From positions 1 through 26,644 of the forward strand of contig CAZMHG010000002.1 in the NCBI GenBank assembly GCA_964565975.1: a DNA stretch of 26,644 nucleotides. Direction: 5' to 3'. Within the stretch, counting starts at the first letter, position 1, and each line of letters starts with the position of its first letter. The position numbers and the translations under genes are program-made. The notes under the pieces were generated by a model that was given only the letters and a program-made list of their open reading frames with translations, was not told where the DNA came from and did not search any database. The stretch is from an uncultured Ilumatobacteraceae bacterium. GTDB taxonomy: Bacteria > Actinomycetota > Acidimicrobiia > Acidimicrobiales > Ilumatobacteraceae. Shown in pieces: positions 1-26,644 of this stretch.

Positions 1-2
1 TG

Positions 3-428
3 CTGTCGCCCGGTGACGTCAACCTGACCTTCGGCACCTACCTGCAGTCGACCGTGGCGCTCACCATCGAGGACGACCACATCGTCGCCATCGAGGGCCG
101 CGGCGCCAACGACGTCGACGCCGCCCTGTTTCGCAGCTATCTCGACTCGTTCGGCGAGCGCAGCGCCTACGCCACCAGCCACGTCGGCTGGGGGATGAAC
201 CCGGCGGCGCGCTGGGACGTGCTCGCGCTGTACGACAAGGGCGACCTGTGGGGCACCGAGGTGCGCGCTTTCGCCGGCAACTTCCTGTACTCGACCGGCG
301 CCAACGAGAACGCCGGCCGGTTTACCGCTGGGCACTTCGACCTGCCCATGCGCCATTGCACCGTCACGCTCGACGGCGACCCGGTGGTCGTCGACGGGCA
401 ACTGATCGCCGAGTTGGCCGGGCCGTAG
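3..428 (+). CDS. 5'-truncated M29-aminopeptidase-fold protein, 2,5-dihydroxypyridine 5,6-dioxygenase (NicX)-like
   Basis: Frame is open from the window edge (LSPGDVNLTFGTYLQSTVALTIEDD...). SHVGWGMNP and GHFDLP match the metal-binding His and His-x-Asp segments of the NicX/M29 family. The start lies outside the window. Confidence 0.65.
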   Translation: MSPGDVNLTFGTYLQSTVALTIEDDHIVAIEGRGANDVDAALFRSYLDSFGERSAYATSHVGWGMNPAARWDVLALYDKGDLWGTEVRAFAGNFLYSTGANENAGRFTAGHFDLPMRHCTVTLDGDPVVVDGQLIAELAGP

Positions 429-493
429 TGCCAAGCTGAGTCGACCGAACCGGCCCGGCGGATCCCGGGAAATCAGCTCTTTGGGGGATTGAG

Positions 494-1930
494 ATGGAAG
501 GTGCGGACACCGACGCGGTTCGCCTCGGTAACAAACAGTTGGGGACGATCGACTGCGTCGCCCAGTCGCTGGCCGTCGGTCCGGTGTTCAGCGCGGTGCT
601 GCTCGGCGGGATCCTGTTCAGCCTGTCTGGCGGCGTCAGCCCGTTCGTGATCGTGATCACGTTCGTCGGCATGCTCGGCATCGGCTGGACGGTCAGCGAG
701 TTCGCCAAGCGGTACTCGGGCTCGGGCACGGTGTACGAGTTCATCGCACACTCGTTGGGCAGGCGCGCCGCCGTGTTGGCCGCCGGGGCGTACTACTTCG
801 CCGTGCTCGCCTTGTCCGGCGTCGGCATCCCCATCGTCGGTGGCTTGCTGCTGCGCGACTTCGCCCGCTCGCACTGGTCGATCAACTGGCCGTGGATCGT
901 GTGGGCGCTGATCCTGATCGCGGTGATCTTCACGATCAACACGATCGGCGTGCAGGTGTCGGTCAAGACCCAGCTCGTCGTGATCATGCTGTCGCTGATC
1001 CCGTTGGTGATCCTGTTCTTCGCCGTGGTCTTCGACGGCTCGGTGAGCAACAGCCTGCACAGCCTCAACCCCGGCAACGTCTCCGCCGGCGGCTCGGTGT
1101 TCAAGGGCTTGCTGTTCGCGATCCTGATGTACGTCGGCTTCGAGCTCGCCGCGGCGCTGGGCGAGGAGACCGCCAATCCCCGCCGTTCGATCCCGCGGGC
1201 GGTGCTGGCGACGCTCGGCATCGTCACCGTCGTGTACTTCGCCACGCAGTACCTCCTCGCGGTCGGCGCGACCGAGAGCGCCACGGACTTCATCCCGATG
1301 GCGCAGCTGTACGTCGGCCGCTGGCTGTCGATCTGGATCGAGATCGCCCTGATCCTCGACGTCATCGCCGTCGGGATCGGCTTCTGCCTGGCCGGCGCGC
1401 GTGGTGTGTTCACCCTCGGCCGTGACGGGCTGTTGCCGAAGTGGTTCGGCGGCGTCTCGCGCAACGAGCAGCCGCAGTCGGGGAACATCACCGTTTCCGC
1501 CGTCGGCATCGTGTGCGTCTTCATCGTGCTTGCCAAGTACGGCAGCGACGCCGTCGTCGGCGAGGACGGCGCGCCGGTCACGGCCCTCGCCGAGGGCGCG
1601 ATGCAGGCGTTCCTGATCTGCTCGACGATCGGCGGGTTCATCATCTCGGCGATCTACGCGCTGCTGTGCCTCGGCGCGCTGCGCAGCCAGGCCCGCCGCC
1701 CGGTCGACATTGCAGCGGCGCTGGTCGGGCTGGCGATCGCCGTGCTCGGTGTCGCCGCCCAGTTCATCGACGGGACGGCTCCCGTCGGCGACGCCAAGTG
1801 GGGCCTGTGGATCGGTCTGGTCGTGCTCGGTGTCTGCGCCGTGTGGGCCGCTGCCGCACCGCGCCGCTCCGTCGACAACGTCGCCCGTCACACCGTCCAC
1901 CACGGCCACGAGGTGCGCCACCCCGTCTGA
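494..1930 (+). CDS. APC-family amino acid/polyamine permease (478 aa)
   Basis: About 12 hydrophobic segments; APC motifs QSLAVGP..S, SGSGTVY and YVGFELAAALGEETANPRRSIPRA; GGGGA RBS upstream of the ATG. Confidence 0.9.
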   Translation: MEGADTDAVRLGNKQLGTIDCVAQSLAVGPVFSAVLLGGILFSLSGGVSPFVIVITFVGMLGIGWTVSEFAKRYSGSGTVYEFIAHSLGRRAAVLAAGAYYFAVLALSGVGIPIVGGLLLRDFARSHWSINWPWIVWALILIAVIFTINTIGVQVSVKTQLVVIMLSLIPLVILFFAVVFDGSVSNSLHSLNPGNVSAGGSVFKGLLFAILMYVGFELAAALGEETANPRRSIPRAVLATLGIVTVVYFATQYLLAVGATESATDFIPMAQLYVGRWLSIWIEIALILDVIAVGIGFCLAGARGVFTLGRDGLLPKWFGGVSRNEQPQSGNITVSAVGIVCVFIVLAKYGSDAVVGEDGAPVTALAEGAMQAFLICSTIGGFIISAIYALLCLGALRSQARRPVDIAAALVGLAIAVLGVAAQFIDGTAPVGDAKWGLWIGLVVLGVCAVWAAAAPRRSVDNVARHTVHHGHEVRHPV

Positions 1931-1956
1931 GTCACCGCTGTACCGGCCGGCGTCGA

Positions 1957-3600
1957 TCAGCCGGTGGCGAGCCGGCCGATGGTGGAGCGCAGGGTGCGCA
2001 TCCGCTCCAGTTCGGCGTTCACCGGTGTGACGACCAGGTCGTCGGCCACGCGCTGGGCAGCGTCGGTGATCCTGCGGCGGGCTGCCTCGCCGCGGACCCG
2101 GGCCGACACACGGGCAGCCTGGCGGGCGACCAACGCCACGATCCAACCGGCGATCGCGCCGCCAAGCGCCAGGATCGTCGGCAGGTGAACGCCGCGCACC
2201 TTGACCTCGGGAAGGTCGGGGAGCTTGAAGTAGTGGAACACGGCGATCGCCAACAGCGACAGCAATCCGGCCACCATCGCCGCGGTCACCGCCCATTGGA
2301 CGAGTCCGGCGATCCGCCACCAGCGCGGCTGGGACGACGGCAACGGCGTGGATCCGACCGCCCGGTCGAGCGCGTCCTCGACGTCGTCGCGGCGGGCGCG
2401 GGCGACCGCGGACAGGCGCGCCTGCCACGCGGCGGGCAGCCCGTGGCCGGCCGGCTCGACCACGCCGCGGATCGCCGCGTCCACCTCGGCTGCGGCCATC
2501 GCCGTCGGCCGGCCGAGCGAGGTGCGCGGCACGCTGCCGGCCACCGCGCCGTCGACCGACGGCTGGCGTCGCGTCAGGCCCAGGCGGCGCAACGGATCGG
2601 GCTTCAGCCGGCCGGCCCAGCGGGTGACCGGCCAGCCGGCCACCTGGCGCGAGCGGTAGCGATGGTGGGCGGCGACGGCCTCGCCGACGCGAGCCGCGCC
2701 GGCCGCGGAGGCAAACGCCCGTCCGAGCGCGGCGCGGGCGTCCTCGGGGACCTTCGCCGGGTCGGCGCCGGTGATCGCGCCGGTCAGCTGATCGGCGGTC
2801 CAGTCGATGTCGGCGTCGATGCGCGCCACGAGCGCGCGGCGCTCGGCGACGCGCGCTGCCAATTCCCGACGCAGCGCGTCCTGACCCTCGCCGGTGACCG
2901 CAGAAGCGGGCAGCACCCGCACCCCGTCCATCCCGTCGGCGGACAGCAGGCGCTGCAGATCGGCCACGGTGGCGGCGCGATGCTCCGCCGGGACGCGGTC
3001 GATCTGGTTGAGCACCACGACGGTCACCGCGGCGTGGTGCGCCAGGCCGCGCAGGTACCCCTGGTGCAGCGCGGCGTCGGCGTACTTCTGTGGGTCGACG
3101 ACCCAGCAGAACACGTCGACGACCTTGGCCAAGCGGTCGACCTCGGCCCGGTTCGCCGCGGCAACGGAGTCGTGGTCGGGCAGGTCCAGCAGCACCAGAC
3201 CGGCCAGATCGGGGTCGACGAGCACCTGGCGTTGCGGCACCTGCAGCCAATCCAGCAGATCCGTCGCCGGATCTGCCGAGCCGGTGGCGGTGAAGACCAC
3301 TGCCTGCGCGGCCGACGTGGTGGGGCGACGAACGCCGACCTGGGCAACCTCGTGGCCGGCGACGGCGTTGAACGTGGAGGACTTGCCGCTGCCCGTGGAC
3401 CCGGCGAGCGCGACGACGGTGAACTCGGACCCGTGTCCCAGCCGCTCGGTCGAGCGGGTGCGCAGCTCGGCGAGGCGGGCGAGCAGCTCTGCGGGCAGCA
3501 GGTCCGCGCCGAGCTCGCCGATCTGCCCGAGCGCGGCAAGGCGGCCCTGTAGCCGGCCGGCGACATCGCTGCGCCGTCGATCACCCCACGCCATGGTCAT
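1957..3600 (-). CDS. Dynamin-like/YfjP-type GTPase with two C-terminal TM helices (547 aa)
   Basis: G1 GSTGSGKSS, G2 RRPTT, G3 DLPDHDS, G4 NQID; two hydrophobic helices near the C-terminus; ATGA overlap with the upstream GTPase at 3597-3600. Confidence 0.8.
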   Translation of the reverse strand: MTMAWGDRRRSDVAGRLQGRLAALGQIGELGADLLPAELLARLAELRTRSTERLGHGSEFTVVALAGSTGSGKSSTFNAVAGHEVAQVGVRRPTTSAAQAVVFTATGSADPATDLLDWLQVPQRQVLVDPDLAGLVLLDLPDHDSVAAANRAEVDRLAKVVDVFCWVVDPQKYADAALHQGYLRGLAHHAAVTVVVLNQIDRVPAEHRAATVADLQRLLSADGMDGVRVLPASAVTGEGQDALRRELAARVAERRALVARIDADIDWTADQLTGAITGADPAKVPEDARAALGRAFASAAGAARVGEAVAAHHRYRSRQVAGWPVTRWAGRLKPDPLRRLGLTRRQPSVDGAVAGSVPRTSLGRPTAMAAAEVDAAIRGVVEPAGHGLPAAWQARLSAVARARRDDVEDALDRAVGSTPLPSSQPRWWRIAGLVQWAVTAAMVAGLLSLLAIAVFHYFKLPDLPEVKVRGVHLPTILALGGAIAGWIVALVARQAARVSARVRGEAARRRITDAAQRVADDLVVTPVNAELERMRTLRSTIGRLATG

Positions 3601-5339
3601 GCCTCCCGGGCCGCCGGCGACCCGCCGACCGGAAGGCCACGACGTGTGCCGTCGCTCAGCTCGGCGGCCAGCCGGCGCAGCCTGGACCCCGTGTCGGCAG
3701 GGACGCGGTTGGCCTCGAGCAGCCGCCGGAAGCGGTCGGCTTCCTCGGTGAGCAACTCCCGGAACCTGCGCTGCAGGTCGTCGCGCGCCGTGGTGGCCAT
3801 CGTGCGCACGGCCTGGTCGCCGAACATCGCTTCGAGCAGCTTCTGGCTGACCGCCGACGAACCGCCGGCGATCGCCACCTCGGCACCGGTCAGCCCACCG
3901 GTCGCGGCGAACACACCGACCATCGTCACCAGGGCCAACCCGTTGACGCCGTAGGACATCGCCCGCGCTGCGTTGCGCTTCCCCGCGCCTTCACGCTTCA
4001 ACGTCTCGAGCAGTTCGCCCTGCCAGTCGCGGACCATCCGCGACACGCGCTCGGGCAGGTCGGTGGACGGCTTGACGATGTGGCTGGTGTCGGTGCCGAC
4101 GAGCAACTGCTGGCCGGCGGGCACGCTGCGCCAGTGGGCGACGACGTCGTCGATCGCCTGGGCGACGTCCTCGGTGACCATCGTCTCCAGGCCGCTCGTG
4201 ACCGCGCCGTGGAACTGGTCGGTGCCGGTTTCCCGGCCGGTGAACACCGACGCCAGCTTGTCGCGCAGGCGGCCGATGCGCGACTGCAGCTGGCGGAGCA
4301 ACTCGCCCGTGCCGACCAGCTCGTGCCACCGGGCGAGCACCTCGCCGCGCATCACCGAGCCGTCGGCGATCTCCGCCCCCAGCCGCTGGCCGGCACCGCG
4401 GAACGCGTCGTCGACGCGGTCCGCCAGCCATTGGCGCATCGCCACCTGGTGGTCGACGTGGTCGGCCACGGTGTCGCTCTGCCGGGCCAGCTCGTCGACC
4501 GTCCCGACGAGGGTCGTGCGCACCAGTTGGGCGCGGCGGTCCTTGTCGGCGACCAGGTCGGCCAGCCAGCTGCGCAGCCCGCCGACCGACGCCGCCGGCA
4601 ACAACCCGTCGGCGGTCAGCGGCTGCTCGTCGATGGCGAACACGGGCGCGCCACCGAGGCCCTCGGCGCCGAGCATCTCGGTCAGGTGCGGGAGGATCTG
4701 CCCGGTGGCGCCGGGCGGGACCCGATTGAGCACCAAGCCGATGCCGACGCCGCGTGACCTGGCGCGGCGCAGGAACCCCCACGGCACCGCGTCGGCGTAG
4801 CGCGCCGCGGTGGTGACGAAGACCCACAGGTCGGCCGCGTCGAGCAGTTCGGTGGCCAACTCGCGGTTGGCGTCGACCACCGAGTCGATGTCCGGCGCGT
4901 CGACCACCGCCAGGTCGTTGGGCAGTGTCGCGGCGACGACCATCTGGATCTGCGTGTGGCCCGTGGGCGCACCGCCGCGCACCCGCGCCAGGCGCGGCAG
5001 GACACGCGCTCCGTCGAACCATCGCTGATCCTCGGCGCGGTGGATCAGCACGGGCGAGCGAGTCGTCGGGCGCAGCACGCCAGCGGCGGTGACCACCGTG
5101 CCGACGAGCGTGTTGACGAGTGTCGACTTCCCCGCCCCGGTCGAGCCGCCGACCACCGCGAGCACCGGCGCGTCGACGTCGCGCAGCCGCGGCACCACGT
5201 AGTCGTCGAGCTGGCGGACCGCTTGGCCGCGCACCAGGCGTGCCGTGTCGGTGCCGGGCGAGTCCAAGTCCAGCGGCGCGGCGGCGAGCGCGTCGCGAAG
5301 TTCCTCGGCCAGCGAGGTGAGGGCCTGGGTGTCGGTCAT
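3597..5339 (-). CDS. Dynamin-family GTPase (580 aa)
   Basis: G1 GGSTGAGKST, G2 LRPTT, G3 DAPDIDS, G4 NRVP, long helical stalk-like C-terminal region. Start placed at MTDTQ (ATG 5339, AGAGAG upstream) rather than the track start at 5426. Confidence 0.8.
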   Translation of the reverse strand: MTDTQALTSLAEELRDALAAAPLDLDSPGTDTARLVRGQAVRQLDDYVVPRLRDVDAPVLAVVGGSTGAGKSTLVNTLVGTVVTAAGVLRPTTRSPVLIHRAEDQRWFDGARVLPRLARVRGGAPTGHTQIQMVVAATLPNDLAVVDAPDIDSVVDANRELATELLDAADLWVFVTTAARYADAVPWGFLRRARSRGVGIGLVLNRVPPGATGQILPHLTEMLGAEGLGGAPVFAIDEQPLTADGLLPAASVGGLRSWLADLVADKDRRAQLVRTTLVGTVDELARQSDTVADHVDHQVAMRQWLADRVDDAFRGAGQRLGAEIADGSVMRGEVLARWHELVGTGELLRQLQSRIGRLRDKLASVFTGRETGTDQFHGAVTSGLETMVTEDVAQAIDDVVAHWRSVPAGQQLLVGTDTSHIVKPSTDLPERVSRMVRDWQGELLETLKREGAGKRNAARAMSYGVNGLALVTMVGVFAATGGLTGAEVAIAGGSSAVSQKLLEAMFGDQAVRTMATTARDDLQRRFRELLTEEADRFRRLLEANRVPADTGSRLRRLAAELSDGTRRGLPVGGSPAAREA

Positions 5340-5457
5340 GCTCTCTGTCGCGCCCCCGATCCGCGAGTCGTGCCGCGGCGCGGCGGCACGCCAAGTCTTG
5401 CCCGATCCCTGCAGCGCGCCACGCATTTGGCGTCGCCGGAACGCCTACGATGCCGCC

Positions 5458-6588
5458 ATGACCCGCAGGCTCACCGCAGCTCTCGCCGTCGTCGGCGGCC
5501 TCGTCGTATCACTGGCATCGGTCCCCCACGCCGACGCGACCGGCGCGACGACACCGGCAACGGTCGCGGCGCCGGCGGCAACGACCGCTTCCGGCGGCTC
5601 CACCACGGCGTCGGTCCCCGACGGTTGGGAGGCCGTGGCCACGCCGCCCACATGTCTGTGCAGCGACGGCAGCCCGTTCACCTACTTCATCCACCGCGGC
5701 AGCACCGACAAGGTGATGCTGTTCTTCGCCGGCGGTGGCGCGTGCTTCAGCGCCGACACGTGCGGCCCGGACAGCAAGCTCTACAAGCGAACGCTCGGCC
5801 CCAACGACCCGCCGCCGCTGACCGGCGACGTGGGCATCTTCGACCTGTCCAACCCGAAGAACCCGGTGAAGGACTACTCGATCGTGTTCGTGCCCTACTG
5901 CACCGGCGACGTGCACATCGGCAACAAGACGACGGACTACGGCAACGGTGTCGTGATCCAGCACAAGGGCTACGTCAACGGCACCACCGCCGTCGCCGGG
6001 CTGGCCGCGGCCTTCCCCGATGCCGGGCATGTGCTGGTGACCGGCGAGAGCGCCGGCTCGGTGCCCGACCCGCTGTACGCCGGGCTCGTCCACGACGCGC
6101 TGCCCACGGCCACGATCACGGTCCTCGGCGACGGCTCCGGCGCCTACCCGGACGTGCCGGCGGTCAACCAGGCACTCGGCACCGTGTGGGGCACCGCCGA
6201 CGCGATCCCCGCCTGGCCGCAGAACGCCGGGCTGACGCCGGCCACGTGGAGCTTCCCCGGCCTCTACGTCCAGGCGCACAAGCACGATCCGCAGATCGTC
6301 TTCGCCCGGCACGACTACGCCTACGACGGGACCCAAGCGGCGTTCGCCGGCCTGGCCGGGATCTCCAGCGACAATCTGCTGACGCTGATCGACAAGAACG
6401 AGCAGCAGATCGAGGCGTCCGGCGCGGTGGTCAACAGCTACATCGCGCCGGGTACCGAGCACACCCTGCTGCACCGGCCCGAGTTCTACACCGAGAAGGT
6501 CAACGGCGTGCTGTTCGTCGACTGGATGACCTTGTTGCTCAGCGGGACGGCCCCGGGCGACGTCCACTGCACGGTGTGCAAAGCGTGA
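5458..6588 (+). CDS. Secreted pectin-acetylesterase-family alpha/beta hydrolase (376 aa)
   Basis: Signal peptide MTRRLTAALAVVGG..., Thr/Ala linker, then CSDGS, FFAGGGAC, FVPYCTGDVH and nucleophile elbow GESAG. TACGAT -10 at 5446-5451 lies 6 nt before ATG 5458 (leaderless start). Confidence 0.8.
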   Translation: MTRRLTAALAVVGGLVVSLASVPHADATGATTPATVAAPAATTASGGSTTASVPDGWEAVATPPTCLCSDGSPFTYFIHRGSTDKVMLFFAGGGACFSADTCGPDSKLYKRTLGPNDPPPLTGDVGIFDLSNPKNPVKDYSIVFVPYCTGDVHIGNKTTDYGNGVVIQHKGYVNGTTAVAGLAAAFPDAGHVLVTGESAGSVPDPLYAGLVHDALPTATITVLGDGSGAYPDVPAVNQALGTVWGTADAIPAWPQNAGLTPATWSFPGLYVQAHKHDPQIVFARHDYAYDGTQAAFAGLAGISSDNLLTLIDKNEQQIEASGAVVNSYIAPGTEHTLLHRPEFYTEKVNGVLFVDWMTLLLSGTAPGDVHCTVCKA

Positions 6589-7016
6589 CGGCGCGTCGGT
6601 CGCTGCCGGCACCTGGCCGGTCGCCGGTGCTCCGCCGGGCGATGCTGCTCGCGGCATTGCTCGTCGCGCCGCTCGCCGTCGCCGGGCAGGCTGCCGCGGC
6701 GGACGACGGTCGTGATTGGCGATTCGTCGAGGACACCAAGGGCGTGCTGCCCGCGGCCGTACGCGGCACCGCCTGTTCGGCCACCGACACGTTCGCCCGG
6801 ACGCGATGGCGCACCGTGCTGCACTGCAGCGCCTACGTCACCCGCACAGGTCGCGCCGCGCACCACTGGTCGTACATCGTGGTCGACATCAACAGCGCCA
6901 CCGAGTGCACGACCGACGGCTACCAGTGGGGCGAGGGCGGCAGCGTGTACGCGCCCGACCAGTGCCACGGCTTCGGCAACCCGCTGTCGCGCGAACGGCT
7001 GCGCTTCCCCGGCTGA
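6585..7016 (+). CDS. Small secreted hypothetical protein with four Cys (143 aa)
   Basis: GTG at 6585 overlaps the upstream TGA (GTGA). Arg-rich N-region, hydrophobic core and AAA cleavage site form a signal peptide. No family recognised. Confidence 0.65.
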   Translation: MTARRSLPAPGRSPVLRRAMLLAALLVAPLAVAGQAAAADDGRDWRFVEDTKGVLPAAVRGTACSATDTFARTRWRTVLHCSAYVTRTGRAAHHWSYIVVDINSATECTTDGYQWGEGGSVYAPDQCHGFGNPLSRERLRFPG

Positions 7017-7052
7017 GCGTGATTGGCCGGCGACGCGGACGTCAGGCCGGTG

Positions 7053-7808
7053 TCAGGCCGGGACCTCGAGACCGGCTTGGCGCAGGAAAACAAGGCTGTC
7101 CCAGTAGTCGGTGCGCTCGGCGATCAACCCGTCGGCGAGCCGGAAGTGCATCGTTCCGGGCACGGCGACCCGACGTCCGTTGACCGTCGCGTGCAGGGTG
7201 TACGTGGCGACCGCCCGGTCGCGGCCGGCGATCACGTCGTGCACCTCGTAGCTCAGCCCGGGCATCGACGCGAGGAACCCGGGCAGCCGGCGGGCGTACT
7301 CGGCCCTTCCCGCGCAGCCGCTGCCCAGCGCCGCGGTGTGACGGTTGGCGAAGTCGTCGGCGACCCATCGCAGCACCTGCGCTGGATCGCCGGTGGCGAA
7401 CGCCGCGAGGTAGGCGCGGCACACGTCTGCCGGGCTGGCCTGGTCGGCGAACAGGCAGAACGGGTGACCGGCCGGGTCGAGCATCACGCGCACGTCGTCC
7501 TGTGGCTGGTGATCGGCGAGGCGGGCGCCCAGCGCCACCGCCCGCGCGACGCCTGCGTCGACGTCGTCGACGGCGATGTCGAGGTGGGCCGTCATCTGCG
7601 GCGCGCCCGGCTGCGCGGGCCACACCGGCGCTCGGTAGCCGGCCTCGGTCTGGAACGACAGGCCTGCGCCGCCTGCGGGGTCGCGCAGCATGGTCCAGTC
7701 ACCGTCGTCGTCGGCGACCGGCCAGCCGGTCAGCTCGGCATAGAACCCGGCCAGCGTGCTGGCATGCGGCGCGCCGAGGACGGCGGCCACGAGCCGGAAG
7801 GTGGGCAC
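7053..7808 (-). CDS. VOC/glyoxalase domain fused to a SnoaL-like (NTF2-fold) domain (251 aa)
   Basis: N-half LAGFYAELTGW...HLDIAVDDVDAGVARAVALGA...MLDPAGHPFCLF (glyoxalase-like); C-half ADVCRAYLAAFATGD...ERTDYWDS (SnoaL-like). Confidence 0.8.
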   Translation of the reverse strand: MPTFRLVAAVLGAPHASTLAGFYAELTGWPVADDDGDWTMLRDPAGGAGLSFQTEAGYRAPVWPAQPGAPQMTAHLDIAVDDVDAGVARAVALGARLADHQPQDDVRVMLDPAGHPFCLFADQASPADVCRAYLAAFATGDPAQVLRWVADDFANRHTAALGSGCAGRAEYARRLPGFLASMPGLSYEVHDVIAGRDRAVATYTLHATVNGRRVAVPGTMHFRLADGLIAERTDYWDSLVFLRQAGLEVPA

Positions 7809-7820
7809 CGGCTGGCGGCT

Positions 7821-9017
7821 TCAGGCGGCGGCGCGGTTGGCCTGGGCCTTGGCGATGACGTCGGCGCTGCCGAGCAGACCCTTGTCGTGGAGGTACGTGT
7901 AGTACTCCTCCGACAGCGCCGTCGTGGCGTTCTTGGCGGCGATCTCGACGACCTCCGGCCGGCTGGCTGCGTAGGTCGTGACGAAGAAGTAGCGCGGGCC
8001 CGTCAGGTAGTCGCCGCAGTGCAGCATCGCCGAGTTCGACACGACGATGTCGCCCGGGTCGGCCTGGACCCAGCACACGTGCCGCTCGATCTCGTCGGCC
8101 TCGACGAAGTCGCGCTGCAGGCGGGCCTGGGTGAGGACCTGGCGGTGGCGGTCGAACCATTCGGTCGGGTGGTCCAGCCCGACCCGATGGGCCTGCTCGG
8201 TGAAGCGCGCCTCGTCGTGCGAGAACGGGATGAACCCGAGCGAACCGCCGTTGATCCCGCAGTAGTGCAGGATCCGGATGATCCGCTCGTCGGGGTGCTT
8301 GACCGAGTACGGCGTCGCGTCCTCCTCGACGAGCATCCGGTAGTCGCGGTGCAGGCCCCTGGCCGAGTAGTGCGCGGCGACGGCCGACCCGAACTCGAAG
8401 GTGTTCGTGCCGATCAGCAGGTCGAGGATCTCGGTGATCTTCGGTTCGACCACGTACGGCCAGAAGCGCCGGTCGTTGAGCACCGGTGCACCGCCGGTGC
8501 CCCACTTCTTCTGCTTCGAGAACACGTCACGGAAGTCGAGCGGCTTCAACCCGGAGAAGTCAATGCAGTGCTCGTTCAGCTCGCGTGAACGGGTGGGTGA
8601 GTAGACCCTGCGGACCTTGACGATGCCGAAGCGGTTGAACAGATCGGCGATCACCTCGGGCGGATCGGTGACGTCGGCCACGCCGTGCGTCTCGATCAAC
8701 GAGAACGGGTTGACACCGCGAGACAGCTCGTCGTAGAAGATGCCGATCGGCCGCTGGGCGCGAGCGGACGGGTAGACCTTCGCCGGCGGCGTGGTCGCTG
8801 CCGTCGCTGGTTTCGGCGCCGGCACGGGGGTGGGGCGCAGTCCCAGGCGGCTGGCCAGCCTGCCGGCGCGTCGACGCGCGCCGCGCACGGCGGGCAGGCG
8901 GGCGAACTTGCGGCCTTCGCGGCGCGCCGCGCGCACGAGGGGGAGGCGGGCGATCGTGACGGCCGCGGGATAGCGCTTGAGCCGCCGGGACAAGGAGTTG
9001 GAGGGTGCCGTTGCCAC
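7821..9017 (-). CDS. PhyH-like Fe(II)/2-oxoglutarate-dependent oxygenase (about 398 aa)
   Basis: LHRD (His-x-Asp, 8343-8354) and PGDIVVSNSAMLHCG (distal His, 8013-8027). Start placed at GTG 9017, 7 nt after a TAGCCT -10 box; the 958-aa track ORF above this point is antisense to the S8 gene. Confidence 0.65.
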   Translation of the reverse strand: MATAPSNSLSRRLKRYPAAVTIARLPLVRAARREGRKFARLPAVRGARRRAGRLASRLGLRPTPVPAPKPATAATTPPAKVYPSARAQRPIGIFYDELSRGVNPFSLIETHGVADVTDPPEVIADLFNRFGIVKVRRVYSPTRSRELNEHCIDFSGLKPLDFRDVFSKQKKWGTGGAPVLNDRRFWPYVVEPKITEILDLLIGTNTFEFGSAVAAHYSARGLHRDYRMLVEEDATPYSVKHPDERIIRILHYCGINGGSLGFIPFSHDEARFTEQAHRVGLDHPTEWFDRHRQVLTQARLQRDFVEADEIERHVCWVQADPGDIVVSNSAMLHCGDYLTGPRYFFVTTYAASRPEVVEIAAKNATTALSEEYYTYLHDKGLLGSADVIAKAQANRAAA

Positions 9018-9149
9018 GGTGTCCAGGCTACTGCGGGGAGCTTCGCCGAGGGTGGAGGACGGCCGGGGCGCATTGGCTGTATCAGCGCGGTCGAGCCGGG
9101 TTCTGTGAGCCATCGACCCGATACCCGGGTCGCTCAGATCGGAGTCATC

Positions 9150-10694
9150 GTGTCGCTCGCCACCCGCATCGCCGTCGCCAGTGCGGCACTCGTCGCCGGC
9201 CCACTGATCAGCGCGACCACCTCCCGCGCCGGCACGCCGCAGATCCCGGTCCCCAAAGCCCCCATCCCGACGATCGTCGTTCCCGTCCCGACCATCGTCG
9301 TGCTGCCGACGATCAAGCCGATCCCGACGATCGTGGGCCCGCTGCCCACGTTCACCTTCCCGACCATCGTCCTGCCAACCCTCGGCACGGCGCCCCTGCC
9401 GACCTTCGGGACGACACCTCCGACGACACCGCCCACCACGCCGCCGACGACACCCACGACGACACCCACGACCAGCGCCACGACCACACCCACGCCGACC
9501 ACCAAGCGCCGGGCGACCACGACGACGGTGGCCAACCAGGGCGAGCCATTCTGCGCCTACCGCCGCGAGTTGATCGTGGCGACCAGCGACCTGTCCGGCC
9601 AGCGCGATCAGCTCGGGCTGCGCGACCCGTCGTCGGCCGACGTCGCCAACCTCGACGCCGCAGCACTGACCGCGATGCACGCCCAGCACCTGTTCCCGTA
9701 CGTCGTCACGAACGGCGCCGACCCGCTGGAGGTCGCCCACCGGCTGGCCGGGCAGGGCGTCGTCGCCTCTCCCGTGTCGCTGGTCATGCCGGCGTCGCAG
9801 TGGGGCTTCTGGGCGGCCAACCCGGCGGTCGATCTGGCCGACCCGGCGCCCACCGTGGACGGCCAGCTGAGCGCGCCCGCGCACCTTGCGGTGCTCGACA
9901 CCGGGTTCAACGCCTCGGCCGGCGACCCTGCGTGGATGACCGCACGGGTCAAGGCCGCCAGCGACCTGGACCACGACACGATGTCGCCAGCCGTCAGCGG
10001 CCACGGCAAGTTCGTCGCCAGCATCATCGCCCAGGAGCGTCCGAACAGCGACATCACCGTCGCCGGCGTCACCCCGGTCGCCCCGGCGTTGTTCGTCGGT
10101 GACGGCCGCAGTCCCCTGCCGACCACGCTGACCGACTCGTCCGACGAGTTGCAGCTGTGGCTGGCGATGAGCCGCCTGCAGGCCACGGGCGTGACGTTCG
10201 ACGCACTCGACCTTGGCGTGGGCACCTACGCCTGCCCGTTCTCGACGTCCGGCCTGGCGACCGAAGCGGCGCTGATCTCGTGGTACAGCACGACGAACGG
10301 CAAGCCCGCCGTCGCCGCCGCCGGCAACCACGTCCCGACCGAGCCGCAGGGAGCGACGATGCTGCCTGCAGGGTTGGCCCGTACCGCGACCGACCGGTTC
10401 GTGCCGACCTTCGAGCCGTCGCTGTGCGCCGCCCCGGTCCGCTGCGTGGCCGGTGCGCTGTACGACGTGCAGTCGGTCGGCGCCGGCGGCAACCCGTCGG
10501 CGTTCACCAATCCCGGCCGGGTCTCGGCACCAGGCGAGCAACTCGTCGGCGTCCGCGGCGACAACGGTGAGGCCACGGTGTGGAGCGGGACGTCGTTCGC
10601 CTCGGCGGTGATCGCCGCTGCAGTGGCCGACGGCATGCGCCTGGGCCAGGGCACGATCGCCGCCCTGCAGCACGCCGAGTCCCGAGCCGGCTGA
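9150..10694 (+). CDS. Secreted S8 (subtilisin-like) serine protease with Pro/Thr-rich N-terminal linker (514 aa)
   Basis: Triad and oxyanion motifs VLDTGF, SGHGKFVASII, AAAGN, WSGTSFAS; signal peptide; GGAG RBS at 9141-9144 before GTG 9150. Confidence 0.85.
   Translation: MSLATRIAVASAALVAGPLISATTSRAGTPQIPVPKAPIPTIVVPVPTIVVLPTIKPIPTIVGPLPTFTFPTIVLPTLGTAPLPTFGTTPPTTPPTTPPTTPTTTPTTSATTTPTPTTKRRATTTTVANQGEPFCAYRRELIVATSDLSGQRDQLGLRDPSSADVANLDAAALTAMHAQHLFPYVVTNGADPLEVAHRLAGQGVVASPVSLVMPASQWGFWAANPAVDLADPAPTVDGQLSAPAHLAVLDTGFNASAGDPAWMTARVKAASDLDHDTMSPAVSGHGKFVASIIAQERPNSDITVAGVTPVAPALFVGDGRSPLPTTLTDSSDELQLWLAMSRLQATGVTFDALDLGVGTYACPFSTSGLATEAALISWYSTTNGKPAVAAAGNHVPTEPQGATMLPAGLARTATDRFVPTFEPSLCAAPVRCVAGALYDVQSVGAGGNPSAFTNPGRVSAPGEQLVGVRGDNGEATVWSGTSFASAVIAAAVADGMRLGQGTIAALQHAESRAG
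9264..9503 (+). repeat. Coding low-complexity repeats: about 8 PT(I/L/F) units then a TTPP/TTPT tract
   Basis: IPTIVV VPTIVV LPTIKP IPTIVG LPTFTF PTIVL PTLG LPTFG, then TTPPTTPPTTPPTTPTTTPTTSATTTPTPTT; DNA unit ccgac(c/g)atcgt recurs. Confidence 0.85.
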
Positions 10695-10699
10695 CACAT

Positions 10700-10766
10700 T
10701 GCCGGGTCACCCCGGCAGCAGATCCCCCAAACGTCAGGCCCGCCGGTCGACCACCCGGCGGGCCTG
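10700..10766. terminator. Two GC-rich hairpins between convergent genes (possible bidirectional terminator)
   Basis: tgccggg-tcac-cccggca (10700-10717, 7-bp stem) and caggcccgccgg-tcgaccac-ccggcgggcctg (10735-10766, perfect 12-bp stem). No U-tracts. Confidence 0.5.
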
Positions 10767-12389
10767 GCGCGTCCAGGCCGTGACACGTCCCCGGCGCGCC
10801 GCGCGGCGGCGGTCGGCCAGTACCTGGCGCACGACGTTGCGGCCGGGGATGCCGGTGACACCGCCGCCCCCGTGCGTGCCCGAACCAGCCTGGTACAGCC
10901 CACGCACCGGCGTGCGCAGGTCGGCGTAGCCGGCTGCCGGACGGGCATGGAACATCTGGCCAAGGGTCAGCTCGCCGTGGAAGATGTTCCCGCCGGTCAG
11001 GTGGTAGGTGTGCTCCATGTCGTACGGACCGATCACCTGGCGGTGCAACACCGACGCGCCGAACCCCGGCGCCACGGCGTCCATCCGCGCGATCAGCCGG
11101 TCGGCGTAGGCGTCAAGCTCGTCACGATGCGGTGCGGCGTTCCAGGTGTGCGGCACCCACTGGGTGAACATCGACACGATGTGCTGGCCGGTCGGCGCCA
11201 GGGTCGGGTCGAACACCGACGGGATGCACACGTCGGCGAACGGCAGCGTCGAACCACGCCCGGCGACGGCCTCCTGGAACGCGGTCTCCAGGTCGTCGAG
11301 CGATTCGGCGAGCACGATCGTCCCGCCGTACACCGCCGGGTCGGGGTCGGGGTGGCTGGCGAACCGCGGCAGGCGGTCGACGGCGACGTTGACCTTCACC
11401 GTGCCGGAACGCGACTTCCACGAACGGATGTCGTCGACGAATCCCGTGGGGAGGTGTTCGCCGCCGACCAGCTTGAGGAACGACACCTGCGGATGCGCGG
11501 TGGTGATCACCGTGTCGGCGCACAGCTCGGTGCCGTCGACGAGCGTCACCCCGGTCGTCTCGCCGGCGCGCACGTCGATCCGGGCGACCGGTGCGTTGGT
11601 TCGGATCTCGGCACCCAACGCCTGGGCGGCGCCGGCCAACGCGTTGGACACGCCGCCCATCCCGCCGCCCGGGAACCCCCACGCGCCGGTACGCCCGTCG
11701 CCCAGGTCACCGATGTGGTGGTGCAGGGTGACGTACGCCGTGCCGGCCGAGCGTGGCCCGGCCCACGACCCGATCGCACCGGAGACCGACAGCACCCCGC
11801 GAACCGCGTCGGACTCGAAGCGCTCCTCGACCAGGTCGGCGATGCTCGACGAGAACAGCCTGGTCAGGTCGACCGCGGCGCGCTCGTCGACGTCCTTGAA
11901 CCGGCGCAGCATCAGCGCCTGCGCGGCCAGGTCGGCCGGCCGCCGTGACCCGATGTGGGGCGGAATGTCGCCGAGGAGCGGGCCGAGGAGCTTGCCCAAC
12001 CGGCTCATGTCCGCGTCCCAGCGCTCGTAGGCGGCGGCGTCGGCCACGGAAAACTTGGAGATCTGCGCCCGGCGCGCCGCAGGGTCGTCCGGCAGGGCCA
12101 AGTAGCGACCGTCGCGGCGGGGCGCGAAGTACGGGCCCTGCGGGTACACGTGGTAACCGAAACGGGTCAGGTCGAGGGCGTCGACGATCGACGGCGGCAG
12201 CAACGACACGACGTACGACAGCGACGTCACGGTGTAGTCCGGGCCGAACGGGTGCTCGCTGACGGCGGCACCACCGACGATCTCGCGGGCCTCGCACACG
12301 CAGACGCGCAGGCCTTCCTTGGCCAGCAGGCCGGCGGCCACCAACCCGTTGTGACCGCCGCCGACGATCACCACGTCGTATCGCTGCAT
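10734..12389 (-). CDS. Phytoene-desaturase-family NAD(P)/FAD-dependent oxidoreductase (551 aa)
   Basis: Dinucleotide-binding YDVVIVGGGHNGLVAAGLL, EAREIVGGAA, GGMGGVSNALA, GGNIFHGEL and C-terminal LYQAGSGTHGGGGVTGIPGRN. Confidence 0.9.
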   Translation of the reverse strand: MQRYDVVIVGGGHNGLVAAGLLAKEGLRVCVCEAREIVGGAAVSEHPFGPDYTVTSLSYVVSLLPPSIVDALDLTRFGYHVYPQGPYFAPRRDGRYLALPDDPAARRAQISKFSVADAAAYERWDADMSRLGKLLGPLLGDIPPHIGSRRPADLAAQALMLRRFKDVDERAAVDLTRLFSSSIADLVEERFESDAVRGVLSVSGAIGSWAGPRSAGTAYVTLHHHIGDLGDGRTGAWGFPGGGMGGVSNALAGAAQALGAEIRTNAPVARIDVRAGETTGVTLVDGTELCADTVITTAHPQVSFLKLVGGEHLPTGFVDDIRSWKSRSGTVKVNVAVDRLPRFASHPDPDPAVYGGTIVLAESLDDLETAFQEAVAGRGSTLPFADVCIPSVFDPTLAPTGQHIVSMFTQWVPHTWNAAPHRDELDAYADRLIARMDAVAPGFGASVLHRQVIGPYDMEHTYHLTGGNIFHGELTLGQMFHARPAAGYADLRTPVRGLYQAGSGTHGGGGVTGIPGRNVVRQVLADRRRAARRGRVTAWTRQARRVVDRRA

Positions 12390-12537
12390 GCCCGTACCGC
12401 CACCCATCTCGTTCCTCGCTCGTCCGACCCGACCGGTCGCCTCCGGCCACGGTACTGCCGCGCACCGTGCGGCAGCTCGGGCGGGCGCGGACAGCGCCCT
12501 GTCCGGGCGATTACGGTGCGGCGGCGAGGAGGGCGGG

Positions 12538-13446
12538 ATGATCGAGGCCCACGGGTTGACCAAACGGTTCGGCGAGAAGCTCGCCGTCGACGACCTGCAG
12601 TTCACCGCGCGGCCCGGCGTGGTCACCGGATTCCTCGGCCCGAACGGGGCGGGCAAGTCCACCACGATGCGGATGATCGTCGGCCTCGACCGCCCGACGT
12701 CGGGCTCGGTCGCCGTCAACGGCCATCGGTACGACGACACGCCGGCGCCGTTGCACGAGGTCGGCGCGCTGCTCGAAGCGCGGGCGATGCACGCCGGTCG
12801 CACGGCGCGCAACCATCTGCGCGTCCTTGCCGCCACGTGCGGGATCCCGGACCGCCGGGCCGACGAGATGCTCGAGCTCGTCGGGCTGGCCGAGGTCGCC
12901 GACAAGCGCGCCGGGACGTTCTCGATGGGCATGGGCCAGCGGCTGGGCATCGCCGCCGCGCTCCTCGGTGACCCGCACACGATCGTGCTCGACGAGCCGG
13001 GCAACGGGCTCGACCCGGAAGGCATCCTGTGGGTCCGCAACCTGCTGCGCCAGCTCGCCGCCGAGGGGCGGACGGTGTTCGTGTCCTCGCACCTGATGGC
13101 CGAGATGGCCCTCACCGCCGATCGGCTGATCGTGATCGGCCGCGGCAGGACGATCGCCGAGGGCACCGTCGACGAGATCACCGGCCGCGCCGCGACCGCT
13201 CCCGTGCGGGTCCGCTCGCCGCGCGCCGACCGCCTGGTTCCGTTGCTCGCCGCGCCGGACGTCTCCGTGAGCGCCGTCGCCGAGGACGGCGGATTCGAGG
13301 TGACCGGGCTGACCACCGATCAGATCGGCGACATCGCTGCGGAAAACGGTGTGGCGATCCACGAGTTGACCCGACGGGCCGCGTCGTTGGAACAGGTGTT
13401 CATGGAACTGACCCAGGACGCCGTCGAGTACGGGGCCGGCCGATGA
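12538..13446 (+). CDS. ABC-2/BcrA-type exporter ATP-binding subunit (302 aa)
   Basis: Walker A GPNGAGKST, signature FSMGMGQRLGIA, Walker B VLDEP, H-loop SSHL; GAGGAG RBS before ATG 12538. Confidence 0.92.
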   Translation: MIEAHGLTKRFGEKLAVDDLQFTARPGVVTGFLGPNGAGKSTTMRMIVGLDRPTSGSVAVNGHRYDDTPAPLHEVGALLEARAMHAGRTARNHLRVLAATCGIPDRRADEMLELVGLAEVADKRAGTFSMGMGQRLGIAAALLGDPHTIVLDEPGNGLDPEGILWVRNLLRQLAAEGRTVFVSSHLMAEMALTADRLIVIGRGRTIAEGTVDEITGRAATAPVRVRSPRADRLVPLLAAPDVSVSAVAEDGGFEVTGLTTDQIGDIAAENGVAIHELTRRAASLEQVFMELTQDAVEYGAGR

Positions 13447-14294
13447 GCACCGACCGGTCCACGCCAGGCATCCCGACGCTCGATGCCGCGGCGACCGCGC
13501 GCGTGCGCGTCACCCCGTGGCGCGTGATCCGCAGCGAGTTCCTCAAGCTGCGGACGCTGCGCTCCAGCTGGTCGAGCGTCCTGATCGCGATCGGCGCGAT
13601 GGCCGGGATCGGCCTGATCATCTGCTGGTCGACGGCCAGCGACTGGAACAACATCCGCCCGCGGCGCCGGGACCGGTTCAACCCGCTGTCGGACAGTCTC
13701 CAGGGCTACCTGCTCGCCCAGCTCGCGGTGGGCGTGCTCGGCGTCCTGACGACATCGAGCGAGTACTCCACCGGCGCGATCCGGGCGACCCTGGCCGCAG
13801 TCCCGAAACGCCTGCCGGTGCTGTGGTCGAAGGTCCTCGTCGTCGCCACCGTCGTCGCCGTGACGATGATCCCCAGCGCGCTGCTGGCCTTCTTCGCCAG
13901 CCAGCGCATCCTCGCCGGGCACGCCGCCGAGGGCGTCCCGCACGTCACGTGGGACATGCCGACGGTGTCGCGGGTCGTGCTCGGCACCGGGATGTACCTC
14001 GTGGTCGTCGCGGTGATCGGCGTGGCGCTGGGATCGATACTTCGCCACGTCGCCGGGGCCATCGCCACGCTCGTCGGGGTGTTGGTGATCCTGCCGGTGA
14101 TCGCCCTCGCCCTCCCGGACACGTGGGCGGACCGGATCAACAAGTTCCTGCCGAGCAACGCCGGGCAGGCGATCATGTCGATCTTCGGGGACACGCAGCT
14201 GATGACGCCGTGGCGCGGCTTCGCCTTGTTCTGCGGGTACGCGGCGTTCGCCGTGCTGCTCGCTGCCGTGCTGCTGCGCCGGCGCGACGCCTGA
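13443..14294 (+). CDS. ABC-2-type exporter permease (283 aa)
   Basis: ATGA overlap with the ATPase; SEFLKLRTLRS and SEYSTGAIRATLAAVPKR motifs; six TM segments. Confidence 0.9.
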   Translation: MSTDRSTPGIPTLDAAATARVRVTPWRVIRSEFLKLRTLRSSWSSVLIAIGAMAGIGLIICWSTASDWNNIRPRRRDRFNPLSDSLQGYLLAQLAVGVLGVLTTSSEYSTGAIRATLAAVPKRLPVLWSKVLVVATVVAVTMIPSALLAFFASQRILAGHAAEGVPHVTWDMPTVSRVVLGTGMYLVVVAVIGVALGSILRHVAGAIATLVGVLVILPVIALALPDTWADRINKFLPSNAGQAIMSIFGDTQLMTPWRGFALFCGYAAFAVLLAAVLLRRRDA

Positions 14295-14300
14295 GGACGC

Positions 14301-15356
14301 TCAGCCGGCAAGCCGATCGAGCCGGTCGCTGGACCACACGCCCGGCGGCGGCCGGAGCAACGCGCACAGCCCGACCAGTGCTCCGTCGTAGTTCACGCGC
14401 CAACCGACGTAGTCGCGCCAGGCCTGCTCGCGGTCGGCGACCACCGGCAGCCCTGCCTCGGCGAGTTCGTCGAGACACGCGTCGAACTCGGTTCGCCCCA
14501 CCGTGATCGGATCGGTCGGCTCTGGCCGGGTGGGGTAGGCGACACCGAAGATGTCGGCGATCCGGCGCAGGCACAGGTAGCCGGCCCGGATCGCGATCTG
14601 GGCCCGCGGATCGGGTGGGAGATCCAACGCGCTGGCCCGGAGGGCAGCGATGTCGAGCACGCAGCCGGCCGCCGTCAGCCAGTGGCGGCCGGGCTGGGGC
14701 GAGCGGAAGAAGGCCAGCGCGCTGTGGGTGGTGTGGCTCTCCTCAATGTCGGCGAACCACTGCTCCCACCTACCGAACTCGTCGCCCAGCCGGTCGAGCC
14801 ACCCGATCCGCTGGTAGCGGGTCAGCGCCTCGACCGGCGACGGCGGGATGCCGGCGCGCACCTCGAGCAGCCCGACCAACGACTCGCGCCGGCTGAACGA
14901 TCCGTAGATCGTCGGCAGGTACGAGATCATCAGGCTGACCAGTCCGAGCCCGATCGCCGCCTCGGCGACGGCGACCATCTCCTGCAGCAGACCGTCGGGA
15001 CGCTCGAAACCAAGGGTGACCAGCGACGAGCCGCTGATCGCGATGGCCTCCGACAGCGGGTTGGTGCCCAACCCCCAGAAGATCGCGGTGAACGCAACGA
15101 GGATCAGCGTGACCCACACCAGCGGCAGGGTCAGCAAGGCGATCGGCCCGTACATCGCCCACAGCGGCTCGCGCTGCTCCCACGTGCGCGACCGCCCGCC
15201 GAGCGCCTTCATCACCCGGCGCAGGGCCACGAAGTGCCAGCGGGTCAGCGAGGTCGTCAGCGCCCGCGGGACGACGACGGTCTTCACCGCCGACACGAGC
15301 GTGTACACGGCGAGCAGGATCCCCGGGATGACGGCCAGGAGCCGGACCATGTGCAT
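14301..15356 (-). CDS. K+-channel-like membrane protein with a cytoplasmic C-terminal domain (351 aa)
   Basis: TM, pore-helix-like AIAISGSSLVTLGF (15003-15017) and TM arrangement, followed by a soluble domain. Confidence 0.65.
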   Translation of the reverse strand: MHMVRLLAVIPGILLAVYTLVSAVKTVVVPRALTTSLTRWHFVALRRVMKALGGRSRTWEQREPLWAMYGPIALLTLPLVWVTLILVAFTAIFWGLGTNPLSEAIAISGSSLVTLGFERPDGLLQEMVAVAEAAIGLGLVSLMISYLPTIYGSFSRRESLVGLLEVRAGIPPSPVEALTRYQRIGWLDRLGDEFGRWEQWFADIEESHTTHSALAFFRSPQPGRHWLTAAGCVLDIAALRASALDLPPDPRAQIAIRAGYLCLRRIADIFGVAYPTRPEPTDPITVGRTEFDACLDELAEAGLPVVADREQAWRDYVGWRVNYDGALVGLCALLRPPPGVWSSDRLDRLAG

Positions 15357-15378
15357 CGCTCGTTCCTACGAGGTTGGG

Positions 15379-16443
15379 CTACGGCTCGATGGTCAGGAAC
15401 AGCACGATCATCATCAGCACCACGTGGATCGCGCCGTTCAGGATGCTCGCCCGGCCACGGCTGAGGGTGATCGACGAGACGACGACGGTGAGCAACAACA
15501 GCACCAGTTCCTTGGCCTCGAGGCCGAGCACCAATGGTGTGTCGATCCACACCGACGCAAGAGCGATCGCAGGCACCGTCAGCCCGATGCTGGCGATGCC
15601 GGACCCGAGCGCCAGGTTGATGCTCGTCTGCAGCCGGTTGCGGCGAGCGGCACGCAACGCGGCGATCGTCTCGGGGAGCAGGACCAGACCGGCCAGCACG
15701 ACACCTTCCAACTGCTTGGTGGCACCGAGCGCGTGGACGAAATCCTCGATCGCACCGGACGCGGTCTTGGCCAGCCCGACGACGGCGACGAGGCAGACCA
15801 GCAGGACCAGCACGTGTGCCCGCATCCGGCCGGGTTCGTCGTGGTGCGGTGCGTCTCCGTCGGCGAAGACATCGCGGTCGAGCACGGTCTGCGCGACGAC
15901 GAACACCGCGTACAGCACGATCGCGCTGACCGCAGCGAAGGCGAGTTGGGTACCGCTGTAGGTGCGGCCGGCGGTGGAGGTGGTGAAGCCGGGGAGGACC
16001 AGCGTGACCGCGGCGAGCGTGGCCATGGTGGCCAGCAGGCCGCTGGTGGCGTCGCCGCTGAAGGTGACGACGCGATGACGCAACGCGCCGACGACCACGC
16101 TGAGCCCGATCACCAGGTTGCTGACGATCATCACCGCGGCGAACACCGTGTCGCGCGCCAAGGTGGACGCGCCGGGCTTGCCCCCGGCCATCAGGGCGAT
16201 GACCAGACCGACCTCGATCACCGTGACGGACAACGCCAGCAGCAGCGTGCCGAACGGTTCGCCGACGCGTGAGGCGATCACCTCGGCGTGGCGCACCGCG
16301 GTGAGCACTGCAGCGACCAGGGCGACGGCGACGGGTGTCACCGCGAACCCCGTCGGGTTGTGCCCCCAGAACCCGACCAGCACGGCCAGGCAGGCAACCG
16401 CGATGGCGGTGCTGCGCAACAGTGGCGAGCCCAGACGAGTCAC
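15379..16443 (-). CDS. chaA: Ca2+/H+ antiporter, CaCA family (ChaA-like, 354 aa)
   Basis: Alpha-repeat motifs GEPFGTLLLALSVTVIE and LLPETIAA...LQTSINLALGS; about 10 TM segments. Confidence 0.85.
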   Translation of the reverse strand: MTRLGSPLLRSTAIAVACLAVLVGFWGHNPTGFAVTPVAVALVAAVLTAVRHAEVIASRVGEPFGTLLLALSVTVIEVGLVIALMAGGKPGASTLARDTVFAAVMIVSNLVIGLSVVVGALRHRVVTFSGDATSGLLATMATLAAVTLVLPGFTTSTAGRTYSGTQLAFAAVSAIVLYAVFVVAQTVLDRDVFADGDAPHHDEPGRMRAHVLVLLVCLVAVVGLAKTASGAIEDFVHALGATKQLEGVVLAGLVLLPETIAALRAARRNRLQTSINLALGSGIASIGLTVPAIALASVWIDTPLVLGLEAKELVLLLLTVVVSSITLSRGRASILNGAIHVVLMMIVLFLTIEP

Positions 16444-16590
16444 CGGTCAACCTTCGCACACGCCGAGCCCACCGAACGACCGACGCGCCCGGTTCCCATC
16501 GCGTCCCGCACCCGCGCTGGCCAGCCGCGCGGTCACCATCACCAGGCTCGGCACCGGCCGTGCCTGCTCCAGGTCACATCAAACTGGCCG

Positions 16591-17709
16591 TCATCGGTCC
16601 TTGAGTGCAGCGATCGCACTCCTGCCCGTGAGACGACAGCTGAACCAGACCAATGCCAGGCAGGAGAGAAGGCTCAGCAGTGCGAATCGCAGGGCTGACA
16701 GCACCGCGACGCGAACAGCAAACCGCACGCTGTCTGGAGCCGACCACGCAAGCTTGGTGATGACGATGGCGACCATCAAGCTGGCGGCGACCGTCCAGAT
16801 CAACGCGAGCTCTGCGGTTCCGACTGCGCCGACCTGATGTGGCCGAAAGCCGACGACGACGTACAGGCCGCGTTCTGAGCGTCGCATCAGCAGCGACATC
16901 GCGAAGAGGACGGCGACAACCGCTGCGCCGATCAAGTAGTACAGCCGACTCGGGCGCGCTGCGAATGCGTCCTGTGGCGCCGGGATTAGATCCGAGGCTG
17001 GCAATGCCCACCCCTGCGAAATGCCTGAGGTAGCTGGAATGAGCGATCTCACTGATAGCGCAACGGAACCTCGGCTGTTTACCCGGGCAAACAGCAGGCA
17101 CGCATCCACATTCCCGTCGAGATGAACGCGGGAGATGACATTGCCCTCTAAACCGGCACCCCACGGCGAAAGATCAACGGCTCGCGCATCGACGGCGGTG
17201 TAATCGCCGCCATCACGGACGACCCATTGACGCTGTTCTCTGGGTGCCACATCAGCTCTGCTGTCAACGAAGATCGAGCGGCCCGACGCTGCGCCGAGTA
17301 GGCCGTCGAGATCACCGTCGGCCTCCCACGCCGGCAGGGACTCGCCGTTCTCTCCGAAGAGCTTGACTTCTCCGCGCCTTCTCATCCAGACGGCATGCTC
17401 GACGGCTGGAATCACGCGTAGGCTCGAGCACGTCTTCGCCGTCAGGTGCCCGGCGGGGCCGGTGCTGCTCAACACATACGTAGCGAAACCCCTGTCCACC
17501 ATCTGCGCGGTGTCCCGTACGATCCTGGTCGTCGCGTTGTACTCCACGACAAAGATCGCGAGCGCGCTCGACAGAACGATGGAGATCAGAAGTCCGGACA
17601 CCGCTGGCCGGGAACGCAGGTTCCTGCCAGCTTCAACAACGGCACTTCGTACGGACAGGCCTGCGTCGAGGGCACCATGCGTTGCTCTAGAACGCATCGA
17701 GATTTCCAT
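16591..17709 (-). CDS. MacB/FtsX-like ABC permease (372 aa)
   Basis: One N-terminal TM, a large extracytoplasmic domain and three C-terminal TMs; RRSERGLYVVVG resembles the FtsX RRxE...G motif. Start is 17709 or 17697. Confidence 0.7.
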   Translation of the reverse strand: MEISMRSRATHGALDAGLSVRSAVVEAGRNLRSRPAVSGLLISIVLSSALAIFVVEYNATTRIVRDTAQMVDRGFATYVLSSTGPAGHLTAKTCSSLRVIPAVEHAVWMRRRGEVKLFGENGESLPAWEADGDLDGLLGAASGRSIFVDSRADVAPREQRQWVVRDGGDYTAVDARAVDLSPWGAGLEGNVISRVHLDGNVDACLLFARVNSRGSVALSVRSLIPATSGISQGWALPASDLIPAPQDAFAARPSRLYYLIGAAVVAVLFAMSLLMRRSERGLYVVVGFRPHQVGAVGTAELALIWTVAASLMVAIVITKLAWSAPDSVRFAVRVAVLSALRFALLSLLSCLALVWFSCRLTGRSAIAALKDR

Positions 17710-18307
17710 CGCTGAGACGTACCCGACGACACTCCTTTGGAAGTGATTGGATGTCGTGAGTCACGATGACTACTGCCCGGCGAGCGTCGCCAGCTACCTC
17801 GGCCAGCGCACTCATCACCATGTGAGCATTGCGTTGGTCAAGATGGCTGGTCGGCTCGTCGGCGAGAATAATCGGGCGGTCCGAAGCAATCGCTCGGGCG
17901 ACGGTCATTCTCTGAAGCTCGCCTCCCGATAGCCGTCTCGCCTTCACATTTCTGAGGCTCTCAAGTCCAACCTTGGCCAGCGCCTCGGTGGATCGACGAT
18001 CTCGTTCGGCCATCGACCAGCCGTGCAGAATGCTCCCTAGCATCACGTTGTCCAGTACCTGTCTTGCTGGAAGGCAATTCAACGACTGAAGAATCCAAGC
18101 AAACGGTCTCGATGTGTCGTGCTGGACTTCGACGTACCCACTTGTCGGCAGGAGCAAACTACCAAGCAGCGCCAACAACGTCGATTTTCCTGACCCGGAC
18201 GGGCCACAGATTGCCAGCGCTTCGCCAGACCCAACGTGAAGGTTGATCCCGCGAAGTATCGCCTTCCCGCCTTCGAACGCGAAGGAGAGATCGTGAGTGG
18301 TCAGCAC
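17687..18307 (-). CDS. ABC ATP-binding protein, LolD/MacB type (206 aa)
   Basis: GPSGSGKST, LSGGELQR, ILADEPT, VTHD; GTG start overlaps the upstream stop. Confidence 0.92.
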   Translation of the reverse strand: MLTTHDLSFAFEGGKAILRGINLHVGSGEALAICGPSGSGKSTLLALLGSLLLPTSGYVEVQHDTSRPFAWILQSLNCLPARQVLDNVMLGSILHGWSMAERDRRSTEALAKVGLESLRNVKARRLSGGELQRMTVARAIASDRPIILADEPTSHLDQRNAHMVMSALAEVAGDARRAVVIVTHDIQSLPKECRRVRLSDGNLDAF

Positions 18308-19335
18308 GTCGATGGTGGCGTGAGAGAAACGATCTCGCCTGCTCGCAGATTGCCTTCGACGATCGTCCCGTCGAGGCCAGAACTGGCCAGCGACACAGAG
18401 ATCGGATGCTCGCGATTGCCGTCGAGCACGTAGACGCAGAGTCGGTCGGGTCCAATCGATACCAGCGCCGAGGGTGGAATCAGAAAACCTTTGAGGGGCT
18501 CGGCAAATTTCGTGAGCCCACTCACCGTGGTCGGCAATGGGGCTCCATCTGCAACGGTCTCACGAATCATGGCTTCGAGCTTGTCGAGGTTCCCGAGCGA
18601 TCCCGCCGAACTCACCACAAACTGGGTTGCGTCGTTATCGACATTGAAGAGTTGCGCGCTGGTCGACCGCAACGGAGTGCGGAGGGTGGCACTGGCCAGC
18701 CGGGGCTGGACGGACCCAACAAGTACATCGCTTCCTGCGCGAACGCGCGCCCCGGTGGTGACGGACACGGAATCCAAGGTGAGCGCAGACTCACTCCAGA
18801 CCACATCCCCCGGATCGACGGCGGTCTGGGGATCCCTACCGCGGTCGGCGTTGAAGCGTGCGAGGAGATTCGCCCGTGTGGCTTCGCCACCCCCCTGTAC
18901 ACGCAGCACGAATGCGAAGAACTCGTCGGCATCTGTGCCCGTGGTAGCCGCTGACACCGGTCGCCACAACGGCTGTCGCGCGCAGTAGAGCGTGACCGGC
19001 AGCCCATTCAGAAACAGAAGCGTGCCCCCACACTGGACTTGCCGTGCGGGCGCAACATTGACTGACGTGACCACGCCGTCTGCGTTTGGCACGACCACAA
19101 CAGTCCGCCCATCTGACCAACGTAGATCGACTACTGCTGGAGCAGATAGATCAGTTGAGCCTTCTACGACCGCAGCAGTCGACTGGCCGGCTGGCTGCGT
19201 CCCGGAGTCCGCTGGGTATCGAGTCATGGGCAGTGCCAGCGCCACCAGCGCCACCGCCCCGGCCAGCAGTATGACCAATGCGCCGACCCGGCCGACATGT
19301 GCGATCGTCGCGTTGCGCCGTGTCACCTGCACCAC
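18301..19335 (-). CDS. Membrane-fusion/periplasmic-adaptor-like protein with a degenerate peptidoglycan-binding-like segment (344 aa)
   Basis: N-terminal TM anchor; lipoyl-like DGVVTSVNVAPARQVQCGGTLL; PLWRPVSAATTGTD segment; C-terminal LIPPSALV and VEGNLRAGEIV typical of adaptor proteins. Confidence 0.7.
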   Translation of the reverse strand: MVQVTRRNATIAHVGRVGALVILLAGAVALVALALPMTRYPADSGTQPAGQSTAAVVEGSTDLSAPAVVDLRWSDGRTVVVVPNADGVVTSVNVAPARQVQCGGTLLFLNGLPVTLYCARQPLWRPVSAATTGTDADEFFAFVLRVQGGGEATRANLLARFNADRGRDPQTAVDPGDVVWSESALTLDSVSVTTGARVRAGSDVLVGSVQPRLASATLRTPLRSTSAQLFNVDNDATQFVVSSAGSLGNLDKLEAMIRETVADGAPLPTTVSGLTKFAEPLKGFLIPPSALVSIGPDRLCVYVLDGNREHPISVSLASSGLDGTIVEGNLRAGEIVSLTPPSTC

Positions 19336-19341
19336 AGTGGT

Positions 19342-19881
19342 CTAGCACTCCCCTGCGCTCTGCAGTTCGAGGGCTTTGGCCAAGAGCTTTCCGTAGATGT
19401 CACTCCCTGGGACGATCGCAGCGGGCAGAGCGACGCTGTTCTTCGTCAGACAAGGGCGAGCGGTTGCGTCGAAGAGCTCGGTCTGCTGTCTGGCGCTGGC
19501 GGCAACAAATGTTGGGTCGGAGGTTTGCCAGGCAAGTTCGATATACGAGAAGTACCGTTGGTAGCACGCATTCAACGGATCGCTCGCCGGCGCGCCTGGA
19601 GCGTCGAGCGCTCGGTTGACCTCGTAGACGATCAGTCCGGTCGAGGCGTCGACCGATCGAGTTTCGACGGCTTTCGCCTGTGATTCGTTTGCACACGTTC
19701 GGAAGCTTTGAAACGCCGCTTGGTACTCGCGGGTCGACACCAATCCATCGGCGAACGCCGACCGCTGTTCAGCCGGCAACCGCTCCACAGGAATCGGGAT
19801 CAAGGTTTTTGATTCCTTGACCCCCGATCCGCCGCACGAAATAAGAGCGAGTCCGACTGCTATCAGCGCTCTGCATCTCAA
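19342..19881 (-). CDS. Lipoprotein of unknown function (179 aa)
   Basis: TTG start overlapping the upstream TGA (TTGA); lipobox LISC; four further Cys (RTC, NAC, RPC, GEC). Confidence 0.75.
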   Translation of the reverse strand: MRCRALIAVGLALISCGGSGVKESKTLIPIPVERLPAEQRSAFADGLVSTREYQAAFQSFRTCANESQAKAVETRSVDASTGLIVYEVNRALDAPGAPASDPLNACYQRYFSYIELAWQTSDPTFVAASARQQTELFDATARPCLTKNSVALPAAIVPGSDIYGKLLAKALELQSAGEC

Positions 19882-19955
19882 CTGATCTGGTATCCGCCGT
19901 TCGAATATTGATACGCGCAGTATGAACTCGGCGGGCCCGTGAAAGCACGCTTCAT
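19878..19955 (-). CDS. 25-aa peptide MKRAFTGPPSSYCAYQYSNGGYQIS (not in the ORF track)
   Basis: AGGGAGGAG Shine-Dalgarno with GGAGG (19964-19968) 8 nt before ATG 19955; its TGA overlaps the TTG start of the lipoprotein; promoter directly upstream. Confidence 0.7.
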   Translation of the reverse strand: MKRAFTGPPSSYCAYQYSNGGYQIS

Positions 19956-19990
19956 CAGCTACTCCTCCCTAATAGGATAAGCATGTCCGC

Positions 19991-20020
19991 ACGATAACAA
20001 GGCCGACGTTCAGCCGTCAA
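19991..20020 (-). promoter_or_regulatory. Sigma70-type promoter for the peptide-lipoprotein-adaptor-ABC operon
   Basis: TTGACG (20020-20015), 18-nt spacer, extended -10 TGn-TATCGT (19996-19991). Confidence 0.7.
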
Positions 20021-20120
20021 TGGCCAGGAGTTCCCCCGCCCAGGTCACCACATCACCCTTCAGCCTCGGTCGGTGTCGCCGCCGCGGCGAGCACGGCCGG
20101 CGTGTCACGATGCGCGGTGT

Positions 20121-20258
20121 TCAGGTGGACAGCATCTGGACGAGCTCGTCCGTGAGCCGCGCAATCATCACCAGACCTGGATCGTGGTCCGGGTTCACTT
20201 CGGCAACGGTCAATGCGGCGACCTTGCCGCTGCTCAGGAAGACCTGCATCGCTCGCAT
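20121..20258 (-). pseudogene. 3' remnant (45 codons) of an arginase/ureohydrolase-family gene
   Basis: Translates as MRAMQVFLSSGKVAALTVAEVNPDHDPGLVMIARLTDELVQMLST*; EVNPDHD resembles the arginase C-terminal E(V/F)NPxxD motif; the catalytic N-terminal part is absent. Confidence 0.6.
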
Positions 20259-20267
20259 ACTGAACCC

Positions 20268-20507
20268 GTGGCCAAGGCGATCTCGGTGCGTTTGGATGAC
20301 GAGGCGGAGCGGGCATTGCGGCTCCTGGAATCGACCGGCCTGAGCCAGTCGGAAGCGATCAGGTCATCGCTGCTCGCCTCCGCCGATCGCACGCGCCGCC
20401 GCAAGCAGTTGGCCGCCGAGGTTGCTGCGCTCGAGGCCGACGCGGACGACCGGAACGAGATGCTCGAAGTGGCCGCGTTGATGGAGTCGCTGCGTGCAGC
20501 GGGGTGA
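20268..20507 (+). CDS. Ribbon-helix-helix (CopG-like) antitoxin (79 aa)
   Basis: MAKAISVRLDDEAERALRLL...SQSEAIR RHH pattern; CATACT -10 (20256-20261) 6 nt before GTG; overlaps the toxin start by 14 nt. Confidence 0.8.
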   Translation: MAKAISVRLDDEAERALRLLESTGLSQSEAIRSSLLASADRTRRRKQLAAEVAALEADADDRNEMLEVAALMESLRAAG

Positions 20508-20810
20508 CGTCTACCGGCTCAAGGTTCCCAAGGGCATCGGCCACGAGCAGCAACGTGAGCGGTGCGGCGTCGTCGTCCAGTCCGACGTGATGCTGTCGCG
20601 CTCCGTCGTGATCGTGGCCCCGACCTCCCGGAGCGCCAGGCCTGCATCGTTCCGGCCAGAGGTCGACGTCGCCGGCAGCACCACGCGGGTCCTCGTCGAG
20701 CAGCTCGGCGCTGTGAACGCGCAACGCGTGGGCCGTCGCGTCGGCAGCCTCACAGCCAAGAGATGTGGTCGGTCGACGAAGCCCTCGTGGTTGTTCTCGG
20801 ACTCGATTGA
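20494..20810 (+). pseudogene. mazF: PemK/MazF-family toxin with a frameshift near 20757
   Basis: MQRGDVY..., GHEQ, VVVQSD, VAPTS and VLVEQL motifs; the expected C-terminus (EMWSVDEALVVVLGLD*) continues in another frame, consistent with one missing base. Confidence 0.75.
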
Positions 20811-20834
20811 CGCACGCGGATCTGCCGCTCCGCG

Positions 20835-21416
20835 CTACCAACGGTCAGTCGGGTCGCTCGTCGCTCGACGAATCTCGATCGTCCGCCCAGTCGCACCGTC
20901 GATGATCGCGTCTGATCGCTCACGGGTTGGGTCGCGTCGATAGTGCTCATCCTCCGCTTCCATCCAACCCTCCCAGCCGTCGAGCGCGTCCTCGCCATCT
21001 CGTTCCACCGCGCGCTCCAGGCGTAGCTCACGGGGGGTCTCGATCCAGATGATGTAGCTGAGGTACCGAGACCACTCGCTTCGGCCCGAGGACACCCCTT
21101 CGATGATGACGATCGGAGCCGGCTCCAACGTGTGCCATTCGGCCAGGGACTCCGTTGGCCAGTCGTAGCGCTGGTAGAGCGCCGGCCTTCCTTCAGTGAG
21201 CGGCACGATGACCTGGTCGAGCAGACGAGGCCACCAGTCGATCGGGTTGTCGGCCGACGCGAAGTCGTCGGTGTGGACGATCGGAGCGCCACCGGCGGCG
21301 ACTGAGAGCTGAGCGGCAAGCGTCGACTTCCCAGACCCCCCAGGGCCGTCGACAGCGACCAAGCGGACAGGCCCCGGCCGCTCGCGGATCGCCTTCACGA
21401 TGTCCGCGAGCGTCAT
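20835..21416 (-). CDS. Uridine-kinase-like P-loop kinase (about 193 aa)
   Basis: LVAVDGPGGSGKST, VHTDDF, YQRYDW, IIEGVSS, WIETPRELRLERAVERDG. Alternative start at 21434. Confidence 0.75.
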   Translation of the reverse strand: MTLADIVKAIRERPGPVRLVAVDGPGGSGKSTLAAQLSVAAGGAPIVHTDDFASADNPIDWWPRLLDQVIVPLTEGRPALYQRYDWPTESLAEWHTLEPAPIVIIEGVSSGRSEWSRYLSYIIWIETPRELRLERAVERDGEDALDGWEGWMEAEDEHYRRDPTRERSDAIIDGATGRTIEIRRATSDPTDRW

Positions 21417-21453
21417 CACAACAGCATGACCCATGGCGGGAGCGCGGAACTGT

Positions 21454-21485
21454 AGATATTCCGGTGATCAGATACTCCGGTGATC
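21454..21485. repeat. Tandem 16-bp direct repeat, 2 copies, 1 mismatch
   Basis: AGATATTCCGGTGATC (21454-21469) and AGATACTCCGGTGATC (21470-21485), intergenic. Confidence 0.8.
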
Positions 21486-21518
21486 GGGTGCCGCTCGCGG
21501 CGGCTGGGACCCGAGTGG

Positions 21519-21794
21519 TCAGCGTGGGCGGTAGACGTCGGCGCGGTGGTCGATGCGGAGGACGGTGACTTGGTGTTGGTCGTCGTCGATGTCGTAGATG
21601 ATGCGGTAGGCGCCGCGGCGGGCTGACCAGAGTCCGGTGAGTTCGCGTTGGAGGGGGTGTCCGACGCGGTGGGGGTTCTCGGTGAGGGGTCCGAGCGTGA
21701 ACTCGACGATGGCGGGGGCAACGCGTTCGGGGAGCCGTGCGAGCTGTCGTTCGGCGGACGCAGCGACGGGGAGCTCCCAGGCGGGTTCGGTCAC
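21519..21794 (-). CDS. relE: RelE/ParE-family toxin (91 aa)
   Basis: NPHRVGHPLQRELTGLWSARRGAYRIIYDID...VLRIDHRADVYR closely resembles mycobacterial RelE/RelG; GTGA overlap with the antitoxin stop. Confidence 0.9.
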   Translation of the reverse strand: MTEPAWELPVAASAERQLARLPERVAPAIVEFTLGPLTENPHRVGHPLQRELTGLWSARRGAYRIIYDIDDDQHQVTVLRIDHRADVYRPR

Positions 21795-22069
21795 GTGGCT
21801 AGGTACTTCACCCGGAGCTGTTCGGCGTTGAGGGTCTTGCCGGTCTTGGCTTCTCGGCGGGCCTTGGCGATCTCGGCCACGGCGTCGGGGTTGGACAGGA
21901 GGTCGAGGGTGTCTTCGAGGGAGGCGAGGTCGTCGGGGCTCATCAGGATCGCGGCCGGGCGCCCGTTGCGGGTGACGGTGATGCGGTCGTGCTGTTGCTC
22001 GACGCGGTCGACCATCTCGGAGAGCTTCGCTTTCACCTCGGCCAACGGCAACGTGTCAGATATGACCAT
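21791..22069 (-). CDS. Phd/YefM-family antitoxin (about 90-92 aa)
   Basis: LPLAEVKAKLSEMVDRVEQQHDRITVTRNGRPAAILMSPDDL...ETL-like motif; start ambiguous (ATG 22069 versus ATA 22063). Confidence 0.88.
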   Translation of the reverse strand: MVISDTLPLAEVKAKLSEMVDRVEQQHDRITVTRNGRPAAILMSPDDLASLEDTLDLLSNPDAVAEIAKARREAKTGKTLNAEQLRVKYLAT

Positions 22070-22099
22070 AATTCTAGTCACGCTCTTGATCGGCGACAA
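22064..22099 (-). promoter_or_regulatory. TA promoter with an overlapping palindromic operator
   Basis: TTGTCG (22099-22094), 17 nt, TAGAAT (22076-22071); imperfect palindrome TGACcAtAATTcTaGTCA (about 22063-22080) spans the -10 box. Confidence 0.65.
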
Positions 22100-22163
22100 C
22101 CCCCGGCGAGCGGCCGTCGGTGTCCGCCGGCTATCACAGATAACGCTCTGACCAGGGGAAACG

Positions 22164-22259
22164 TGGCGGAGGTGGACGGGAATCGAACCCGCCAGATGGG
22201 GATCGCCCATCTCAACCGCTTTGAAGGCGGCGGAGTCCACCAGGCACTCGGACACCTCC
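22164..22259 (-). tRNA. selC: tRNA-Sec (anticodon UCA), 96 nt
   Basis: Acceptor GGAGGTG/CACCTCC plus GCCA end; anticodon arm GCCGC-CTTCAAA-GCGGT; long variable arm AGATGGG/CCCATCT; T arm GCGGG-TTCGATT-CCCGT. Confidence 0.93.
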
Positions 22260-22434
22260 GACGTCCACCGTAGCGCCCGGCTCTCGGCGACGGCCGACGA
22301 CGAGGTCACCCACGCCCGCCCCCATGACGGCCCAACCGATGCATGCGCGGCGACCGCGTGGCGTTGTCACACCCGTGCGGTAGCGTCGCGACCGCTTCCC
22401 CCGAATGCACGCTCGCGATGCGCGGGAGGAAACC

Positions 22435-23058
22435 ATGCTGTTGTGCTGGTCACCGAAGGGCGGCTGCGGCACCACCACTGTTGCCGGGGCGTTGGCCGTG
22501 ACGGCCTCCAACGAGGCCCCGACGTGGTTCGTCGATCTTGCCGGGGACGGCCCGGCGCTGTTCGGCGTGGACGCCGACGGGCCCGGCGTGTTCGACTGGC
22601 TCGGCTCGGCAGTGTCCACGGCCGACTCCTTGCGGCGCCTTGCCTGCCCGGTGACGGACTCGTTGTCGGTGATCCCCGCCGGTCAGCGGCGGTCGTCCGT
22701 CACCGACGACGAGTGGGGCCGTCTCGGCGACCTGCTGCGCGACACGTCGTGCGTGGTCGATGCCGGCCGGCATCCGCCTGCTGCCCTGGCCACCTCGGCC
22801 CGCCAATGCCTGCTCGTCGTGCGCAACTGCTACCTCGCTGCCTGGCGCGCCGCTCGGCGCCGTTCGCTGGCGACCGGTGTCGTGCTCGTCGAGGAGCCGG
22901 GCCGCAGCCTCGGCGCAAGCGACATCGAAGCAGCGTTGCAACTCCCGGTGCTCGCCCGTGTTGCCCTCGACCCTGCCGTGCGGCGATGCACCGACGACGG
23001 ATGTTTCGCCCAGCGTGTCCCGCGCAACCTGCTGCGCCAACTGCGGGCGCTGCGATGA
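22435..23058 (+). CDS. Ssd/CpaE-like MinD-type ATPase of the Tad locus (207 aa)
   Basis: WSPKGGCGTTTVAGALA deviant Walker A; VVDAG; GGAGG RBS before ATG 22435. Confidence 0.75.
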   Translation: MLLCWSPKGGCGTTTVAGALAVTASNEAPTWFVDLAGDGPALFGVDADGPGVFDWLGSAVSTADSLRRLACPVTDSLSVIPAGQRRSSVTDDEWGRLGDLLRDTSCVVDAGRHPPAALATSARQCLLVVRNCYLAAWRAARRRSLATGVVLVEEPGRSLGASDIEAALQLPVLARVALDPAVRRCTDDGCFAQRVPRNLLRQLRALR

Positions 23059-24038
23059 ACGGGCGCGTGCTCAGCATCGACCTCGTCGCCGAGCGCACCC
23101 CGTTTGCCGGGCTGACCCGCTTCTTGGACGACCCGGCGGTCACCGAGGTGATGGTCAACGGCGGCGGCGAGGTGTGGATCGAACGCGCCGGACGGGTCGC
23201 ACACGCCGGGCGGGTCAGCACGTCGGCAGTGCTGGCCGCGATCGAACACGTCCTCGCCCCGATCGGCCGTCGGCTCGACCGGCTCAACCCGGTGGTCGAC
23301 GCGCGCTTGCCGGACGGATCGCGGGTCTGCGCGGTGCTTCCCCCGATCGCCGTCGACGGGCCGGCGTTGGCCATCCGCAGGTTCAGCGAACACACCATCG
23401 GCCTCGATCAGTTCGCCGCCGATCCGTTGCACTCGCCGGCACCCCCGCTCGTCGATGTGCTCCACGGGTTGGTCACCGAGCGCCGCAACCTGGTGGTCAG
23501 CGGGGCGACCTCGTCCGGCAAGACGACGCTGTTGAACGCCCTGGCCTCGTACGTGCCGGCACACCAGCGCCTCGTCACCCTCGAGGACACCGCCGAGCTC
23601 CGCCTCCATCACGGTCACGTGGTCCGCCTGGAGACCAGGGACGCAACTGCCGAGGGTCTGGGCGCGGTGACGATGGCCGACCTGGTACGTGTCGCCCTCC
23701 GGCTCCGGCCGGATCGGCTGATCGTGGGCGAAGTCCGCGGGGTCGAGGCCCTGCAACTCCTGCAGGCGATGAACACGGGGCACGACGGGTCGATGGCCAC
23801 GATCCACGCCAACAGCGCAGCCGACGCGCTCGGCAGGATCGCCAGCCTGGTCCTCGCTGCGGCGCCCGCCTGGCCGCCGCAGGTCGTCCGCGAGCTGATC
23901 GGCGCGGTGATCGGGGTCGTGGTCCATGTCGCCCGAACGGCCGACGGCAGACGAATCGTCGAACACGTCATCCACGTCCGACCCGACGGCTTCGCCGGCG
24001 GCGCACTATTTCCTGCAGGGCAGGGGGTGCCGGCATGA
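23055..24038 (+). CDS. cpaF: TadA/CpaF pilus assembly ATPase (327 aa)
   Basis: EVMVNG, VDARLPDGSR, SGATSSGKTTLLN, LEDTAEL, ALRLRPDRLIVGEVRG, MNTGHDGSMATIHAN; ATGA overlap. Confidence 0.93.
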   Translation: MNGRVLSIDLVAERTPFAGLTRFLDDPAVTEVMVNGGGEVWIERAGRVAHAGRVSTSAVLAAIEHVLAPIGRRLDRLNPVVDARLPDGSRVCAVLPPIAVDGPALAIRRFSEHTIGLDQFAADPLHSPAPPLVDVLHGLVTERRNLVVSGATSSGKTTLLNALASYVPAHQRLVTLEDTAELRLHHGHVVRLETRDATAEGLGAVTMADLVRVALRLRPDRLIVGEVRGVEALQLLQAMNTGHDGSMATIHANSAADALGRIASLVLAAAPAWPPQVVRELIGAVIGVVVHVARTADGRRIVEHVIHVRPDGFAGGALFPAGQGVPA

Positions 24039-24640
24039 CCACGCTCGCCGGGCTGGCCGCGGCACTCGCCGTGATGCTGATCGCCGCGCGGGCGGTGCTG
24101 TCTGGTACGTCGCGCCACCGGCGCCACCGCCGGCGCACCGGCCGGCGGGTCGCCGACCCCGCCGCCGCCCTCACGGCTCAACTCGATCACTGGGCACGCA
24201 CGGTCCGTGCCGGCGAATCGCTCGGCACCGCGGTCTTGGCCACCGATCGGGATGGCGCCTGGCTGCGCCGGGCCGACGCGGCCGACCTCACCCTGGTGGC
24301 CCACACGCTCGACCTGTGCGCGCGCGTCGGCGGGAACCAGGCGGCGATGCTCGACGGGGCAGCGTCCACGCTGCGTGCCCGCTCCGCGATCCGAGCCGAA
24401 GCCCGCGCCCACAGCGCGCAGGCGCGGCTCAGCGTGCGGGTCCTCACCGTGCTGCCGCTCGTGGTCGCCGCATGGACCGCCAGCAGCGCAGGGGGCCGCG
24501 CCGCGTTGACGTCGCCGATCGGCCTCGCGTGCCTCGCCGCCGGAGCGGCACTCGACATCGTCGGCTGGTGGTGGATGCGTCGCCTCGTCCGCGCGGTCGA
24601 AGCACCGCGACAAGCCCGCCGTCACGGAGGGTCGACGTGA
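24035..24640 (+). CDS. tadB: TadB-like type II secretion F-family membrane protein (201 aa)
   Basis: VRAGESL, ARVGGN..AMLDGAA, AQARLSVRVLTVLP, GWWWMRRLV; ATGA overlap. Confidence 0.8.
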   Translation: MTTLAGLAAALAVMLIAARAVLSGTSRHRRHRRRTGRRVADPAAALTAQLDHWARTVRAGESLGTAVLATDRDGAWLRRADAADLTLVAHTLDLCARVGGNQAAMLDGAASTLRARSAIRAEARAHSAQARLSVRVLTVLPLVVAAWTASSAGGRAALTSPIGLACLAAGAALDIVGWWWMRRLVRAVEAPRQARRHGGST

Positions 24641-25134
24641 ACGACCGCCGCACCCCGCCCCCTCGGCGACAGCACGGCCGAACACTTTCACGCGCCGTTG
24701 AGGACGCCTGGCCGCAGGCCGTCGACCTGGTGCTGCTCACGATCGCCGCTGGCTTCCTGCCGCGCGAGGCGTTGCACACCGTTGCGCCGTCGGTCGACCC
24801 GCTGATCGGCGACTGCCTGCAGCGCGTCGAACAACGCTGCCGGGCAGGCGAGCGCTTCGGTGACGCGCTGGTCGAGCTGCGCGTCCTCGGCCCACCGGCG
24901 GTGGCCTTTGCCGACGGGCTGGCGGCTGCCGACCGGTACGGCATGCCACTGGCGCCGGTGCTCGAGCGCCTGGCCGCGGATGCCAGGGACCAGCGGCGCC
25001 GCGCCGGCGAGGCCCGCGCCCGCCAGCTTCCGGTGCGCATGGCGCTGCCGATGGTCCTGTGCACGCTGCCCGCCTTCGTCCTGTTGGCCATCGTGCCGAT
25101 GCTGATCGGCGCCATCACCCACCTTCGTCGATGA
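24637..25134 (+). CDS. tadC: TadC-like membrane protein (165 aa)
   Basis: AADRYGMPLAPVLERLA, ARARQLPVRMALPMVLCTLPAFVLL; GTGA overlap with GGAGG upstream. Confidence 0.8.
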   Translation: MNDRRTPPPRRQHGRTLSRAVEDAWPQAVDLVLLTIAAGFLPREALHTVAPSVDPLIGDCLQRVEQRCRAGERFGDALVELRVLGPPAVAFADGLAAADRYGMPLAPVLERLAADARDQRRRAGEARARQLPVRMALPMVLCTLPAFVLLAIVPMLIGAITHLRR

Positions 25135-25209
25135 CGCCCCACTCGACCCACCGGGTCCGAACCCGTACCGCCGGATCGTCTCCGGCGGCCGAACGTCCGG
25201 AGGACGCCC

Positions 25210-25536
25210 ATGAACACAACCACCACCGCGCCCGAGCCGGACCCCGCACCCCGACGCTCGGGACCGATCGCGGCGCTGGCCGCGCTGACGACGGCGACCA
25301 CGGTCGCGGCGATCGTCTGGCTGACGACGTCTCCCGATGGCGCGCGGCGGCCACGCCGCCGGGGCCCAGGCCGAGGCCGGGATCGGGGCCAGGCGACCAC
25401 CGAGTACGCACTGGTGATGCTCGGCGCGGCCGTGGTCGCGCTGCTCGTCGTCGCCTGGGCAACGGCGGGCGGGGGAGCCGGCAAGATCGGGCGGCTGTTC
25501 AGCCGGGTCATCGATGCGGTCAGTAGCAAGTTCTGA
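25210..25536 (+). CDS. flp: Flp/DUF4244-type major pilin with a long leader (108 aa)
   Basis: Class III cleavage site DRG|QATTEYA followed by a hydrophobic helix; GGAGG RBS (25199-25203) before ATG 25210. Confidence 0.8.
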   Translation: MNTTTTAPEPDPAPRRSGPIAALAALTTATTVAAIVWLTTSPDGARRPRRRGPGRGRDRGQATTEYALVMLGAAVVALLVVAWATAGGGAGKIGRLFSRVIDAVSSKF

Positions 25537-25894
25537 CCGGCGGCGCGACCGCGGCCAGGCGACGGTCGAGCTGGCCCTGGCCATGCCGCTGGTGCTGCTC
25601 CTGGCACTGGCCATGGTCCAACTCGGCTCGGTCGTCGCCGACACGCTGCGCGCCCAACTCGCAGCACGCGAGGCGGCACGGGCAGCTGCCGTCTCCGCCG
25701 CCCCTGGCGGTGCCGGGGCCGGGGCAGCCCGGCCGGCACTCGGGTCGTCCGGCCGGATCGCCGTGTCATCGGACGGTGCCACCGTTCGGGCGACGGCCAC
25801 CATCGTCAACCACACCGACGTGCCGCTGATCGGCGCGCTGCTGCCCGACATCACGATTCGGGTGACAGCGACGATGGCCCGCGAACCGCCGTAG
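25514..25894 (+). CDS. tadE: TadE-family pseudopilin (126 aa)
   Basis: DRG|QATVELALAMPLV, AAREAARAAAV, C-terminal ATMAREP. Confidence 0.85.
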   Translation: MRSVASSDRRRDRGQATVELALAMPLVLLLALAMVQLGSVVADTLRAQLAAREAARAAAVSAAPGGAGAGAARPALGSSGRIAVSSDGATVRATATIVNHTDVPLIGALLPDITIRVTATMAREPP

Positions 25895-25947
25895 GCCGGA
25901 TCCGCGGCTCGACGGCCGCCGACGACCGGTCTCTGTATGGTGGCCCG

Positions 25948-26277
25948 ATGCTGCTACGGACCCAGTTGACGGTCGTCGCCGGGCGGCCCGTGCTGGCCGT
26001 GAGCGGCGAGTTGGACCTGGCCTCGCTCCCGACCTTTCACCATCGGGTCGCACAGGCGGTGCGACAACACGCAGGAGCGACGCTGTGGCTCGACCTCGAT
26101 GGGCTCGCGGTCGCCGACGACGCCGGCCTGAGCGTCGTTCTGGCAAGCGCCGCGCAGGCCCGCCGTAACGGGGGCGAGCTACGCATCGTGGCCGGCTCGC
26201 CGGTGCTTCGCGCCCGCATCGCCGACATCGGCCTCGATCGAATCCTCGGGATCGACTCGGCGATCACCGACGCGTGA
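25948..26277 (+). CDS. STAS-domain anti-sigma-factor antagonist (109 aa)
   Basis: VLAVSGELDLASLP, LDLDGLAVADDAGL, GGELRIV, IGLDRI; TATGGT -10 (25936-25941) 6 nt before the ATG. Confidence 0.85.
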   Translation: MLLRTQLTVVAGRPVLAVSGELDLASLPTFHHRVAQAVRQHAGATLWLDLDGLAVADDAGLSVVLASAAQARRNGGELRIVAGSPVLRARIADIGLDRILGIDSAITDA

Positions 26278-26280
26278 CCG

Positions 26281-26643
26281 CTACGCCCGCAGCGTTCCTG
26301 CCGATCGCCGCTTGGCCGGCTTGGGTGGCAGCGCCGATGTGAAGGCGAGCGCCTCGCCGACCCACATCGACAGCTGCCGGCCGGTCCGCAACTCGGCCGC
26401 CCCGACATGCAGCCAGCCGGCCATCGGCTTGCCGCGCATCACCATCGGTTCGACGCCGGCCCGCCTGCAGAACTCGTCGGTTCCGGACGGATCGACGCGC
26501 ACGAGTGCGCCGCCCGCGCCGCTCGCCGCAATCGTCATGTGCCCGTTCACCAGGAAGGCGAGTCCGCCGAACATCCGCATCTCGGTGACGTCGGGACGCG
26601 TGGACAACAGGTCGCGGATCCGCTCGGCCAACGCCGCGTCGTA
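26281..26643 (-). CDS. TfoX N-terminal-domain protein, 5'-truncated by the window edge
   Basis: YDAALAERIR...EMRMFGGLAFLVNGHM...LVRVDP...MRGKPMAGWLHV; frame is open to the window end. Confidence 0.85.
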   Translation of the reverse strand, partial: YDAALAERIRDLLSTRPDVTEMRMFGGLAFLVNGHMTIAASGAGGALVRVDPSGTDEFCRRAGVEPMVMRGKPMAGWLHVGAAELRTGRQLSMWVGEALAFTSALPPKPAKRRSAGTLRA

Positions 26644-26644
26644 C

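Follow-up and report, generated by a model that had tools for sequence, protein, structure and literature searches.

The window analyzed here, i.e., the whole 26,644 nt stretch, belongs to the genome of an uncultured Ilumatobacteraceae bacterium (744 contigs, 71% complete). On its minus strand lies a 25-codon open frame preceded by a promoter-like site and a Shine-Dalgarno sequence, and followed by four closely packed genes. The features of the locus are as follows.

19991-20020, minus strand: promoter-like site, comprising TTGACG (20020-20015), an 18-nt spacer and TGnTATCGT (-10 element at 19996-19991)
19964-19968, minus strand: Shine-Dalgarno sequence GGAGG, with an 8-nt spacer to the ATG at 19955
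ATG 19955-19953 to TGA 19880-19878, minus strand: 25-codon frame, MKRAFTGPPSSYCAYQYSNGGYQIS, containing four Tyr and one Cys
19938-19955, minus strand: codons 1-6 of the frame (MKRAFT), the probable start of an original signal peptide
19881-19937, minus strand: codons 7-25 of the frame (GPPSSYCAYQYSNGGYQIS), which share homology with the last 19-21 residues of a family of secreted proteins (family B, below)
19878-19880, minus strand: TGA stop codon of the frame, overlapping the lipoprotein TTG at 19881-19879 (TTGA)
19342-19881, minus strand: lipoprotein, 179 aa, with signal peptide MRCRALIAVGLALISC, lipobox LISC and four conserved Cys beyond the lipobox
18301-19335, minus strand: membrane-anchored adaptor-like protein, 344 aa, with a weak C-terminal match to TIGR01730 (RND_mfp)
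17687-18307, minus strand: ABC ATPase, 206 aa, of the LolD/MacB/Lcn972-ABC type (PF00005 at 9e-27)
16591-17709, minus strand: permease, 372 aa, of the FtsX/MacB type by homology to the permease of a related operon (L036)

The initial annotation of this DNA, made from the letters alone, had described the promoter, the GGAGG with its 8-nt spacer, the ATG at 19955, the 25-codon frame and the TGA/TTG overlap, together with a lipoprotein TTG that lacks a good Shine-Dalgarno sequence, and all of these are borne out by the sequence. The putative promoter matches 9 of 12 positions in a promoter scan and was the sole sigma-70-like site in the 1.6 kb scanned (19300-20900), for which shuffled sequences give an expectation of 0.1; we infer that the TTGACG-18-TATCGT site functions as a promoter. 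From the upstream stop codon (20121) to the lipoprotein start there are 240 nt, which is too short for an intact gene. Since the ATG at 19876 lies in another frame, only the TTG at 19881 can serve as the lipoprotein start. The lipoprotein record (P0001) is 153 aa long, just 85% of the 179-aa frame, indicating that it was called from a later start, and the annotated start belongs at TTG 19881. The sequence of the stop/start junction in the window, TTGAGATG (19874-19881, minus strand), recurs at a junction in a related operon (L047b), where the ATG is the lipoprotein start.

The lipoprotein, adaptor, ATPase, and permease genes are full length and align end to end with their homologs. The lipoprotein has no Pfam or NCBIfam match and its family is unannotated. 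The 344-aa adaptor-like protein scored 16.9 bits against TIGR01730, far below the cutoff of 94.9, and aligns along its entire length, at 33% identity, with the adaptor of the related operon L041, for which the precomputed Pfam note is YknX_C (weak). For the ATPase, the top NCBIfam similarities were LolD, L_ocin_972_ABC, and FtsE, all scoring under the equivalog cutoffs, and membership in the LolD/MacB group is therefore assigned at group level only. For the window permease, Pfam gave no match. Over its full length it shows 32% identity (E 4e-46) with the permease of L036, which in turn scores 31.9 bits against a Pfam FtsX cutoff of 25.5. The operon had been described previously as encoding no modifying enzyme, and indeed none of its genes has a Pfam or NCBIfam match to such an enzyme. 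Among the four proteins, there was no match to RiPP modifying enzymes or leader-cleaving transporters, and the ATPase carries no peptidase domain.

A two-lipoprotein profile, run with HMMER on a set of 1.84 billion representative proteins, returned 325 lipoprotein clusters (E ≤0.001), and DNA was examined around the best of these matches and around genome hits. Nine distinct operons (L002, L003, L034/35, L036, L037/38, L040/41, L044, L045/46, and L047/48) share the lipoprotein, adaptor, ABC ATPase, and FtsX-type permease, plus a gene for a secreted protein of 90-106 aa. In every locus with readable upstream DNA, this small secreted-protein gene either adjoins the lipoprotein gene or heads the operon, and the encoded proteins all combine a Sec signal peptide with four to six cysteines. 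None of the nine related operons has a conserved small ORF at that place. The comparison thereby exposes a cassette that occurs mainly in Actinomycetota. A word-based protein search with the window lipoprotein returned only the window's own protein, the same kind of search with the L035 small protein found nothing, a related-locus search with a narrow alignment (A5) gave no confirmed locus in genome contigs or metagenome contigs, and PADLOC reported nothing specific.

The small secreted proteins split into two unannotated families, here named A and B, whose detectable similarity is limited to the signal peptide (hhalign probability 25%). Family A proteins have NCGxC or a comparable motif at the C-terminus and are represented in L037 (two tandem copies), L038 (one copy), L002 (frameshifted), L003 (distant), and L045/46 (A-like). 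Family B proteins, about 101-106 aa in size, have the core QRA..TC..YYGxW, four conserved cysteines, and the tail C....SN..[WY]Q[LI]R. Members were identified in L034/35, L036 (divergently oriented), L040/41, L044, and L047/48 (two copies), as well as from the protein search (P0156 and P0157). They start with MKRF, MKRL, MKYF, MRRK, MRFR, or MKKS, and in the related operons their Shine-Dalgarno sequences are AAGGAG or GGAGGA, at a distance similar to that in the window. Neither family gave a convincing Pfam or NCBIfam match, and all clusters retrieved by protein-atlas look-ups were Actinomycetota clusters labeled "hypothetical protein". The one weak lead, to DUF6355 (score 0.77), was not borne out by Pfam. 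An AlphaFold model of family B based on eight sequences is all-beta (pLDDT 72), and a model based on five sequences was unusable (pLDDT 43). Comparison of the family B model with PDB folds gave no significant match, the best being the fungal effector SIX8 (E 0.11).

In L002 (2040-2328, minus strand; one-contig genome G032), a one-base shift within a G-run (gaggggggtcgg) interrupts the family A gene. Read through, it encodes 95 aa, ends in NCGNC, and has a stop codon that overlaps the lipoprotein start. The split represents either a sequencing error or a second case of cargo-gene decay.

Two tandem pairs of a family B gene and a lipoprotein gene precede a single adaptor and ABC set in L047 (467-2613). 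In a tree of thirteen lipoproteins, moreover, those linked to family A and those linked to family B separate with a single change, on a branch with support of 80/93 and with the split present in 82% of bootstrap trees. The tandem pairs in L047, and the way in which lipoprotein clades track the small-protein family, suggest that each small secreted protein has its own partner lipoprotein. A matched pattern of small proteins and lipoprotein clades of this kind is typical of toxin-immunity pairs.

The window lipoprotein sits within the B-linked group of this tree (nearest neighbor L035, 46% identity), which independently predicts a family B partner for it. The 25-codon frame is found where such a partner would be expected by synteny, i.e., in a lipoprotein/adaptor/ABC/FtsX operon where, like family B genes, it immediately precedes the gene for a B-clade lipoprotein. 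Residues 7-25 of the frame align with the family B C-terminus gaplessly and with stop codons in register: GPPSSYCAYQYSNGGYQIS aligns with APSSMNCSVQTTSNTYQRR (P0157), the last 13 residues align with CGGTISNTGMQLR (L044), and the tail as a whole fits the family B pattern AP..C....SN..[WY]Q[LI]x at the stop codon. This similarity was evaluated with a BLOSUM-averaged, stop-anchored profile built from family members only, against which all stop-to-stop frames of the window's genome were scored. The window frame ranked first of 64,128 genome frames with the 19-aa tail and first of 69,493 with the 13-aa tail, and none of 100,000 shuffles of the window tail reached its score. The stop-anchored test was designed after the similarity had been noticed; a repeat using only the later-fetched L044 and L047a placed the window frame second of 69,493. 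Local HMM scores for the frame were weak (4.4-7.4 bits; rank 371 and then 53 of 69,493), as expected from a match of only 18 residues, with positions 87-104 of the 105 in the eight-member HMM aligning to ORF residues 8-25.

At the other end of the frame, MKRAF bears a short resemblance to the family B N-termini MKRF and MKRL, and the start region of the window is, judging from this sequence, probably the original family B start. Between the two ends, what characterizes the family is missing. The window peptide has no Sec signal (there is no hydrophobic stretch after MKRAF and no Ala-x-Ala type cleavage site), keeps one of the four conserved cysteines (C13, the last), and lacks the QRA..TC..YYGxW core. 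The initial annotation had raised, among its options, a deletion relic in which an MKR-like N-terminus is fused to a C-terminal tail, and had linked this option to relatives having a secreted gene of 100-150 aa in the same place. The 90-106 aa genes of the nine operons, along with the tail homology, lend support to that option. No pre-deletion allele or close relative was found in the collections, in which the best lipoprotein match is 46% identical, and a search for family B in 400 genomes of the phylum gave one doubtful match with internal stops. No intact family B gene was found elsewhere in the window's own genome, at its 71% completeness.

Taken together, we consider it highly probable that the 25-codon frame is the remnant of an internally deleted family B gene. 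The parent gene would have encoded a secreted protein of ~101-106 aa, with a Sec signal peptide, four conserved cysteines, and an all-beta structure, and would have stood directly before its partner lipoprotein. An in-frame internal deletion of ~80 codons (~240 bp) would then have brought the initial 5-6 codons together with the final 19. The end points suggested by the sequence comparison would put the junction at about codons 5-7, with the original promoter, Shine-Dalgarno sequence, and ATG apparently kept. Such an event would have taken out the hydrophobic center of the signal peptide along with its cleavage site, as well as the QRA..TC..YYGxW core and all but one of the four conserved cysteines; with these gone, the predicted product of the remnant cannot be secreted or folded like its parent. 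In the AlphaFold family B model, the retained segment corresponds to the last two strands, which, going by that model, could not fold alone. The lipoprotein, adaptor, ATPase, and permease would thus have been left intact behind a lost, bacteriocin-like cargo gene, and the locus is most likely an orphan self-protection or expulsion cassette that was horizontally acquired.

Several characteristics of the locus bear on its origin. The GC content of the cassette is 61%, compared with 70% for the genome, its GC3 is 62-70%, compared with 90% in the neighboring cation-exchanger gene, and it lies close to a tRNA-Sec. The window lipoprotein was also not found in the two same-genus genomes searched. Because of the low GC and GC3, the nearby tRNA-Sec, and the result for these two genomes, the cassette is very probably horizontally acquired DNA. 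In the related locus L037 (670-3458), integrase and Transposase_mut genes are situated directly upstream of the family A cassette, an arrangement that is consistent with a mobile cassette.

The proposed protective role draws on gene context and on analogy with YknWXYZ and with loci in which an ABC system follows a Sec-dependent bacteriocin gene. In Bacillus subtilis, the MacB-type pump YknWXYZ, which includes an adaptor, shields cells that make the SDP toxin from that toxin (PMC4887032; reviewed in PMC5985334). The cassette resembles YknWXYZ in its putative adaptor (YknX-like), LolD/MacB-type ATPase, predicted four-helix FtsX-type permease, and monoderm setting, and also in its proposed role, protection against a secreted antagonistic protein. 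It differs in having a disulfide-type lipoprotein in place of YknW, and in having a cargo gene within the operon, which in the window is reduced to 25 codons. The window adaptor and permease are only weakly similar to curated models.

The lactococcin 972 locus provides a second comparison. There, a Sec-dependent bacteriocin gene (PF09683) is followed by genes for a membrane protein and an ABC ATPase (TIGR03608). The gene order is alike, running from a small, Sec-secreted, beta-rich protein to an ABC system, and the window ATPase scores 131.8 bits against TIGR03608, which is under the family cutoff of 254.85. Unlike the lactococcin 972 bacteriocin, members of families A and B did not match PF09683, or TIGR01653, at E up to 1-10. 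Based on these analogies, the intact cassette most likely comprises a secreted antagonistic protein and its protection system, and we infer that the cargo was an antagonistic protein against which the pump and lipoprotein protect. Orphan immunity loci that persist after decay of a bacteriocin or toxin gene are a general phenomenon in bacteriocin and polymorphic-toxin systems. The window is similar to these in having intact protection genes behind a truncated or deleted toxin gene on an acquired island; it differs in that both families are undescribed and that the toxin and immunity roles are here assigned from gene context only.

The remnant may also have a present role. It could serve as a working upstream frame, in which ribosomes end at the TGA and re-initiate at the overlapping TTG of the lipoprotein, a possibility to which we would give somewhat less than an even chance on the sequence features. 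The window has the TTGA overlap, no Shine-Dalgarno sequence before the TTG, and a strong one before the remnant, and the deletion preserved the reading frame. Similarly tight junctions are seen in relatives: L035 has CTGA, with no ATG, GTG, or TTG in the lipoprotein frame between the overlap and the lipobox; L047 has TAATG (L047a) and a 1-nt gap (L047b); and in L002 the small gene and the lipoprotein gene overlap. Against this, one in three random deletions is in frame, and the in-frame outcome hence proves little. Nor is coupling universal, with gaps of 24-63 nt between the two genes in L041, L044, and L037. Coupled translation is compatible with descent from a deleted family B gene, and would mean that only in-frame cargo deletions keep the protection operon expressed. 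A stronger version, which we regard as speculative and rather less likely, is that the 25-codon frame is a decayed cargo gene turned to a new use in coupling, the lipoprotein being translated only by ribosomes terminating there. Selection for resistance without toxin production would in that case have favored the in-frame deletion. If true, such reuse would constitute a documented route from a toxin gene to an obligatory upstream ORF in an orphan immunity cassette, within an undescribed actinobacterial bacteriocin-like system.

It is improbable that the short frame is an assembly artifact, i.e., a collapsed or chimeric join in an organism that really carries an intact family B gene. Although the fragmented and incomplete state of the genome, as well as the apparent assembly defect that splits the family A gene in the L002 G-run, would be in keeping with such an error, the join is in frame with clean signals on both sides, there is no repeat or N-run at the junction, and ~240 bp of unique sequence are rarely deleted by short-read assemblers.

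Least probable of all, and largely refuted by the sequence comparison, is that the 25-aa peptide is itself functional, be it an exported pheromone, a bacteriocin or RiPP-like substrate (the initial annotation had suggested a pheromone, an antimicrobial peptide, or a regulatory leader), or a leader peptide controlling an attenuator: the strong translation signals and the position at the head of an exporter-like operon would suit such a role, but the related operons have genes of ~100 aa at this place and no conserved small ORF, the peptide is explained as the two ends of a family B gene with one of four cysteines, neither a double-glycine nor a Sec leader is present, the operon lacks a modifying enzyme, and the leader RNA has no Rfam match at E ≤1 and a fold no more stable than shuffled sequences (z = +1.27).

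With the frame read as what is left of a family B gene, the proper annotation is a gene remnant rather than a new peptide, and the window would be a case in which the cargo was lost and the protection genes were retained. The remnant itself is ordinary. The undescribed cassette is more interesting, with its two unrelated, unannotated families of small secreted Cys-rich beta proteins, each accompanied by a matching lipoprotein clade and a MacB-type pump, and is best studied in intact relatives (e.g., L041 and L047).

Three further observations concern the surroundings of the remnant and the lipoprotein. A short open frame upstream (20121-20330, minus strand), ending in ...VAEVNPDHDPGLVMIARLTDELVQMLST, was compared with Pfam (E ≤0.1) and with PDB sequences (E ≤1) and matched neither. 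The window and the L047 promoter region have in common a 14-nt motif that spans the -35 box (ATTGACGGCTSAAC; p ~0.02 in one of five comparisons). Written as ATTGACGGCT(G/C)AAC, the motif occupies positions 20008-20021 (minus strand) in the window and 372-385 in L047, upstream of the family B gene in L047/L048; it may be due to chance or be a shared operator, and is a hint, not evidence. Lastly, in L005 (G183:C17, a same-family genome), a lipoprotein-type domain forms the C-terminus of a frame of ~500 aa with an N-terminal membrane helix, and P0023 and P0069 (~500 aa each) likewise carry the domain C-terminally, indicating that the lipoprotein-type domain is also used in larger membrane proteins.
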